A DNA stretch of 64,000 nucleotides from Candidatus Zambryskiibacteriota bacterium. Its GTDB lineage: Bacteria; Patescibacteriota; Minisyncoccia; Phycocordibacterales; WO2-35-19. Position numbers and translations under genes: made by a program. Positions 1 through 64,000 of this stretch are shown here, one piece after another (within the stretch, counting starts at the first letter, position 1; each line of letters opens with the position of its first letter). The DNA is taken from contig JASNZL010000003.1 of the NCBI GenBank assembly GCA_048499675.1, positions 16,241 through 80,240 of the forward strand, read 5' to 3'. The notes beneath the pieces were generated by a model. The model worked only from the letters and a program-made list of their open reading frames with translations. It was not told the origin of the DNA and did no database searches.

Positions 1-384
1 GCTGTTGGGTATGTTTCAACTCCAAAGAAATCATCTGATTTTAAGTGATTAACCAATCTTTCTATATAAGGTTCGCTTGTTATCGTGTTCAAATCAACTA
101 CAAATTCTCCTCCAACAATAGAACCATCTGATACAGTGAGATTACCCGATTGTAACTTGACTGTGCCCTGCTCTTTTAATCCTGTTAAGTATTCTCCTTC
201 CCAAGATACAAAACTCTCTTCTGTATTTAGGCGATAATCACCTGCTACTAAAACAGTTGTAGCTTCCTCTGTTACTACTGATTCTTCGACAGGTGCTTCT
301 GATTTTCTACCAGAAAACACAAAAAATAGAGCTATAACTATAACGATTGCGCCCGCTATTAAATAAGAATTTTTCATACTCATA
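1..384 (-). CDS. YceI-like periplasmic/membrane-anchored protein (3' end cut by window edge)
   Basis: Unlisted minus-strand ORF with start codon at 382-384. It begins MSMKNSYLIAGAIVIV (a TM/signal segment). The remainder matches the YceI pattern (SWEG.Y..G....G.V, DLNTITS, L.SDDFF.VE.YP). Confidence 0.5.
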
Positions 385-591
385 ATTTTAAAATTAATTA
401 TAATCTGCACGGATAATGATGCTTTTTATTCTACCTTAATAGAATTAAAAAATCATTTTACATATACCGCTTTTAATGTTATCATAGTTTTACTTGATTA
501 AAAATCAAGTTTATTAGACATAACGGAAGTATAACCTCAAAGTTATCTGATTGAATACCTTACGCTTTGAAAACTTTCGTTTTATTAATTT

Positions 592-1689
592 ATGTCAAAA
601 GTATTAGATAAAGAAGTAGTAGAGCACGAATCGATAATGACTAATTATGTAAACGATTCAGTTTTGCCACCTGCAAAAAATTCAATCGTAGAGGGTGAAG
701 TTGTCTCTATTGATAAGAATTCTGTTTATGTAAACCTTCCTCCTTGGGGTACGGGTATAATATTCGGTAGAGAATACATAAACGCAAGAGATCTTATCAA
801 AAAAATAAACATTGGTGATAAAATCACCGGTAAGGTTTTGGGGACAGATAATGAAGAAGGTTATATAGAAATCTCTCTAAAAGAGGCAAAACAAGCTCTT
901 ATTTGGAGTGAAGCGGAAGAAGCTATTAGGGATAAGAAGGTGTTTGAACTCGCCGTAAATGAAGCAAATAAAGGCGGATTAATGCTTTCGTGGCAAGGTT
1001 TGTCTGGATTTTTGCCAGCTTCTCAGCTTAAAACAGAACACTACCCAAGAATTGCAGATGGTGATAAAGATAAAATACTGGATGAATTAAGAAAACTTGT
1101 TGGTCAGAAATTGTCAGTCGCTATAATTGGAGTGAACGAAAAAGAAGGCAAACTAATTTTTTCAGAAAAAGATCCAGATAGCGCTGAAAAAGTAAAAATA
1201 GTAGATAAATATGTCTTGGGTGATGAATTAGTGGGAGAAGTTACAGGAATTGTTGATTTTGGAATTTTTGTGAAAATTGAAGAAGGTTTAGAAGGGCTTG
1301 TCCACATATCGGAAATAGATTGGGGTCTTGTTGATGATCCAAACAAATTTGCAAAAGTTGGAGACAAAATAAAAGTAAAAATTATAGAAATCAAAGACGG
1401 CAAAATCTCACTCTCTATAAAGGCACTCAAAGACAATCCTTGGACAGAGGCTTCCAAAAAATACAAAAAAGACGATATGGTTACAGGTGTTGTTATTAAA
1501 TTCAATAAACATGGAGCTTTAGCTTCAATAGAAGAAGGTGTTGCTGGACTCGTCCATGTTTCCGAATTTGGTTCTGAAGAGAAGCTTCACGAAAAATTGG
1601 AGCTTGGTAGGACTTATAATTTCAAAATAACCATTTTCGATCCAAAAGAACAAAAAATGGCACTTGCATTTGTGGAAGCAAACAAGTAA
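592..1689 (+). CDS. rpsA: 30S ribosomal protein S1-like protein with four S1 RNA-binding domains
   Basis: 365 aa with repeated S1 modules (GEVVSIDKNSVYVNL, GEVTGIVDFGIFVKI..GLVHISE, GVVIKFNKHGALASI..GLVHVSE). A strong intrinsic terminator follows. Confidence 0.6.
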   Translation: MSKVLDKEVVEHESIMTNYVNDSVLPPAKNSIVEGEVVSIDKNSVYVNLPPWGTGIIFGREYINARDLIKKINIGDKITGKVLGTDNEEGYIEISLKEAKQALIWSEAEEAIRDKKVFELAVNEANKGGLMLSWQGLSGFLPASQLKTEHYPRIADGDKDKILDELRKLVGQKLSVAIIGVNEKEGKLIFSEKDPDSAEKVKIVDKYVLGDELVGEVTGIVDFGIFVKIEEGLEGLVHISEIDWGLVDDPNKFAKVGDKIKVKIIEIKDGKISLSIKALKDNPWTEASKKYKKDDMVTGVVIKFNKHGALASIEEGVAGLVHVSEFGSEEKLHEKLELGRTYNFKITIFDPKEQKMALAFVEANK

Positions 1690-1710
1690 ATCTGAGTTAT
1701 AAAGTATAAA

Positions 1711-1741
1711 GGGCCGTCACGTTAGTGACGGCCCTTTTGCT
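1711..1741 (+). terminator. Rho-independent terminator after rpsA
   Basis: gggccgtcac-gtta-gtgacggccc hairpin followed by TTTT. Confidence 0.65.
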
Positions 1742-2028
1742 TGTGTGAAGCTATGGTTAATCCTCCCCGAGTAGACCCTCAAGGTACCCATCAAGGTATT
1801 CAAGTCCCTCCTCTTGAGCGGGAAGACCCTTTTCCCCATCGTCGAACCCCCGTTGGTACTCCTCACTTTTTTGCTTTTTTGGAGACTCAATCTCCATATT
1901 CTGGCCGTGCTGATTAATGGGCAAACAACACATCTCATTTCTCCTTTTCCACTAACACAATAACACAGACTTTAATATTTTAAAATGCTATAATTATCGT
2001 ATGGTTCGTGCATCCTTCTCTGAACAAA

Positions 2029-2087
2029 AGGAGAAAAATCAAAGGGTGTACTGAGTTTGGGAAAAGGGCGCACAGGAAACTGGGCGC
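2029..2087 (+). repeat. Module 1 of the tandem hairpin repeat (gggcgcacag-GAAA-ctgggcgccc)
   Basis: Direct repeat of 2180-2238. 10-bp GC helix with an A.G mismatch and a GAAA loop. Confidence 0.6.
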
Positions 2088-2179
2088 CCACATTATAATA
2101 TTAGGAATACTACGCACGGAGTGACTATTGAAACGGAAAATATTATTTGATAATCTAAATACGCATCTCTCTCCATTTC

Positions 2180-2238
2180 GGAGAAATCCAAAGGGTGCAA
2201 TTGGGATAGGGTACGGGCGCCTTGGAAACTTGGCGCCC
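2180..2238 (+). repeat. Module 2 of the tandem hairpin repeat (gggcgcc-tt-g-GAAA-c-tt-ggcgccc), followed by a T-run
   Basis: Direct repeat of 2029-2087. GC helix with a UU/UU internal loop and a GAAA loop. Confidence 0.6.
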
Positions 2239-2243
2239 GATTT

Positions 2244-2891
2244 TTAATTGTATAGATTCATTGCCTTGTCCCTCCCCTCTTTGATTAAAACTTTTACTGC
2301 CTCAGTTACTTTTTTGAATGTATTGTCGAGCGTCTCCATTTCAGACGATTTAAATCTTCCTAGTATAAAATCCAGAACTTTTTGTTCGCCTTCTGGTTTC
2401 TTAATTTTTCCTTTTGGTGTTGCGGGGCTTATTCCAATTCTAATTCTCAAAAATTCTTTGGTTTTTAAAGTCTTAACAATAGAATCAAGTCCTCTGTGTC
2501 CGCCAGTACCTTTGTTGTATGAAATTTTCATTGTTCCAATTGCCAAATCAATGTCATCATAAATTACAATCAAATTTGGGATACCACTCTTTTTCTTTGG
2601 AGAGGTTTTGGTTGATGTAGGTTTTAAAATTGGTTTTATAAAAAATAAAAGCGCTTTACCTGAGTTATTCATAAATGTCTCTGGCAAAATCGCAGTAATT
2701 TTTTCTTTATCAATACTCCCACTCGCAATCAAGGCATTAGCTTTTTTATTAAATTCCAAATCTTCAATCTCTTTTTTGGAATCAATCAGTTTCAAATCTT
2801 TTAATAGTTTAAAAACTGCCATTCTACCAGCATTATGCCTACTATTTTCGTATTCTTTACCCGTATTACCTAGTCCAACGATGTACATCAT
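2244..2891 (-). CDS. pth: Peptidyl-tRNA hydrolase
   Basis: N-terminus MYIVGLGNTGKEYENSRHNAGRMAV and downstream GTGGHRGL are the classic Pth signature. A Lys-rich insert makes it 215 aa. Confidence 0.85.
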   Translation of the reverse strand: MMYIVGLGNTGKEYENSRHNAGRMAVFKLLKDLKLIDSKKEIEDLEFNKKANALIASGSIDKEKITAILPETFMNNSGKALLFFIKPILKPTSTKTSPKKKSGIPNLIVIYDDIDLAIGTMKISYNKGTGGHRGLDSIVKTLKTKEFLRIRIGISPATPKGKIKKPEGEQKVLDFILGRFKSSEMETLDNTFKKVTEAVKVLIKEGRDKAMNLYN

Positions 2892-2992
2892 TTTTTGTGA
2901 AATTTGTTTCTAATTAACTATAAATATACATTATATATTTGATAATTCAAAATATACTTGTGTCAAGCCATTATTTATAATACAATATTGCA

Positions 2993-3571
2993 ATGGATGA
3001 AAATAAAAATTTAGAAAATGCAGAGAAGAAAGACTCAACTTTTGGTGAATTTTTGAGGTATGCAGTAATTGCAATGCTTGTTGTCATCCCTTTCAGAATT
3101 TATATTGCTCAACCCTATATAGTAAGCGGTTCATCAATGGATCCCACATTTAAAGATGGTGATTACCTTATAGTAGATCAACTCAGCAAAAGACTATCTT
3201 TACCTGAAAGGAATTCTGTACTTATAATCAAATATCCTTTGAACACAAAGAAATTTTTTATAAAAAGACTGATCGCTTTTCCAAATGAAAAAGTTTCTAT
3301 TGAAAATGGTGTTGTTACTGTAATAAATGATCAAAATCCAGAAGGTTTTGTAGTCGATAATAGTTATGTAACTTTTGAAAAAAAAGATAATTTTTATTTA
3401 GAATTAGGAGAAAATGAATATTTTGTTATGGGCGACAACCGATCCGGAAGCTCAGACTCAAGAATATGGGGCCCTCTTCCTAAAGAAAATATCGTCGGTA
3501 AACCAATTCTTAGATTATTACCAATAAGCAAGATCGATATCAATCCTGGGAGTATAAAAATTATTGATTAA
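2993..3571 (+). CDS. lepB: Signal peptidase I
   Basis: N-terminal TM segment, then GSSMDPTFKDGDYLIVD (Ser box) and GDNRSGSSDSR (box E). Confidence 0.85.
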   Translation: MDENKNLENAEKKDSTFGEFLRYAVIAMLVVIPFRIYIAQPYIVSGSSMDPTFKDGDYLIVDQLSKRLSLPERNSVLIIKYPLNTKKFFIKRLIAFPNEKVSIENGVVTVINDQNPEGFVVDNSYVTFEKKDNFYLELGENEYFVMGDNRSGSSDSRIWGPLPKENIVGKPILRLLPISKIDINPGSIKIID

Positions 3572-3574
3572 AAT

Positions 3575-4717
3575 ATGGAAAAAAAAATACCAGAAAACAG
3601 AAAATTAGATGAAACAAATGAAATTGGCGCGGTAGCTACTTTTTTTGGTTTTACTCCAATCAAAGCTCCTCAAATTACTAAAAAAGATTTTGACCTAACC
3701 AAAAATTATAACATTAATTTTTTGGCAAAGGAAAAATCGGCTTTAACTCATATGTATTTTGAAGAAAAAATGATGGCAAGTCCTCAGCCGGTAATGTTTT
3801 ATATTGAACATCCTTTTCCAAACTCTGGTGAGAAGAAAAAAACTGCAAAACTAGAAGCGTCTTTGGTAACTATGGGTTCTACAAAAAGCGTGTCCGAGTG
3901 TATATCAATACAAACAGCAATTACGGCACTAAACAAGCTTGGTTATAAGGATTTGGTCGTTCATTTAAATTCAATTGGTGATAAAGAGTCTATTTCAGAA
4001 TTCCAAAGGAAACTAACATTATTTGTAAAGAAAAATATGAACAGTTTCCCTAGCGATTTAAGACAACTAATTAAAAAAGATATTTACGCAATATTCAAAT
4101 ATAACAAAAAAGAGTGGGAATGTTTTGGTGTTGAATGTCCAAAATCATTAGATTTCCTTTCTGAACAGAGTAGACTTCATTTTAAAGAAGTTTTAGAGTT
4201 TTTAGAAATTATGGAAGTTCCATATATCATAAACCCTAATCTTATTGGTGATTCTAATATTGGATCAGAGACAGTTTACGAAATCAGAGAGAATAATGAG
4301 GTTCTCGCAACAGGCATGAGGTTTAATAGACTAGCAAAAAAAATAGGCTACAAAAAGGATTTGGCAAGTAACATTCTGCACATTTCGGTAAAAATTAAAA
4401 AAGCTTTAAAAAAAGTAAAAATTAAAAAACAAAAACCTCAATTTTATTTAGTCCAATTTGGCCCTGAGGCAAAACTCAAAAGCTTTTTGATTTTGAGACA
4501 ATTATACAAGGCGGGTGTAAATGTTATTCACGCCATCGCAAAAGACAAATTAGGGAGTCAAATCGGAATTGCAGAAACTTCTGGAGCGCCTTATATCATC
4601 CTGATTGGTCAAAAAGAAGCTATAGAAAATAATGTCATTATTAGAAATAACACAAATAGAGCGCAAGAAATCGTTCCTATTTCTGAGCTTTATTATAGGA
4701 TTAAGGATATAAAATAG
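3575..4717 (+). CDS. Histidyl-tRNA synthetase-like class II aaRS paralog with anticodon-binding domain; catalytic motifs divergent
   Basis: LNSIGDKESISEFQRKL aligns with the HisRS LNSIG segment. The C-terminal YIILIGQKEAIENNVIIRNNTNRAQE is the class IIa anticodon-binding fold. Motif 2 (FRYERPQ.GR) is replaced by YIEHPFPNSGEKKK, and motif 1 is absent. Confidence 0.55.
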   Translation: MEKKIPENRKLDETNEIGAVATFFGFTPIKAPQITKKDFDLTKNYNINFLAKEKSALTHMYFEEKMMASPQPVMFYIEHPFPNSGEKKKTAKLEASLVTMGSTKSVSECISIQTAITALNKLGYKDLVVHLNSIGDKESISEFQRKLTLFVKKNMNSFPSDLRQLIKKDIYAIFKYNKKEWECFGVECPKSLDFLSEQSRLHFKEVLEFLEIMEVPYIINPNLIGDSNIGSETVYEIRENNEVLATGMRFNRLAKKIGYKKDLASNILHISVKIKKALKKVKIKKQKPQFYLVQFGPEAKLKSFLILRQLYKAGVNVIHAIAKDKLGSQIGIAETSGAPYIILIGQKEAIENNVIIRNNTNRAQEIVPISELYYRIKDIK

Positions 4718-4871
4718 TTTTGCAAATTTAAAAGCAATATGTTAATATATTAGACAATGTCCCGTTAGAAGTGACAACGAAGTCATGGAAATCAGAAGGC
4801 GGGATTATTATTAAATTTAATTTGGTGGAAAATTATAGTATGTAATACTGTGATTAACTACTTCTAACGGG

Positions 4872-5108
4872 ATGGCAATAAATGTAGAAGTTACAAAAAG
4901 CGGAAACGATAACAATCTAGGAATAATAAGAAAATTTACAAAAAGAGTTCAGGGCTCTGGTATTTTGCCACATCTTAGATCAAAGAGATACAGCGCAAGA
5001 AAGATGTCAGAATTTGTAAAGAAAAAAATGACCCTAAAAAAAATAGCAAAGAGAACTAAAATCAGACACTTGATAAAAATGGGTAAAATGCCCGGAACTT
5101 TGGACTAA
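4872..5108 (+). CDS. rpsU: 30S ribosomal protein S21-like
   Basis: GIIRKFTKRVQGSGILPHLRSKRYSARK resembles the bS21 core (ALRRFKR..EK.GIL.E.RRR.YYEKP). Basic C-terminal tail. Confidence 0.5.
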   Translation: MAINVEVTKSGNDNNLGIIRKFTKRVQGSGILPHLRSKRYSARKMSEFVKKKMTLKKIAKRTKIRHLIKMGKMPGTLD

Positions 5109-5531
5109 ATGATTACCTTAAAAGAAAGCAAAAGCGTTTTTTTGGGCTCTACCCTAAAAAGCGTTTTTTTGATTCCAAAAAAATTCATAAGTGCCGATTT
5201 TGATAAAATTAAGAATAGTATTTTAGGTAAAAATTATGAAGTCTCTATAATTTTGATTGGTAGTAAAAGGTCAAAAAAAATTAATTTTGATACAAGAAAA
5301 AAAGATTACCCAACCGACGTGCTATCTTTTAATATAGATAAAAATATTGGCGAAATATTTATCACTCCCGAGGTTGCAAACAAGAAATCCAAAAAATTTA
5401 AGATGAGTTTCCAAAAATATTTAATATTTTTGGTTATCCACGCACTTTTGCATTTGAAAGGCTTAAAACATGGTGCTAAAATGGAACAAGCGGAAGCGAA
5501 GTTTTTGAGTATCTTTGCAAAAGATTTTTAA
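5109..5531 (+). CDS. ybeY: Endoribonuclease YbeY-like (rRNA maturation factor)
   Basis: 140 aa with VIHALLHLKGLKHG, resembling the YbeY H..LHL.GYDH metal-binding motif. Its start abuts rpsU. Confidence 0.5.
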   Translation: MITLKESKSVFLGSTLKSVFLIPKKFISADFDKIKNSILGKNYEVSIILIGSKRSKKINFDTRKKDYPTDVLSFNIDKNIGEIFITPEVANKKSKKFKMSFQKYLIFLVIHALLHLKGLKHGAKMEQAEAKFLSIFAKDF

Positions 5532-5563
5532 CTTCACGGTACGCTCTAAATTTTTAATTTACA

Positions 5564-6736
5564 ATGAGCACACGTATAACAACGGGTATAGATGTAGGTA
5601 CTTATGAAGTGCGTGTTGTTGTATCTGAATATCAAGAAGGAAATTCTATGCCAACCATAATTGGCACAGGCAAGGCGGAATCAAAAGGTCTCCGACATGG
5701 CTATACGATAAATACCTCTGATGTTATTAGGAGTGTTAATTTAGCCGTAAAACAAGCCGAAAAATCTTCGGGCACTAGAATCAAAAAAGCCTATGTTTCA
5801 ATTGGTGGAGTTGGGCTTTCTGGTATTAATTCTCAGGGTTCAACAATGACAAGCAGAGCTGATCAAGAAATCACTGATACAGATATGGAGATGGCTATAT
5901 CCTCAGCGGAAGAATCTATACCAAAACCTCTAATTCAAAATAGAAAAATAATATATTCAATTCCGATACAATGGAAAGTTGATGGCCGACCAGTTTTGGG
6001 ACGAGTTCTTGGAACTAAAGGTGTAAAGTTAGAAACAAAAGCTTTGTTTATAAGTTGTATCGAGCCACATCTTGATGATTTAGTTTTGGCTATAGAAGAA
6101 GCTGGAATCAAAGTTATAGATGTAGTTGCCTCACCTATTGCCGCCTCGTTCGTTACTCTTTCAAAAAGCCAAAAAATTGCAGGGTGTGTGCTTGCAAATA
6201 TAGGTGCCGAAACTGTCTCAATTGTTGTTTTTGAAAATAATATACCAATTTCACTTGAAGTTTTCCCTATAGGAGGCAGTGATATTACAAACGATATTGC
6301 TCTCGGACTCAAAATTTCATTAGAAGAAGCGGAGGTAATAAAACTTGGTGGAGTTACTGCAACTAGCTACTCAAAGAAAAAACTAGAAGAGATTATTTCA
6401 GCACGACTCGGTGATATTTTTGATTTAATTGAAGTTCACCTCAAAAAAATTGGCAAATCAGGACTCTTGCCCGCAGGTATCATCATAACCGGAGGCTCAT
6501 CTTCACTTGGTCTCATAGAAGATTTGGCCAGAAGCTACCTTAGATTACCCTCAAGAATTGCCTCACTAAATATCGGTAACGGAAAATTTCAAATACAAGA
6601 CTCATCTTGGTCTGTAGCTTATGGACTTTGCATAATGGGTAATCTTTCTGACGAAGAAGAAATCATTGGCTTTCCTAAAAAAGGCAAAGATTTGCTTAAA
6701 AATATACTAAGCAATTTAAAGCAATTTTTACCCTAA
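5564..6736 (+). CDS. ftsA: Cell division protein FtsA
   Basis: Actin-like ATPase: GIDVGTYEVRVVV at the N-terminus and IITGGSSSLGLIEDLA at the C-terminus. Directly upstream of ftsZ. Confidence 0.85.
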   Translation: MSTRITTGIDVGTYEVRVVVSEYQEGNSMPTIIGTGKAESKGLRHGYTINTSDVIRSVNLAVKQAEKSSGTRIKKAYVSIGGVGLSGINSQGSTMTSRADQEITDTDMEMAISSAEESIPKPLIQNRKIIYSIPIQWKVDGRPVLGRVLGTKGVKLETKALFISCIEPHLDDLVLAIEEAGIKVIDVVASPIAASFVTLSKSQKIAGCVLANIGAETVSIVVFENNIPISLEVFPIGGSDITNDIALGLKISLEEAEVIKLGGVTATSYSKKKLEEIISARLGDIFDLIEVHLKKIGKSGLLPAGIIITGGSSSLGLIEDLARSYLRLPSRIASLNIGNGKFQIQDSSWSVAYGLCIMGNLSDEEEIIGFPKKGKDLLKNILSNLKQFLP

Positions 6737-6862
6737 AATTAAATAAAATTGCAACACAGTAAATAATTTAAACAAGTTTTGTAATTTGTCGCCTTTTTTG
6801 GTACAGTGTAGTTTACAGAACTGCAGATTTAATCAAATAAATTAACACTAAAATACAAAAAT

Positions 6863-8041
6863 ATGCCACAAATAAAACCTGAAGTTGAATCATTTGCAAG
6901 AATAAAAGTGCTCGGAGTTGGTGGATCAGGCAAAAACGCTGTTAACCATATGATTTACTCAAAAGTAAAGGGTGTTGATTTTGTTGCAGTAAACAGTGAT
7001 GCGCAAGACCTACATCATTCAGAAGCAAAAAAGAAAATTCATATAGGTAAAAATCTTACTAGAGGTCTAGGGACTGGAATGAACCCAGAAATTGGCAGAA
7101 GAGCGGTAGAAGAAACCAAAGAAGAAATACAAGAAGCTTTGAAGGGTGCTGATATGGTTTTCATTGCTTGCGGACTTGGCGGTGGTACTGGTACAGGTGC
7201 TGCTCCTGTTATTGCAAAGACCGCAAAAGAATTGGGAGCTCTTACAGTTGGAGTTGTTACAAAACCATTTTCATTTGAAGGAAATCAAAGAATGAGAATA
7301 GCAGAAGCAGGACTTGAAGAATTAAGACAATCTGTTGACGCTCTTATTGTTGTTCCAAATGATAGATTACTTGCAACTATAAGCAAGGATACATCAGCAA
7401 AAAATGCTTTTGCAATGTGCGACGACATACTAAAACAGGCAGTAGAAGGCATCTCTGACCTTATAACCACACCTGGAACCATCAACATAGACTTTGCTGA
7501 CATAAGAGCTGTTATGGAAGGTGCAGGAGGAGCTTTGATGGGTATTGGTAGAGCTTCTGGTGAAAAAAGAGCCGAAGAAGCCGCAAAACTCGCTATCAAC
7601 TCTCCTCTTCTTGAAGTTTCAATTAATGGTGCAAAAGGTGTATTGTTCTCTATTGCTGGTGGGGACGACCTTACAATGTTTGAAATACACGATTCCGCAA
7701 AACTAATTACAGAATCAGTAGATCCAAATGCAAAAATTATATTTGGTACTGTAAAAGACGACAAACTCAAAAAAGGTGAAATAAAAATTACAGTTATAGC
7801 TTCAGGTTTTCCAGAAAATGTTATGAAAAATAGCCTTTTTGGTCTAAAAGAAAAACAAGAACCAGTTGAAGAAACAAACAAAGGTAAAATATTTAACACG
7901 GTATTCGGAAAAGACAAAGAAGAGTTTATAGAAGAGGTAAAAAAAGAAGAGAAACAAGAAGAACAGAAACAAAATGTTATAGACGATGACGATGAGTGGG
8001 GTTCTGTGCCAGCATTTCTAAGACGCTCGAAGCTAAAATAG
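6863..8041 (+). CDS. ftsZ: Cell division GTPase FtsZ
   Basis: Tubulin signature GGGTGTGAAPVIA, NTDAQ-like VNSDAQDL, and an acidic C-terminal tail. Confidence 0.95.
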   Translation: MPQIKPEVESFARIKVLGVGGSGKNAVNHMIYSKVKGVDFVAVNSDAQDLHHSEAKKKIHIGKNLTRGLGTGMNPEIGRRAVEETKEEIQEALKGADMVFIACGLGGGTGTGAAPVIAKTAKELGALTVGVVTKPFSFEGNQRMRIAEAGLEELRQSVDALIVVPNDRLLATISKDTSAKNAFAMCDDILKQAVEGISDLITTPGTINIDFADIRAVMEGAGGALMGIGRASGEKRAEEAAKLAINSPLLEVSINGAKGVLFSIAGGDDLTMFEIHDSAKLITESVDPNAKIIFGTVKDDKLKKGEIKITVIASGFPENVMKNSLFGLKEKQEPVEETNKGKIFNTVFGKDKEEFIEEVKKEEKQEEQKQNVIDDDDEWGSVPAFLRRSKLK

Positions 8042-8311
8042 TTTTTGATTTAAGATTATAGATTCAGGATTTAAGAATCTATAAGGAAACCCACTGAAGC
8101 AATGTTCCATGGTTTGTCATCGATGACAAGAATCTTCATCTTTGCCTCATATATTCGTAGTTTTTTAAGGAACCAGATTCCGCTGGTTATGCAATTTCAA
8201 CTAAATTATAGCAAATATACACTATTTGTCAATTATTTAAAATTTCCACGACATCTTATATCCTGAATCTTTAATCATTAATCTAACTCAAAATTTGATA
8301 CAATAAGAGTA

Positions 8312-8701
8312 ATGGTTGAAGACAATAAAATTCAAGATTTTACTGATTTGCAAGCATGGCAGAATGCTCATAAACTAGTACTGAATGTTTATAAATTAAC
8401 AAATAAGTTTCCAAAATCAGAATCTTTTGGGCTCATATCTCAATTGCAACGAGCTTCTGTTTCAATTACCTCAAACATAGCTGAAGGTTTTGGCAGACAA
8501 ACTCTAAAAGAAAAAATCCAGTTTTACTACCAAGCACAGGGATCATTAACGGAAGTTAAAAATCAGCTTATTATCTCCAAAGATCTGGAATATATTTCCA
8601 AGGAAGAATTTAATGTTATAATGGAAATCCTTGTTGTTAGCCATAAACTACTTCAAGGTCTGCTTCGTAAAACCAAATCTTTCCTAAATCTTAAATCCTA
8701 A
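8312..8701 (+). CDS. Four-helix-bundle protein (the family often found in 23S rRNA intervening sequences)
   Basis: LQAWQNAHKLVLNVYKLTNKFPKSESFGLISQLQRASVSITSNIAEGFGR matches the TIGR02436-type pattern. No rRNA lies nearby. Confidence 0.7.
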   Translation: MVEDNKIQDFTDLQAWQNAHKLVLNVYKLTNKFPKSESFGLISQLQRASVSITSNIAEGFGRQTLKEKIQFYYQAQGSLTEVKNQLIISKDLEYISKEEFNVIMEILVVSHKLLQGLLRKTKSFLNLKS

Positions 8702-8755
8702 ACCTAGAATCTTATATCTAATTTTTATTTATTCATAAATCATAAATCTTAAATC

Positions 8756-9691
8756 ATGAATCCTAAATCGTATGACTTGATTATTATTGGTGGAGGTCCT
8801 GCGGGAACATCTGCTGGAGTTTACTCAGCCAGAAAACAAATAAAAACTGCTCTAATAGCAGAGTCTTTTGGTGGACAAAGCATTGAATCAAACGAAATCC
8901 AAAATTGGATAGGTACTATTGCTATTTCCGGAATGGACCTTGCAAAAAGCTTTAAAGAACACGTAAAATTTTATGCTGGCGAATTTGTAGATATAAAAGA
9001 GGGCGAAAGAGTAAGTAAGGTCGAGCATATAGAAAACGATGGATTTCTAGTTACTACCAATAAAGACATATACAAAACAAAAAACATATTAGTTGCAACT
9101 GGAAGTTCCCGAAAAAAACTTGATATTGAAGGCGCTAAAGAATTTGAAGGTAAAGGTATCACCTACTGCGCATCTTGTGATGGACCATTTTTTAAAAACA
9201 AAGATGTGGTTGTTATTGGTGGCGGTAATGCGGGTTTTGAATCAGCTATGCAATTACTCGCATATTGCAAGAGTGTTACACTTTTGAGCAGAGGTGATTT
9301 TAGAGCTGACCCAATAACGATAGAAAAAGCACTTGAGAACCCAAAACTAAAAGCAATACCTCACGCATTGCCGGTAAGAATAAAAGGTAGGGATTTTGTT
9401 GAGTCTATTATGTACAAAACCACATCCCCTTTTGTAGTAGATGAGGAAATAAAAACAGATGGAATTTTTGTTGAGATTGGACATATCCCTGCAACATCTT
9501 TTGTAAAAGATTTAGTAGATACAGATGAATTTGGAAGAATTATAATTGACCATAAAACACAACAAACAAGTATGAAGGGTATCTGGGCATCTGGAGATTG
9601 TACCGATGTCTTGTATCACCAAAACAATATTGCCTCGGGCGATGCAGTAAAAGCAATTGAGGATATATATATAAACCTTCGGACTAGTTAA
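8756..9691 (+). CDS. trxB: Thioredoxin-disulfide reductase
   Basis: IIIGGGPAG FAD site, redox-active CASCDG, and a second GGGNAG Rossmann motif. Confidence 0.85.
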   Translation: MNPKSYDLIIIGGGPAGTSAGVYSARKQIKTALIAESFGGQSIESNEIQNWIGTIAISGMDLAKSFKEHVKFYAGEFVDIKEGERVSKVEHIENDGFLVTTNKDIYKTKNILVATGSSRKKLDIEGAKEFEGKGITYCASCDGPFFKNKDVVVIGGGNAGFESAMQLLAYCKSVTLLSRGDFRADPITIEKALENPKLKAIPHALPVRIKGRDFVESIMYKTTSPFVVDEEIKTDGIFVEIGHIPATSFVKDLVDTDEFGRIIIDHKTQQTSMKGIWASGDCTDVLYHQNNIASGDAVKAIEDIYINLRTS

Positions 9692-9897
9692 TAGACGCTA
9701 GAATATAAGTAACAAAAAAGTACAAAAATATACTGAGCATAAGAGAGTTCAGTAGAGATTCTACTGCATTCATAAAATTTTCGTACTTATTATTTTTTCT
9801 ATTTCTAAGAAAAAATATAATCCAAAAAAATATTAAAGAAAAGATAAAGTAATACATTTGTGATACTAAATAATAATGTGTGTTCTAAGACGTTTGA

Positions 9898-10200
9898 TTA
9901 TCCAAAAATTGTCATGAGTTTTAGTACCGCTAACCATCCATATTTTAAAACCAGAATGGCAACAAAACTATATACAATAAACAAAATAGATTGTTTTAGA
10001 ATATATGCCCTTGTTTGATTTTCTTTAATTAATTTCTTTATTAATATGTACAGAAAAAGTATAAATAAAATAAGGGTATGGATAAAATAAATTGGTAAAT
10101 GGTAGCTAATATATGGTAATAAAAGAGGTAGCACAAATATATACGAAAAAAGGTGTGTGAAGAAATACATCAAAGCTAGTTTATTCGTGTAATTGCTCAT
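9898..10200 (-). CDS. Small hydrophobic protein, hypothetical
   Basis: 100-aa ORF with three predicted TM segments. AT-rich, so it could be spurious. Confidence 0.3.
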   Translation of the reverse strand: MSNYTNKLALMYFFTHLFSYIFVLPLLLPYISYHLPIYFIHTLILFILFLYILIKKLIKENQTRAYILKQSILFIVYSFVAILVLKYGWLAVLKLMTIFG

Positions 10201-10225
10201 TTTTAAAATATAAACATCATTTAAA

Positions 10226-11026
10226 TTAAGCTATATTTTTTACAGAGTAGATATCATTTCTTATTTCATTAACATACTCTTCAACTAAAGAAGAAAGAGC
10301 TACCTTTTCTTCGCTCGAGAGTTTTATGAGGCCATCTCTCTCCAAATCATCATCTGAGTATCCATCTATAGCACAAGATAAATAATCTAAAAAAGCTTTA
10401 AAATAATTAGGGTTCCATAGATACATAGTTACTAATTCATTCGCATCTTCTACAGCTCGCACAGCTCTTTGTGAAGTAGGATCTGCCACAGTGTTATAAT
10501 CTGGAACGTTTCCCCACGTTGAAAAACCTCCATTATTTTGTTCTCTTTTTTTAAAACAAAAAAGCCATAAAATTGCATAATTTGAATCTATTTGATTATT
10601 CAAAACTCTTGTATACCATGCATTTGGGTTATCTGGACTTTCTTTTTTCATTAAGTATTCTTGATAAGCATGACTAACTTCATGTAAGAATCTATACTGA
10701 TCTGTTTCGTCTGGTTTTGGGAAAAGCGCCTCTTGTGTGTCAGGATCTATGCCTAGTCGAAATATATAATACTTGTATTGTTCTGCTGGCATTTCATTTT
10801 CAGCAATATAGATTTTATTATTTTCATATTTAAAACCCCATGAATTTCTCCACACATCAATGCCACGAATTATATTTTTATCAACCAAGAAATCACCTAA
10901 TTCTATAGGTAATTTGGATTTATCCGTATTAATTCTATCTGGTAAACTTAAGTAAGCGTGTAAACTCTCTTTCAACTCTAAATTACCGAGAGTATTTTGT
11001 TGTGAGTAATTAAATCTTTCTATCAT
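10226..11026 (-). CDS. Hypothetical protein with an HExxH motif (possible metallopeptidase)
   Basis: 266-aa ORF containing FLHEVSHAYQEY. No other recognisable domain. Confidence 0.4.
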   Translation of the reverse strand: MIERFNYSQQNTLGNLELKESLHAYLSLPDRINTDKSKLPIELGDFLVDKNIIRGIDVWRNSWGFKYENNKIYIAENEMPAEQYKYYIFRLGIDPDTQEALFPKPDETDQYRFLHEVSHAYQEYLMKKESPDNPNAWYTRVLNNQIDSNYAILWLFCFKKREQNNGGFSTWGNVPDYNTVADPTSQRAVRAVEDANELVTMYLWNPNYFKAFLDYLSCAIDGYSDDDLERDGLIKLSSEEKVALSSLVEEYVNEIRNDIYSVKNIA

Positions 11027-11053
11027 TAATCTTAAATCTTTATTCTGGAAGTT

Positions 11054-11569
11054 CTATCTTGGTGTCCCAAACATTTGGACAACAAATATGGCTTCCCTGC
11101 CTTTGTATATTCCTGAAGAAGTCGCTATACCTATCTCAGTATATTTTGGATTTACAATATTTAAAAAGTGCCCTCTTGAGTTCATCCATGCTCTATGGAC
11201 TTCATCAGAATCCAAAAAATTCACAGCTAGATTTTCACCAGCGTGTTTGTAATCATATCCAGCAAGCTCCATAAAATACCAAGGCCTCTTACCATCCGGT
11301 GTGTTGTGAGCAAAATAACCTTTTTCTGCCATATCGTTTGCCTTCAATTGGGCCGCTTCTACTAAAAGTGGGTTTACCGATAATTCACTCACATTTGCCT
11401 TTATTCTATCTACGTTGGCCAAATTAACAAGAACTGAGGCATATATAGCTCCTAACGAATCTAGTACAGAATACCTAAATGAGGGCATAATACCCGCAAG
11501 CAGAACCAAAAAGACCACTATTCCTATGCCTATTTTTAACTTCATAATCTCTTTATATTTTTTAGTCAT
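11054..11569 (-). CDS. CAP/SCP (YkwD-like) domain secreted protein
   Basis: N-terminal TM segment. YFAHNTPDGKRPW...HAGENLA...AWMNSRGHFLNIVNPKYTEIGIA are CAP-domain hallmarks. Confidence 0.6.
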   Translation of the reverse strand: MTKKYKEIMKLKIGIGIVVFLVLLAGIMPSFRYSVLDSLGAIYASVLVNLANVDRIKANVSELSVNPLLVEAAQLKANDMAEKGYFAHNTPDGKRPWYFMELAGYDYKHAGENLAVNFLDSDEVHRAWMNSRGHFLNIVNPKYTEIGIATSSGIYKGREAIFVVQMFGTPR

Positions 11570-11697
11570 ACCAACAATTAATTATACCATATCTTTAATA
11601 TAATAATAACAAATTTAAAGCTTTACAATATATTTTTTGGTATAATGTATTTAGCTGATAATTTATATATCAGCAGTTTATAAGCTAATTAATTATT

Positions 11698-12597
11698 ATG
11701 AAATTTAGTAAAAGTATAGCGATTGGAACTTTGGTTGTATCTATATTTGCTATGAGTTTTGGAACAGCGGGAGCTCAGACAACTAACGAGGCTCTTATGA
11801 ATCAAATTCAAACTCTATTACAGCAAATAAAAACTTTGCAAGATCAAATTGCAAATATTGATGCTCAGCAAAATCAATTAAGAACTGAGCTTCAAGAAAA
11901 ACTCAGACTTACAAGGTCATTAAGTCTAGGTATGACCAGCGAAGAAGTAAAATTACTTCAAGAAATACTTGCTACAGATCCAGACATATATCCAGAAGGT
12001 TTAGTTACGGGATATTTCGGTCCCCTAACAGAGAAGGCAGTTAAAAAATTTCAGGCTAAATTTGGAATAGAACAAGTAGGTAACGTTGGTCCTAAAACAT
12101 TAGCAAAGTTAAATACTTTACTTACTGAAGGAGCTGGGAATTCAGGTAAAGTACCACCAGGGCTTCTTATAGCTCCAGGAATTGCTAAAAAAATGGATAT
12201 GTCGCAATATGGTGCATTACCTAATCAAAAATTGCCACCCGGAATTGCTAAGAAGTTGGATGGGACCACACCATCAAATAACCAATCAACTACAACAGAC
12301 ACAACTGCTCCTGTAATAACTGGATTTACAACCTCTAACATAACTGCTTCGACATCAAAAGTTTCTTGGTCAACAAACGAGCTATCAACATCAACTTTGT
12401 GGTTTAGCTCAACAACACCAATCACATCTGGTTATTACATCACAAAGACTGGAAGTTGGAACACGACACACATATTTGAGCTAGATAACTTAAATGCTTC
12501 TACTACATACTATGTCAAAGTAGAAGTTTCAGATTTCTCTAATAACAAAAATACAAAAGAAGGTACTTTTGAGACATTAGCAGAAACAACTCAATAG
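11698..12597 (+). CDS. Secreted protein with a PG_binding_1 (peptidoglycan-binding) domain and a Thr/Ser-rich Ig/FN3-like C-terminal domain
   Basis: Signal peptide and coiled-coil. LSLGMTSEEVKLLQEIL...TGYFGPLTEKAVKKFQAKFGI matches the PG-binding repeat. Confidence 0.55.
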   Translation: MKFSKSIAIGTLVVSIFAMSFGTAGAQTTNEALMNQIQTLLQQIKTLQDQIANIDAQQNQLRTELQEKLRLTRSLSLGMTSEEVKLLQEILATDPDIYPEGLVTGYFGPLTEKAVKKFQAKFGIEQVGNVGPKTLAKLNTLLTEGAGNSGKVPPGLLIAPGIAKKMDMSQYGALPNQKLPPGIAKKLDGTTPSNNQSTTTDTTAPVITGFTTSNITASTSKVSWSTNELSTSTLWFSSTTPITSGYYITKTGSWNTTHIFELDNLNASTTYYVKVEVSDFSNNKNTKEGTFETLAETTQ

Positions 12598-12629
12598 AAC
12601 TTATTGACAAAAGGATAAAATAAAGAAAG

Positions 12630-12660
12630 GCGCCCCGAGAGTAGACTCTCGGGGCGCTTT
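12630..12660. terminator. Bidirectional intrinsic terminator between convergent genes
   Basis: gcgccccgagagtagactctcggggcgc hairpin flanked by A/T runs on both sides. Confidence 0.6.
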
Positions 12661-12663
12661 GGC

Positions 12664-13299
12664 TTAACGTCGCTTCTTGTGATGATAGAGGCCTGTAAGA
12701 GCGAGGCCTGCACCAAGGAGCAATGATGTCATGGGCTCAGGGATGGGTTCGGGAGGGCCGTACCCATTCGGTCGAGCAATGAAGTCCGTGGTGTTCGCCG
12801 ATAACAGGTCAACAAGACCCGCGTTGTAAGCGTACGCGTTCTGTCCGTCACGGGCATACATATTGCCCCAAACTGGAGCTCTGTTGCTTGTGAAAGAGAA
12901 CGTGTAGGGAGACCCACCCGAGAAGTTGAACTTAACTCCGTAGATGTCAACGGGTTGTTCGAAGTTCGGCGGAGTGAATGCCTCGTAGGTGCGCGGACCA
13001 TCAGCTGTACCGGTGCTTTCATTGGTGATACAGAGAGGGTCATCCCCACATCCATTCGTGAACTCAAGCAAGATGTGCGAAAGATCAGAACCTTCATGAG
13101 TAAAGGTGTAGGTGTAGGTGTAGACCCCAGCCTCCTCCATGATGTTCCAACTCATCGAAGCATTACCCTCCCAGTCGCCAAAACCAGCAAGTTGAGTCGA
13201 GCCACTCATAGTGGCTGACTTACCATAGACGATTGTAGCGCCACTCGCCATTGAAACGGCGAGAAAGAGCACAATGATGACACAGAGTGCATATCGCAT
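12664..13299 (-). CDS. PEP-CTERM domain secreted protein (GC-rich, compositionally foreign)
   Basis: Signal peptide. The C-terminus PEPIPEPMTSLLLGAGLALTGLYHHKKRR is a PEP motif, a TM segment and a basic tail. Its GC content is far above the flanks. Confidence 0.7.
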   Translation of the reverse strand: MRYALCVIIVLFLAVSMASGATIVYGKSATMSGSTQLAGFGDWEGNASMSWNIMEEAGVYTYTYTFTHEGSDLSHILLEFTNGCGDDPLCITNESTGTADGPRTYEAFTPPNFEQPVDIYGVKFNFSGGSPYTFSFTSNRAPVWGNMYARDGQNAYAYNAGLVDLLSANTTDFIARPNGYGPPEPIPEPMTSLLLGAGLALTGLYHHKKRR

Positions 13300-13411
13300 G
13301 TTTTTTCTCCGATTTTATTCAGCCCCAAAATGTGCTGTCTTAGGAATTTATATCATAAAGTTCATAAATTTCAACCTTTTTTGGTTATATCATGTGAATA
13401 CTTAATCATAT

Positions 13412-13436
13412 AAAAAATCCCGTACGGGATTTTTTA
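13412..13436. terminator. Bidirectional A/T-flanked hairpin terminator downstream of the 1182-aa gene
   Basis: aaaaaatcccgtacgggatttttt. Confidence 0.5.
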
Positions 13437-13459
13437 TATGATTAATATTTAACAAAGCA

Positions 13460-16400
13460 TTAAGGAAGTTGTGGTATAGGTGTTGTTGCAAGCATCTCTG
13501 GACACTTCAAGATATTAATCCACCTCTTTGTTGTTTTGTAGACATATCCTGTTGGACCATCTGTTGGTACTCCAGCTACTGCCCATGGAATAAGAGTTCC
13601 TGCTTCTTGGTGAGCTTGGAATTTTTTAACCATTTCAAATGTAATTGGTCCATAAAATCCTGTCACAGGGTTGTCTAATTCAAAGAATTGATTTAGGAAT
13701 ATCTGAAGTTTTCTCACTTCGTCAGGATTGTTCTTTGCACCAAACTTAATGTATTCCTTCAAGTATGGTTCACACATCAATCCCTCATCATCTGTTGATG
13801 CTCCCAATACTGATCCTTGAGAAGAAAACAACCCGCTAATATCTCTCCTTCTACCTCCTGGAGGTGTTGTTCCCCCAGTGTCATCTGTGAGTGTTTGCTG
13901 GATCTGTACATCATCTTCCTCATCATTGTTATCTTTTACACATTGACCCTCAACAAACGACTCTCCTTCTTTACAAACTAACTCAGGTAAGTCAGTAGTA
14001 TTGAATATTGAGATTGCTTCATCTTCTGAATCGATCACAACAGTGCCTCTACCTGATAAATAACTCCAACCGTCTTTCATAATTTCATCAGCTTCGTAAG
14101 TTCCGTAAGGTACATTTTCAAATACCACACAACCATTCTGTCCTGTTACACCAGCAAATCCTTCGTATATGTCTACGCTAAGATTACCGGAGTTATCTCC
14201 ATAGTTATCGTCTAGAATTCTGAGTGAAAGTACTCCAGAGGTTGAAGTTGAGTGAGCATATACATGATTTGGGTTAAAGATTGAACCCCAGTCTGTGTAA
14301 GATTCATTTACTTGTATGCCTAGCCAACCTTGAACTGATAGAGGAAAATCATTTACTCTAACCCAAGGAACATAAGGCCCACCATATACAGCATCACTTG
14401 GTAATCTCAAAGAATATGCAGCATCACTAGTTGAAGCTGTTGGGTCGCTTGGTCTGTATACATATGTGCCATTTGCAAGCAGAACGTAATTACCTTGTTC
14501 TAGAGCAATAGAATTATAATTATTTCCATCTGGATAAACACTAACGCTATCTTCCAAATCTCCCAAAAGCATAAGAGTCCATCCTGACAAAGGATTTTTA
14601 CTTTCATCATATTTACACATTGTAACAGTAGATACATTTGGACATGTTTCGTTCTCTACGATTATGTATGTATTTGAATTTAGGTTAGTAAGTGAAGGGT
14701 GCGTAGTAATCAAATCGGATTCCTCTGCTTCAGTTAATGTACTTCCGACTCTATACCCAACCAATCTAAACTTACCATTCTGACATTGTGCACCAATTGG
14801 CAAGACATTACTATTTCCGCCAGTGACTTCTTCCAAATTGAATATTGCGGGGGCATTTAGTGTTTCGCTTGTGTAAGAATAAGGATTATTAAGATTAATT
14901 TGACCACTTTCGTTTTTACCTAAGTAGCTCCATGAATAATTCATAGGGAAAGAATATTCTCCTTCAGCTATTTTTCCATCCAAATACTTATACACTTTAA
15001 CTTGAAGTTTTTCTGGTTCGTGAGGATTATCACCAGGACATAGTTTAGTATCTACATATAGAGCATAAATTACTCCAGCTGGATTAGTCTCATATGTACC
15101 TCCTTCTAATGCCCAGTTATGCACTGTAATCTCAATTGTATTTTCTCCATACACCAAAGCACTAGTCACATCATAATCAACAAACGAGCTAAAATTATTT
15201 TCATTTGTTGTAGAAGCTATCTCGCTTCCATTTATTATGACCTTATAGCTATTATCAGATGCAAGAGATAGAAGCGCGTCTGTTGGTACACCAGCCACGT
15301 TAAATGTTTTTGTAAATACTTTCACTTCATCTTGTGTTGGGTTTTGTACTTGCGCATCGCTCCACATCCAAATTGCATCGCTTGTTGTTGATACCCAATT
15401 TTGGTGTGTATAAGTTTCAACAGATGTTCCTTCGCCTACGCTATGATTTTCATCCGAGTAAAAGACCTGTGTTCCATATGTACAAGGGTCAGCTGGTTCA
15501 TTTTGACAGGTCAAACTTACATTATCCAAGAATGTACCCATTGAATCCTCAAGACCTCTATCTTCAAACTGAAGCCGCATAATTTCACCATTTCCAACTA
15601 AATCTACACTGTATTCTTGCCAATTCGTTTGATTAGTATTGTTTGTTAGTGTAAACGGTGAACCTAAAACATTATTATTTCCCCAAAGAACACCTAGAAC
15701 ATTATTATTGCTTAATGTATTTGGTCTAGCAGAGAATGAGAATTTTAATTCATAATTCTGATTCTCAATTGTTTCTATATCTTGCCAAATTTTTGTTGAC
15801 GCACCACTGCCTTGATTACTTGGACCATACCAATCACCATCAAGTTCGGCGTACTGAGAACCATGATTAGCAAGCCAGCTAAATACTCCTCTATGTAATT
15901 CTAATGAAGGAGTTACTTCTGTTGAATTCATCCAATCAAATGACCATCCGGGAACTGTTTGGAATATATTCCATGAATTATCACTGAGAACCGGAGCTTC
16001 AAAGCTTCCGTTTTCAATTAAGTTTATATTCGGATCGCAAATCAATCGTTCTACTACTTCAGGGCAAGCTTTGCTACCCGACGAAGCTGTAGCAGTCCTA
16101 TTGTTGCCATCAGGTCCTTTTAGTGACCATACGAGGTTACTTCCATCAAAATCAACCTGAAAAGCACTGTCATCAAATGGTGTCCTTCCTGGTCTTCCAT
16201 CAGGATGATTTGGTACAGAGTATAAGAAACTTGTAGTTTGTCCCTGATCCATACCAACCAAACCCCCGCCTGTTATTTTATTGTCATTACCAACTGGTAT
16301 GACAACCTCCATTTCATTTTTATTTTCGTATCCAAAATGAGCTGTGTATGTTCCATCATCATTATCAACTACACACTCCAAAATTGGACTGATTTTCTGA

Positions 16401-17008
16401 TCTGCTACTTTGGCAATCTTTGTGCCAGTAATTTTTACATTATCTATAAATAACTGGTCATTTCCGTGATCTAATTTTGCTTTAAATCTAATTTGAAAAT
16501 TTGGATTATCGTTTGCTAAATTACTTAATGGACCAAAAACTTTTTTTGTCCAAATATTAGTTTCTTGTCCATCTTCAAATTCATGTAGAGTATTCCAATT
16601 TGTACCATCAAACCAATCTACTTTTACATAATCTCCACTTTCAAAACCATTTGGATTGTTTGCACCTTCCTGATGCGGCATCTTGTACTCAAATTCTAAA
16701 TACACATTTTCGTAATTACTTGTTGATATTGATTTTCTTAGAATCTTATCGTTATTAACGCCTCCCGTTGGTCCTTCTACTCTTGCATAAAAGTCACCTG
16801 CATCACTACCTTTTTGCCATTTGTTATCAGCTTGTGTCCACTTATTTAGTGGTGGATTAGATTCAAATCCATCTTCAAAAATTGTTTGTTCGAGGGTAAT
16901 AGCCCCTGCTCTTAAAGGCAAAAACACTCCAACTTGGACCAAAAGAGAGAGTATTAAAAACATAGAAGAAAACTTTCTGAAATTTTCTCCAGATAATAAA
17001 TTTTTCAT
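13460..17008 (-). CDS. Giant secreted surface protein (1182 aa) with a C-terminal peptidoglycan-binding domain
   Basis: Signal peptide MKNLLSGENFRKFSSMFLILSLLVQVGVFLPLRAGA. A lectin/DUF642-like segment (NLIENGSFEAP...GWSFDW...HGSQYAELDG). C-terminal PG_binding_1 (FYGPITFEMVKKFQAHQEAGT). Confidence 0.7.
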   Translation of the reverse strand: MKNLLSGENFRKFSSMFLILSLLVQVGVFLPLRAGAITLEQTIFEDGFESNPPLNKWTQADNKWQKGSDAGDFYARVEGPTGGVNNDKILRKSISTSNYENVYLEFEYKMPHQEGANNPNGFESGDYVKVDWFDGTNWNTLHEFEDGQETNIWTKKVFGPLSNLANDNPNFQIRFKAKLDHGNDQLFIDNVKITGTKIAKVADQKISPILECVVDNDDGTYTAHFGYENKNEMEVVIPVGNDNKITGGGLVGMDQGQTTSFLYSVPNHPDGRPGRTPFDDSAFQVDFDGSNLVWSLKGPDGNNRTATASSGSKACPEVVERLICDPNINLIENGSFEAPVLSDNSWNIFQTVPGWSFDWMNSTEVTPSLELHRGVFSWLANHGSQYAELDGDWYGPSNQGSGASTKIWQDIETIENQNYELKFSFSARPNTLSNNNVLGVLWGNNNVLGSPFTLTNNTNQTNWQEYSVDLVGNGEIMRLQFEDRGLEDSMGTFLDNVSLTCQNEPADPCTYGTQVFYSDENHSVGEGTSVETYTHQNWVSTTSDAIWMWSDAQVQNPTQDEVKVFTKTFNVAGVPTDALLSLASDNSYKVIINGSEIASTTNENNFSSFVDYDVTSALVYGENTIEITVHNWALEGGTYETNPAGVIYALYVDTKLCPGDNPHEPEKLQVKVYKYLDGKIAEGEYSFPMNYSWSYLGKNESGQINLNNPYSYTSETLNAPAIFNLEEVTGGNSNVLPIGAQCQNGKFRLVGYRVGSTLTEAEESDLITTHPSLTNLNSNTYIIVENETCPNVSTVTMCKYDESKNPLSGWTLMLLGDLEDSVSVYPDGNNYNSIALEQGNYVLLANGTYVYRPSDPTASTSDAAYSLRLPSDAVYGGPYVPWVRVNDFPLSVQGWLGIQVNESYTDWGSIFNPNHVYAHSTSTSGVLSLRILDDNYGDNSGNLSVDIYEGFAGVTGQNGCVVFENVPYGTYEADEIMKDGWSYLSGRGTVVIDSEDEAISIFNTTDLPELVCKEGESFVEGQCVKDNNDEEDDVQIQQTLTDDTGGTTPPGGRRRDISGLFSSQGSVLGASTDDEGLMCEPYLKEYIKFGAKNNPDEVRKLQIFLNQFFELDNPVTGFYGPITFEMVKKFQAHQEAGTLIPWAVAGVPTDGPTGYVYKTTKRWINILKCPEMLATTPIPQLP

Positions 17009-17162
17009 AGTAATAAATTATTAATAACGAAATCGAATAAATTTTAATAATGAATTTTGTCCGGTTTCGCCACTCTCCCCAAGCAAATGCTTTTGCCCAC
17101 TTCATAAGGCGACCAATAATAGAAGTAGACTCAATAAGGGATACAAAATAATTTATCCCCCA

Positions 17163-18158
17163 GATACCTTTGAAGTAGGACAGTTATAATTAATTTTTAG
17201 CAAAAATTAAATTTTAATTGTCATGAAAAAGAAATATTGTCATTTGTCGTTTGAAGAGAGATTTGCAATTGAAGTGATGTATCGAAAAGGCCGGAGATCT
17301 GCCCATTGCAGTTTTTGGATCGTAGTCCAAATACAGTGAGCCGAGAGATACGGAAACATAGTGTTAATGGTGCATATGAGGCCAGGAAAGCTAAGCAAAA
17401 ATCATTAGCAGAAAGATGGAGAGCAAAAGCTCAATGTCTCAAAGTAGCAATGAACAGTTTCCTTTGCGTTTTCGTTGAAGAGAAACTTCAAAACAAGTGG
17501 TCACCAAAACAAATTAGTGGGTATTTGAAGAGAGAGTACGGCATCATTTGCTCTAGCAAAGCCATATACAAATTTGCTGAGAGCCGTGGATTAGATCACT
17601 TGCTTTTCTGGGGCTGGAACAACATGAAAGCTTGTCGCAAGAGATACAAATGGAAAACACCCAAAGATGGAAGGAAATATATTGGACAAAGACCAGAAAG
17701 AAAAGAAGTTGGTCATCTAGAGATGGACTTCATTGTCTCCAAAGAAAGTTCTTGGGTTCTCTTGGTAGTAGTTGATCGTTTTGCTAAAAAAACTTGGGTG
17801 AGGAAAACACTCATTACAGAAAACGACACTATTCGTGCCTCTTATGTCCATGGGATTGTTTTAAAGTCGATCACCACGGACAATGATTCAGCTATTCAAG
17901 ATGCTGGAGTATGAGATCTCCTCAACACTGTCATATATTTTACACATCCATACCATTCTTGGGAAAAGGGATTAGTGGAGAATACTAACCGATGGATCAG
18001 ATGTTTTGTACCTAAAAGGAGAAATATCGAGTCAGTGACTGAAGAAGAATTGAAAGGGATTCACACCTTCTTTGAACGACCGACCGAGAGAATGTATTGG
18101 ATTTAGATTACCAACAAGTTATTATTATGAGTTAACATCTGTCCTACTTGAGGGGTAG
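17163..18158 (+). mobile_element. Degenerate IS30-family insertion sequence (about 1 kb) with terminal inverted repeats
   Basis: The left end ...cctttgAAGTAGGACAGtt (17172-17183) and the right end ...aaCTGTCCTACTTgagggg (18139-18150) form inverted repeats. They flank a frameshifted IS30 transposase. Confidence 0.6.
17223..18106 (+). pseudogene. IS30-family transposase, disrupted by multiple frameshifts
   Basis: Three frames carry N-terminal HTH (MKKKYCHLSFEERFAIEVMYRKG), middle (WSPKQISGYLKREYG...GHLEMDFIVSK) and C-terminal (HPYHSWEKGLVENTNRWIRCFVPKRRNIES) segments typical of IS30 DDE transposases. Confidence 0.65.
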
Positions 18159-18278
18159 CGGGAGGTATTTGTACTAGCTATAATAATAGTAGTATTGTCA
18201 AGATTGTCAAGTTGAAACTGTTCTAAAACTGTTTACAAATATATGATTTATTTTGGCAATTGTTCATCAATTATTAGC

Positions 18279-19361
18279 TTACTCTATAATGATACTTTCT
18301 CCATTTTGAAATACGTAAAATTTTATATTTGTATTTACTCTATCCATCATCAAGGTTTTAATCCTATCACTTGGAGCAAAAAATGTTTCAGTAGAAAGTT
18401 TAAAAGTTCCAAAGTGAGTACCCATCGCGGTCTTTACACCAAGCTCTTTATACATTAAGACGGCATCATCTGGAGAAGTATGCATCTCTTTCATAAAACT
18501 TCTTGGTTCATATGCTCCTATTGGAAGCAAAGCAAACCTAAACCCTTCGGGATACTTTTCTTTTATCTGATTTACAAAAGGTCCATATCCTGTGTCACCA
18601 GCAAAATATATATCACCATTATTGGTTTTAACAACAAAACCACCCCATAGTGTTTTATTTCTATCTGATATAGCTCTAGCTGAAAAATGTTGAGCTGGAA
18701 CTGAGTGAATTTTTATTTGCTCATTATATTTGATCTCATCCCACCAATCCATATCAATTACATTTTTTATTCCCCTTTTTTCTAAATATTTTTTATTTCC
18801 TAAGTGGGTATAAATTACGGGATTATACTTTTGTTCCAGTTTTTTTAAAGTATCTATATCCATATGGTCATAGTGATTGTGAGATAAGAGGACGATGTCT
18901 ATTTTTGGTAAATCGTCAAATTTTATCCCAGCCTCAGTGTACCTCTTGGGTCCAACAAAAGAAAAAGGACTAGCTCGTTTAGCCCAAACAGGGTCAGTCA
19001 AAATATTTAAACCCTCAGTTTGAATTAAAACAGTATTGTGATTTACAAAGGTAGCAACAATTGTATTACCCTCTACTATTTCTTCTGGAACAGAATATTT
19101 TTGCTCGTAGCCAGTAATTTCCCAATCTTTATTTTTTCTCATCTCTTTCCAGAAAGTAAAAAAAGATGGCCTATCTTTTGTTTTATTTTCTTCTATAATC
19201 GAAGTTTCTGATTCTTGAATATTATAAAATTTATTTCCATCAAAATTTGATTTGAGTTCTCTACCTTCGGTATCAAATGTTTTAGATGCGAGAGTGTAAT
19301 AAATTATTATTCCAACAATTACAAATAATATTAGAAATCCAAATATTAATCTCAAAATCAT
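18279..19361 (-). CDS. Metallo-beta-lactamase-fold hydrolase (NAPE-PLD-like) with an N-terminal membrane anchor
   Basis: LLSHNHYDHMD (the H.H.DH zinc motif) and a downstream GTHFGTF. An N-terminal TM helix. Confidence 0.65.
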   Translation of the reverse strand: MILRLIFGFLILFVIVGIIIYYTLASKTFDTEGRELKSNFDGNKFYNIQESETSIIEENKTKDRPSFFTFWKEMRKNKDWEITGYEQKYSVPEEIVEGNTIVATFVNHNTVLIQTEGLNILTDPVWAKRASPFSFVGPKRYTEAGIKFDDLPKIDIVLLSHNHYDHMDIDTLKKLEQKYNPVIYTHLGNKKYLEKRGIKNVIDMDWWDEIKYNEQIKIHSVPAQHFSARAISDRNKTLWGGFVVKTNNGDIYFAGDTGYGPFVNQIKEKYPEGFRFALLPIGAYEPRSFMKEMHTSPDDAVLMYKELGVKTAMGTHFGTFKLSTETFFAPSDRIKTLMMDRVNTNIKFYVFQNGESIIIE

Positions 19362-19385
19362 TGCTACATTCTATCAAACAATTTA

Positions 19386-19425
19386 TTTAAAAGAAATCCG
19401 CGTGGGAGCCGAAGCTTCCACGCGG
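19386..19425 (-). terminator. Intrinsic terminator of a PEP-CTERM gene (part of the duplicated 131-bp block)
   Basis: ccgcgtgg-gagccgaagctt-ccacgcgg hairpin, followed on the minus strand by a T-rich run. Confidence 0.5.
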
Positions 19426-19446
19426 AATGGTTTTGCAGAGTAGCCG

Positions 19447-20091
19447 TTAGCTCCTGCGGGAGGCACGCTTGTGCCTGATGTAGCCGAGGCCAAGGAGGCC
19501 AAGGCCCATGAGGGCGACTGTGGTGGGCTCGGGGACTGATTCAGCCGTGCCCGACCAAATGGCGCCGGTCGGCCCTCCACCGAGTTGGTAAACCTCCATC
19601 ACGAGAGTGTTAGTCCCCTGCTGGAGATACGGCGTGAGAAGGAGGTTCATGAACTCTCCCGGCTCACACGCGATGGGCCCGTCGGCGCAAGCCCCATCCA
19701 TTGTAAAATTGGCCGGCTTGAGGAGCGTGCCGTTGAGCCAGACCGCCATTGTGTCATCGGCCCCGAAGGTGGCCGACCCGCTGTTGACCGCGCTCGGCAG
19801 GAAAAACTGCTGAGTGAATGTCATTGTGGCAGGCCCACTGCTCCAGTTGGGTAGGACAACACCGTTGTAGCCCGTATTTGGATACGCAGAGACCCAACTC
19901 GCCCCAGCGAGCGTATCCCAGGCCGGATGAGGGGTAATGTTGTAAACATTACCCGTGTTCGACGTCGCACTTCCGTCGCCGGAAGCAAACGTCACCGTCG
20001 CGCCAATGGCGGGCATCATACAGACCACCAGAAGCAGAATCATCATCGAAACAACTTTCATTTTATCTCCTTTTCCCCTCCGTTGATCCAA
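19447..20091 (-). CDS. PEP-CTERM domain secreted protein (GC-rich)
   Basis: C-terminus VPEPTTVALMGLGLLGLGYIRHKRASRRS. The true start is probably the internal MKVVSMMILLLVV signal peptide near 20061. Confidence 0.7.
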   Translation of the reverse strand: MDQRRGKGDKMKVVSMMILLLVVCMMPAIGATVTFASGDGSATSNTGNVYNITPHPAWDTLAGASWVSAYPNTGYNGVVLPNWSSGPATMTFTQQFFLPSAVNSGSATFGADDTMAVWLNGTLLKPANFTMDGACADGPIACEPGEFMNLLLTPYLQQGTNTLVMEVYQLGGGPTGAIWSGTAESVPEPTTVALMGLGLLGLGYIRHKRASRRS

Positions 20092-20243
20092 AAGGGAGAT
20101 TTTGTGATTTCTTATAAAACAACAAAATCTCCCCTTTGGATATATAAAAAGAACTGAGATACTTTATAACATAATGTGAAATATTATGCAAGTATACTTA
20201 TAAAAAAGCATAAATTAAATAATTGTGTTTAATCTAGTCAATT

Positions 20244-20281
20244 TAAAAGAAATCCGCGTGGGAGCCGAAGCTTCCACGCGG
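20244..20281 (-). terminator. Second copy of the same terminator hairpin
   Basis: Identical sequence to 19386-19425. Confidence 0.5.
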
Positions 20282-20302
20282 AATGGTTTTGCAGAGTAGC
20301 CG

Positions 20303-21100
20303 TTAGCTCCTGCGGGAGGCACGCTTGTGCCTGATGTAGCCGAGGCCAAGGAGGCCAAGGCCCATGAGGGCCATTGTGGCAGGTTCGGGGATCGGCTCTG
20401 TTTGCCTGAAAAGAGCAAATTGATTCCCGTTGGCGAGGGAATCAAATGTTGTATCGGGATTTTGGAGCAATAATCCAAAGTTGCCGTTCGGGCTGAACTC
20501 GGCGAATGCTCCTGGCATCGCCGAACCACCGAAGAGCAAATTGAGTGTGTTTGGCGAGTTTTGTTCAAACCAATACACACTAGTTTGATCGCTCCACGCG
20601 GCGACCTCGAGAAGCAACTGCGATGAGGTGTTGCCATTACTGAAAAGGAGTACTGAGTTGTCGGCCGACGTGCCGACGCCCCAATACTCGAGGTTCGATA
20701 CAGAAATGGCAGGACTGTACGGATTCGCACCGTAGACTCCAGTCCCTGTCATAAAATATCCAATATTCCACCCATCTCCCCCATCAAAACTGGAGTTATT
20801 CCAGTATGGAGTACCGCTCGTGTTAGGCACAACCATTGGTTGCCACGAGCCCGCGCCCACGACGGACAACGATGCTCCAGTCAACGAAAATGCTGAGTCG
20901 TTATAGTCGCGATCACCTCCAGGGAGAGGGATGTCCTCAACCCCAATCCAGATCGTTCCAGCCGAAGCCGAAACAATCAAACAAAAAAACAGAACCATCA
21001 GAAGCTTCATTTTTTTCTCCATTTCTCCTCGGTTCACTAGTGTGTGTGAGGGGAAATTTGGCCACTTGTTGAAAAATGAGCAAATTTCCCCCTCCATCAA
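20303..21100 (-). CDS. PEP-CTERM domain secreted protein (GC-rich paralog)
   Basis: C-terminus IPEPATMALMGLGLLGLGYIRHKRASRRS. The likely start is the internal MKLLMVLFFCLIVSASA signal peptide. Its 3' end is 100% identical to that of the neighbouring paralog. Confidence 0.7.
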   Translation of the reverse strand: MMEGEICSFFNKWPNFPSHTLVNRGEMEKKMKLLMVLFFCLIVSASAGTIWIGVEDIPLPGGDRDYNDSAFSLTGASLSVVGAGSWQPMVVPNTSGTPYWNNSSFDGGDGWNIGYFMTGTGVYGANPYSPAISVSNLEYWGVGTSADNSVLLFSNGNTSSQLLLEVAAWSDQTSVYWFEQNSPNTLNLLFGGSAMPGAFAEFSPNGNFGLLLQNPDTTFDSLANGNQFALFRQTEPIPEPATMALMGLGLLGLGYIRHKRASRRS

Positions 21101-21326
21101 ATATTATAAAAGAGCTGGTTTTTTATTGATATACCATAATTATAATAATTTTGCAAGTATTAAAATCATAAATTTTGCTTGTATTATCCTATATTATTAA
21201 AATATTCGAGTAAATATGTTATATTTCAATCAATGCTCGCTTAGTCCCGACAATCTTGTGCAACAAGATGTCGGGATCCCGACTCCAAATTGTTACTCAA
21301 TTGGACGTCGGGACTCAGTAAATGTA

Positions 21327-21586
21327 ATGCCATATGTATATATATTACAAAATAATAAGGGTAAGTATTACATTGGCAGTACAACAAATATTGATAAGAG
21401 AATAAATCACCACAAAAAAGGTTACAGTATTTCAACTAAAAAATGGGCCATGTGGAATTAGTATTAAAACAAGAATATAATACTTTAAGCGAAGCCAGAA
21501 TTATTGAAATGAAATTGAAAAAACTAAAGAGACATGATTATATTAAGAAAATTGTAGAGAATGGGTACATTAAAATGCGCGCTTAG
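21327..21586 (+). pseudogene. Small GIY-YIG (URI-domain) nuclease family gene, apparently frameshifted at a poly-A tract, with its 3' end overlapping tRNA-Val
   Basis: MPYVYILQNNKGKYYIGSTTNIDKRINHHKKGYSISTKKW fits GIY-YIG motifs A and B. The conserved C-terminal half (ELVLKQEYNTLSEARIIEMKLKKLKRHDY) continues in the +1 frame after the aaaaaa at about 21435. The stop codon lies inside the tRNA. Confidence 0.5.
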
Positions 21587-21650
21587 CTCAGTTGGTTAGA
21601 GCGACTCATTGACGTTGAGTAGGCCGGGGATTCGAATTCCTCAGCGCGCA
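21577..21650 (+). tRNA. tRNA-Val (anticodon GAC)
   Basis: Hand-folded cloverleaf. Acceptor gcgcgct/agcgcgc, D arm gctc-agttggtta-gagc, anticodon arm actca-ttGACgt-tgagt, T arm gggga-ttcgaat-tcctc, discriminator A. CCA is not encoded. Confidence 0.85.
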
Positions 21651-21741
21651 CACTTCGACTTCTTTTGCAAAACTCGTTCGGTGTAAACAATGAAAGCTTT
21701 ATAAAAAGACAAATGGCTCACGCTTCGCGCGAGCCAAATAA

Positions 21742-22026
21742 TCACTGAAAATCACCACGACTTCTGTCGCGAGAATTTTGTGAGATTGTTCCCTTCTTGG
21801 GTTTGCCCAGAGTACTTCCTGCCCCCATGCCCGACCTGCCAATTTCTTGGCGTTGCGGTGGGCAAAAAAGAATGTTCCCAGTGGATATGGCGACATACTT
21901 TACACCGTCAATTATTCTGACCGTTTTTTGACCGTCAGTTGCAACGATTTGTTGCCTCTGAGGTCCGGGTTGGTTTAATAAATTAATACCGTTCCCAACA
22001 GATCGGTTGCCTTTTTTATCGGACAT
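21742..22026 (-). CDS. Hypothetical small protein (94 aa) in a GC-rich patch next to tRNA-Val
   Basis: Strong SD (agaggag) 7 nt upstream of the ATG. No recognisable domain. The C-terminal half is low-complexity and basic. Confidence 0.3.
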   Translation of the reverse strand: MSDKKGNRSVGNGINLLNQPGPQRQQIVATDGQKTVRIIDGVKYVAISTGNILFCPPQRQEIGRSGMGAGSTLGKPKKGTISQNSRDRSRGDFQ

Positions 22027-22120
22027 ACTACTCCTCTCTAATTAAAAGTCTTATAAAATTATTAATCATATACTAAATATTACAATCATTATTACAAATG
22101 TATTTTTATTTTAGGATAAT

Positions 22121-22951
22121 CTAATACCAACAAACATCCACTTCTTCACCTATCAAATTCTCGATGTATTTAATCCCACTTCGCATATCACCTATTTCAT
22201 CTACGAGCCCCAGCTCAAGCGCATCTCTCCCTACGAAGGTAAGACCGTTTGCAATTTTCTGCACATCCAGAATTTCTAAATTCCTATTTTCTGCAACTTC
22301 TCTCACAAAAATATTATGTATTTTTTCTAGGTCGGAAATGATTATATCCCTTTCTTCTTTTGATATAACTCTATTAGGATCACCGAGATCTTTGTATTTT
22401 GCAGAATTTAGTTCAATATATTTCAATCCCTCATCCTCATTTTTTTGTGATTCATCCAAATATGAAGCAGTAACACCAATACTACCAACATCTGAAATAT
22501 TAGAAGCAAAAATTCTTTGAGCTCCTGTACTTGCCCAGTATGCCGATGATGCTCCAATACTTCTTATAATCGCAACATTTGGCTTAGTGACACTTTTTAG
22601 AGCATTTGAAATTTCTTGTCCAGCGACACCGTCACCGCCAGAAGAATCAACCACAAGCATTACTGCTTTTATATCAGGATCTTTTTGTGCTTCCATAAGA
22701 CCATAAACAATATCTTCTGAGGAAGTTAACTCGAATTCTTCTCTAAGTTTGTCATTAGAATAAGTACTCAAATATCCTTGTATTGAAAAAGCAAGAACAT
22801 TGCAGTCAGAATTGTTGTCTGAGTCGGAAAATAAATTCTCACCAAATCCACCATAGATAGCATAAAAATATCCTAATCCGAAAACAACTAGCAAAGTAAT
22901 TAGCAAAAGAAGAACTTTTTTTATTCTTTTAAAAATTACTTCTTTCTCCAT
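22121..22951 (-). CDS. sppA: Signal peptide peptidase SppA (S49, 36K type)
   Basis: MLVVDSSGGDGVAGQEISNAL and SIGASSAYWASTGAQRIFASNISDVGSIGV are ClpP/crotonase-fold S49 motifs. The start is set at the internal MEKEVIFKR so the gene does not overlap msrA. Confidence 0.75.
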   Translation of the reverse strand: MEKEVIFKRIKKVLLLLITLLVVFGLGYFYAIYGGFGENLFSDSDNNSDCNVLAFSIQGYLSTYSNDKLREEFELTSSEDIVYGLMEAQKDPDIKAVMLVVDSSGGDGVAGQEISNALKSVTKPNVAIIRSIGASSAYWASTGAQRIFASNISDVGSIGVTASYLDESQKNEDEGLKYIELNSAKYKDLGDPNRVISKEERDIIISDLEKIHNIFVREVAENRNLEILDVQKIANGLTFVGRDALELGLVDEIGDMRSGIKYIENLIGEEVDVCWY

Positions 22952-22973
22952 ATGTTTATTGTACTCCGATTTT

Positions 22974-23465
22974 CTATTGCTCCAAATAACTATCAAAGTA
23001 AATCGCGTGGCAAGTGTAGCCATTGGGATTCTTTTGCAAATAGTCCTGATGATATTCTTCAGCTGGCCAAAACTTTGTAAACGGCTCAAGAGTTGTGACG
23101 ACCGGCGCATCCCACCTTTTTGAATCGTTCACTATTTTTATAAAATCTTTAGCCTGTTTCAGTTCTTCTTTATCTTGGTAAAAAATAGCACTCCTATAAG
23201 ACTCGCCTATATCATTCCCCTGTTGATTTAGGGTGGTTGGAATATGAACTTGAAAAAAGAAATCCAATATCTTCCAAAAGCTCGTCACCTCTGTGTCGTA
23301 TTCTATTTCTAGAGCTTCGGCATGTTTGGGATGATTTTCATAAGTTGGGTTGTCATTTTCGCCACCAGTATATCCAGCAGTAGTATTCAAAATACCGGAC
23401 TGTTTTCTAAACAACTCTTCAAGTCCCCAAAAGCACCCTCCCGCTAAATACGATTTTTTAATCAT
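22974..23465 (-). CDS. msrA: Peptide methionine-S-sulfoxide reductase
   Basis: [12 protein letters not shown] catalytic motif. Confidence 0.9.
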
Positions 23466-23856
23466 TTTTCTTTTGCCCGTCCGTAGCTTTTTGCATAGGA
23501 GGGTGAATAAATTTTAATGAAATCGAATTCACACAATGTCTTATATTTTTGTCTGTCATATTTTCTCCCTCAAATAAATGCCCCAAGTGACCACCACAAC
23601 GAGCACAAGTTATCTCTGTCCGTATTCCATCAGCGTCCTGTGTGTGTTTGACTGCTCCCTCTATCTCATCATCAAAACTCGGCCAACCACAATCACTCTC
23701 AAATTTATCTTTCGAATTATACAAAGGTGCATCACACTGCCGACACACATATACACCATGAGAAGTATTATTAACATACTCACCCACAAAAGGCGCTTCA
23801 GTCCCCTTATCAATTATCACCCTCTTCTCCTCTTCTGTTAGTTTATTCAATTCCAT
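23458..23856 (-). CDS. msrB: Peptide methionine-R-sulfoxide reductase
   Basis: CxxC...CxxC zinc site, CGWPSF, and [17 protein letters not shown] (SelR). 8-bp overlap with msrA. Confidence 0.9.
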
Positions 23857-23951
23857 AAAATAATTATAGCATCTCTGCCTTTAGCTCCAACATCTTAGAT
23901 TTAAGCTTTTATTTTTTACCTCCAACCTCCAAGCTTTTATCTCCGTTCCCT

Positions 23952-24175
23952 AATTCGTGTCATTAGTGGGTTACTTTTTAATTTAGAATTTTTAATTTAA
24001 AACTCTATCGTTACTCGTAACTCGTACTTCGTATATCCTTTCTTATTCGTGTAATAAATTGAGTGATTAGTAGGTTTTACTTTCTAACTTGCGCCTTTAT
24101 GAACTTTTTAACTAATCCCCCTCGTATCTCGTACTTCGTAACTCGTACCTCGTTTTCAAAATTGGTGTCGCGCCC
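23952..24175 (+). repeat. 224-bp element carrying two arrays of CGTAACT-type heptamer repeats; left copy of a near-identical inverted-repeat pair
   Basis: The reverse complement of 46797-47019 matches it with only about 3 mismatches over 224 bp. Confidence 0.85.
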
Positions 24176-24360
24176 ACTTTACAAACCCTCAAAACTATTG
24201 ACAAATAACGTATAATTTGCTACAATGTTTTTATCGACATTGCCTTGTGCTTGTCGGGTCGCTCGTGCGCTCTTTCTCGGAGTCATATTGCATAGAATTG
24301 GAATTTTCCGGTTTTGCAATCCATGTCGGGAGCGAGAACTTTCTACGAAAGGAAAGAAAA

Positions 24361-24813
24361 ATGAGAACGAATGATGAGTACATTGTTAACTTGGTGAAGC
24401 AAGTCGTCGGCAACTCGACGATCTCCGGATTTAAAAGTCTGAGGACCCTCCAACCGGACGCTTGGTTCCTTTTCCTGTACCACAGGATCAAAGCCAAAGT
24501 CTTGAAAATGAACGATGAGACTTTGGGAAGAATCTGTGGTTATGGGCACAACAAAAACTTCAGTGAACCGATTAATTCCTCAGTCGGGTTCATTTTCAAG
24601 ACTGGCATCGAGGAAGTACAATCGCACCCTCTGGATCTCAACCTTTCTGGTCGTGAGCTCCTCGAGGAGATCGCGATCAGGACGATTGTAGCGGTCACCT
24701 GCGACATCGTCATACAGGAAGCGTACGAAGAAATTCGCCGCACCGAGCAGGGGAATGAATACCAGTTTGATAGCGTCATGGCCAAATACCTGCATTCTGG
24801 CCGCCGGTTGTAG
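24361..24813 (+). CDS. Hypothetical protein, first gene of a GC-rich four-gene islet
   Basis: SD aaaggaaag upstream of MRTNDEYIVN. No recognisable domain. GC is roughly 50% against about 33% in the flanks. Confidence 0.4.
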   Translation: MRTNDEYIVNLVKQVVGNSTISGFKSLRTLQPDAWFLFLYHRIKAKVLKMNDETLGRICGYGHNKNFSEPINSSVGFIFKTGIEEVQSHPLDLNLSGRELLEEIAIRTIVAVTCDIVIQEAYEEIRRTEQGNEYQFDSVMAKYLHSGRRL

Positions 24814-24849
24814 AAGTTCTTTCAATATTGGGCCAACACTTGATTGGCC

Positions 24850-24890
24850 CTTCCACCAGATAAAATTTGAAAAAGTTTTATGCGGTGGGA
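24850..24890 (+). repeat. 41-bp hairpin repeat cttccaccagataaaatttgaaaaagttttatgcggtggga (copy 1)
   Basis: Exact direct repeat of 25494-25534. Forms a ccacc...ggtgg / ataaaa...ttttat stem. Sits just upstream of the next gene. Confidence 0.6.
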
Positions 24891-24985
24891 GGAAACTTCC
24901 AAATCCGGCCAGTGCGCAGGCCTTTAAAACATTTGCCACTTTTTCCGAATGTTGCAAACTCGGAATCAAAAGAAAGGAACCCCTC

Positions 24986-25456
24986 ATGATTGAGAATCTG
25001 TTCCATGCAAAGATTGTTCTTTCAAACGAGGAGTGTCAGACTCTCTCCTCAATTCACCCGATGTATAAATTGCCAAAAGAGATCGGGGTAATCACTTTCC
25101 TTGGTGTCGAGGAAGGAGAATACTATAGTTTTAACACCGTACATCTGCTGATTCGTTTTGATTCATTTGCCAAGCAAGAGAAGGCAATGATGGAAGAGGT
25201 CATCACCCGCGTATTCGGAAAAGGTCGTGGGGAGATGCTTAACAACAACAGCGAACAGCGGGAGTACTCCTACAATGCGATCATCAAAATGTCGCTAAAA
25301 TACCCCCTCCGAAACCCGAAAAAGTTAATCAAGAAGAGGGCGGGAATGTTCGCAAAAGAAATCCTGAAATGGCGACAAGAACAGATTCGTCGTCACAAGA
25401 AGGAAGAGGAACAGGACTGGCAAGAGATGAGGCGTGACATGCCCGAATGGGTATAA
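24986..25456 (+). CDS. Hypothetical protein, GC-rich islet gene 2
   Basis: SD aaaggaa upstream of MIENLFHAKIV. The hairpin agcaggagag-ttta-ctctcctgct follows. Confidence 0.4.
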   Translation: MIENLFHAKIVLSNEECQTLSSIHPMYKLPKEIGVITFLGVEEGEYYSFNTVHLLIRFDSFAKQEKAMMEEVITRVFGKGRGEMLNNNSEQREYSYNAIIKMSLKYPLRNPKKLIKKRAGMFAKEILKWRQEQIRRHKKEEEQDWQEMRRDMPEWV

Positions 25457-25493
25457 ACGGCGATGAGCCTAGCAGGAGAGTTTACTCTCCTGC

Positions 25494-25534
25494 TTCCACC
25501 AGATAAAATTTGAAAAAGTTTTATGCGGTGGGAG
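25494..25534 (+). repeat. 41-bp hairpin repeat (copy 2)
   Basis: Identical to 24850-24890. Precedes the membrane-protein gene. Confidence 0.6.
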
Positions 25535-25585
25535 TAGTCCCAAAATCCCTCCGTCAAGAGACGGAGGTTAAAAAAGGAGTTCTTT

Positions 25586-25912
25586 GTGAAAAAGTTGCGA
25601 GAATTTTTTCAAGCAATAAGCCAATGGACTCAGTTGGTTGGCTTGATTGTGTACATCGTGATTATGTTTGCCTTGATTCTGAAGATTTTGGAACCGATGT
25701 CTTCGGCCATCACCTTCATGATTGCGGCCATACTCACGATTCACACTTTCGATCGTAAGCTTCTGACCATCGGGGCGTTCGTGGGAATCTTTCTCTACAT
25801 CTTGTCCTGGCCAATCACCGGCGAGTACGGGTTGTACTTCGGACTCTCCGTCTGGGCCACTGGGTTCTTCCTTTGGTTTTGGGCGGTTTGCCAATCGTTC
25901 AAACCAATCTGA
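25586..25912 (+). CDS. Small integral membrane protein (three TM segments; holin-like topology)
   Basis: GTG start with a perfect AAGGAG SD. Hydrophobic segments LVGLIVYIVIMFALIL, AITFMIAAILTI and FVGIFLYILSWPI...FFLWFWAV. Confidence 0.5.
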   Translation: MKKLREFFQAISQWTQLVGLIVYIVIMFALILKILEPMSSAITFMIAAILTIHTFDRKLLTIGAFVGIFLYILSWPITGEYGLYFGLSVWATGFFLWFWAVCQSFKPI

Positions 25913-25920
25913 AGGAGAAT

Positions 25921-26151
25921 ATGATGACAGGGATCCATTTTTTTCATGGTGATTACGGACGAGGCGGTAAAGACGGCTTCGTCCATGTTGTAGACAAATG
26001 GTGTGTGCAAACTCCGCAAGGAAAAAAACACATCACCAAAGAAAAGACTGATAGAAGAGATTACAGGATGACCGATTGCGACGGCTCCTGCGAACCGAAG
26101 CAGGAAGCGTTACCGGTCGACATCGCCAACATCGCGAGCACGGTTAAGTAG
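25921..26151 (+). CDS. Hypothetical small protein, GC-rich islet gene 4
   Basis: AAGGAG SD then MMTGIHFFHGDYGRGGKDGF. Cys-containing. Confidence 0.35.
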   Translation: MMTGIHFFHGDYGRGGKDGFVHVVDKWCVQTPQGKKHITKEKTDRRDYRMTDCDGSCEPKQEALPVDIANIASTVK

Positions 26152-26503
26152 TCGCGTGGTGCGCCGATAATCAAGCGTGTATACAAACCGCCCCTGAGAG
26201 CCGTTGCTCCCCGGGCGGCTCTTTTTTATAACAATCTCCTCTTTACCAAGCTTCTAGCTTCCAGCTTATTGCTCTTCGCCCCCTGTCTTATTTAGAATAA
26301 TTACTTGTCCCCGCGTAGTTTTAACGAAGTGGGAGGTCAATTAGTGCAATTAGTATAATTCTGTTATCTTACCTCCAACCTTCTTTCTCCTAGTTTCCAA
26401 CTTCTTTTTTTAGGTCAATTAGAGAAATTAGAACAATTAGGTTAATTTCCTTCTTTTATATTATCTTATCTCTAAGCTTCAAGCTTTAAGCTCTTCGCTT
26501 CCA

Positions 26504-26827
26504 CTAAATCAATTTAAAATCAATCATTTTTACAATGGTATCAGGATTAACTTTCTCTCCATAGTATCTTCGATATGTCTCATACATTTTCTCCTCACTT
26601 TCATATTTTTCGTGCCCTTCAAAATCACCGTCTTGTAGATCTTTGAGTTTTTTCTCTCTGACTTTGGTTATCAGCGCTTTAGCAAATTGCTCCTCCGTAT
26701 CCTTATTAACCAAAACGAGTTCATCACCCACGCACAAATCTTTATCGTCAAACAATCTCCATGTTGAAGTCTTTTCCCCATCAAGAACCATCGAAACCAA
26801 ATGTGGCATAAATTTTAATGTTTTCAT
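26504..26827 (-). CDS. ASCH (PUA-like) domain protein
   Basis: LKFMPHLVSMVLDGEKTSTWRLFDD...GDELVLV fits the ASCH N-terminal pattern. Last gene of the five-gene minus-strand operon. Confidence 0.55.
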   Translation of the reverse strand: MKTLKFMPHLVSMVLDGEKTSTWRLFDDKDLCVGDELVLVNKDTEEQFAKALITKVREKKLKDLQDGDFEGHEKYESEEKMYETYRRYYGEKVNPDTIVKMIDFKLI

Positions 26828-26848
26828 ACGTTTATTCTCAAATCAATC

Positions 26849-27346
26849 TCAAAAAAATCCAAACTTTTTGTAATTCTCTATAAGTTCAAGGGCTGTTTCG
26901 TAATCAATATCTCCCTCTTTTGATTGCGCCCATTCTTCAGCTTCTTCTATACTATCATGAGCAAGCAAAAACATTGTCCGAGTCAAAATATTTGGATTGT
27001 TGCCTTGATATTCCAAAGCTTTTTGCGAATACTCCTTCATTTTTTCCTTATCTTTTTTCCAATTTGCGCAACTTATCGCATGATGATACCAAAACCAAAG
27101 AATATCATCTCTCCATTCCCTTTCATCCTCTGTTAATTCAGGTTCATTCACATTTTCCAAAATATACTTTACTTTATTTTGAATTTGGTCAGGATTATCA
27201 TAATCCCACTCCTCTGTGACAAATAATTTGTTTTCTTGTTCTGAATATAAATTAGACAACTCTAAAGGGGTAGTCGCGCCCATCAAATCATAAGCCTCCC
27301 TCATAGGACTTTTTTCTTTATCAAACTTTTGCGGTTCTGATTCCAT
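26849..27346 (-). CDS. Hypothetical acidic protein
   Basis: 165 aa. No recognisable domain. Co-oriented with its neighbours and tightly spaced. Confidence 0.4.
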   Translation of the reverse strand: MESEPQKFDKEKSPMREAYDLMGATTPLELSNLYSEQENKLFVTEEWDYDNPDQIQNKVKYILENVNEPELTEDEREWRDDILWFWYHHAISCANWKKDKEKMKEYSQKALEYQGNNPNILTRTMFLLAHDSIEEAEEWAQSKEGDIDYETALELIENYKKFGFF

Positions 27347-27397
27347 GTGTTTATTTGTAGTGATTTATTATGAGCCGTGTCAAATAAGTTTATCGAA

Positions 27398-28087
27398 CTA
27401 TTTTAATCTTTGTTCCCGTACCTTGTCTAGCTTCTCTTTATCAATTTTTGTTCTTTCCCAATCAGTAGGTATTACATTTAATACTTTCTTATTTGGAATA
27501 TCTACATCAAAAACCATATCTTTCATTTTCCAATTCCTCCGCAAACCAATCTGCTCATATTTTTGTTGTATTTCATTTACAATTTCTTGAGCTTGCTTGA
27601 GTAAATCTTGTTTATCTGATTCGGTGAGATTTGCCTCATGTATAGGTCTCATTCCATCATTCGTCCAGCGAATACCTAGAATCTTTTGCATAACTATAAG
27701 ATGTTCGTTATTTCGTTTTATTTTTGCTACAGGAATAGGGGCTGGTAAACCAAATTCTCTAGCAATTTCCATTATTGAATATTCATAAAACGGATCACCA
27801 GATTTTCCAACTTGAGATTTTTCAGTGTTTACTTTCTTGCCCACAGTCTGCAATTCTAATCCTTCTGAGTTGCGCCAGACAGGCAGATCTTTGGTACAAG
27901 TCGGGTCTTCTTTTACTACACCTTGCTCATCATATTGAATTTCTCCAGACTTAATATTTCTTCCTTCTCTTTCAAAATATCCAAAAGGATCAGATTTAAA
28001 TTCTTCCGGCACAAAAGCTTCAAAATCTTTCTCAATTTTTATCTCTGCAATTGGAATATTTTCAATCCGATTTGGTTGCTCTTCCAT
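27398..28087 (-). CDS. Hypothetical protein (229 aa)
   Basis: No clear domain. A weak kinase-like C-terminal segment (LIVMQKILGIRW...KDMVFDVD) is speculative. Confidence 0.4.
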   Translation of the reverse strand: MEEQPNRIENIPIAEIKIEKDFEAFVPEEFKSDPFGYFEREGRNIKSGEIQYDEQGVVKEDPTCTKDLPVWRNSEGLELQTVGKKVNTEKSQVGKSGDPFYEYSIMEIAREFGLPAPIPVAKIKRNNEHLIVMQKILGIRWTNDGMRPIHEANLTESDKQDLLKQAQEIVNEIQQKYEQIGLRRNWKMKDMVFDVDIPNKKVLNVIPTDWERTKIDKEKLDKVREQRLK

Positions 28088-28091
28088 AGGT

Positions 28092-28391
28092 TTATTTTAA
28101 TTTAATTATCTTTTTGACCACCGAATCAACAAACAATCTAAAAGCTGGTCTCTTTTCTTTTTCATAAACAATTTTTACACCCAGTATATGTCCTTTTGGA
28201 CAAGCAAGGTATTTAGGTGTTGCTACAGGCACTTTAGGATCTGATATTCTATCCAAATACATTCTACGAAGAATCCCCGGACCATCTTTTTGATAGTGAC
28301 AAACTAAAGATTCACACTTCTCGCAAAAAATTCTCAACATACGACTATACCCTCCCCGCACCTTCTTATATTTATCATTCTTAAATTTCAT
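28092..28391 (-). CDS. Hypothetical zinc-ribbon protein
   Basis: CEKCESLVCH...CPKGH, a four-ligand Cys/His arrangement. 99 aa. Confidence 0.4.
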   Translation of the reverse strand: MKFKNDKYKKVRGGYSRMLRIFCEKCESLVCHYQKDGPGILRRMYLDRISDPKVPVATPKYLACPKGHILGVKIVYEKEKRPAFRLFVDSVVKKIIKLK

Positions 28392-28395
28392 AGGT

Positions 28396-28809
28396 TTATT
28401 TCCTATTTATCATATCCGAATAATGTTCAAGCATAAAATCATGATAAAACTTGTTATCGGAAAGCATTTTGAAAACATTTGCCTCGGCAACCTTTGGTTC
28501 ATTGGTAAATTCAGCACACAAATCATCAATTTCTTGCTCATTCTCTAATGAAAGTTCATATTCCCTAACACTACCATCTTTAAATTTAAATATAAAAATT
28601 ATTTCTTTTTCTCCTATCACATCATTCCAAAACCCTGCTTCTAATTTAGTTTTTATAATTTCTCTATACTCCCCTAACTTCTCTTCCGGTATTTTAATCG
28701 CCCTGTCCCCATCCTCATCCTTTTCTTCAATACTCACACCCAAATCCACCAACTCCTCGTCTTTTATTTTCTTCCCACCCATCAAATAACTTAAACAAAT
28801 ATTTTTCAT
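28396..28809 (-). CDS. Hypothetical protein, first gene of the five-gene operon
   Basis: 137 aa, acidic. A TAGAATAATTAG leader motif lies immediately upstream. Confidence 0.4.
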   Translation of the reverse strand: MKNICLSYLMGGKKIKDEELVDLGVSIEEKDEDGDRAIKIPEEKLGEYREIIKTKLEAGFWNDVIGEKEIIFIFKFKDGSVREYELSLENEQEIDDLCAEFTNEPKVAEANVFKMLSDNKFYHDFMLEHYSDMINRK

Positions 28810-29021
28810 GATTTTTTAGAATAATTAGTGCAATTAGGTTAATTAGGTTAATTTCCTCTTATCTCTTCTTCCAATCCTTAATCTTCAGCATCTTAGCTGA
28901 CATCTCCTCAATCGAAATCTTCTGCCTCTCCTTCCACCCTATAAACTATAACCCTCTGTCTTTCACCACATTTCAATTTATAAAAGCAAACTTATACATA
29001 GGATTATGTATACAAGAATTT

Positions 29022-32000
29022 TTATGCAACCAATTCATTGACGCTTTCGTACACATACCCAAAAATTTTTGAGGTTTTTGATTCGATCAAGCCTTCATCA
29101 TACGGCTCAGGTAGTTCATCATACAAAACATCTTTTATAGTTACCAAAACCTTTGCTCTACCCTGTTGAGTTTTTCTCCAATCAAGAACAAAAGCTGTTT
29201 GTCTCAATTTCTGTAACAAATCTTTTGCAACTTTCTTGATCTCCTTAATTTCATTTTCTTTCAAGTCTTCTTTATAAAGCAAATCAAAAATCGCAAGCTC
29301 TTCTTCAGTCAGCTCTTCTCTCACCCCTCTTTTTTCTTCATCGTTTAAAGATTCTGCAAATTTCATCAAAGCCTCAAAAAAATCTTCAATATTTTTTGAG
29401 CCAGAATTATATTCTGAAAGTAATTTTTCAAATTGCTCTACTAGTTTTTGTCTTGTTGGATTAAGTCGCACCAATTCTTCAAGTTTTTCTTTCAAAGATT
29501 GCTTCAATTTTTCTGCTTCTTTTCTTTTATTTTTTTCAAAATACTTTCGCAATTTCTCAAAATCAATCTTACTCAAATCATACGGCTTATAATCTTCAGA
29601 AATCACATACCCTTCAGCAGTGATTGCATTATCAAGAAGCTCTTCAATAGCGTCTGCAACGTCTTCTACATTCACATCTTTTCGGGTCAAGATTCGCACA
29701 CGCTCTGCCAGAACTCGATACAATTTTACTACATTAAAAAATTCACTCGCACTTGGATCAGGCATAATAGCCCCCAAAAGACTTGTCGCGCGATTACTCA
29801 TCATCAAAAATTCGTTCTTGGATTCCTCATTAGTCAAAATGGCATCCACAGCACCATCAATCAAAGCTAGTTTTTCAAAATCAACAGATTTTTCTATATC
29901 TAAAATATCAATAGAATGTTCATTACAATATTTATCAAGCTCACACAAAACTCCTCGTAATTCATTTACCAGTTCTGTTTTTGGTTTTATGGGCTTTGCA
30001 TCTTCATCACCTCGCGCTCCATAAATAGCCAAAGCTTTTTTCAGACTTCGAAATACTCCGATATAGTCCACAATCAATCCATTTGTCTTTGCGCCCCAAA
30101 CACGGTTTGCACGAGCAATCGTTTGCATCAATGTGTGATTTTTCATCGGCTTATCCAGATACACCGTCGAAATAATCGGTGCATCAAATCCAGTCAGCCA
30201 CATATTGCAGACAATCACAATTTTCAAAGGATCATTTACATCTTTGAATTTCTTTTCCAAATCCTCATTTATCATTCTTCGGCGATGAGTTTCTATATCA
30301 AGCCCAAGCTTTCGGAAATCATCCACTTCGTTTTGAGCCGAACTCATAACTACCGCAATATCAGGACAGTTTGGCTGCGCCTTCATTTTGTCATACATTT
30401 TCACCGCAGTTGGTCGATCTATCGCCACAAACAACGCCTTACCATCATTCCCTTGGCTGTTAAAATGTTCAATCACATCACGGGCAATAGTGTTCAATCG
30501 TTCTTCTCTCGTGATCAAATGATATTCAGTATTAAATTCTCGTTCAAGCTTTTTCTCTTGATCATCATCAAGCTCAAAAGTTTCAAGCACTGTTCCCAAA
30601 TCCTGCCCTAAACTCTCCAAATCAATCTGCAGCTCTGGAATACGGTTCTCGTAATACAAAGGCACTGTCGCCTTGTCATCCACAGACTGCTTGAAATCAT
30701 AAATACTGACATAGTCTCCAAAAGTATTCTTGGTTTGTTCTTCTTCGCCAGAAATAAGCGGAGTTCCTGTAAATCCGATAAATGAAGCATTCGGTAAAGC
30801 CCGACGCATATTGAGCGCCAGAGTGTCATACTGGCTTCGGTGAGCCTCGTCAGTCATCACGATAATATCGCTTCTATCTGAAAGCTTTGGAAACTCTTTT
30901 TCTGCTTCTTGCAATTGGAATTTGTGAATCAAGGTAAAAATATTGCGATGGTCTTCGGTCAAAAGCATTCTCAAATGATCAACACTTTTTGCTCTCACCA
31001 TTTCTTCAGGCTCAAGCACCGCACCCACACCCGCAAAGTTTGCATAAATCTGCTTGTCGAGTTCCTGCCTATCTGTCACCACAAGAAAAGTATAGTTCCC
31101 TTCATATTTTCGAAAAATCTTTTGAGCGAAAAATACCATAGAATAACTCTTTCCTCCTCCTTGTGTATGCCAAAAGACCCCAATTCGTCCATTGTTTTCT
31201 TCTCGCTTTTCAAAAGATTTAATCGCATTATTTACTCCTAAATACTGATGATTTTTACCAATCAATTTTATCGTTCCCTTGCTCGTCTCTTGAAACAATA
31301 CAAAGTTTTCAATAATATCAAGCAGGCGCGTTCTGTCGCAGATACCACGAAGCAGGGTTTCCAAATCCACCTTTCCTTTTTCTTCTTCATCACTAATTCT
31401 TTTCCAATCAGAAAAATGTTCAAACCCGCTCGTAATAGAACCCATCTTTGCATCAAGTCCATTTGAAATAATCAAAAGCTGGTTGTACCAAAATATCTGC
31501 GGAATTGTGTCTTTATAGTCTCGAATATTTCCATCAAATGCATCTCGCAAGTTTTTGTGCGCAGCTTTGAGCTCGACAAACACTAACGGCAACCCATTCA
31601 CAAAACCCACCAAGTCCGCTCGGCGTTTATACATATCACCCGAAATCCACATCTGTGACACCAAAGTAAAATGATTGTTCTCTGGATTATCAAAATCAAT
31701 CACACGCACCGTTTCCACATCACGAGTTCCGTCATCACTCACCACATCCACCTTGACCCCGTTTTTCAAAAGCTCATAGATTTCTTTGTTCGCTTTGACC
31801 ATACTCATTTTTGAGCGGTCTTTAATGATTTCTTCTATTGCTTCATCAATAGCACTTTTTGCGATGTTTGGATTTAATTTCTCCAAAGCAGTCCGAAGAC
31901 GAGAAAACAAGACAACCTGACCCTGATGTTCCCTCCCAAGCCTTGCATCACCTTCGTCAGTATAGGCATTCACAAAATCCATTTCGCCATCTTTTCCAGC

Positions 32001-32066
32001 CCAAAGTTCCGACAAAAGCCGGATTGCAGGTTGTTCTATGAGATTGTCTTCGTTAAAGGGGTTCAT
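29022..32066 (-). CDS. hsdR: Type I restriction enzyme R subunit
   Basis: 1014 aa with an HsdR N-terminal domain, SF2 helicase motifs (Walker A, then DEAHRS) and a long coiled C-terminus. Confidence 0.9.
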
Positions 32067-32075
32067 ATTATTATA

Positions 32076-33551
32076 TTAAAGCATTTTTTCTATTTTTTTT
32101 CTAAATTTTTCTACCTCAGTATTATTATTGTGAATCCAAAGTTTCCACACATGACTAGCATTTCTCCCCCAAAATTTTTTTTGACTACTATACCATTTCT
32201 TTAATTTTTCTCTTAATTTACTTTTATCTAACTCACCATCAAGTACTGATAATTCCTTAAAGCAAAATGGTTTGTTATAGCCTGCTTGTTTTTTCCAAAA
32301 AACATCACCAGCATCTACAGTTTTAAGAAAATCATACATCAACCTGTCTGGCCCCTTTGATCCAGGTAAACAAATTACATTGGAAACACTGGTAACATTT
32401 GAATCGCCATCCAAAACAATAATGGATTTTTGAAAATCTGGGATCTTCTTTTTTGCCAAATCATTTAAAACTTTATATCCAAGTTTTGTTGATATTATGT
32501 TTACCCTGTCTTTTTGTTCTGTTGTTAAAATATTTTTTAACAAATCAACAGCTTCGTCGTCTTCGCAATATAAATACTTTTTGTTTTTTTGAATTTTAAA
32601 ACCATCTGGCCCTAAAACTAGTAAACTACTTCGTATTGCATTAAAGTCCAAGTCATATAAAACATTAATTTCACCATGTGACTTATCTAAGAAAATAATT
32701 TTTGAATCACTCAACTCCTTAACCTTTTCTAACACTTCCAAAGAATGTGTAGTGAAGAATATTTGCAAATTGAGTTGTTTTGAAACTTTGTCTAAATAAT
32801 TTATTAATCGTATTTGAGCCGCAGGAAACAAACTTGCATCTATTTCATCAATTAATAAAACTCCTCCATTGTATTTATCACCTAATTCTTTTTGCAATCT
32901 CTTATAAGAAATAATTACGGTAATGATGTGACCTAAATTATCTTGTCCAGCTGAATTTCCCAAATGATTGTAGTCTTTAGTAGTTGGAGCATAAAATTTT
33001 TTATTTGTTGATCTTACTGATTCGGGAATAATTTTTTCATCAATTATTAAAATATCGTTATGAATTTCTTCATAATATTTAATTTCTTGTTGTGTAAGTT
33101 CAGAAATTTCACTTTTAATTTCAGCCTCAATATTCAAAGGAAATAATCTACCCATACCTAAATATTGCACTGGAAAATTTAATTTACCTTCATCTTTAGC
33201 ACTCTTTCCAACCCTTATTCTTATTGTTTTTTGCTTACCTTTTTCTATGCGATCATAAGACAAAGCTTTTATATTTTTATTGTCATCAAAATATGTTATC
33301 CACTCATGAGTTCCAGATTTATCAAATTCAGGATATGCAAATTTAAAAATATCAGAAAATTCTGTAGAGAAATTTTTACCTGTAAGATTTTTGTAAGAAT
33401 TATCAAAATTAAAAATATGCCCTATTAAACCTAGTATTGTAGTTTTTATTGTTCCATTTTGGCCAGCAATTGCATTTAATCTTGACGCAAAATTTACCTC
33501 TAAATTAGAGACTTTTCTAAATTTTAATATTTCTAATTTAGTAATTTTCAT
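32076..33551 (-). CDS. Restriction-linked ATPase (RloA/RloB-like): ABC/AAA_21-type ATPase with a C-terminal Toprim/DUF4435 (OLD-like) domain
   Basis: N-terminal AGQNGTIKTTILGL (atypical Walker A), Walker B VLLIDEIDASLF, and an H-loop TTHS. The C-terminal segment with IIVLDGDS is Toprim-like. It sits between hsdR and hsdS. Confidence 0.6.
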   Translation of the reverse strand: MKITKLEILKFRKVSNLEVNFASRLNAIAGQNGTIKTTILGLIGHIFNFDNSYKNLTGKNFSTEFSDIFKFAYPEFDKSGTHEWITYFDDNKNIKALSYDRIEKGKQKTIRIRVGKSAKDEGKLNFPVQYLGMGRLFPLNIEAEIKSEISELTQQEIKYYEEIHNDILIIDEKIIPESVRSTNKKFYAPTTKDYNHLGNSAGQDNLGHIITVIISYKRLQKELGDKYNGGVLLIDEIDASLFPAAQIRLINYLDKVSKQLNLQIFFTTHSLEVLEKVKELSDSKIIFLDKSHGEINVLYDLDFNAIRSSLLVLGPDGFKIQKNKKYLYCEDDEAVDLLKNILTTEQKDRVNIISTKLGYKVLNDLAKKKIPDFQKSIIVLDGDSNVTSVSNVICLPGSKGPDRLMYDFLKTVDAGDVFWKKQAGYNKPFCFKELSVLDGELDKSKLREKLKKWYSSQKKFWGRNASHVWKLWIHNNNTEVEKFRKKIEKML

Positions 33552-33556
33552 AAAAT

Positions 33557-34762
33557 TTATTTAACCTCCACTCGCCCACCGACTAACTGCGGAATGAGGA
33601 TGTCTCTTGTTTTTTGTAAGTTTTGGTTTTGTTTTTTTAAATTTAAAACCTGAATAAAAACATCGTTTAATTTTTCATTTATATTATTTAATGCTTCTTC
33701 AGCAGGTATAATAATTTCAAAATCTTTAATTGCTGAGCTTGCATGCATAATTGTTGTACCTTTTGCATGTTCTTTGATTTTATTTTGAATATCTTCAGAA
33801 TTCATATAGCAATATAAAAATCCGTCAGAAAAAATTTCTGATTTTATTTTTCTTATTCCTGATGAGTATGCGCCATTAAAACCGAATCTAACTAAGCCAA
33901 CGGAACCATCAAAACTTACCAAAACATCATTCTCTTCACATATTTTTCCTTTACATAAATTTATATCTACAAAAATATTTTGCTCTTTGTTTAGATCAGA
34001 AACTCTAATAAATTTTACAAAATTGTTTATTTGAATCTCTGAATAACTAGAAGAACCAGGCTCAACACCTCTCTCAAAAGAAATTATTTCTTCTGCTTTC
34101 TTCACCTCCCACCCATTAGGTAATCCATCTTTTACAGGTTTTACAAACCATTCTTTGTAGAGGGTTTGGGCGAGGGTTTCGAGGGTTTTTATTTTCTTTT
34201 GATTCACCTCAATCAAATCATCATATGCCGAAAGCACCTCCGCAATTTTCTTTTGTTTGGAGAGAGGAGGAAGCAAAAACTCAAACTCTTTTAAAACTGG
34301 AGCATTCGCGTGCGGTTGAGCAGCGCCGCCCGCATTTTGAACTACGAAACTTTTAAAAATATCAGATTCTATTAAAGAACCAAGGAAAAAATTATCTAAA
34401 TCTTGAGTTTTAGGTTTGATTCTTATTAAGTACGAAGCAAAAACAGAATTTATAGGAGGGTCTTTTCTAAAAAGTTTTGCATATCCAGCGGTCGCGCCAG
34501 TTCTAGCAACAACAATATCCCCTTTTTTTAATAAAAATTGATTTAGTTTATTTTCTTCTATTTTACAAAATGGAACATTATTCCAATCTATCAATTGAGG
34601 TACGATATCTGTGATTCTAATTAACTTTACACCCGTATCTTTGTTTTCAGCAGAAGCAGTAAAGCCATAAGAAAAATCGCAAACCTCACCCAACTTCACC
34701 CTCTTCCACTCCGTCTTGCGAGTTTTCTCCCTACTATTCTTTTGTGTCGTTTGTGTAGGCAT
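33557..34762 (-). CDS. hsdS: Type I restriction enzyme specificity subunit
   Basis: Two target-recognition domains separated by the conserved central helix (KQKKIAEVLSAYDDLIEVNQKKIKTLETLAQTLYKEWF). Confidence 0.85.
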   Translation of the reverse strand: MPTQTTQKNSREKTRKTEWKRVKLGEVCDFSYGFTASAENKDTGVKLIRITDIVPQLIDWNNVPFCKIEENKLNQFLLKKGDIVVARTGATAGYAKLFRKDPPINSVFASYLIRIKPKTQDLDNFFLGSLIESDIFKSFVVQNAGGAAQPHANAPVLKEFEFLLPPLSKQKKIAEVLSAYDDLIEVNQKKIKTLETLAQTLYKEWFVKPVKDGLPNGWEVKKAEEIISFERGVEPGSSSYSEIQINNFVKFIRVSDLNKEQNIFVDINLCKGKICEENDVLVSFDGSVGLVRFGFNGAYSSGIRKIKSEIFSDGFLYCYMNSEDIQNKIKEHAKGTTIMHASSAIKDFEIIIPAEEALNNINEKLNDVFIQVLNLKKQNQNLQKTRDILIPQLVGGRVEVK

Positions 34763-34873
34763 CCCAGTACTAAAATTTTAAATTAAAACTAATAATTTTA
34801 TCAGCGTATATCTCCTTATTCTTTTGTGTATTTTTATTTAACATAATCAAAAATTTAGTACCGGACAAGTATA

Positions 34874-36145
34874 TTATTTCAATAAATCATCAAGCTCAGC
34901 ATTCAGAAGTGCCGACTTGGTCAAGACGATCTGTTCACTTCTCACTAAATTATCTGCAGTCATACGAACAATTTTTGTTCTAATTTCATCAGTCATTACT
35001 TCCCGATTTGTCTTTGCAAGATAGTTTTCAACCTTTTCATAGAAAAGTGTTGTATATTGCATAATCTTATCTCCTGAAAATCTTTCCCTATCTTCTACAG
35101 AAATATATTTTTCAAGGTCTGTATTTATCGCTGTTGGAATATTTCCATCACTAAATTCCATCCAGTAGTCGCTGATGGTGAAAATAAATCTTACACGGTT
35201 ATTTTCTGTGGTTTTGTAATAGTAAATAAACGAATAATTATCAGATCGAAAATCCTGATGTAGGCGAATCATTTCTAGTTCTGTTACTTGATAAATCGGG
35301 TATTGTTTAAGTAAATGCATATAGGTTGAAAGCCAGTTTTGAAGCCAGTTATCAATATAGCGAGTTTCAGTAAAAAGTGGTTTCAAATCTTGTTCGAGAT
35401 TCTTTTGGTTAACTTCGTTCATTTTGAAGGTTAGTTTATCAAATAGTTCCTGAAGATTTTTTACATTGATATTTTTTGCTTTAAGATAGTCCAAATCCGG
35501 AATTATTCTTTTGTTCATATACCAAAGCAAGTCATAAATATCTCGTCCTTTTTCACCAAAAATATCTTGTCCGACATTTCTTTCACCACGGAGGAAAATT
35601 GCAGCGATTTTACTCGCCATGAGGTTTGACATATTGTATGTTTTGATAACAAAAGAAAGCTGATTACGGTTGATTGGGATGCGTTCAGTGGTTGTTTTTG
35701 GTGCAGAGAAAAAGTTTAAATCTACTTTTACATGCACCTGGTCCGATGTGTGACCCAAACCAAGACCTTCACCAACATGGAAGTTGAGTCGGAGCCCGCG
35801 AGAACCTACTATTTTTATAGAAAGAAATTCGTCTTCGGTGCTGTATGTTTTTTTGAAATAGTCATTCATATCGTTTTTGAGTTTTTCGAGAAGGTCTGGT
35901 GTTGGTTCAATATCAATTTCAAAATCCAAATCAACAGACATTCTATCAAGTCCGTGACAAATACGAAGCGCAGAACCACCATACATGGTCCACTCACTGT
36001 ATTCTGGATGATGATAAATACAATCGAGAATATAAAACTGCAACTCTTCTTTGAGAGCGTTTCTCTTTGCTTCAATATCAACACTACCTATTGCATTTAT
36101 TTCATCAAGTCTACTTTTTAGTTTTAGAAAAATTTGATTATTCAT
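34874..36145 (-). CDS. AbiEii-type nucleotidyltransferase toxin (DUF1814)
   Basis: MYGGSALRICHGLDRMSVDLDFE matches the GG[ST]AL...R.S.DLDF signature of AbiEii/type IV TA nucleotidyltransferases. Confidence 0.6.
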   Translation of the reverse strand: MNNQIFLKLKSRLDEINAIGSVDIEAKRNALKEELQFYILDCIYHHPEYSEWTMYGGSALRICHGLDRMSVDLDFEIDIEPTPDLLEKLKNDMNDYFKKTYSTEDEFLSIKIVGSRGLRLNFHVGEGLGLGHTSDQVHVKVDLNFFSAPKTTTERIPINRNQLSFVIKTYNMSNLMASKIAAIFLRGERNVGQDIFGEKGRDIYDLLWYMNKRIIPDLDYLKAKNINVKNLQELFDKLTFKMNEVNQKNLEQDLKPLFTETRYIDNWLQNWLSTYMHLLKQYPIYQVTELEMIRLHQDFRSDNYSFIYYYKTTENNRVRFIFTISDYWMEFSDGNIPTAINTDLEKYISVEDRERFSGDKIMQYTTLFYEKVENYLAKTNREVMTDEIRTKIVRMTADNLVRSEQIVLTKSALLNAELDDLLK

Positions 36146-36149
36146 ATGA

Positions 36150-36764
36150 TTATTTTAAATATTCTTTTACCATTGCGTAAAACACATTTTTATCTTCTTC
36201 TGCCATTTCTTCAATATCAATACGCAAACTTTCTACTAATGAATCAATTTGTTCGAAAGAAATCCCTCGAAACTGATTTGTTTTGAAATACAATAGATCA
36301 AACAAAGCTTTGGCTGGTGTTGCAATGTAATATTCAAAATCTTCTTTTTTGAGAATAAAATCTTTAAAAAGTTTTTTATTTATTGAGTGATATGAAAATG
36401 TCCCAATTTTTGTTTCGTAATCACGAGTTATTTTTTCTGACACACAAGTGATTGTATTGATTGCTTCTGTAGTAAGTCCGTAATACTGAAGAGCAGTCCA
36501 AGAGCTGATATATGAAGGCGTACGGAGAATGTTTGCAAGATAAAAAAGATACGAAATTTTATCTTTGTTTTTCTCGTAAAAGTCTGTTGTGATGTATAAA
36601 CCGTTTTTCAATAAAATAATTTCTTTATTTGCAACAGATCGAGAAAGATATGAATTTACAGTTGCATCTAATACAGAAAATTCCTTTGCTAAACCAGAAA
36701 AAGCCTTTTTAGTAAAAAAGGGTTCTTTTTTAAGATTTTCAATTATATTCGTTCGGTATTTCAC
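36150..36764 (-). CDS. AbiEi-type antitoxin / transcriptional regulator
   Basis: N-terminal MKYRTNIIENLKKEPFFTKKAFSGLA...LKNGLYIT resembles the AbiEi N-terminal wHTH domain. Immediately upstream of, and 4 bp from, the AbiEii gene. Confidence 0.55.
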   Translation of the reverse strand: MKYRTNIIENLKKEPFFTKKAFSGLAKEFSVLDATVNSYLSRSVANKEIILLKNGLYITTDFYEKNKDKISYLFYLANILRTPSYISSWTALQYYGLTTEAINTITCVSEKITRDYETKIGTFSYHSINKKLFKDFILKKEDFEYYIATPAKALFDLLYFKTNQFRGISFEQIDSLVESLRIDIEEMAEEDKNVFYAMVKEYLK

Positions 36765-36876
36765 TTTTTATATGATATCATATAAATTCTGAAAAGCAAA
36801 CAAAAATGTGTATAATTATACATAAACTATACACATTTTATACATATTCTGATTTTTGCTTGTAAAATAAGGCTTT

Positions 36877-38439
36877 TTACAGTATTTTCTTGAGGTTTTC
36901 CTTGATTTTCTTCTCTAAAACTGCTGATTCTTTAAATAGATTCTCTAGATCATTTGAAAGATTTTGGACTTTTTCATGAAAATCCTCTTCAGATTCTTCA
37001 ATTACTTCAGTCCCCACATATCGCCCTGGGTTGAGCGAATATCCTGCTTCAGCGACTTCTTGCAATGTTGCAACCTTACACAGTCCTTTTACATCTTCGT
37101 ATTTCCCTGCCCCACTTTCGCCACGATACACACGGACAATATTTGCAATTTGATCTATTTGCTCTGGAGTAAACTTTTTCTTATTTCTTTGTTCAGTGTC
37201 TTCATCTATTGTAAAAATTTGACGCGCGTCAATAAATAAAATTTTATCTTTTCTATCAGAATTTATTTTTCCTTTATCAAAAAACCAAAGTGTGCATGAA
37301 AGTGCAACTGTGTAAAAGAAATTATCTCCAACAGAAATCATTACATCCACGGCTCCAGAATCTATAATTTTTTTACGAATCTCTTTTTCTGCCCCACCAG
37401 CATCACTCGCTGCGTTAGACATAACAAAACCCGCTCTCCCTTTTTCATTTAAAGAAGAGAGGAAAAGTTGTATCCAAATATAATTTCCGTTTCCTATTTC
37501 ATCCTTTCCAGTAAGAGGTAGACCGAAAGGAAATCGTCTCGCTGGATTTATCACTCTTTCTCTATCTATTTTTCCAGTCTTTTTTCCCCCAACATTAAAT
37601 GGTGGGTTAGCCATTACAAAATCAAATTTACCAGTTGAATTGTAAGGATCTTCATAATAAGCATTTGCGGATGTCACCACACCAGAAAGTCCATGCACAG
37701 CAAGGTTCATCTTGCAAAGATTAGTTGTTTCTCCCAGCTTCTCTGATCCATACACAGAAATTACATCTTGATTTGTTTTCTTGTGCTTTTTTACAAAATT
37801 TGCACTTTGCACAAACATACCCCCCGATCCACAAGCAGGATCATAGACTTTTCCTTTGTACGGTTCGAGGATTTCTACAATTAATTTTACAAGAGAGGTT
37901 GGAGTAAAGAATTCTCCTCCACCCTGTCCTTCTTTCATGGCAAAACTTGAAAGAAAGAATTCATAAATCTTTCCGAACACATCACCCTCAACATCCATAG
38001 GAATTTCACTGAAAGTTTTTAGAAGACCAAACAGGGTTTTACTATCAAGCTTAGTATATGTTTTTGGTAAAATACCTCTTAAATCTGAATTATATTCCTC
38101 AATTTCTTTCATCGCATCATTGATTGCTTTTCCAATATTTGCGCTCTCTTTTAAATTAAGAAGATATGAAAAGCGAGCAATTTCAGGAATATACATAATT
38201 CCTTTTGCTTGGTATTCTTCAGGACCAATCCTTCTTTCACGAACCACAGAAGCTCCGGATTTTTTAACATTTTTTAATTCATCATTTGCGTGTTCGAATT
38301 TAAATTCAGCAAATCGCAAGAAAATAAGTCCAAGGACAGGTTGAGAATACTGATGCACGCTCAAATCAGATTCTGTTCTAAAAGATTCTGCAGCATTCCA
38401 TAATCGCTCTTCAATTTTCTTAAGACTTTCTTTTACCAT
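36877..38439 (-). CDS. hsdM: Type I restriction-modification N6-adenine DNA methyltransferase
   Basis: HsdM N-terminal domain, SAM motif I (DPACGSGGMF) and catalytic VMANPPFN. Confidence 0.9.
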   Translation of the reverse strand: MVKESLKKIEERLWNAAESFRTESDLSVHQYSQPVLGLIFLRFAEFKFEHANDELKNVKKSGASVVRERRIGPEEYQAKGIMYIPEIARFSYLLNLKESANIGKAINDAMKEIEEYNSDLRGILPKTYTKLDSKTLFGLLKTFSEIPMDVEGDVFGKIYEFFLSSFAMKEGQGGGEFFTPTSLVKLIVEILEPYKGKVYDPACGSGGMFVQSANFVKKHKKTNQDVISVYGSEKLGETTNLCKMNLAVHGLSGVVTSANAYYEDPYNSTGKFDFVMANPPFNVGGKKTGKIDRERVINPARRFPFGLPLTGKDEIGNGNYIWIQLFLSSLNEKGRAGFVMSNAASDAGGAEKEIRKKIIDSGAVDVMISVGDNFFYTVALSCTLWFFDKGKINSDRKDKILFIDARQIFTIDEDTEQRNKKKFTPEQIDQIANIVRVYRGESGAGKYEDVKGLCKVATLQEVAEAGYSLNPGRYVGTEVIEESEEDFHEKVQNLSNDLENLFKESAVLEKKIKENLKKIL

Positions 38440-38448
38440 ATTGTTTAT

Positions 38449-39126
38449 TTATAACATTTTTTCTTTCCTAAAACTATAAAAGCTTTTTGAAGTTATTATC
38501 ACATGATCCTCTATTTCTATCCCTAAAATCTCTGCGGACTGCTTGAGCCTTTTTGTAACTTCTTTGTCTTCTGGTGAAGGATCCAAGCTTCCGGACGGAT
38601 GATTGTGTGCCAGGATAATACTTCCGGCGTTAAGCCTTATCGCATGTTCAAAGACTTCTCGAGGATGCACAAGCGAGGCGTCTAAAATACCAATAGAAAT
38701 AATTTGTCTTTCGATAAGATTTTTCTGCGAATCAATATAAAAAGCTATGAAGTGTTCTTTCTTAGAATCTTTAATATCTGTGCAGAGTTGCCATATATCT
38801 TTTGGCGAAAGTATTTCTATTTTTTCATTGCTTGAAAACCTGTTTCCAAGTTCAAGGAGTGCAAGAATTTGCAAGGCTTTTGCTTTTCCCAATCCTTTTA
38901 TTTCAAGCAAATCTTCAAGTGTAATATTTTGCAAACCTTTCTTTTTTGTTTTCTGTAAAACTTTTTTAGAAAGTTCAAGTACATTTAAACCTTTAATTCC
39001 CGAACCAAGCAAAATTGCAAGGAGTTCAAAATCTTTTAATTTCTTAGAACCATACTTTTCCAATTTTTCACGAGGCAAATCTACTCTTGGAAGATTTTTT
39101 AATTTCATATTACAAATTATTTTCAT
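38449..39126 (-). CDS. radC: RadC-like JAB/MPN domain protein
   Basis: Helix-hairpin-helix N-terminus and the JAMM motif HNHPSGSLDPSPED. Confidence 0.85.
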   Translation of the reverse strand: MKIICNMKLKNLPRVDLPREKLEKYGSKKLKDFELLAILLGSGIKGLNVLELSKKVLQKTKKKGLQNITLEDLLEIKGLGKAKALQILALLELGNRFSSNEKIEILSPKDIWQLCTDIKDSKKEHFIAFYIDSQKNLIERQIISIGILDASLVHPREVFEHAIRLNAGSIILAHNHPSGSLDPSPEDKEVTKRLKQSAEILGIEIEDHVIITSKSFYSFRKEKML

Positions 39127-39676
39127 CCATTAATTCACGAATGGTTTTTCCTTTATATGTCCAAAAAATTGTGCCTTGTACGGCTTTCCATTTTTTATTA
39201 AACTTATCTTTCAAAACTTTCTGCGCAGATTTCGAAAGAGATGTATTATCGCCATTAAAGATAATAATATTACCTTTTCCAACTACTGCGGTAATATCTT
39301 GGTAAATATCATCTCCTTCTTTAAATTTAAGAATATCTCCCTCTTTTATACCAATTTTTGCAAATTTACCCTTAAGCTCGGAATCTTTTTCAAACGAAAT
39401 ATTTTTGTTATCTGAAATAAAATCACAAATCCTTTCTGGATGAACCTTTAAGAATTCTCTTTTTCTATTAATCCTCTGTTTTGCAAAATGTTGTAATATT
39501 TTTTGCTCTAATAATTCAACATTCTTCAAATCAAATCTTTCATATAATTGAAATCTTGTAGGTGTTGAGGTCTTGTTATTTAAGCTTTTTAACCTTTTAT
39601 CAATATCTCCAGTTATTCCAACTTTGCATATATTCGGCATAGAGATATTAGTAATAATATACAAAAAGTTTTTCAT
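39110..39676 (-). CDS. T5orf172 (GIY-YIG-like) domain protein
   Basis: FLYIITNISMPNICKVGITGDIDKRLKSLN matches the T5orf172/GIY-YIG-like N-terminal pattern. C-terminal region is uncharacterised. Confidence 0.5.
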   Translation of the reverse strand: MKNFLYIITNISMPNICKVGITGDIDKRLKSLNNKTSTPTRFQLYERFDLKNVELLEQKILQHFAKQRINRKREFLKVHPERICDFISDNKNISFEKDSELKGKFAKIGIKEGDILKFKEGDDIYQDITAVVGKGNIIIFNGDNTSLSKSAQKVLKDKFNKKWKAVQGTIFWTYKGKTIRELMDENNL

Positions 39677-39680
39677 ATAT

Positions 39681-40451
39681 TTAATTTATTATCACCTGTT
39701 TATCTGTTGTGTTGTCCCAAATTTCCCATTTTGAGAAATCAGGAATCATGTAAAAGGTTTCGCTTTCTTTGCCGCCAGAGTTTGCAACAGTTACATTTAT
39801 ATACATCACCTCCTTACCTCTAAGTGGAATTCCGGTACCCATATATACAAAAGTAGAGCCAGTAGTATTTTCAAGATTATATAAAATTGGCTTAGACCCA
39901 GTTGAATTTATTACTTCTAATCTCTGTATTGAACCAACCTTTCTAGTGTCATTTACAGTTGATTCTTTTATATTAAAAACAGCTTTTTTAATTACTATAT
40001 CGCGCGATGTATTAAATGGGAAAGTTATTTTGTTTGTATTTAAAATATAAGAAAAATTAAAATCAGAGAATTCATTATTTAGGTTTTCATTATTAAACTC
40101 ATTAGTTTTATTTGCTTTACAAATATCAAGACTAGAACTTAATGAATTTACTTTTTCCTTAAGTGAAGCATTTTCTTGAAAAAGAGTATTTATTTGTTTT
40201 TGTAATTCAGGATTATCAACAACTATTGTTTTTTCTATAATTTTTTCTTTAATAACCTCTTCTGTTTCTAATAATTTCCCACTATTATCAAAATTATTGT
40301 CATCCACATTGTCAATATTGTTGTTAGTTTCTTGAATAAAATTAGCACTATTTCTTTCAAACCACGAAAACGGATTCCACCAAGAGGCAAGTACTATGTG
40401 GGGCACAATAAACATCAATAAAAATACAACAATATATAATTTATTTCTCAT
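39681..40451 (-). CDS. Hypothetical secreted/membrane-anchored protein with a coiled-coil
   Basis: N-terminal TM helix, an Asn-rich linker, the coiled segment LQKQINTLFQENASLKEKVNSL, and a beta-rich C-terminus. Confidence 0.4.
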   Translation of the reverse strand: MRNKLYIVVFLLMFIVPHIVLASWWNPFSWFERNSANFIQETNNNIDNVDDNNFDNSGKLLETEEVIKEKIIEKTIVVDNPELQKQINTLFQENASLKEKVNSLSSSLDICKANKTNEFNNENLNNEFSDFNFSYILNTNKITFPFNTSRDIVIKKAVFNIKESTVNDTRKVGSIQRLEVINSTGSKPILYNLENTTGSTFVYMGTGIPLRGKEVMYINVTVANSGGKESETFYMIPDFSKWEIWDNTTDKQVIIN

Positions 40452-40731
40452 ATCATTTTATAATACTTAATACCCCCAGTATCCCACAATTTCCTTCAAA
40501 AATCCACATAACAAAATCATTCCACCGTGCCGTGGAATGATTGATTATCCCCGCCAATAACAGGTTGGGCATTCCCAATATTCATCAAATTTATAGGCCT
40601 TGGACTACTTTTTCATAACATTAAATTCCCTCTCCTTTTTCAATTCCAAAACCACACACAGGGTAGCCCTGTGCAATATCACCTTTCAATCTCTTCCCTA
40701 ATCATTCTCCCTTTTTGGAGAATGATTAATT

Positions 40732-41241
40732 TTATCCCAAAACCTCATTAATAAATTCGATTTTTTTGCGATAGTATTCTCGGTAATTTAGGCCGGCACA
40801 ACCATCTTTTAATTGCTTGTATCGTTCGAGTGCTTCTTTGTTTACCAATAGATATTTAAAAAAATTATCATTATCAATCCAGCTTTGGTGATATTTATTG
40901 GTGAGCATTATTTCAATTTTTGTTCCATCTATTTCTGCTAAAAATTTTGTTCGTTCAAGCGGGTAGACACTTTTTGGCTTGCCAAAAACTGCTTCCATTT
41001 TGGGTGTGTATTCCGCAATCTCATTTGGAGTAAGTGGGATGTATACATCAATCTCTCTCTGCCCTGAAATACCCAAACCCGAAGCACCTCTGTGGAGTAC
41101 TGTGACATCGCCGAGGACTGCTTGGATTTGTGATTTTATTTGTTCAAATTTTTTTGGAGCTTTTTCGTCATAAGGAAAAATCTCCACCACACCATCTGTA
41201 TTCAAATGATTAACCCATTTTTTTTGTTCTGGAGTAAGCAT
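40732..41241 (-). CDS. GrpB-family (nucleotidyltransferase-fold) protein
   Basis: GASGLGISGQREIDVYIPL and the C-terminal region fit GrpB/DUF (PF04229)-like proteins. Confidence 0.55.
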   Translation of the reverse strand: MLTPEQKKWVNHLNTDGVVEIFPYDEKAPKKFEQIKSQIQAVLGDVTVLHRGASGLGISGQREIDVYIPLTPNEIAEYTPKMEAVFGKPKSVYPLERTKFLAEIDGTKIEIMLTNKYHQSWIDNDNFFKYLLVNKEALERYKQLKDGCAGLNYREYYRKKIEFINEVLG

Positions 41242-41265
41242 AATATGAACTATATTTAAAAAGAT

Positions 41266-41889
41266 TTACTTATCACTACGAACAATCCATACCCTACCAA
41301 ATTTGGACCATCTTTTTATGACAATAGATTTGGGTAATTTCATATAATACCTGTCGCTGTCTAGAGCTTTCTCGTATTCCAAATCGGGGGCTTGGTGGCT
41401 ATCAAAAACATAAAAATTCGATTCGTCATATCCATAAACAAACATTACATGATCTAGAAGCCCTCCCATACCCAAAGAAATATCTACTCCTGTTGCGTAT
41501 CCGCGGTCTACCGATTGTTCAATCTCTTTTATTTTATTTTCTACATTTGAAATATTTGGTATGAATAATGCAAGAATAAAACTGAAGAAAGAATTTATAT
41601 CTCTATTATTAATAGTCAGTTTTAGTTTTAAACTTGAAAGGAGCTTTGGTAAATATAAAAATTGTAGCCCTGTCCACATGAGCCACTCTGGAACTCTAGG
41701 CCCCAATACTTTGTTTTTCTCTAATTGCACCGCGTTTAGAGCGTTCCCGTTGTAACTTTCGGGATAATAGTAATTGAGAGCGTAATAAATAAAATCTCTT
41801 CCACATCGATTTTTTACCAATTTTCCATCTATTCCAATTTCTCTTTGCACAAAACTAAACTCGTCTATGTTTCTATTTAGTGTTTTCAT
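41266..41889 (-). CDS. Hypothetical protein (possible papain/C39-like peptidase fold)
   Basis: 207 aa with Cys/His candidates (RCGRDFIYYA...HVMFVYGYDESNFYVFDSHQ). Weak call. Confidence 0.3.
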   Translation of the reverse strand: MKTLNRNIDEFSFVQREIGIDGKLVKNRCGRDFIYYALNYYYPESYNGNALNAVQLEKNKVLGPRVPEWLMWTGLQFLYLPKLLSSLKLKLTINNRDINSFFSFILALFIPNISNVENKIKEIEQSVDRGYATGVDISLGMGGLLDHVMFVYGYDESNFYVFDSHQAPDLEYEKALDSDRYYMKLPKSIVIKRWSKFGRVWIVRSDK

Positions 41890-41908
41890 TTTTTATTCCA
41901 ATTTTGAA

Positions 41909-42682
41909 TTATAGTTTCTTTCCAATGTAGAATACATATCCGTAAAATTCTTTGTATTTATTATACAGTTTCGCTTCTTTCTTTTCATTGGCGACTAAGT
42001 CTTCTGCAGTTTTGTTGTCTTTATATTTTTTTAAAAACTTTTGTTGCGCAATGATTTGAGGTTTGTAAAAATTATCTATCCAACAATACTCAGGCAGAAT
42101 AAAAGTGGCAACTGGAACATAACCAACTTTTTGCATAATAGAAACTTTGTTTGCAATAGTGTCAATTTGCGGATAAGCACTATTCCAAAAATCGTCAATT
42201 TCTTTTGGTCGTTTTTCGGTAAACCACGATGCCTCAGAGATTGCGACGTACCCACCCTTCTTTAGAAATCTTTTCCATTTTTCTAAACCTTTTTGAAAAC
42301 CAATGTTATAAATTGAACCTTCGGACCAAATTAAATCTAGTTCCTTGTTTTTGAAAGGTAAATTATCCATTGAGCCAACAATTCCCTTAACTCTTTTTTG
42401 GAGTCCAAGTTTTTTTGCATTGGAGTTTAACTTTTCTATAAACTCAGGAAACAAATCAATCGCCGTTATTTGTCCTTTCGTGTTTTTTGCCAGCGTCATT
42501 GTTGGTGCACCAGTTCCACACCCGATATCAGCAATTTTTGATTTGTTATTTAGTCCGTCAATAAAACTTAATGCCTTGAGGGTGGTCTCGGGGCTCCCTG
42601 GTCCTTGTTGCTTTACACCACAAAAATACTCACATATAAGTTTAAAATCAAAGTCGTGTATTGTTTTATCTTCTTCAGACAT
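41909..42682 (-). CDS. Class I SAM-dependent methyltransferase
   Basis: Motif [17 protein letters not shown] and motif post-[12 protein letters not shown]. Confidence 0.75.
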
Positions 42683-42712
42683 ATTTATTTTATATCTTGA
42701 TTATTAATTCTG

Positions 42713-42731
42713 GCGGAGGGTAAGAGATTCG
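42713..42731 (-). repeat. Degenerate partial copy of the tRNA-Ser 3' end (acceptor 3' strand ...CTTACCCTCCGCCA), probable att-site scar
   Basis: On the minus strand it reads accgaatctcttaccctccgcca. It shares 18 of 19 nt with the copy at 42866-42884 (one C/T difference). Confidence 0.5.
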
Positions 42732-42865
42732 GTCACACATAATTTACTGCTGAAAATTTGTGCTACCCCGCCTCGCGCCGTCGCGCTCCGGCCTTCTCAT
42801 CTCTTCTTCCTCACGCAATGATGGTCCACGCGAATAGCTATTCAAAGCTATCCTTGCGGATCATT

Positions 42866-42884
42866 GCGGAGGGTAAGAAATTCG
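42866..42884 (-). repeat. Partial duplicate of the tRNA-Ser T-arm and acceptor 3' half
   Basis: On the minus strand it reads caagagttcgaatttcttaccctccgcaatg, against tRNA-Ser gcaggttcgaatcctgtctcctccgcaatg. It lies immediately 3' of the intact tRNA. Confidence 0.5.
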
Positions 42885-42928
42885 AACTCTTGGTGGGTTT
42901 CCCCACGGCCACTTTCTCCCGCACATTG

Positions 42929-43013
42929 CGGAGGAGACAGGATTCGAACCTGCGGTACCTTGCGGTACACCCGCTTTCCAAGCGAGCGCATTCGACCGCT
43001 CTGCCACTCCTCC
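42929..43013 (-). tRNA. tRNA-Ser (anticodon GGA), type II with long variable arm
   Basis: Hand-folded. Acceptor ggaggag/ctcctcc, 3-bp D stem, anticodon arm ctcgc-ttGGAaa-gcggg, variable hairpin tacc-gcaa-ggta, T arm gcagg-ttcgaat-cctgt, discriminator G. Confidence 0.85.
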
Positions 43014-43142
43014 GTAATATGAGGGATTGCAATTTACATTACAATCACTTCGCTCTTGTGTAAATTGGGAACAATCTCCCGCACTATAACCCTACCTGAC
43101 GGCAGGCAGGGCTATGCGAACCCTCCATTATAAACCAAAACT

Positions 43143-44021
43143 TTAAGCCATCCCTCGAAGCCTCTTTATCCTTTCTTCTGTCGGTGGATGTGTACTCCAA
43201 AGATTGCTCATCTTTTTTGTTGCACCAAATGGACTTGCGATAAACATATGAGCGGTAGCATTGTGAGCATTTCGGAGCGGCGACTGATAAGAAGAAATTT
43301 TTTCAAGAGCGCCTGCCAAACCTTCTGGGTATCGTGTGAGGAGGGCAGCGGAAGCGTCTGCCAAATATTCTCTTCTTCTAGAAATTGCTAGTTTTATAAA
43401 TGTCGCAATAATTGGGGAGAGTATAACAAGAACAATACCGACTATCATTATGATTCCACCTGCTTTTCCATCTCTTCTACCTCCTCCAAGTGAGCTTCTC
43501 AAAAAGAAATCTGCCATTATAGCAACGAGTCCAACAAGCACAACAACAACACTCATTAGCAAAATGTCTCTGTTGCCTATATGAGCCAATTCATGCGCAA
43601 CAACTCCTTCGAGTTCCGCCCTGTCTAATCTCTCCAAAAGTCCAGTTGTCACCGCCACAACGGCATGGTTTTTGTCTCGTCCTGTTGCAAATGCGTTCGG
43701 TGCCGGATCATCAATTACATATATTTTTGGCATTGGAAGACCGGATGCGATAGATAAGTTTTCTGTTAAAGTATAAAAATCAAAATATTCTTCCCTCTTT
43801 GCTTCTCGAGCTTTTGCAATACTCAAAACTATTTTGTCAGAATGCCAATAACTAACAAAATTCATTACTAGACTCAAAATTATTGCAAAATAAAAAATAT
43901 TCGCATTCCCATAATACATAGAAAAGAAATACCCAAGAGCTCCAACCAAAACAAAAAAGACGCTCATAAGAGCATATGTTTTCCAGACATTCTCGCTTTG
44001 ATGCGTATACATTGTTGCCAT
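43143..44021 (-). CDS. htpX: Zinc metalloprotease HtpX (M48)
   Basis: Two TM helices, then HELAHIGNRD (HExxH) and the downstream E of the M48 family. Confidence 0.85.
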   Translation of the reverse strand: MATMYTHQSENVWKTYALMSVFFVLVGALGYFFSMYYGNANIFYFAIILSLVMNFVSYWHSDKIVLSIAKAREAKREEYFDFYTLTENLSIASGLPMPKIYVIDDPAPNAFATGRDKNHAVVAVTTGLLERLDRAELEGVVAHELAHIGNRDILLMSVVVVLVGLVAIMADFFLRSSLGGGRRDGKAGGIIMIVGIVLVILSPIIATFIKLAISRRREYLADASAALLTRYPEGLAGALEKISSYQSPLRNAHNATAHMFIASPFGATKKMSNLWSTHPPTEERIKRLRGMA

Positions 44022-44154
44022 AACAAAACTATATCATATAAAAAAACTTTTATAAACTATTATTTTAAGGCGTTTTTTACAAATACACAGCTTATCAAGT
44101 ATTTTAATTTTTAGACTTTTTGTTGCTATACTATTATTTGCATATATAAATAAT

Positions 44155-45549
44155 ATGAATGAACAAAAGAAAAGCCACATAAGAGTTCCTCCCCACAATA
44201 CAGAAGCAGAAAGAGCGTTGCTTGGATCCATAATGCTTAGACCAGAGGTTTTGTTTGAGGTATCAGATATCGTATTTCCGCAATCCTTTTATTCTGAAAA
44301 ACACAAAATAATTTTCGAGACAATGATTGACTTGTTTTCTAGAAGGAATCCAACTGACATGCTTTCTGTTTCTGCAAAACTCAAAGACAAGAAAGTAAGC
44401 GATGGGACGATGCTAGATGAAATTGGTGGAAACACCTATTTAAGTGAGCTTGTAAACTCAGTTCCCAGTGCATCAAACGCACAGTACTACGCCCAAATAA
44501 TTCAAAAGAAATTTATTGCCAGAAATTTGATTAGTGCATCTGATTTTATTTCGTCTATTGGCTATGATGAGACCCAAGAATTAGAAGAGATTTTGGATCA
44601 GGCCCAAAAAAGAATTTACGAAGTTACAAATATATCAAGTATTCACAAATTTGTTGATCTAAAAGATGAGCTCACCGAAGCGTGGGAAAGACTCGACAAA
44701 CTCCACAATTCTGGAGATGGTCTCAGGGGAGTTCCTTCTGGTTTTGCAGATATAGACAACAAATTATCTGGCTTTCAAAAATCTGATTTGATTATACTTG
44801 CCGCTCGGCCTTCTGTTGGTAAGACTGCATTTGCTCTTGATATTGCAAGACAAGCTGCCGTAGAACACAATGTTCCTGTTGGAATTTTTTCTCTTGAAAT
44901 GAGTTCACAACAATTGGTAGACAGAATGCTTGCTTCTCAGGCAAGTGTTGATGCCTGGAAACTGCGTACTGGTAGAGGCATCAAGGAAGATGATTTTACT
45001 GCCATCAGGCAATCGCTAGATGTCCTGTCAAAAGCACCAATTTTTATTGACGACCAACCCGGAAATAACATATTAAAAATGCGTTCAGTTGCAAGACGAC
45101 TAAAAAATGAGAAGGGTCTAGGCCTTATCATTGTTGATTACTTGCAACTAATGACCACGACCAAGAATTATGATTCTATGGTTAACCAAGTGACCGAGAT
45201 TTCTAGATCGCTCAAAAATTTGGCACGTGAGCTTGAGGTACCAGTACTTGCTCTTTCTCAGTTGTCTCGTGCTGTTGAACAAAGAGGTGGAAAACCAAAA
45301 CTTTCTGACCTAAGGGATTCTGGTTCTATCGAACAGGATGCTGATGTTGTTATGTTTATTCACAGAGAAGACAAATCAAAAGGTGTAGAAGAGGCTGAAA
45401 AGACAAACATTGCAGAGATTTTGATTGAGAAACATCGAAATGGCGCAACTGGCAAGGTAGAACTCTTCTTTAACGAAAAGAAGGCAACATTTCAGTCATT
45501 AGAAAAAGCTGAGTTTAGTGGCGCAGAGGCCGAGTTTCGCGACTTTTAA
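44155..45549 (+). CDS. dnaB: Replicative DNA helicase
   Basis: DnaB N-terminal domain (PPHNTEAERALLGSIM) and a RecA-like C-terminal domain with Walker A AARPSVGKTAF, Walker B LIIVDYLQL and an arginine finger. Confidence 0.95.
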   Translation: MNEQKKSHIRVPPHNTEAERALLGSIMLRPEVLFEVSDIVFPQSFYSEKHKIIFETMIDLFSRRNPTDMLSVSAKLKDKKVSDGTMLDEIGGNTYLSELVNSVPSASNAQYYAQIIQKKFIARNLISASDFISSIGYDETQELEEILDQAQKRIYEVTNISSIHKFVDLKDELTEAWERLDKLHNSGDGLRGVPSGFADIDNKLSGFQKSDLIILAARPSVGKTAFALDIARQAAVEHNVPVGIFSLEMSSQQLVDRMLASQASVDAWKLRTGRGIKEDDFTAIRQSLDVLSKAPIFIDDQPGNNILKMRSVARRLKNEKGLGLIIVDYLQLMTTTKNYDSMVNQVTEISRSLKNLARELEVPVLALSQLSRAVEQRGGKPKLSDLRDSGSIEQDADVVMFIHREDKSKGVEEAEKTNIAEILIEKHRNGATGKVELFFNEKKATFQSLEKAEFSGAEAEFRDF

Positions 45550-45624
45550 GATACGAAGTAACGAATGAGCTGCGAATAGCTACGAAAATACGAAGTAAAA
45601 AAGGGATTCAAATTATATAAATAG

Positions 45625-46026
45625 TTGATATTAATGGAAACAAAAAAAGGACAGAGGGTAAGCAGAAAAGTTATTTATCCTGATCTTTCTTATATTATTG
45701 TGGGAATACTTTTTGAAGTCCACAAGGAACTGGGGGAATACGCTAGAGAGAAGCAGTACGGTGATTTGATTGAAATGAAATTAAAAGAAAAAAATATTTT
45801 GTATATTCGCGAATTATCGATTGGAGGCACTGGAAATATTTTAGATTTTTTAATTGAAGATAAGATTATTTTAGAATTAAAATCTGTCAGAGAAATTAAT
45901 AAGGAATATTACCGTCAATTACAGAATTATCTCCAGCAAACAAATAAAAAATTAGGATTGTTGGTCAATTTCCGCACGTCTCACTTACGACCAATAAGAG
46001 TCTTAAAAATAGACAGTAAAAAATGA
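45625..46026 (+). CDS. GxxExxY family protein (PD-(D/E)xK-like)
   Basis: [24 protein letters not shown]...[15 protein letters not shown]...LGLLVNF matches the GxxExxY family consensus. Confidence 0.65.
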
Positions 46027-46166
46027 GCTTGTATTTTATGCTTTTTTGGAAGAAATCAAAAAGAAAGCACGCTTATATTTTTTACTTTTTATGATTTATA
46101 AGTTAGATTTTATACATTCGAATTATTATTTGTAGTCATTCGTAACCTATTCGTTATTTCGTATAT

Positions 46167-46796
46167 ATGAATTCTATAGAAAAATTAACACAAATATTTT
46201 CGGAGTTTCCAGGGATTGGACCAAGGCAGGCCAGAAGGTTTGTCTATTATCTACTTACCCGAAACACAGGAATTTTGGAGGAACTCTCAAAAAATATTCT
46301 AGATTTAAAAAAACAAGTTGCAGTTTGCGCCGAGTGTATGAGTTTTTATGAAAAAAAGCACGATAAGAGTAATACTTGCAAAGTCTGTAGTGACCACACC
46401 AGAGAACGAGCTACAGTAATGATTGTTCAAAGAGATGTTGATATGACATCAATAGAAAAAAATGGCAATTTTAATGGAGTGTATTTTGTGTTAGGTGGCT
46501 CAGTGCCAATACTAGAGAAAGAGCCAGAAAAGAAGATTAGACTTTTGGAATTTAAGAATTTTATTTTGAATAAAAATAAAGAAGGGTTAAGTGAAGTAAT
46601 CCTCGGAATGAACTGGAATCCTGAGGGTGAGAATACAGCGCAATTTATTGAGAATTTTTTGAATAAAACATTAGAAAAAGAAATTCAATCTAAAAAAGTT
46701 AAAATCTCACATTTAGGCAAAGGTCTTTCGATGGGCACGGAGATTGAGTATATTGATCCGGATACTTTAAGAAATGCACTAAAGAATAGAAATTAG
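46167..46796 (+). CDS. recR: Recombination protein RecR
   Basis: N-terminal HhH (FPGIGPRQARRFVYYLL), a C4 zinc finger (CAEC...CKVC), and a Toprim domain. Confidence 0.9.
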   Translation: MNSIEKLTQIFSEFPGIGPRQARRFVYYLLTRNTGILEELSKNILDLKKQVAVCAECMSFYEKKHDKSNTCKVCSDHTRERATVMIVQRDVDMTSIEKNGNFNGVYFVLGGSVPILEKEPEKKIRLLEFKNFILNKNKEGLSEVILGMNWNPEGENTAQFIENFLNKTLEKEIQSKKVKISHLGKGLSMGTEIEYIDPDTLRNALKNRN

Positions 46797-47019
46797 AACG
46801 CGACACCAATTTTGAAAACGAGGTACGAGTTACGAAGTACGAGATACGAGGGGGATTAGTTAAAAAGTTCATAAAGACGCAAGTTAGAAAGTAAAACCTA
46901 CTAATCACTCAATTTATTACACGAATAAGAAAGGATATACGAAGTACGAGTTACGAGTAACGATAGAGTTTTAAATTAAAAATTCTAAATTAAAAAGTAA
47001 CCCACTAATGACACGAATT
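46797..47019 (-). repeat. Right copy of the near-identical 224-bp inverted repeat (heptamer-array element)
   Basis: The reverse complement matches 23952-24175 with about 3 mismatches. It starts at the first base after the recR stop codon. Confidence 0.85.
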
Positions 47020-47146
47020 TGAAAACGAAGTATGAGAACGAAGTACGAGGTACATCAAAATTCTAAATTAAAAATTCTAAATTATAAATTTTAATTAGGC
47101 ATGGTGATTATTAGAATAATTAGTATAATTAGAGTAATTAGAAATT

Positions 47147-47737
47147 ATGAAAGTATATCCTTATATCCTAATAATTGGCTCGGCAATCGGTCTAATTGCA
47201 TCGTTTGGTTTGATGCTGGACACAATCAAATTGTTTGAGAACCCTGACGCAATTTTGCTATGCAATGTAAATCCTTTTATAAGCTGTAGTTCTGTAATTG
47301 ACACCTGGCAAGGCTATGTTTTTGGATTCCCTAATCCTCTCCTTGGAATCATCGCTTTTTCAATGTTACTTGCTGTAGGAGTTATGCTTTTTTCAGGTGG
47401 AAGAGCCAAAAAACCACTTTGGCTTTTGGTAAATCTAGGCACTTTGGCTTCTGTATTTTTTGTAGTCTGGTTTATATACGAAAGTATTTGGAACTTAGGC
47501 ACAATTTGTCTCTATTGTTTAACTACGTGGATTGTAACGTGGCCAATTTTTCTCTATACAACAGTTTGGAATTACAGAGAGAATCATTTTAAATTTGAAA
47601 AACTAAAATCAAAATGCCAAGGCAAAATTGATACAATAGGTAAAAATATTTCTGACAATCATATACACTATCTTTCTGCTTGGTACTTTTTAATTATCGT
47701 CTTGATATTGTTTAAATTTAAAGAATACATTTTCTAA
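47147..47737 (+). CDS. Vitamin K epoxide reductase (VKOR)-family membrane protein
   Basis: Multi-pass membrane protein with the CxxC active site (CLYC), an upstream Cys pair (CNVNPFISC) and a TWIVTW segment, as in VKOR homologs. Confidence 0.55.
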   Translation: MKVYPYILIIGSAIGLIASFGLMLDTIKLFENPDAILLCNVNPFISCSSVIDTWQGYVFGFPNPLLGIIAFSMLLAVGVMLFSGGRAKKPLWLLVNLGTLASVFFVVWFIYESIWNLGTICLYCLTTWIVTWPIFLYTTVWNYRENHFKFEKLKSKCQGKIDTIGKNISDNHIHYLSAWYFLIIVLILFKFKEYIF

Positions 47738-47745
47738 TTCTAAAC

Positions 47746-47770
47746 AAAAAACTCCTTATGGAGTTTTTTG
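47746..47770. terminator. Bidirectional terminator between the VKOR gene and rplU
   Basis: aaaaaactcc-ttat-ggagtttttt. Confidence 0.55.
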
Positions 47771-47771
47771 T

Positions 47772-48209
47772 TTAGCTTATTTTGTCAATTTTTACTTTAA
47801 AAAATGGTTGCCTGTGTCCGTTCTTTTTGAAATATCTGCTTTTTTGTTTGTATTTTATTACTGTAACTTTTGGATTTCTTCCTATTTCTTCCAACACCCC
47901 GACAACTTTTGAACCTTCTAGGTAGGGAGTTCCAACTTCTGTTAAATCTTTACCATTGTCAAACAAAACTACTTTATCAAATGTTACCAAATCTCCCTCT
48001 TTAAGTTCTTGTGTTGTGGATTTGATTTTTTCTATTTTTATTGAGTCACCAACAGAAACTTTGTATTGTTTTCCACCAGTTTCAATCACAGCAAATTCCC
48101 CGCTTTTTGGAGCATCTTTAGATTCTTTCTTTTTTGGTGCCTTTTTCGCTGTTTTTGTGGTTTTTTCCATAACAGGTATTACTTTACAGGATTTCGCCTT
48201 TTTTTGCAA
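47772..48209 (-). CDS. rplU: 50S ribosomal protein L21 with a Lys-rich N-terminal extension
   Basis: FAVIETGGKQYKVSVGDSIKIEKI...GDLVTFDKVVLF...KVTVIKYKQKSRYFKKNGHRQPFFKVKI matches the bL21 core. Confidence 0.75.
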   Translation of the reverse strand: MQKKAKSCKVIPVMEKTTKTAKKAPKKKESKDAPKSGEFAVIETGGKQYKVSVGDSIKIEKIKSTTQELKEGDLVTFDKVVLFDNGKDLTEVGTPYLEGSKVVGVLEEIGRNPKVTVIKYKQKSRYFKKNGHRQPFFKVKIDKIS

Positions 48210-48213
48210 TAGG

Positions 48214-48241
48214 TTGACACATCCCCTTTTAAATGTATACT
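48214..48241 (+). promoter_or_regulatory. Sigma70-like promoter (TTGACA-16-TATACT) reading away from rplU
   Basis: -35 at 48214-48219 and -10 at 48236-48241. Confidence 0.4.
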
Positions 48242-48247
48242 CAAAAT

Positions 48248-48595
48248 AGGAATCAGCTCGTTGAGTTCAAGAGATTTGAGAAGGATATCCCGTGTTTTAC
48301 GCGGAATCAGGTATTTTTCTCAAATGAACAGCAGGTTAGGATTTAGTCCTGACAAATGCCCCGTACCCGGGCCGTCTTGAATTGTTCCAGTACAATTCTT
48401 GAATGAAGCTCGCCTCAAAAGCGAGAAAACCACCAAAATACTGGGTCTTGACCACCCTCTCCAAGGTTGGGTGGTGGGGTACAGCAGTCTTGCCCGAGCT
48501 TGTCTTTCTGTCAGGTCTTGACCACCTTCTCAAAGGTTGGGACGGAATAACCGTCTTGAATGAAAGTTCAGGCGGTTTTTTGTTTAGTTTATTTT
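48248..48595 (+). ncRNA. Candidate about 340-nt GC-rich structured RNA of unknown class, containing a twice-repeated gtcttgaccacc.tct..aaggttggg module
   Basis: Promoter upstream and a T6 run at 48587-48592. GC-rich in an AT-rich genome. Antisense-oriented to both flanking genes. The only ORF is a spurious 65-aa one. Five copies of the gtcttg motif. Confidence 0.35.
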
Positions 48596-48612
48596 ATAAA
48601 TGATATGGTTTT

Positions 48613-49647
48613 CTATTCTAACTCCGGCTTGTTTACACTTTCTGTATCTATTCCAATACTTTCACCTGTAATTCTCAAAACATCTTTATCTATTTTTGAT
48701 AATTCTTTTGAGCCGGTGTTGTAGTGATTTACAACTGTACCAAGGGAAGTGCCGAGTTTTTTGTAATACTCTTCGTATGATTTTATATGGCGTGATAGAT
48801 TTTCTACATTTTTTATAATATCTTTTGCCGTTTCCTCTATTTGCATCGCTTTGAGGCCCTGTAGGACTGTCTGGAGGTATGCCAAAAATGAGGTTGGGGA
48901 GACAATAATTACTTTATATTTACCTGCAGATCTTTGAATCAGATTTTCAGTATCTTCAGTCACCGCACCGATTTTGTTTATAAGCAAATCGTAATAAATC
49001 GCCTCGTGCGGTATAAACATAAAGGCGAAATCCATAGTTCCCTCGCTTGGTCTTATGTACTTAGCGGTTTCGGTGATACGAAGTTTCAAATCATTTACAA
49101 AAAGTTTTTCCAGTCTGTCTTTTTCAGACGGATCTTTGGCTTCAGTCAGACGATTATAATTTTCAAGAGAAAACTTGGAATCAATCGGAATTATTTTATC
49201 TTTGACGAAAACTACTGCGTCCACAATCTCCCCATTTTGGAAAGCGTATTGCATTTGATATTGAGCTGGCGCTAAAACATTTTTGAGTAATGTCTCCAAA
49301 TAATATTCCCCCAAAATCCCCCGTTGTTTCGGATTTTTTAAAATATCTTGGAGGTTTTGAAGCTGGTCAGCAAATGATACTACTTGTTTATTGGTTTCGT
49401 CGAGTTTAGTCAAACCTTCTGTAACGTCTCGTATGAGCTTTGCTGATTCACCAAGCTGAGTTCTTACCGATTCACTCATTTGTTTGCTACTTTCACCTAT
49501 TTTAGCATCTACTGTCCGATTGAGTTCATTAATCTGCTGAAGAATGAGTTTTAGCCCAGTATCATCAGTATTCTGTTTTGGTCTTAGCAAATACACCAAA
49601 ATCCCACCAACAACAAGCCCAATTAAAATATAAAGCATAGTATCCAT
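48613..49647 (-). CDS. rmuC: DNA recombination protein RmuC
   Basis: N-terminal TM helix, long coiled-coil, and the C-terminal RmuC nuclease-like domain (FAFMFIPHEAIYYDL...IIVSPTSFLAYLQTV). Confidence 0.85.
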   Translation of the reverse strand: MDTMLYILIGLVVGGILVYLLRPKQNTDDTGLKLILQQINELNRTVDAKIGESSKQMSESVRTQLGESAKLIRDVTEGLTKLDETNKQVVSFADQLQNLQDILKNPKQRGILGEYYLETLLKNVLAPAQYQMQYAFQNGEIVDAVVFVKDKIIPIDSKFSLENYNRLTEAKDPSEKDRLEKLFVNDLKLRITETAKYIRPSEGTMDFAFMFIPHEAIYYDLLINKIGAVTEDTENLIQRSAGKYKVIIVSPTSFLAYLQTVLQGLKAMQIEETAKDIIKNVENLSRHIKSYEEYYKKLGTSLGTVVNHYNTGSKELSKIDKDVLRITGESIGIDTESVNKPELE

Positions 49648-49791
49648 ATCTTCATTATACTAAGAATCTAAGAAATGTGGTAATATGATGGAAATTAAAA
49701 ATTCACCCTGTGAAATACAAACAAATTTTGTACACGCTTCGCGCGATTTCACAGGGTTAAAATTAAAAATTAAAAATTTAGGATAATTACC

Positions 49792-50268
49792 ATGGATTTA
49801 CATCAACAAATTCAAAACCAAATACCAGATGCAATGCGGACAAAGGATTCTGTAAGACTAACAACACTTCGTGGTGTTTTGTCTAGTTTTACAAATGAGG
49901 CAATGAATCTCGGTAAAAAACCCCAAGATAAACTTACAGATGAAGAAGCAATTGTAGTTATAAAAAGGTTGGTCAAACAAAGGAAGGATTCTATTGAACA
50001 ATTTAAGAAAGGTGGAAGGATGGACTTGGTAGAGAATGAAGAAGCTGAATTAAAAGTTTTGGAAGAATTTTTACCTGCTCAGATGTCGGAAGAAGAAATT
50101 AGAAAAATTGTAAGATTGAAGATTGAAGATTTAAAGATTAACTCCGACGCTGCGGTCGGAGCGATTAAGCCTAATATGGGCTTAATCGTAGGAGCGGTAA
50201 TGAAGGAAACTGGTGGCAACGCCGACGGCGCACTCGTTAAAAAAATAGTTGATGAAATTCTTTCATAA
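49792..50268 (+). CDS. GatB/YqeY domain protein
   Basis: MDLHQQIQNQIPDAMRTKDSVRLTTLRGVLS...EFLPAQMSEEEIRKIV, typical of YqeY. Confidence 0.8.
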   Translation: MDLHQQIQNQIPDAMRTKDSVRLTTLRGVLSSFTNEAMNLGKKPQDKLTDEEAIVVIKRLVKQRKDSIEQFKKGGRMDLVENEEAELKVLEEFLPAQMSEEEIRKIVRLKIEDLKINSDAAVGAIKPNMGLIVGAVMKETGGNADGALVKKIVDEILS

Positions 50269-50355
50269 ATTATTCTAATTTCTAATTACACTAATTAGCC
50301 TAAAAAATTCCCAATCAGATTAGAACAATTAGAGTACTCAGAATAATTAGGTTAA

Positions 50356-51492
50356 TTATTTAATCACCTTTGCTATCTTATCAGCCAAACCTTTTTCAAA
50401 AGGACTTGGGATTATTTTTTCTGTAGAAATTTTACCCGTAGCTTTTGCAAGCGCTTCCCCCGCTTTTATAAACATTTTATCATTAAACTGTTTAATTTTG
50501 TTTTGGAGAGCGCCTTTGAAAATCCCTGGGAAGGCGAGAGCATTGTTGACTTGATTTGGGAAATCACTTCTACCCGTAGCCACAATAAAAGCTCCTGCTT
50601 TTTTGGCTAAATCGGGCATTATCTCTGGTTCTGGGTTTGCAAGAGCGAATATTATTGGTTTAGGATTCATCATCCTTATCATTTTTTCTGTTAAAACTTT
50701 TGCTTTACTGACTCCAATAAAAATATCTCTGTTTTTTATAACTTCTTCCAAGTTACCTTTTATTTTTTCTTTGTTTGTCTCTTTTGCAATTTCTTGTTTT
50801 TCCTCATTCAAATCTTCTCTTCCTTCATAAATTGCACCTTTACTATCTAATACTATTATATTTTTAAATCCGTATATCAAAAGCAGATCAACAATAGCAA
50901 GTCCTGCCGAGCCAGCACCATTTACTAAAATTTTCACATCTTTCACTTTGCTTTTTCGGAGTTTTAATGAGTTTATAAGCCCCGCCAAAACCACGACCGC
51001 CGTGCCATGTTGATCATCATGCATTACAGGAATATCCAATTCCTTTCTCAATCTTTTTTCAATGTTGAAGCATCTGGGTGCACTTATGTCCTCCAAATTT
51101 ATTGCCCCAAAAACCGGAGAAATATTTTTGACGATTTCCACTATCTCATCTTCATTTTGAGTATTAAGACAAATCGGAAATGCATCTATGTCTGCAAATT
51201 TTTTGAAAAGTGCCGACTTGCCTTCCATTACAGGAATAGACGCATGAGCTCCTAAATTCCCCAAACCCAAAATCGCACTGCCATCACTTACCACTGCAAC
51301 CATATTACTTTTTGATGTATATTCAAAAACCTTCTTGGGATTTTTGGCAATCTGCCTACTTGCCTCTGCCACCCCCGGTGAATAAGCCAAAGACAAATCA
51401 TTTTTGTCTCTGAGAGGCACTTTTGAAACAACTGCTATCTTGCCCCTATGTTTTTTATGTAATTCGAGTGATTTTTTGTATACCTCTTTCAT
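50356..51492 (-). CDS. NAD(P)-dependent malic enzyme (short form)
   Basis: ACT-less 378-aa malic enzyme with LAYSPGVAE, DDQHGTAVVVLAGL, and the NAD-binding VNGAGSAGLAIVDLL. Confidence 0.85.
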   Translation of the reverse strand: MKEVYKKSLELHKKHRGKIAVVSKVPLRDKNDLSLAYSPGVAEASRQIAKNPKKVFEYTSKSNMVAVVSDGSAILGLGNLGAHASIPVMEGKSALFKKFADIDAFPICLNTQNEDEIVEIVKNISPVFGAINLEDISAPRCFNIEKRLRKELDIPVMHDDQHGTAVVVLAGLINSLKLRKSKVKDVKILVNGAGSAGLAIVDLLLIYGFKNIIVLDSKGAIYEGREDLNEEKQEIAKETNKEKIKGNLEEVIKNRDIFIGVSKAKVLTEKMIRMMNPKPIIFALANPEPEIMPDLAKKAGAFIVATGRSDFPNQVNNALAFPGIFKGALQNKIKQFNDKMFIKAGEALAKATGKISTEKIIPSPFEKGLADKIAKVIK

Positions 51493-51590
51493 ATTAGAAT
51501 AATTAGTTAATTAGAAATGAGATTAATTCACTTTACAAACTTTCTTGCTCACCTATTCGTTATGATTCGTGTAAATTAGTTTGATTAATA

Positions 51591-51690
51591 GGTTTTACTT
51601 TCTAACTTGCGCCTTTATGAACTTTTTAACTAATCCCCTTCGTACCTCGTACTTCGTAACTCGTACCTCGTTTTACAAATTCGTGTCCCG
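51591..51690 (+). repeat. Third, partial (about 100 bp, about 95% identity) copy of the heptamer-array element, in the same orientation as the 23952 copy
   Basis: ggttttactttctaacttgcgcctttatgaactttttaactaatcccc.tcgta.ctcgtacttcgtaactcgtacctcgtttt aligns to 24076-24160. Confidence 0.65.
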
Positions 51691-51691
51691 T

Positions 51692-52456
51692 CTACTTTTC
51701 ACTTCCTATTATATCAAACTCGCCGACTTTTGTTCTTTTGATTGAAAGGACTACCGCACCCACTCCTAGAGTGTTGCCCATATCGTTTACCAAGCTCCTT
51801 ATATACGTCCCACTTGATACTTTTGCTCTCCATCTGGCAAGCAAAATAGGGTGATTATACGAATCAAGAAGTTTTTTCCATAGAACCAAAATTTCGTGCT
51901 GTCTAAAATCACCTTTGACTTTTGAAATATCCATAAGTAGACGACCAAAAAATTCTTTTGAAGATAGGGGAGTGAGTCCTTCAAATTTTAGATCATAAAT
52001 TTCTATATCATTTGTCGGTAAATCATCTTCATCCAATACACCTTGCCTTGCTAGCTCGTGAAGTTGTTTTTTGTTGCCTCCTTTTGAAATAGTTTTAGAA
52101 GAATAAAATGGATACTTCTGTTCCCTTTTGCCTTTGTAAATTTCTGCGAGTTTTATTAGTTCTAATTCGTTTATATTCTCTACTTTTTCTACTCTTACAA
52201 TCTTTCCCATAACATCAAATGTATCAGTAGCAAATCCAAATACAGAAATAAACTCATACTCCTTGTCCAAATTCAAAAACTCCTCTTTTCTGTGCACATC
52301 CTCGCCACTTGCTACCAAAAGAACCCCTTCGGCCAAAGGATCAAGCCGTCCGAGGTATGTAAATTTTTCATTTTTAAGCTCTATGTGCGCGTCTCTGTAT
52401 CTCTGAATACATTCAAGCGGTGTTTCGCCTCTATTTTTATATAAATTTAGAATCAT
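51692..52456 (-). CDS. truB: tRNA pseudouridine synthase, TruB-like
   Basis: YLGRLDPLAEGVLLVASGE (the catalytic Asp motif of the TruB family). 254 aa without a PUA extension. Confidence 0.6.
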   Translation of the reverse strand: MILNLYKNRGETPLECIQRYRDAHIELKNEKFTYLGRLDPLAEGVLLVASGEDVHRKEEFLNLDKEYEFISVFGFATDTFDVMGKIVRVEKVENINELELIKLAEIYKGKREQKYPFYSSKTISKGGNKKQLHELARQGVLDEDDLPTNDIEIYDLKFEGLTPLSSKEFFGRLLMDISKVKGDFRQHEILVLWKKLLDSYNHPILLARWRAKVSSGTYIRSLVNDMGNTLGVGAVVLSIKRTKVGEFDIIGSEK

Positions 52457-52516
52457 CTTATTTTAAGGCATATTTTACTACACACTCCCACAGAAAGCAA
52501 AAACTCTACAAACCAC

Positions 52517-52544
52517 TTGACAATTTCTCTAAATTTGCTATAAT
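52517..52544 (+). promoter_or_regulatory. Consensus sigma70 promoter TTGACA-16 nt-TATAAT
   Basis: -35 at 52517-52522 and -10 at 52539-52544, both perfect hexamers. The TSS is predicted near 52552. Confidence 0.5.
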
Positions 52545-52551
52545 TAGTACA

Positions 52552-52886
52552 GATATACTGGAGGGAAATATTGTCTGGCTATTTACCCTTGCGGTATTTC
52601 TCTGGCCCAAAAGCCAGTGTGTGTTCCAGACCGGATGGAGAGATGTTCCTTGGATCTCTTATGCATCCGCAATCACAGGGATAGGCTACTTAAACGCAAA
52701 CCCGGTAATTAGGTAGCCGAAAACGACCGGTAAGGCGAACCCCCGTAGGGATAAGAACCTGCGCAGAAAACGCCGACATGTCCCCACACTTCCGGCTTAT
52801 GTGGGATAAGACATTTGAAAGCCGTCGGGCCCGCTTCGTCTTCACTCGTATTGAGTTGAGATGAGAAAAGCGGGCCCTTTCGTTTG
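52552..52886 (+). ncRNA. Candidate about 335-nt GC-rich structured RNA gene bracketed by a consensus promoter and an intrinsic terminator. Identity unresolved; weak RNase P RNA-like features, not established
   Basis: No credible ORF. GC-rich. Hairpins ctggc-ccaaaag-gccag and ggctac...gtagcc. An ACACUUCCGGCUUAU segment resembles the RNase P P4 3' strand and could pair with the upstream AGACCGGA. The terminator is gggcccgctt...aagcgggccc plus tttcgttt at 52827-52886. Confidence 0.45.
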
Positions 52887-53051
52887 TATAATTATTTCCC
52901 TGTCTTTCTTCTACTTCCCGCAAACCTTTCCCCATTAGTAAGATTCGCGAACATTAGTAATTAGTGGGTTATCTATTTCGAGACCCCGTAAAAAGTTGCG
53001 TTCGAAATCCAACTTAACGAGTCCTAAGGAAAATATATTCATTTACATTTA

Positions 53052-55673
53052 TTATTTTCCTAAGACCTTCTTCAAATATTTACCTGTATAAGAATTTTTA
53101 TTGTTTGCAACTTCCTCCGGTGTTCCTTTTGCAACAATTTTTCCTCCGCCCACTCCTCCTTCAGGACCAATATCAATAATATAGTCGGAAGATTTTATGA
53201 TATCCATATTATGCTCAATTACTAAGACAGTATTTCCTTTGTCCACCAGTTTTTGCAAAATACCGATCAATCTTTTTACATCATCATAATGAAGTCCTAT
53301 TGTTGGTTCATCTAAAATGTAAATGGTTTTTTGAATATGAGGTCTGTATAGTTCACTTGAGATTTTTACCCTTTGCGCTTCACCTCCAGAGAGTGTTGTT
53401 GCAGATTGTCCGAGTTCCAAGTATCCCAAACCTACATCATTGAGTGTTTTTATTCTGTCGTGAATTGCAGGAATATCTTCAAAAAATGTAAGTGCTTCTT
53501 CTACGGTCATTTTGAGTATTTCGTATATATTTTTCTTTTTGAATTTGACTTCAAGAGTTTCTTTCATAAATCTCTTGCCACCACACACATCACAAGGGAC
53601 ATAAACCGTTGGTAAAAAGTGCATCTCTACAGCAATCATTCCATTACCTTCACATGTCTCACATCTACCTCCAGCTCGGTTGAACGAAAATCGTCCGGGT
53701 CCCCACCCTCTCACTCTAGCTTCACTTGTTTCTGCAAACATATCTCTAATATGTGTCCAAGCACCGGTGTAAGTTGCCGGATTTGACCTTGGTGTTCTAC
53801 CTATAGGTGATTGGTCTATTAGAATACTTCGTCCTAAATATTCACTACCTTTGAAAGATGCACAGCTGAATGTTTCGTTACTCCTATATTTTCTTTCAAA
53901 TCTTGCTTGCAAATTTTTGTATAAAATTTCATAAACAAGCGAAGATTTTCCGCTTCCGGAAACTCCCGTCACACAGACGAGACGGCCGAGCGGAATATCC
54001 ACATCCATATTTTTTATGTTGAATATATTTCCATTTCTTATTTGGATTTTGCCTTTGTCTTGATCCCGCCTTTCATCTGGTATTTCAATATAATCCTCTC
54101 CACGCAAATATGAAAGCGTTCTTGAATTAGAATCATTTTTCTTTGCAGTTAACAAATCATCTAAATATCCACTTACTACAATTTCCCCCCCGTGTACTCC
54201 AGCACCCGGACCAATATCTACAATATAATCGGAAGCAAAAATCGTATCTTCGTCGTGTTCTACAATCAAAATAGTATTTCCCAGATCTCTAAGCTCAAGC
54301 AGTGTTTTAATCAATCTATCATTATCTCGCGAATGGAGACCTATTGTTGGCTCATCTAAAACATAAAGAGCGCCGACAAGACCACTTCCTAGTTGGCTTG
54401 CCAAACGAATTCTTTGAGCCTCGCCACCCGAGAGAGTATGTGCCCTTCTGTTTAACGAAAGATACTCAATACCCACGTTTAACATAAATCGTAATCGTGA
54501 TTCTATTTCTCTAATTACCACTTTTGAAATATTCTTTTCTCTTTCAGTTAGTTTTGTATTATCTAAAAACTCAAAGGCGTCCTGTATAGACATATTTACA
54601 AAATCAACAATATTTTTACCTCCAACAAGAACATGTAGCGCCTCCGGTCTCAACCTTGCACCATTACAAACTGGACAAACTTCGTCTCCAAAGAAGTGTT
54701 TTGTACCGAGCCCATTACATTCAGGACAAGCGCCATAAGGTGAGTTAAAAGAAAATAATCTTGGTTCAATTTCAGGATAAGAATACCCATCCTTAGGACA
54801 AGCAAACTTATTTGAAATTATGGCTCTATCACTTTGGTTATCCTTATTGTCTTTGGATTTTTTGACATCTTGGTTCAAGTCCCTAAATGAAAATTCCAAA
54901 AGTCCTTCTGCCTCATCTAGCGCTTTTTCTAAAGATTCACTCAACCTTTCCTCGGCATCTTTTTTATTTTCTACAAAATCTTTTATATTAATAGAATCAA
55001 CTTAGAAGTATGCTAATATCGTGCCTTTTATTTTTTGATAGCTCTATTCTTTCTCTTAAACTCTGTCTTTTGTTGTCTATGATTAGCACTATATCCTTTG
55101 CCAAACATATCGTAGAGAGAAGTTGGTAATATTCCCCTTTTCTACACACTCTCACAACCAGCGCAAACAATTCTAGATATACCGGAAAATCAGGTACACA
55201 CTATTTTTACGACCGTAAGAATAGTGTAATTTCTAGGATTAGGTTTTTTTATTTCATTATTTGATAGTTTTGAATTTCATCTCCACAAAGCCAAGCAATG
55301 AGGTCTAAAACCAATTCTGGGAATATATAAAACACGTAGGTAAGTCATATATTTCTGTAATAGTTGCCACTGTCGAGCGTGGATTGTTTGAGCGGGATTT
55401 TTTGATCGATTATTGCGGGAGAAGGCCAATCTCGTCCACATCTGGCTTCTGCATCTGTCTCAAGAATTGGCGGGCATAAGACGAGAGTGATTCTATGTAT
55501 CGTCTTTGTCCTTCTGCAAAAATAGTATCAAACGCCAAAGAAGACTTGCCACTTCCGGAAAGTCCTGTAAAAGCTATCATTTTGTTGCGAGGCATCTCTA
55601 CGGTAATATTCTTCAGGTTGTGAGTCCTAGCCCCTCTCACTATTAATAAATCTTCTTTGCTTTCTTTTTTCAT
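53052..55673 (-). pseudogene. uvrA: Excinuclease ABC subunit A, disrupted: intact N-terminal 87 codons and C-terminal about 630 codons, separated by about 460 bp carrying an in-frame TAA and at least three frameshifts
   Basis: 55410-55673 encodes the UvrA N-terminus with Walker [10 protein letters not shown]. Three frames of 55005-55410 read SIKKSRSNNPRSTVATITEIYD / YLRVLYIPRIGFRPHC / ...IVLIIDNKRQSLRERIELS. These align with UvrA residues about 90-250 but are interrupted. 53052-55000 encodes an intact zinc finger, signature II and ATPase II. Confidence 0.75.
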
Positions 55674-55811
55674 ATGCGAAGTAACGAATAGATTAACGAA
55701 TGACTACGAATAAAAATCAAAACCCACCCGTGGTTTGCCCATAGGGTGATACTGTAATAAGAACATTATAACACAAAATACGTAAATATAACAAAGCGCC
55801 CCAAGTCCATA

Positions 55812-56039
55812 CTACACGGACTCGGGGTCACAAGGAATCGCAACGAGTGCGTTTGATATATGGAGTGGTATCTCCTCTGAATAACAAATGATAACTACTT
55901 TTTTTCCACCTCTTATTGTTCTACCAATTTCCCTATATCTACCTTTGCCACCATTTCGAAAACATATGTCAATACTATTGTTTTCGATTTCTTGTGTGGG
56001 TAAGTTAAAAAACCCACCACCATAAACCTGGACTATCAT
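55812..56039 (-). CDS. Hypothetical small protein between uvrA and uvrB
   Basis: 75-aa ORF with its own downstream hairpin terminator (ccccaagtccatactacacggactcgggg at 55799-55828 plus a T-rich tail). Confidence 0.3.
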   Translation of the reverse strand: MIVQVYGGGFFNLPTQEIENNSIDICFRNGGKGRYREIGRTIRGGKKVVIICYSEEIPLHISNALVAIPCDPESV

Positions 56040-56116
56040 AAAAAAATCCTCCTATATTTATTATATATCCTAATTATTATTTTTTTTGAATAATGTTGAT
56101 AACTACCTTGCAAGCA

Positions 56117-56163
56117 TTTTCTCCAACTCCTTAATCTCGTCTCGTAAAATAGCCGCTGTTTCG
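56117..56163 (-). repeat. 47-bp duplicate of the uvrB 3' coding end (3 mismatches) lying about 75 bp downstream of uvrB
   Basis: ttttctccaactccttaatctcgtctcgtaaaatagccgctgtttcg against 56237-56282 inside uvrB. Confidence 0.55.
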
Positions 56164-56221
56164 CCCCAGAAGTACAACAAGTTGACTACAGGACTTCGAC
56201 TCGTTTTTACATATCTTGATT

Positions 56222-58258
56222 TTACTTACTTAATATTTTCTCCAACTCCTTAATCTCATCTCGTAAAATAGCCGCCGTCTCGAAATCCAAAATTTTGACT
56301 GAGGCGTTCATTTGTTTTTCTTTTTGTTTTATAAGTTTAGAAATATTTTTTACTCCTTTTATATCAATAGAAAGCAGAGTACTTACGGCTTTCTTGTGTT
56401 CTCTCTGTAATTGTTCGGTTATATCTTTTATTTCTTTTTTAATTGTTTTTGGAGTGATGCCGTGTTTTTTGTTATATTCTATTTGTATATTTCTCCTTCT
56501 GTTAGTTTCGTTTATGGCTCGCTCCATTGAACCAGTCATTTTATCAGCATAAAGAATAACTCTGCCATCTATATTTCTAGCAGCCCTTCCTATTATTTGT
56601 ATTAATGAGGTCTCACTTCGTAGAAACCCTTCTTTATCAGCATCAAATATTCCAATGAGAGTGACTTCTGGCAAATCAAGACCTTCTCTAAGTAAGTTTA
56701 CACCAACCAAAATATCAAACTCTCCTTTTCTAAATCTGGTAAGAATCTCGATCCTTTCTATTGTTTTGATGTCGCTGTGAAGATATTCAGCTTTAATTTT
56801 CTTTCCTTTACCTAAACCACTTTTTGTTTCTTTGAGATACTCTGATAAATCCTCTGCCATCTTTTTTGTAAGTGTCGTCGCTATCACTCTACCACCCTTG
56901 TTTACATCTTTAAGTGCTTCTTCTATAAAATCCTTGATTTGTCCTTTATAGTTTTTGCTAGCTATTATTGGTTTTATGGAAACCACCGGATCAATAAGGC
57001 CTGTCGGTCTTATAACTTGTTCTACAACCTGCTCCGATTTTTCCTTCTCATATTTGGCTGGTGTAGCTGTTGTATATATGACCTGACCAACTCTTTTTTC
57101 GAACTCATCAAATTTGAGTGGCCTATTATCTTTTGCGCTCGGTAATCTAAAACCATGTTCGACTAGGGTATTCTTTCTTGATGCATCTCCTGCAAACATT
57201 CCACCAATTTGAGGGATGGTCACGTGTGATTCGTCGATTACTGTTAGAAAATCTGGTTTACCATCTTTTGTTTTTGGAAAGTATGAAAGAAGAGTTGAGG
57301 CCGGCTCCCCTGCTTTGCGTCCATCAAAATTACGAGAATAATTTTCTATACCATTACAATACCCAACTTCTTTTATCATTGCGAGATCATAGCTCGTTCT
57401 TCTTTTTATTCTATCTGCTTCTAACAACTTACCCTCTTTTTGAAATTTTTTTATTTGTTCTTTTAACTCTTTTTTTATTTCTTTGATTGCTCTATTTTTG
57501 TCTTCTTCTGCGGTAATAAAATGTTTTGCAGGGAAAAGATAAAATACTTCTATTTCTTCTATAACCTCTCTTGTTATTGAATCAATCTTTTTTATGTTGT
57601 TTATTCCTCCATCTAAAATTTCAATTCTAAAAATCACTTTTTCAGAAACTGGCATTATTTCCACAACATTACCAATTGCTCTAAATGTGCCCGGGGTCAA
57701 ATCAGCGTTTGTTCTTTCATAATGAATATGAATCAGCTGTTTTAAAAAATCATTTCTTAAAAATTTTCCACCCTTTTCGATTTTCATATTTACTTTTTCA
57801 TATTCGTCAGGTGAACCGAGTCCATAAATACAGGAAACTGAAGCAACAATAATTACATCTTTTCTTGTGAGAAGCGCTTGAGTTGAAGCGTGGCGGAGTC
57901 TTTCTATTTCCTCGTTAATCATTGCCTCCTTTTCGATATAAGTATCAGTGATTGGCATATATGCTTCGGGCTGATAAAAATCGTAGTAAGAAACAAAATA
58001 ATGCACCGCATTGTCGGGGAAAAATTCTTTGTACTCTTGAGCAAGTTGAGCAGCGAGAGTTTTGTTGTGTGCTATTACAAGTGTTGGTTTGCCAATTTTT
58101 TCTATAACATTTGCCACGGTAAAGGTTTTACCACTTCCTGTTACACCCAAAAGAGTCTGGTGGTTCAAACCTTTTTTGATACCCGAAACAAGCGCCTCAA
58201 TCGCCTTCGGTTGGTCTCCTGCCGGAGCAAATTTACTTTTTAGTTTAAATGTATTCAT
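56222..58258 (-). CDS. uvrB: Excinuclease ABC subunit B
   Basis: 678 aa with Walker A GVTGSGKTFT, helicase motifs, the beta-hairpin region and the C-terminal UVR domain (AAILRDEIKELEK). Confidence 0.95.
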   Translation of the reverse strand: MNTFKLKSKFAPAGDQPKAIEALVSGIKKGLNHQTLLGVTGSGKTFTVANVIEKIGKPTLVIAHNKTLAAQLAQEYKEFFPDNAVHYFVSYYDFYQPEAYMPITDTYIEKEAMINEEIERLRHASTQALLTRKDVIIVASVSCIYGLGSPDEYEKVNMKIEKGGKFLRNDFLKQLIHIHYERTNADLTPGTFRAIGNVVEIMPVSEKVIFRIEILDGGINNIKKIDSITREVIEEIEVFYLFPAKHFITAEEDKNRAIKEIKKELKEQIKKFQKEGKLLEADRIKRRTSYDLAMIKEVGYCNGIENYSRNFDGRKAGEPASTLLSYFPKTKDGKPDFLTVIDESHVTIPQIGGMFAGDASRKNTLVEHGFRLPSAKDNRPLKFDEFEKRVGQVIYTTATPAKYEKEKSEQVVEQVIRPTGLIDPVVSIKPIIASKNYKGQIKDFIEEALKDVNKGGRVIATTLTKKMAEDLSEYLKETKSGLGKGKKIKAEYLHSDIKTIERIEILTRFRKGEFDILVGVNLLREGLDLPEVTLIGIFDADKEGFLRSETSLIQIIGRAARNIDGRVILYADKMTGSMERAINETNRRRNIQIEYNKKHGITPKTIKKEIKDITEQLQREHKKAVSTLLSIDIKGVKNISKLIKQKEKQMNASVKILDFETAAILRDEIKELEKILSK

Positions 58259-58375
58259 AAATTAGGCAGACTTAATATGCCACTTCTCGCCCCGTGATGA
58301 GCCTGTCCCGTGAAGCTTTGCTTTTTACGGGACGGAGCGAATTAAATATTTTAAAAAGAGTAATAATTATAACAC

Positions 58376-58403
58376 AAAAATGGCGCGTACAGAAGCACGC
58401 GCC
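58376..58403 (-). terminator. Intrinsic terminator downstream of the 2OG-oxygenase-like gene
   Basis: ggcgcgt-acagaagc-acgcgcc hairpin with a T-run on the minus strand. Confidence 0.5.
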
Positions 58404-58417
58404 ATAGTTCCCCTAAG

Positions 58418-59224
58418 TTAAGGGAAAATATCCAAATTCTCTTGTTTCGCCCAGTTCTCTTGTGTGTGACCTCGTCTCTTAATGAAGCGAGCACACTCGG
58501 GATGCGGTATGAATGCGCTTACACAAATACCTCCCCTTTCGTAATCACCCAAAACCTCCCTGTGTACAAATGGATTAACTTTGCCTCCACTCGCCTCAAA
58601 AATCTGAAAACCCGGAAAAGCAATAATTTCGTTAGGCCCCTTCTTGAGCTTCTCCCAACTAACACCATTCCACTTTTCTGTTGTCACATTTCTAGTAAAG
58701 AGAACAACAGAGAGAAGACCGACATCAAAGTGTGGTCTTGAAGTGACGGCAGAGATGTTGTCGTTATATCTAACAAACCGTAGGGTCGTAAACTTTGAAT
58801 AGTCTTCGAGCTCATACCTCCTAAAACCAATTTCCTCATGCAAGGAAGCAATAATATCTGCGATTCTCTTACATAAAGATCTTGCTCTCGAGAAAAAGGC
58901 CTTTGCTTCTGGAAACTGCTTCAATAGATGATACTTTGAACCAGCAAGCAAAAACAATTCATTGGCCAAGTTGTAGTGGTAGACGATTCTTGGCATGGAA
59001 GTCCTGTCCTTTTGAAAAAAACCAGGATCCAGCCACGGGCTTCCAAATTCACTCAAATTGAAATCAACGAGTGAATTTACCTTCAGTTGCGAAAATGTCC
59101 TCCAAGCATCGAGAGCGTTTTCAACACTCTCAATCATTCTTGGATCCATTCTCACCCTTACTATTGGTTGTTCCGCAAGTCTGTGATGCAACATTAAATA
59201 ACCTCCTTCGGTACAATAACACAA
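58418..59224 (-). CDS. 2OG-Fe(II) oxygenase superfamily protein (GC-rich, likely acquired)
   Basis: RPHFDVGLLSVVLF (the H.D...L..L facial-triad segment), distal NPFVHREV (HRV-type) and RGGICVSAF (R.S). Confidence 0.5.
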   Translation of the reverse strand: MCYCTEGGYLMLHHRLAEQPIVRVRMDPRMIESVENALDAWRTFSQLKVNSLVDFNLSEFGSPWLDPGFFQKDRTSMPRIVYHYNLANELFLLAGSKYHLLKQFPEAKAFFSRARSLCKRIADIIASLHEEIGFRRYELEDYSKFTTLRFVRYNDNISAVTSRPHFDVGLLSVVLFTRNVTTEKWNGVSWEKLKKGPNEIIAFPGFQIFEASGGKVNPFVHREVLGDYERGGICVSAFIPHPECARFIKRRGHTQENWAKQENLDIFP

Positions 59225-59245
59225 TTATTTGAATTTTCAACTATT

Positions 59246-59299
59246 TAAAAAAGGATACACCCGCTGTTCATATGACTTTTGAACAGCGGGTGTTTTTTG
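59246..59299. terminator. Bidirectional intrinsic terminator
   Basis: aaaaaagg-atacacccgctgttca-tatgactt-ttgaacagcgggtgt-tttttg. Confidence 0.55.
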
Positions 59300-59304
59300 T
59301 GGAA

Positions 59305-59721
59305 TCAGGATTCGTAGTGAGAGGGGTCTGGAGGGACTCCATGCATAAAATCCCAATATGGAAGAGCAGTTCTTGACAAGAGCAACACGCGCCATTGGTC
59401 ACTCGTGACCAATATTGTACTAAAAAAGTAAGGGGATCGAGATATCTCAATATCCTCAATTCTACCTTTGGGACATACAGAAGAGAGAGATTGGAGGATA
59501 TCAATTTCTGAATATGGTGCACATCTCAACCAAACTTCGCCATTTTTTGCTATGACCAGTGTAGCCCCCAAACTATCATCATGCCACTTACCCCAAACAT
59601 CTTTTTTAAAATGTACAGATCTTTGTTTATCACCGGCTTTGTAAGGAAATCCGGTAATATGAATGAAACCGTGTTGCCTCAAATTCGAGACTTCGGCATC
59701 ACTAAGTGTTGTTATGTACAT
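59305..59721 (-). CDS. Hypothetical protein (138 aa) in the GC-rich patch
   Basis: No recognisable motif. Its own terminator follows. Confidence 0.35.
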   Translation of the reverse strand: MYITTLSDAEVSNLRQHGFIHITGFPYKAGDKQRSVHFKKDVWGKWHDDSLGATLVIAKNGEVWLRCAPYSEIDILQSLSSVCPKGRIEDIEISRSPYFFSTILVTSDQWRVLLLSRTALPYWDFMHGVPPDPSHYES

Positions 59722-59769
59722 GTTTTACTCCTGTAGACATTCTTCATACAAACACCAAAATGTCAATGC

Positions 59770-61474
<1,705 letters not shown>

Positions 61475-61551
61475 TTTTAATTAGTATATATACTATTAAT
61501 ATTTAAAATATATCACATTGCTATATTATTTAAAACAATTAAAATATACTT

Positions 61552-62658
61552 ATGACAGATCAAAACAATAGAGAGAAAGAACCAAGAACTTTATTAGAAA
61601 TTAAAGAGGTTTCAGAAAAAAGAGTTGCCGTAATAACAAACGAGTTTAAAAACGGCTTCGAGTTCATTAAAAACTACCCAAGGTCCGTTACTTTTTTTGG
61701 TTCAGCTAGAACAAAAGAAGGAGACGAATCCTATGAAAAAGCCAGGAGAATAGCGGGGAGAATTGTAACAGAACTTAGATATTCGGTACTAACAGGAGGT
61801 GGTCCCGGAATAATGGAAGCAGGAAATAGAGGAGCCTTTGAAGCAGGCGGTAATTCACTTGGTCTTAATATTGAATTACCAAATGAACAAGTTTCAAATC
61901 CCTATCTAACACATTCAATTGATTTTCATTATTTTTTTAGTAGAAAGGTTTGTCTCTCATACTCCGCTGAAGCTTATCTATTTTTCCCAGGAGGGTTTGG
62001 AACGTTGGACGAATTTTTGGAAATACTCACGCTAGTTCAAACAAACAAAATCCCAAAGACACCAATCATACTTGTGGGTGAAGAGTATTGGAATCCCCTC
62101 GCAGACTACTTCCAAAGTATGCTTTTGCAAAAGAACTTAATTAGTAATGATGATATAAATTTATACACAATTACTAATAATGAAGATCTGATACTAGACA
62201 TTGTCAAAAATGCTCCTGTGAGAATTGGTCTTGGTTTTAATGATTCAAAAAATCATTCAACAAATGACCCCCAAAAAGAGTCTACAAAAAATAATATTGT
62301 AGAAGGTCCTCTTTCTACCTTATCACAAAAACACTGTGTACCTTGTGAAGGAAAAATCCCGGCTCTGTCAAAAGAAAAAACCAACGAATTCCTGAAGGAG
62401 ATAGATAACAATTGGGAAATAAATGAAGATAAAGAGATTTTCAAAACTTATGAATTTTTTGATTTTAAAGAAGCGATGAACTTTATGAATGCAATCGGTA
62501 TACTATCAGAAAAAGAAGGACATCATCCAGATTTGAAAATACACGATTACAAAAAAGTAACAGTCCGAATATCTACACACGCAATAAACGGACTTACCGA
62601 AAATGATTTTATTTTAGCATCTAAAATTGATGCGATTCTACGTGACCGACAGTTTTAG
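61552..62658 (+). CDS. Fusion protein: LOG-family (TIGR00730) nucleotide-binding domain fused to a pterin-4a-carbinolamine dehydratase (PCD/DCoH) domain
   Basis: N-terminal VTFFGSARTKEGDESYEKARRIAGRIV...TGGGPGIMEAGNRGAFEAGG...PGGFGTLDEF is the LOG motif. C-terminal EGHHPDLKIHDYKKVTVRISTHA is the PCD signature. Confidence 0.7.
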   Translation: MTDQNNREKEPRTLLEIKEVSEKRVAVITNEFKNGFEFIKNYPRSVTFFGSARTKEGDESYEKARRIAGRIVTELRYSVLTGGGPGIMEAGNRGAFEAGGNSLGLNIELPNEQVSNPYLTHSIDFHYFFSRKVCLSYSAEAYLFFPGGFGTLDEFLEILTLVQTNKIPKTPIILVGEEYWNPLADYFQSMLLQKNLISNDDINLYTITNNEDLILDIVKNAPVRIGLGFNDSKNHSTNDPQKESTKNNIVEGPLSTLSQKHCVPCEGKIPALSKEKTNEFLKEIDNNWEINEDKEIFKTYEFFDFKEAMNFMNAIGILSEKEGHHPDLKIHDYKKVTVRISTHAINGLTENDFILASKIDAILRDRQF

Positions 62659-62820
62659 GTTTGGTTAAAATAAATTTCTACAAATAAAAACTATCTGCAC
62701 AGAATAGTGGGTTTGATGTTGTGACATAAACCTTAAATAAAAGGTTCAAATTCAATACTTTTTTATCCACACAAATGCTTGCAATTATTCTGTATTGTGG
62801 TATAATTAATTTAGAAAGGT

Positions 62821-63075
62821 ATGAGAATGGGCAAAAAACCCCCACTACCACTAGTGAGATTTGCTATGCTTATTGGTGATTCCGGTTCGCTCTCACGTAT
62901 GGGAACGGCCGGTACAATACGCAAAGAAGAACTCAAAGAACTCGACAAAAAGAGAAAAGCAAAAGAAGAAGAAAGAAGTCGAGCCAAGAAACTGGACAGA
63001 AAAACGTTTAAAAGACTTGCTGGCTCATGGAGCATGGCAAGACAAGCGAACGAACATATTTGTCCCATCGATTAA
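62821..63075 (+). CDS. Hypothetical Lys/Arg-rich small protein
   Basis: 84 aa. A terminator hairpin follows directly at 63075-63108. Confidence 0.35.
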   Translation: MRMGKKPPLPLVRFAMLIGDSGSLSRMGTAGTIRKEELKELDKKRKAKEEERSRAKKLDRKTFKRLAGSWSMARQANEHICPID

Positions 63076-63108
63076 GGAAAGACCAGAGCATACTTTCCTT
63101 TTTTGTTG
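63075..63108 (+). terminator. Intrinsic terminator
   Basis: aaggaaag-accagagcatac-tttcctt plus TTTTG. Confidence 0.5.
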
Positions 63109-63261
63109 TTAAAGGTGAGATATTATGGAAACTGAAGAACATTATCAAGACAGAAGAATTTGCTACTATAAATTAGTAGTATTTATAACCCGAACACATA
63201 CCACGATTTCCTCTCAAAAATAATTTTATATTCGCTTCAAAAATAGCAGATTAACAAGATA

Positions 63262-63486
63262 TTAGTGGTAATCGTTCTTCCTATATTTTATTGAATCAGC
63301 AATTCTTTTAGCTTCTTCAGGCTTAATCTGATTATTTTTAAGTAAGTAAATAAGCTGATTTAAGCTTGGTATTTCACTATCATTTGCACCCATTTGGTTC
63401 ACTTCTTGTTTAACTAATTCTATATGATCTACCGCCATTTTTACCTCTGGGCTAATTGTATTTTTTAAACGATTTATATTATCCAT
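63262..63486 (-). CDS. Hypothetical small protein
   Basis: 74 aa. No recognisable motif. Confidence 0.3.
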   Translation of the reverse strand: MDNINRLKNTISPEVKMAVDHIELVKQEVNQMGANDSEIPSLNQLIYLLKNNQIKPEEAKRIADSIKYRKNDYH

Positions 63487-63518
63487 ATTTATAATTTATA
63501 TCTCTTAAACTACGAAAA

Positions 63519-64000
63519 TCAAACCTTGAATTTCTCCATTATGATTTTTTCAACTTCTTCTTTTGGCTTTGCATATTTCATATACGACAACTCTTTTAGC
63601 AAATCTACTTTTTGATTGTCCCCTTGTGGAGGTGGTGGAACTTCTATATTGAATGGTTTTGCTGGTTTACCATTAACCAAAAGTCTTAAGTAAGCATTTC
63701 TGTTGTCTACATTCATCAAATCACTTGATGTAAAAGTTGGCGCAAAATGCTTTTCTAGATATTCACTATCTTCGGCACCAACTCTAAAAGCACAGAGAGA
63801 CCCAACGTTACCAAATACCGCATCTCTAATCCCCTCTTCTAGTTGTGCAATGAATTGATGTGCAATGGTTAGAGAAAGTTTATACTTGCGAGCTTCGGAA
63901 AGAATTGTAGAAATTGAATCTGTTGTAATATTTTGAAATTCGTCTATGTAGAGATAAAAAGGTGGTAAGTCTTTACCAAATGAATCCGTTCTAGAGAGAG
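63519..64000 (-). CDS. Partial (C-terminal part only, runs off the window) TraG/VirD4/TrwB-like or HerA/DUF87-like ATPase
   Basis: The open frame continues to the window edge. It reads ...DLPPFYLYIDEFQNITTDSISTILSEARKYKLSLTIAHQFIAQLEEGIRDAVFGNVGSLCAFRVGAEDSEYLEKHF, i.e. Walker B (hhhhDEFQN), then an RKY..SL..A.Q segment typical of coupling-protein/FtsK-HerA ATPases. Confidence 0.45.
   Translation of the reverse strand, partial: LSRTDSFGKDLPPFYLYIDEFQNITTDSISTILSEARKYKLSLTIAHQFIAQLEEGIRDAVFGNVGSLCAFRVGAEDSEYLEKHFAPTFTSSDLMNVDNRNAYLRLLVNGKPAKPFNIEVPPPPQGDNQKVDLLKELSYMKYAKPKEEVEKIIMEKFKV

Follow-up and report, generated by a model that had tools for sequence, protein, structure and literature searches.

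The tRNA-Ser locus beside htpX

The locus described here lies in a 64-kb window, by which we mean the whole stretch of DNA that was analysed. Next to htpX is a 460-nt spacer containing an intact tRNA-Ser(GGA) gene on the minus strand, together with the two halves of a second, disrupted tRNA-Ser(GGA) gene and a further tRNA fragment. The features are listed below in the direction of the tRNA; L007 is a locus at which a tRNA of the same type as the disrupted gene is still intact.

43072–43126, minus strand: outer tRNA-Ser(GGA) pseudogene, 5' part (nt 1–34), 15/15 identical to nt 1–15 of the intact L007 tRNA
43091–43110, strand not assigned: decayed REP-like palindrome (plus-strand sequence CCTACCTGACGGCAGGCAGG) inserted in the D loop of the outer 5' remnant, two mismatches from CCTGCCTGCCGGCAGGCAGG
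43014–43071, minus strand: cassette leader, opening TTCCCAATTT; covariance model R1 matches 43019–43078 (81.8 bits, E = 4e-19)
42929–43013, minus strand: inner tRNA-Ser(GGA), intact (ARAGORN; Rfam RF00005, 56 bits against a gathering score of 29)
42917–42928, minus strand: cassette trailer, CAATGTGCGGGA (inverted repeat, MFE fold, helix covariation across 6 events)
42867–42916, minus strand: outer tRNA-Ser(GGA) pseudogene, 3' part (nt 35–73), referred to as fragment 1 (BLAST 39/40 to L007; partial nhmmer match)
42866–42884, minus strand: 19-nt direct repeat, proximal copy, CGAATTTCTTACCCTCCGC, which runs from the T loop and ends one base beyond G73; it differs at one position from both the distal copy and L007
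42732–42865, minus strand: 134-nt insert between the repeat copies (BLAST and fold)
42711–42732, minus strand: fragment 2, CCGAATCTCTTACCCTCCGCCA, covering a type-1 tRNA-Ser from its T loop to its CCA end (18/18 to the L007 tRNA end)
21652–42682, strand not assigned: accessory/defence region, from tRNA-Val(GAC) to the nested tRNA-Ser (Pfam; absent from relatives' flanks; not bounded by repeats)

The intact tRNA-Ser(GGA), which a sequence-only reading had already placed on the minus strand, is borne out by both ARAGORN and Rfam (42928/9–43013). It has acceptor strands GGAGGAG and CTCCTCC, G73 and a long variable arm, and its CCA is not encoded. CAATG follows directly 3' of both this gene and fragment 1. 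At gathering level, Rfam identified two tRNAs and nothing else in the whole window, and a cmscan of 42400–43300 at E ≤ 10 returned the tRNA and chance matches, with no tmRNA, ribozyme, group I or group II intron. A permuted tmRNA and an intron-containing tRNA were early candidates, and were dropped. No promoter-like or terminator-like site was seen in a search of the spacer. The 460 nt are identical throughout in a second assembly (Logan SRR21762701, L001). In the closest relatives (HtpX 90% and 84% identical) the same spot is occupied by an un-nested tRNA of yet another type, of which one population variant is interrupted. We note that tRNA alleles at the htpX-adjacent locus differ between strains.

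The sequence-only reading described the two fragments as decayed copies of the 3' end of the intact tRNA, each consisting of a T arm and acceptor strand. The sequences do not fit this description. Fragment 1 is considerably longer, extending from nt 35 to nt 73: it comprises GAAA, a mutated anticodon 3' strand, the whole variable arm GTGGGGAAACCCAC, the T arm and ACCCTCCG, and covers positions 36–88 of the tRNA profile in a partial nhmmer match. Over its full extent it is 46/50 (92%) identical to the L007 tRNA, as against 30/50 (60%) to the window's own tRNA. The identity to the intact gene is 74% for the 19-mer and 60% for nt 35–73. The intact tRNA shares only 60–62% identity with the fragments, a difference that runs along its entire length. 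It is therefore not a regenerated gene made up of a resident 5' part and an element-borne 3' part, but is foreign throughout.

Fragment 1 proves to be one half of a separate, disrupted tRNA-Ser(GGA) allele, whose 5' partner, missed in the sequence-only reading, lies on the other side of the intact gene. This 5' part consists of the acceptor 5' strand GGAGGGT, a D arm with an inserted hairpin, and then GTGCG and GGAGATTG. The first 7 nt are exactly complementary to the ACCCTCC of both fragments, and the 5' part begins 16 nt past the htpX stop codon, which is the position at which the tRNA starts in relatives. The opening GGAGGGTTCGCATAG (43126–43112) occurs only once in the window, and was matched in 1/100 shuffles when two mismatches were allowed. 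When the halves are joined (43126–43072, ending in ...TTG, and 42916–42867, opening with GAAAG), they are 86% identical to the L007 tRNA and form the loop TTGGAAA with anticodon GGA. In the MFE fold of 43130–42850 the outer acceptor stem closes around the inner cloverleaf (z = −5.4). The outer copy in the window has been further damaged by the D-loop palindrome, a T-stem change and a T-loop insertion. Perfect copies of CCTGCCTGCCGGCAGGCAGG are found in the T loop of the outer tRNA-Arg of L093, and in intergenic DNA of L093 and L090.

A structured cassette that recurs in anticodon loops

The outer anticodon loop is thus interrupted by a cassette of about 155 nt, consisting of a structured leader of about 58 nt, the inner tRNA and a 12-nt trailer. 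The inner tRNA starts at 43013, directly after the R1 leader, and the trailer ends in ...GGGA, as in the family of nested cassettes described below. The leader folds as a conserved extended hairpin, and also pairs with the preceding GATTG (43076–43072). Its 13-nt 3' end, TCCCTCATATTAC, pairs at 11/13 positions with GCAATGTGCGGGA, which is the trailer plus G73; in effect, the acceptor stem is lengthened by 11 pairs over 13 positions.

Both the leader hairpin and this leader–trailer clamp covary. The hairpin consensus has 19 pairs, 6 of them with compensatory changes, and the clamp has 8 pairs with double changes; 88.9% of the clamp cells are paired, compared with 33–53% when the strands are slid, and this was equalled in 0/500 shuffles. 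On the tRNA-sense strand, G.U pairs outnumber A.C pairs by 14 to 4. No Rfam family matched the leader, and neither the R1 leader nor the clamp is present at the un-nested tRNA-Ser genes of 16 relatives.

R1-type leaders were found in 12 copies in nine independent contigs, which come from independent projects (GTDB MAGs, JGI and ENA). Every copy follows the 5' part of a tRNA, at ...TG/TTCCC, that is, after nt 34, and in contigs that extend far enough the host tRNA resumes at nt 35 after the trailer ...GGGA (GAAAG... in Ser hosts, CGGA... in Arg hosts). At least eight host contexts share exactly the same junctions, down to the nucleotide. Ser(GGA) lies within Ser(GGA) in the window, in L013 (twice), in L087 and in L091, and Arg(GCG) within Arg(GCG) in L084 and L093; the nests in L013, L087 and L089 have three levels. 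In L096 the inner tRNA reads TGA and the host anticodon is off the contig, so that a rule of same isoacceptors is not proven for this nest. L018 shows the same arrangement in the D loop, with another leader, and L011 is a decayed nest. The insertion of one tRNA gene within another is a recurrent arrangement in these ultra-small bacteria.

The leaders are 80–96% identical between genomes whose HtpX proteins are 53–70% identical, and in 9/10 comparisons they are better conserved than the tRNAs downstream of them (68–82%). GAGATTG is present in 10/12 leader copies; this near-constancy is partly an ascertainment effect, because the pattern used for the metagenome search opened with GAGATTG. Two copies found with the profile (L087 level 1 and L089 level 2) do not have it, and the 5' flank of the leader is constant only in ...TG. 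One conserved leader precedes very different tRNA bodies, tRNA-Arg included, an observation that counts against the nested-cassette reading. A 12-mer, GAGATTGTTCCC, located 130 nt after tRNA-Val, is inside an ORF and has no R1 match, and was treated as a chance occurrence.

Removal of the insert in silico gives a tRNA-Arg(GCG) that ARAGORN can call in L084 and L093, and a tRNA-Ser(GGA) in L018. The outer gene is intact after precise removal in these Arg hosts and in L018, so that excision of the insert at the RNA level may take place there. In the Ser hosts with GAGATTG (the window, L091 and L013 level 2), ARAGORN calls no tRNA in the joined outer halves.

All-against-all comparison of the ORFs within 8 kb of 11 nested loci identified only one common gene, the syntenic htpX, and the T5orf172/GIY-YIG gene of the window has no counterpart near the other nests. 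Two scans of viral contigs gave chance coding-sequence matches or nothing, and BLAST against the INPHARED phages gave generic tRNA-Ser similarity only. We infer mobility of the cassette from its distribution only, because no autonomous or phage-borne copy was found. The loci retrieved include no empty-site allele of the window's own lineage.

Origin of the nest

The best explanation, which we consider likely, is that the locus is a tRNA gene nested within a tRNA gene, and that the inserted cassette belongs to a family of such elements. A resident tRNA-Ser(GGA), of the type still intact in L007 and L002–L004, would once have stood 16 nt downstream of htpX. A non-coding cassette of about 155 nt would then have been inserted between nt 34 and 35 of its anticodon loop, and the 4–5 nt before the insertion point overwritten to GAGA. 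Because this overwrite destroys the anticodon stem, the resident gene would be dead and decaying, and the foreign tRNA-Ser(GGA) of the cassette would now supply its function. This order of events is suggested by the decay of the outer copy and by the fact that type 1 is the un-nested form among relatives. Because an intact anticodon loop is recreated at every insertion, a new cassette could land in the previous one, giving nests up to three deep.

In the absence of a recognisable promoter or terminator in the spacer, the nest is probably transcribed together with htpX. The likely role of the leader hairpin and the clamp is to let the inner tRNA fold separately from the outer halves, to which it is homologous, and to expose its ends for processing. 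The insertion most likely occurs at the DNA level, in a site-specific manner resembling homing or gene conversion, in which the nested allele is copied and a few bases of the 5' flank are co-converted; our confidence in such a homing-like mechanism is evenly balanced.

Fragment 2 would require a further event. The 19-nt repeat CGAATYTCTTACCCTCCGC pointed out in the sequence-only reading is confirmed, with two copies on the minus strand (42866–42884 and 42713–42731), 153 nt apart from start to start, and matches in 0/100 shuffles. Of the two, it is the distal copy that is 'native' (18/18 to L007); the proximal copy has a single change. Fragment 2 terminates in CCA and is not preceded by a T-stem 5' strand. 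The 134-nt insert between the copies includes a GC-rich stretch and has a 51-nt hairpin (CAATGATCCGC...GTGGACCATCATTG) at its start. BLAST gave no homologue of this insert in any fetched locus, and comparison with the conserved DNA downstream of the tRNA in L106, L009 and L109 gave no convincing alignment. We suggest that a 134-nt piece carrying its own copy of the T loop to 3' end may have displaced the CCA-bearing end of the resident gene.

Alternatively, fragment 2 might be the 3' end of a third and oldest level of the nest, a type-1 tRNA-Ser that has lost its 5' half and leader by deletion, in which case the 134 nt would represent a long trailer plus the decayed remainder of the gene. Nests three levels deep are frequent in this family (L013, L087 and L089), and L011 has a partly deleted outer level. 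CAATG occurs after both the inner tRNA and fragment 1, and within the 134 nt the sequence ...GCGTGAGGA/AGAAG resembles the trailer–host junction GTGCGGGA/GAAAG. However, the similarity to tRNA stops abruptly at the T loop, with no variable arm before fragment 2, and the 16 nt to the htpX stop codon leave no room for an upstream 5' half. In addition, L018 shows the same kind of repeat, a perfect 21-nt T-loop-to-end copy around 101 nt. We regard a third level as an unlikely source of this one fragment.

For the nest as a whole, we considered whether a dedicated element is needed at all. A foreign tRNA-Ser gene with its natural flanks could have been captured after DNA uptake by homology-facilitated illegitimate recombination, with junctions at short stretches conserved in tRNA-Ser genes (GCG at 24–26, GAAAG at 35–39, and the T loop). 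This would agree with the replacement, rather than duplication, of host segment 28–34, as expected for a double crossover, and with both junctions adjoining conserved tRNA motifs. The T-loop repeat events in the window and L018 end at TTCGAAT, the most conserved tRNA motif; the sequences following the inner and outer 3' ends of L011 are paralogous for about 45 nt; and no enzyme was found. Recombination of this kind does not explain why the same covarying leader of about 58 nt accompanies different tRNA bodies, both Ser and Arg, in distant genomes, nor why its junctions coincide exactly in so many hosts, nor why the leader and clamp are missing from the ordinary tRNA-Ser genes of relatives. We consider it improbable.

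The sequence-only reading proposed that the fragments are attL/attR-type scars of serial integrase-mediated integrations, bounding an island of about 18.7 kb on the low-coordinate side that has lost its integrase. The 19-nt repeat spans the T loop to the 3' end, which is the segment duplicated by integrations of the T-loop class; the general model of tRNA-end duplication by integrations is outlined in the Islander work (PMC4383910), and a T-loop attB is given for phage Ms6 (PMC1762012). The distal copy is native and the proximal copy carries one change, and the adjoining DNA is indeed accessory. By Pfam it encodes a SAM methyltransferase, GrpB, T5orf172/GIY-YIG, RadC and a type I R-M operon in which AbiEii and an AAA_15 ATPase are embedded. 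The ORFs at 21.7–42.7 kb have no homologue in the equivalent flanks of relatives, except for one weak 42% match (ORF 23458–23856 to L081), whereas the high-coordinate side is syntenic with relatives (htpX, dnaB, recR, VKOR, rplU onward). Synteny with L004 resumes only at about 11.6 kb, and not at about 24 kb. The defence genes are missing from relatives, but what lies beyond tRNA-Ser also varies from one relative to another; the closest one with sequence in that region has only 65–70% protein identity, and the contig of the 90% relative ends 1.7 kb past the tRNA. In L106 and L009 a large serine recombinase gene is located immediately 3' of the same tRNA, making this site a hot spot for mobile DNA.

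The repeats themselves do not bound an island. The pair of outer remnants brackets the cassette of about 155 nt, and the 19-nt repeat brackets only 134 nt; no further copy of it was found in the 64 kb with three mismatches allowed, and no distal copy of either tRNA end was found in the window (pattern search with three mismatches; an 11-mer comparison gave chance matches only). Pfam analysis of the 30 ORFs between 10.2 and 42.7 kb revealed no integrase, recombinase or transposase domain. The recombinase of L106 and L009 is of the serine type, lies between inverted repeats of 120 nt rather than direct repeats, and gave no tblastn match to the window. The island model also does not predict that the 50-nt fragment 1 has a 5' partner upstream of the intact gene, nor that the intact tRNA differs from the fragments along its full length. 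Of the original proposal, the accessory nature of the low-coordinate DNA and the idea of successive insertions into the tRNA-Ser gene stand; bounding of that DNA by tRNA repeats, and the identification of the fragments as island att sites, do not. We find att scars a very doubtful explanation of the locus.

Another alternative is that the insert is a genuine intron, as in archaeal split or intron-containing tRNAs: the junctions would be cut, the inner tRNA released, and the outer halves ligated into a second functional tRNA. The insertion exactly between anticodon nt 34 and 35 is suggestive, as are the cassette ends, which lie side by side on one internal strand (CAATC:GATTG flank; CCCNCA:trailer), the better structure on the sense strand, and the callable tRNAs obtained by precise removal in L084, L093 and L018. 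However, in all Ser hosts with this type of leader, the window included, the 5' strand of the anticodon stem has been replaced (GGAGA, against GTGGC or GCGAG), and the joined halves in the window, which also bear the damage to the D loop, T stem and T loop, give no ARAGORN tRNA. Rfam matched no group I core or other ribozyme family; on inspection, the junctions are three-way junctions on one internal strand, rather than two 3-nt bulges around a 4-bp helix; and two identical isoacceptors per transcript would have no obvious purpose. We therefore consider an intron highly unlikely. Finally, it is scarcely credible that two co-existing tRNA-Ser alleles were stitched together in assembly: although the contig is metagenome-assembled and tRNA alleles here vary between strains, the second assembly is identical over the 460 nt, independent projects yield the same architecture with a conserved non-tRNA leader, and a covarying leader–trailer helix is not expected from chimeric joins.

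Significance and relation to known systems

tRNA genes are classic landing sites for mobile DNA, and the incoming element usually repairs the gene with a displaced piece. The nests suggest a different way to keep the target working, in which the whole replacement tRNA arrives on a gene-free insert of about 155 nt, and both halves of the old gene are left as fossils, repeatedly and recursively. If the cassettes are mobile, they would offer a route by which essential single-copy tRNA genes are replaced across deep lineages of ultra-small bacteria. Such turnover, if true, would fit the occurrence of unrelated tRNA-Ser alleles at the same spot in genomes with 90% identical HtpX.

Tentatively, and with somewhat less than even confidence, we propose that these 'tRNA-in-tRNA' cassettes may be a new class of non-autonomous mobile element in Patescibacteria, which would home into a cognate essential tRNA gene at its anticodon loop, kill and replace that gene, regenerate the target and so nest without limit; the conserved fold would act as a release module, and the spread of the cassettes would cause tRNA alleles to turn over horizontally among lineages. 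Together, hairpin and clamp make up a conserved structured RNA that can be studied directly. For annotation, it follows that tRNA fragments beside a tRNA are not automatically island boundaries. Full-text searches of the literature for nested, interrupted and mobile tRNA genes, for tRNA introns in CPR bacteria and for tRNA integration turned up no account of this arrangement.

The closest parallels are the Islander-type tRNA islands and prophages, which use tyrosine integrases and anticodon-loop, T-loop or 3'-end sites. There too the tRNA target is split, the insert keeps the tRNA working, displaced tRNA fragments remain as direct repeats, and serial events are possible; the 19-nt repeat (42884–42866 and 42731–42713) looks exactly like a repeat of this type. 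In contrast to these islands, the cassette brings a whole tRNA gene and not just the displaced part, is gene-free and about 155 nt long, and is adjoined by both old halves; host nt 28–34 are overwritten and not conservatively exchanged, and no integrase was found.

Hairpin elements of the REP/PATE type are mobilised in trans by IS200/IS605-like Y1 transposases. Like the cassette, they are small, non-coding, non-autonomous and built of hairpins, with ends aligned by pairing to an internal strand and no target duplication, and REP-like palindromes occur in the same dead tRNA loops. The cassette differs in having no conserved target tetranucleotide beyond TTG, in replacing host bases on insertion, in having no identified transposase, and in carrying an essential gene.

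Bacterial group I introns occur in tRNA anticodon loops, as in cyanobacterial tRNA-Leu(UAA), which is interrupted between nt 34 and 35, and their homing co-converts flanking exon bases. The cassette resembles them in its site after anticodon nt 34, in its recurrence at the homologous site of cognate genes, in the few 5' flank bases that appear to travel with it (GAGA), and in the pairing of an internal strand with the end of the 5' flank. Unlike these introns, it has no core detectable with Rfam, is too short, contains a tRNA, is not accompanied by a homing endonuclease gene, and lies between Ser-host exons that cannot rebuild a tRNA.

Disrupted tRNAs are known in archaea, where they include the split tRNAs of Nanoarchaeum and Caldivirga as well as multiple-intron and permuted forms (PMC3218864, PMC4390854 and PMC3978253). 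In these genes, as here, the tRNA is broken at or close to the anticodon loop, pairing between complementary leader and trailer sequences brings the pieces together, and mobile elements are proposed as the origin. In our case the host is bacterial (Patescibacteria), no bulge-helix-bulge motif was seen on inspection, and the outer halves are pseudogene remnants with another complete tRNA between them. The nests are in this respect a bacterial counterpart of the archaeal split-tRNA puzzle.

A disrupted tRNA-Ser gene around the intact one

The window contains a single tRNA-Ser(GGA) gene (42928/9-43013, minus strand), called by both ARAGORN and Rfam (56 bits), as the sequence-only reading had proposed. 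The two tRNA-like stretches which that reading quoted next to the gene also exist, and share the 19-mer CGAATYTCTTACCCTCCGC at 42866-42884 and 42713-42731 on the minus strand, which was matched in none of 100 shuffles. They had been described as decayed copies of the intact tRNA's own 3' end; however, the 19-mer shares just 74% identity with that end. Further copies, which might have located a distal att site, are absent from the rest of the 64 kb with up to three mismatches allowed. An independent contig (L001, from Logan SRR21762701) is identical to the window across the whole 460-nt spacer between htpX and the methyltransferase gene.

Relatives were fetched via the neighbouring htpX gene, and many of them keep the order htpX then tRNA-Ser(GGA). 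In one of these, L007, the tRNA has the sequence GGAGGGTTCGCATAGTGGTCTAGTGCGCTCGCTTGGAAAGCGGGTGTGGGGAAACCCACCAAGAGTTCGAATCTCTTACCCTCCG, representing the intact allele that we call type-1. Fragment 1 (42916-42867) matches nt 46-85 of the L007 tRNA at 39 of 40 positions and fragment 2 (42732-42711) matches nt 68-85 at 18 of 18, while a third piece, overlooked previously, lies upstream of the intact gene at 43126-43112, occurs once in the window, and is identical to nt 1-15 (15/15). When 43126-43072, with its D-loop hairpin removed, is joined to 42916-42867, the product is 86% identical to the L007 tRNA and 62% to the intact tRNA of the window; for the outer 3' part alone (42916-42867) the values are 92% and 60%. 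The outer 5' end is 16 nt past the htpX stop, which is the tRNA start site of un-nested relatives. Since the outer halves match the L007-type tRNA and flank the intact gene, we conclude from sequence comparison that the intact tRNA of the window is nested within a disrupted older tRNA-Ser(GGA) gene, arranged as follows.

Features of the nest in the window
43126-43072, minus: outer nt 1-34, GGAGGGT TC GCAT AGCC (palindrome, 43110-43091) GTTATA GTGC G GGAGA TTG
43071-43014, minus: leader, starting TTCCCAATTT
43013-42929, minus: intact inner tRNA
42928-42917, minus: trailer, CAATGTGCGGGA
42916-42867, minus: outer nt 35-73, GAAA GTGGC C GTGGGGAAACCCAC C AAGAG TTCGAAT TTCTT ACCCTCC G
42865-42732, minus: 134-nt insert
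42732-42711, minus: fragment 2, CCGAATCTCTTACCCTCCGCCA
42682, minus: methyltransferase start codon

Across the insert the outer anticodon loop reads TTG/GAAA, and the outer anticodon stem is destroyed (GGAGA versus GTGGC). In the predicted RNA fold the inner cloverleaf is enclosed by the outer acceptor stem (z = -5.4). The htpX-methyltransferase spacer shows neither a promoter-like nor a terminator-like site, and the nest is therefore likely to be co-transcribed with htpX.

Recurrence and conserved structure of the cassette

The inserted element is a gene-free cassette with a full tRNA, occupying the position between nt 34 and 35 of a cognate tRNA gene. This type of cassette recurs across hosts and nests recursively, and its two helices covary. 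A metagenome scan with the leader pattern gave seven more true contigs, of which L091 and L095 have the same sequence; the remaining 15 matches were chance occurrences in coding DNA. The pattern started with GAGATTG, which is absent from two leaders found by profile only (L087 level 1 and L089 level 2). In total, the sample comprises nine contigs with a leader of the type described by our covariance model R1, plus two other nests (L018 and L011). R1 recovers only 12 copies among 59 sources, and no Rfam family resembles the leader.

L013 is a three-level nest: its 5' side consists of a type-1 5' part, a leader, a window-type tRNA 5' part and a homologous leader, followed by an intact third tRNA-Ser, a trailer, the window-type 3' part, a trailer and the type-1 3' part. 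L087 and L089 are also multi-level and L011 is decayed; L090, L091 and L096 are tRNA-Ser nests, and L084 and L093 hold tRNA-Arg(GCG) within tRNA-Arg. L018 (15779-15410, minus strand) has a second cassette type, built in the same way from a hairpin, a strand, a tRNA and the complement of that strand; its leader is unrelated, and the insertion lies in the D loop and not the anticodon loop. In the htpX-adjacent L096 (minus strand, 108-1) the inner tRNA behind the leader has the loop TTTGAAA (Ser-TGA), not GGA, and the host 3' half lies off the contig. A REP-like GC-rich palindrome, CCTGCCTGCCGGCAGGCAGG, has left a decayed copy in the window (43091-43110), where it occupies the D loop of the outer half, itself dead; perfect copies in L093 (3870-3889 and 6706-6725) and L090 (436-455) lie in intergenic DNA and in the T loop of an outer tRNA-Arg, likewise dead, of L093. 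The D loops of the dead halves in L087, L089 and L011 hold other small GC hairpins.

In all cases with an R1 leader, host sequence ends in TG directly before TTCCC; on contigs that extend far enough, the host resumes at nt 35 directly after GGGA. Inner and outer anticodons are the same wherever both are readable. Removal of the insert in silico restored an ARAGORN-callable tRNA-Arg(GCG) in L084 and L093 and a tRNA-Ser(GGA) in L018, and no ARAGORN tRNA in Ser hosts with GAGA at nt 28-31; the Ser hosts are inactivated. Both Arg hosts have imperfect stem pairing at the positions giving GAGA, which we take to mean that GAGA(TTG) moves along with the cassette.

The 12 aligned leaders form an extended hairpin of approximately 52 nt with 19 consensus pairs and the apex CAA-GA-GC-GAA-GC-GA-TTG; compensatory double changes are seen at six of these pairs, and three pair types at one. 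The final 13-15 nt of the leader pair with the trailer, lengthening the inner acceptor stem. Over six events, one of them with the unrelated L018 leader, 88.9% of cells in this clamp are paired, against 33-53% with a slid partner; at eight pairs both sides have changed, 0 of 500 shuffles equal this result, and no pairing of this type was found at the un-nested tRNA-Ser genes of 16 relatives. On the tRNA-sense strand there are 14 G.U versus 4 A.C, an excess compatible with a structure acting either in the transcript or in DNA of the same sense. Between genomes with an HtpX protein identity of 53-70%, leaders keep 80-96% identity and are more conserved than the tRNAs that follow them (68-82%) in 9 of 10 comparisons, which reflects either recent horizontal spread or strong constraint.

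Fragment 2 and the neighbouring DNA

Fragment 2 belongs to a direct repeat running from the T loop to one base beyond G73. Its distal copy matches the un-nested allele exactly and includes CCA, whereas its proximal copy differs by one change and is continued by CAATG and a hairpin of 51 nt. The repeat may be an att duplication of the T-loop class that flanks a vestigial element, the classical model (PMC4383910, PMC1762012), or foreign DNA may have been captured by homology-facilitated recombination, with its end at the conserved TTCGAAT. One or other of these is favoured by the way tRNA similarity breaks off abruptly at the T loop, and by the parallel in L018, where a 21-nt repeat from T loop to end brackets 101 nt; the same observations count against the reading, with a parallel in L011, that fragment 2 ends an oldest nest level which was partly deleted. 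Under none of the three readings is it a boundary of the adjoining 20-30 kb.

The fragments had been read as scars delimiting an 18.7-kb island. That delimitation is not supported, although the region is indeed accessory. On the high-coordinate side, the genes from htpX through dnaB, recR, VKOR and rplU on to 62 kb are collinear with L002, L004, L005 and L013. The 21.7-42.7 kb region encodes a SAM methyltransferase, GrpB, a T5orf172/GIY-YIG protein, RadC and a type I R-M system with embedded AbiEii and AAA_15 ATPase, and Pfam agrees with the earlier gene calls here. None of its ORFs occurs in the relatives' flanks, save one 42% match (ORF 23458-23856 to L081). Synteny with L004 returns only at or below 11.6 kb, over 8 kb in L004 versus 31 kb in the window, with tRNA-Val inside both.

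Genes downstream of tRNA-Ser vary in nearly every relative. L109, L110 and L111 encode identical HtpX; tRNA-Ser is intact in the first two and interrupted after nt 12 in L111, which is a population-level polymorphism. The interruption starts with the palindrome CACGCGCTCCGCGCGTG, a 19-mer found also downstream of the L091 nest. In L106 (8668-10407) and L009 (11500-13229) a 532-aa large serine recombinase, absent from the window, adjoins the 3' end of the tRNA between near-perfect inverted repeats of 120 nt; the whole has the appearance of a compact unit, invertible or mobile, that is specific to tRNA-Ser(GGA). The tRNA-Ser site is therefore a hot spot, and the neighbouring region accessory.

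The two recombinases (Resolvase, Recombinase and Zn-ribbon domains; 70% identical) converge on tRNA-Ser(GGA); the left repeat arm begins in the last tRNA bases, and both contigs end just past the gene. In L013, L011, L015 and L018 the tRNA-Ser locus is 2.7-8 kb from htpX on the opposite strand, unlike the window, so inversions or rearrangements around the tRNA are frequent. The R-M operon (29022-38439, minus) is broken up by further defence genes: hsdR and hsdS are separated by an AAA_15/AAA_21 ATPase, and hsdS and hsdM by the AbiEii toxin with a 204-aa partner. A small GIY-YIG nuclease-family gene (21216-21586, plus) appears to have been broken by a frameshift, leaving ORFs of 81 aa and 47 aa, and the second of these has a stop codon that overlaps the first bases of tRNA-Val(GAC). 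Two PEP-CTERM-motif proteins (19447-21100, minus) are encoded where the GC content is about 47%, against about 35% for the contig, an uncommon finding in a Patescibacterium that points to a foreign origin.

Proposed origin and relation to known systems

We infer that the outer copy is the older resident gene from its native position, the un-nested type in relatives, and its decay. No empty-site allele of the window's lineage was found among the relatives and contigs searched; the closest relatives (HtpX 90% and 84%) carry an un-nested tRNA of yet another type, 13 nt past htpX. The inner tRNA presumably takes over tRNA-Ser function, and the clamp and hairpin would insulate its folding from the homologous outer halves and help to free it from the long transcript. 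Given the anatomy, the chances are about even that insertion is a site-specific, homing-like DNA event copying the nested allele into an intact one, probably after DNA uptake and with co-conversion of a few 5' flank bases. Each insertion would remake an intact anticodon loop, which would account for repeated nesting. No phage-borne copy was found, nor any gene common to nested loci besides htpX, and a domain scan of 30 ORFs of the window (10.2-42.7 kb) gave no integrase, recombinase or transposase.

A limited full-text literature search, which is not proof of absence, revealed no account of tRNA genes nested in this way. Like integrase islands, the cassette targets a tRNA gene and preserves its function, but unlike the case of such islands the fragments match another allele than the intact gene, the 19-nt repeat brackets only 134 nt, and the ORFs scanned include no integrase. 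The bacterial group I intron of tRNA-Leu(UAA) sits at 34/35; the cassette has the same position as these introns but no ribozyme core. It shares a zipper helix with archaeal split tRNAs, but its outer halves are dead. There is a substantial chance that the cassette, a tRNA-targeting element that restores its target, represents a new class of element.

Follow-up and report, generated by a model that had tools for sequence, protein, structure and literature searches.

What is encoded by the GC-rich stretch of about 335 nt that separates truB from uvrA in this CPR genome? An initial annotation had read it as a likely housekeeping RNA, with an architecture typical of RNase P RNA, tmRNA, SRP RNA or 6S RNA. 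The question bears on a poorly charted field, as CPR bacteria possess tiny genomes and few known regulators, and there is almost no knowledge of their non-coding RNAs. We analysed the locus within a stretch of 64,000 nucleotides (64 kb), hereafter called the window, and compared it with related loci. The relatives found carry the labels Zambryskibacteria, Paceibacterota and Patescibacteria, which bears out the CPR origin proposed earlier.

Anatomy of the promoter-to-terminator unit

The features of the intergenic region are compiled in Table 1. As previously claimed, the stretch is preceded by a perfect sigma-70 promoter, which matches the consensus hexamers at 12 of 12 positions and additionally carries an extended -10 element. 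Perfect TTGACA-N16-18-TATAAT sites occur only twice in the window, as compared to 0.05 sites expected from shuffled sequences. The other site is located at 8205-8232 (minus strand) and is followed, down to ~8080, by a 22-codon ORF (MKILVIDDKPWNIASVGFLIDS, then a stop), which resembles the N-terminus of a response-regulator receiver domain and is probably a gene fragment. Transcription of the RNA unit presumably starts at ~52551. From there to position 52886 the GC content is 50% as compared to 36% for the window, a value reached or exceeded in just 2.7% of 336-nt windows. The description of this stretch as ORF-free also holds, since the overlapping ORFs are all mechanical and none is credible: they comprise 98 aa (plus strand, with a start upstream of the promoter), 81 aa (minus strand) and 37 aa (TTG start). 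Pfam searches with nine stop-free frames of the unit returned zero matches, and the 81-aa ORF had no relative among 5.8 billion proteins.

Structure prediction yielded an MFE of -125.4 kcal/mol for the unit, with z = -4.67 for the plus strand versus -2.91 for the minus strand. For the RNA body without the terminator the values are -2.76 and -1.15, respectively, and twelve coding segments used as folding controls range from -1.1 to +1.1. Both MFE and centroid structures correspond to a multi-hairpin, multibranch fold, and three of the individual hairpins (52562-52603, 52632-52669 and 52684-52718) reach z ~ -3 each, in keeping with the multiple stable hairpins reported before. The first of them sequesters a GGAGG, while the predicted hairpin at 52774-52817 has the octamer CCGGCUUA in its loop. 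As the window's version of the RNA, termed allele A, has no homolog (see below), the proposed structure is a thermodynamic prediction (body z = -2.76).

The annotated 10-bp GC stem with T-run was likewise recovered: an inverted-repeat search found the arms GGGCCCGCTT (52827-52836) and AAGCGGGCCC (52868-52877) to be 100% complementary, and the complete hairpin, at -32.9 kcal/mol and z = -6.35, is directly followed by UUUCGUUUG. A simple terminator scanner overlooked this element because the segment between the arms exceeds 8 nt. Taken together, promoter, GC island, plus-strand folding and terminator argue for a bona fide promoter-to-terminator unit on the plus strand, which is probably a discrete non-coding transcription unit for a structured RNA. 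Transcription of the unit would follow from these signals. The unit is also not simply the 3' UTR of uvrA, which had been named as the alternative that would refute the assignment.

Table 1. Features of the uvrA-truB intergenic region (window coordinates)
Feature	Position	Strand	Remarks
truB promoter, back-to-back	52472..52500	-	TTGCTT-17-TAAAAT; left edge of the slot, conserved backbone
Sigma-70 promoter	52517..52544	+	-35 TTGACA at 52517-52522; 16-nt spacer with terminal TG; -10 TATAAT at 52539-52544
RNA body, allele A	52551..52826	+	GC 0.50; at least six predicted hairpins, including 52562-52603, 52632-52669, 52684-52718 and 52774-52817
Intrinsic terminator	52827..52886	+	51-nt hairpin (10-bp GC-rich outer stem plus inner stem), then UUUCGUUUG
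AT-rich tail of the strain-variable segment	52887..52982		includes GATTCGCGAACATTAGTAATTAGTGGGTT, a partial copy of a dispersed intergenic repeat
Hairpin at the uvrA 3' end	52983..53035	-	probable uvrA terminator; right edge of the slot; L041 similarity restarts here

Cargo replacement between truB and uvrA

The unit is flanked by truB (51692-52456) and uvrA (from 53052), both on the minus strand, and resides in a neighbourhood of core genes encoding UvrB, UvrA, TruB, malic enzyme, YqeY, RmuC, L21, RecR and DnaB. Genes for RT, Cas, TnpB/IscB, integrase or toxin proteins are absent within ~10 kb, and no transposase gene is nearby. The uvrA gene itself (53052-55672) is broken into three frame segments in the window, i.e. 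55655-55344, 55290-55003 in another frame, and 55001-53061. The middle segment shares only 45% identity with UvrA of L002, and L040 and L041 possess an unbroken gene; the split reflects either a pseudogene with frameshifts or a fault of the assembly.

In two more distant relatives, L002 (TruB 84% identical) and L020 (59%), the uvrA-truB order and the back-to-back promoters are retained with conserved hexamers, and the transcribed segment encodes unrelated RNAs of ~150 and ~220 nt, respectively. In L004 and L008, uvrA directly abuts truB. The comparison of close strains covered the TruB variants falling into one 90%-identity cluster (n = 7), two of which carry allele A. Outside the window, allele A was found in one other assembly only, which derives from an independent sample (L036, SRR33243635) and contains it in the same context with no mismatch over 52534-53000. 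This identity was considered as a sign of selection or constraint and rejected as such: mismatches between the window and L036 are distributed as a mosaic (0-27 differences in 150 nt, other ~450-nt stretches also being free of mismatches), and therefore the identity is uninformative on constraint.

In the remaining five variants (L037, L040, L041, L042 and L043), allele A is replaced or absent. In L041, whose flanks are 95.2% identical to the window, the same promoter precedes a GC-rich RNA of ~190 nt that is unrelated to allele A and has a terminator of its own; the two sequences cease to be similar at ~52555, and similarity restarts at 52983. L040 and L037 share 119 nt with 100% identity through GGAGGCAACG and diverge from each other beyond this point. 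The same 119 nt are found throughout L037-L039, whose contigs break before the end of the cargo, and the cargo of L040 is a ~100-nt RNA. L043 carries a protein-coding gene instead, namely an ORFan for a 189-aa helical-repeat protein (240-809, minus strand) with an SD sequence and a terminator after it. Here, the promoter is degenerate (-35 TTGACT, no clear -10 at consensus spacing). The protein has no Pfam assignment and no homolog, its PADLOC and PHROG matches are sub-threshold only, and tblastn against all alleles gave no match. At ~165-190 of L043, past the cargo gene, a 22-nt duplicate of the truB start resembles an insertion scar. L042, finally, has a uvrA-truB gap of 106 nt that is devoid of the promoter.

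Thus, at least seven states of the slot are seen among few genomes, i.e. the empty state and six different cargoes: one ORFan protein gene, four RNAs of complete length and a further RNA of which only the first ~50 nt are known. Pairwise blastn of the alleles revealed that their common parts are restricted to the promoter side and the uvrA side. The hexamers of the plus-strand promoter are constant and its spacer is variable in L002, L020, L036, L037, L040 and L041, and by sequence inspection the truB promoter is conserved in all alleles that retain the slot. A short leader, which contains GGAGG in several alleles, is kept together with this promoter pair. Wherever the end of an occupied allele is known, it consists of a canonical stem with U-tract whose orientation agrees with that of the promoter, and the hairpin at the uvrA end, weakly folding in the window, appears better formed in L036 and L041 upon inspection. 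Predicted folding of the other RNA alleles is weak (z from -0.7 to -1.8). The locus hence displays what characterizes accessory ncRNA genes in intergenic hotspots: own promoter and terminator, no supported ORF, and presence/absence or allelic replacement among conspecific strains between conserved flanks.

Dispersed repeats accompany the slot. An AT-rich intergenic repeat of ~150 nt is present in the window at 51554-51701, 24034-24183 and 46790-46937 (copies 86-87% identical), with fragments at 47010-47053 and 52943-52975, and the uvrA-truB gap of L040, L041, L042 and L043 is likewise filled by copies. The motif GATTCGCGAACATTAGTAATTAGTGGGTT of the tail occurs in inverted orientation in L041. 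Contigs break at the slot because of these repeats, which coincide with the breaks; the Logan contig of the same organism (L001) stops at 52894. The repeats may aid recombination.

Further searches for relatives of allele A covered several collections. Neither nhmmer and blastn against 34 syntenic loci nor blastn against GenBank phages and PLSDB plasmids identified a homolog, and no match was obtained when six back-translated anchors distributed along the RNA were scanned in IMG/VR and JGI metagenome contigs. A second metagenome scan, which used the conserved 5' part of truB as anchor, likewise gave no match, in a collection that does not contain these organisms. Two single-sequence covariance models (52617-52720 and 52719-52830) detected only themselves in 365 kb comprising the window and the loci, and the window holds no second copy of the unit. 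Other genomes may nevertheless contain relatives of some cargo RNAs at neighbouring sites, as suggested by a 33-nt stretch of the L002 cargo (3766-3915, minus strand) that is 91% identical to L003 positions 3540-3572, located ~430 nt upstream of truB.

Candidate explanations for the RNA

The explanation that we prefer, and to which we give an even chance, is that the unit represents a strain-specific accessory gene, which encodes a structured non-coding RNA of ~335 nt and resides in an expression slot between uvrA and truB of Paceibacteria-type CPR bacteria. The backbone of the slot would consist of the back-to-back promoters, one serving truB and the consensus extended -10 promoter pointing toward uvrA, the short leader and the uvrA-end hairpin. 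The cargo between these conserved edges would be exchanged among strains, the likeliest route being homologous recombination in the conserved flanks following DNA uptake, aided by the dispersed intergenic repeats, and each cargo would bring along its own intrinsic terminator. The allele A RNA would be transcribed constitutively at a high level, fold into a series of stable hairpins and end at the terminator at 52827-52886. It would be dispensable for core physiology and most likely act in trans, through base-pairing or protein binding, in some strain-specific role.

As to whether the RNA is a functional accessory ncRNA, the arguments are about evenly balanced. The consensus promoter that is kept across alleles and the strong, correctly oriented terminator speak for function, and the GC island in an AT-rich genome, together with the strand-specific excess of predicted folding and the long perfect stems, would point in the same direction. 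Counting against function, or neutral, are the lack of a homolog, the uninformative identity of L036, the GC-rich foreign genes and the promoter-driven gene fragment. In particular, GC richness could simply mark foreign DNA, as genes for PEP-CTERM-motif proteins with 60-67% GC are also present in the window. One could go further and suppose that the gap is a dedicated, integrase-free expression slot, in which the 335-nt RNA functions as one of a pool of strain-specific cargoes for conflicts with phages, hosts or competitors. We consider this extension improbable; if true, the slot would be an RNA-centred counterpart of defence and immunity hotspots. A CsrB-like sponge was rejected, GGA and CCGG motifs showing no enrichment above chance.

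The main rival, rather unlikely in our judgement, holds that allele A is a transcribed but functionless remnant, that is horizontally acquired GC-richer DNA which decayed or became truncated between promoter and terminator. Accordingly, the slot would be an expression platform, made up of promoter and SD leader, for small accessory genes. This is consistent with the GGAGG that allele A, at ~10-15 nt past the transcription start, has in common with the protein-coding L043 and with L040 and L037, and with the fact that allele A lacks any relative in the searches made and is dispensable in conspecific strains. Other GC-rich foreign genes exist in the window, and since the second consensus promoter drives only the 22-codon response-regulator-like fragment, strong promoters can persist before dead cargo. 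However, no frame of the unit gives a protein-family signal, the excess of folding is specific for the plus strand (z = -2.76 versus -1.15) and involves several independent long perfect stems, and a strong terminator is retained in the proper orientation. Moreover, neutral DNA in an AT-rich genome should drift to AT.

Less probable still, the RNA could belong to a mobile or conflict system, either as its RNA component or as a solo remnant, for instance in the form of a guide, decoy or antitoxin RNA; the protein partner would then be encoded elsewhere in the genome or by a phage. Presence/absence and allele replacement between strains are reminiscent of defence and anti-defence hotspots, the cargoes are orphans, and dispersed repeats flank them. 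Yet the ~10 kb around the unit contain no gene for an RT, Cas, TnpB/IscB, integrase or toxin protein, the unit is single-copy in the window, and IMG/VR, GenBank phages and plasmids provided no match. Allele A also lacks terminal inverted repeats and a convincing target duplication, and the L043 cargo protein has sub-threshold PADLOC/PHROG matches only. A MITE, IS element or integron was rejected: there is no convincing TIR or TSD, no integrase or transposase gene nearby, a single copy in the window and no copy in the phage, plasmid, viral or metagenome collections.

We regard it as very unlikely that the transcript is an mRNA for the 37-aa peptide with a long structured 3' UTR. The putative TTG start at 52571 is preceded at 6 nt by an SD-like GGAGGG, in L040 an AGGAGG lies 5 nt ahead of the ATG of a 14-codon ORF, and the equivalent SD serves a real gene in L043. 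Against this, SD and start codon of allele A are enclosed in the 13-bp hairpin 52562-52603, the peptide matches no family, the identity of L036 offers no substitution pattern, and this reading does not account for ~200 nt of GC-rich 3' UTR.

The housekeeping assignment fared worst. A highly divergent RNA of this kind, i.e. a minimal RNase P RNA or a tmRNA, SRP or 6S RNA, has a barely noticeable probability. With Rfam 15 at gathering threshold, only two tRNAs were reported for the 64 kb window, and at E<=10 the region 52400-53050 gave nothing meaningful beyond noise, matches below ~20-25 bits not being listed; neither setting produced a match of the unit to the RNase P models RF00010 and RF00011. 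Similarly, searches of 27 related loci at gathering threshold gave no known family for the RNA, the L002 and L020 alleles gave only noise at E<=10, and ARAGORN detected no tmRNA in the window. CPR RNase P RNAs may score below default Rfam thresholds (Lui et al., PMC8172020), and for this reason the negative Rfam result is insufficient by itself, the more so as very weak scores were not listed here.

We therefore turn to the motifs. The initial annotation had pointed to two segments that could form a P4-like helix, and both are indeed present: CCGGCTTA at 52792-52799 and AGACCGGA at 52628-52635, corresponding in the RNA to CCGGCUUA, which could pair with AG(A)CCGGA leaving a one-base bulge. In RNase P RNA, P4 is formed by the near-universal CR-I (GGAAAGUCC), with a bulged U, and by CR-V (ACAGAAnCCGGCUUA). 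The octamer is all that the unit contains of CR-V, with ACACUU where ACAGAA is expected; CR-I is matched with three mismatches in nine positions at best, confirming that the canonical motifs are missing; and the bulge would be an A rather than the universal U. The P4 reading fails in addition because the proposed 5' strand is tied up locally in a stable hairpin (-15.6 kcal/mol, z = -2.8), and just ~155 nt separate the two would-be strands. For the hairpin with CCGGCUUA as part of the loop, predicted folding is no stronger than for shuffled sequences (z = -0.73). With conserved nucleotides missing and a local hairpin in competition, a P4 pseudoknot was rejected.

The other classes were dismissed on similar grounds. 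A tmRNA, which would have a tRNA-like domain (5' GGGG, T-arm GGUUCGAnUCC and 3' ACCA) and a tag reading frame, is not supported, given the lack of an ARAGORN prediction, of an RF00023 match and of the T-arm and 3' end motifs. Nor is an SRP RNA, given the lack of an Rfam match and 10 mismatches in 22 positions for the best match to the domain IV motif, a GGAA tetraloop hairpin whose AGCAGC side is conserved. The 335-nt multibranch fold differs from the 150-200 nt rod with large central bubble that typifies 6S RNA, and RF00013 gave no match either. A tmRNA- or tRNA-like gene with an inserted island was rejected as well, the T-arm-like minihelix at 52983-53024 being the uvrA-end hairpin, which is common to all alleles and decayed in the window.

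The most decisive evidence comes from the strain comparison. Since the cargo is unrelated or absent in strains with ~95% identical flanks, it does not correspond to an essential single-copy RNA; the RNA is dispensable and therefore not a housekeeping RNA. Conservation as expected of RNase P RNA is not observed, allele A being present in 2/7 TruB variants of the 90%-identity cluster, and the more distant L002 and L020 have unrelated, shorter RNAs at the locus. Allele A resembles type A RNase P RNA (RF00010), the reduced forms of CPR bacteria included (PMC8172020), in its size class, its own promoter and terminator, its GC-richness within an AT-rich genome and the octamer CCGGCUUA, but differs in lacking the CR-I nucleotides, the bulged U of P4, the ACAGAA of CR-V, a model match and conservation among conspecific strains.

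Known systems and other features of the window

For enterobacteria, horizontal switching of intergenic regions has been described, including regions with strain-specific sRNA genes. By analogy, such replacement between core genes is the closest known phenomenon to the uvrA-truB slot. In both cases, conserved core genes flank intergenic content that is unrelated in close strains, and the strain-specific sRNA genes of enterobacteria likewise have their own promoter and Rho-independent terminator and are dispensable. The slot differs in that promoter and leader are constant and exchange is confined to the transcribed cargo, in the unusual length (335 nt) and GC-richness of this cargo, and in the seven or more states found among few genomes. 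Integron cassette arrays provide a functional analogy: downstream of the fixed Pc promoter, they too contain exchangeable cargo, some of it without an ORF. In contrast to integrons, no intI integrase, attI or attC was found here, and the slot accommodates a single cargo with a terminator of its own. Screens for GC-rich intergenic regions in AT-rich genomes find structured ncRNAs, with conservation and covariation between genomes as the basis on which their classes are defined. Allele A shares with them the position as a GC island in a long intergenic region and the above-random folding, but differs in having no detectable relative.

Thus, an RNA gene can look like a textbook case, with consensus promoter, GC island and strong terminator, and yet be cargo of particular strains and not the missing housekeeping RNA, which has consequences for the annotation of CPR genomes and for completeness checks relying on RNase P RNA. 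Should the cargo RNAs be functional, the slot would offer a natural and compact means of exchanging RNA genes behind a fixed promoter.

Several other features of the window were noted in passing. A block of 60-67% GC (genome 36%) at 19400-21100 contains the two genes for PEP-CTERM-motif proteins, adjoins a GIY-YIG fragment and a tRNA-Val, and was likely acquired horizontally. At ~1975-2250 (plus strand), two tandem paralogous hairpin RNAs of ~110 nt each follow a TATAAT and end in GGGCGC..GGAAAC..GCGCCC, with a U-run after the second; the body has z = -2.7, and Rfam returned terminator-like noise only.

A second GC-rich promoter-to-terminator RNA of ~335 nt is located at 48214-48592 (plus strand), with the promoter TTGACA-17-TATACT, in divergent orientation to rplU and convergent with rmuC. 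It contains two tandem hairpin modules (ACCACCyUC..AAGrUwGGGUGGUGGGGUAC). The RNA has no Rfam match at E<=10 and is missing from the same gap in L002, L003, L004, L005 and L009, and a syntenic homolog with 73-79% identity is present in the distant relative L020 (7520-7812, minus strand). In the two-sequence alignment, double compensatory changes affect 17 of 72 predicted pairs, which makes this RNA, whose class is unknown, a strong candidate for a conserved structured RNA and a better new-class candidate than the RNA between truB and uvrA.
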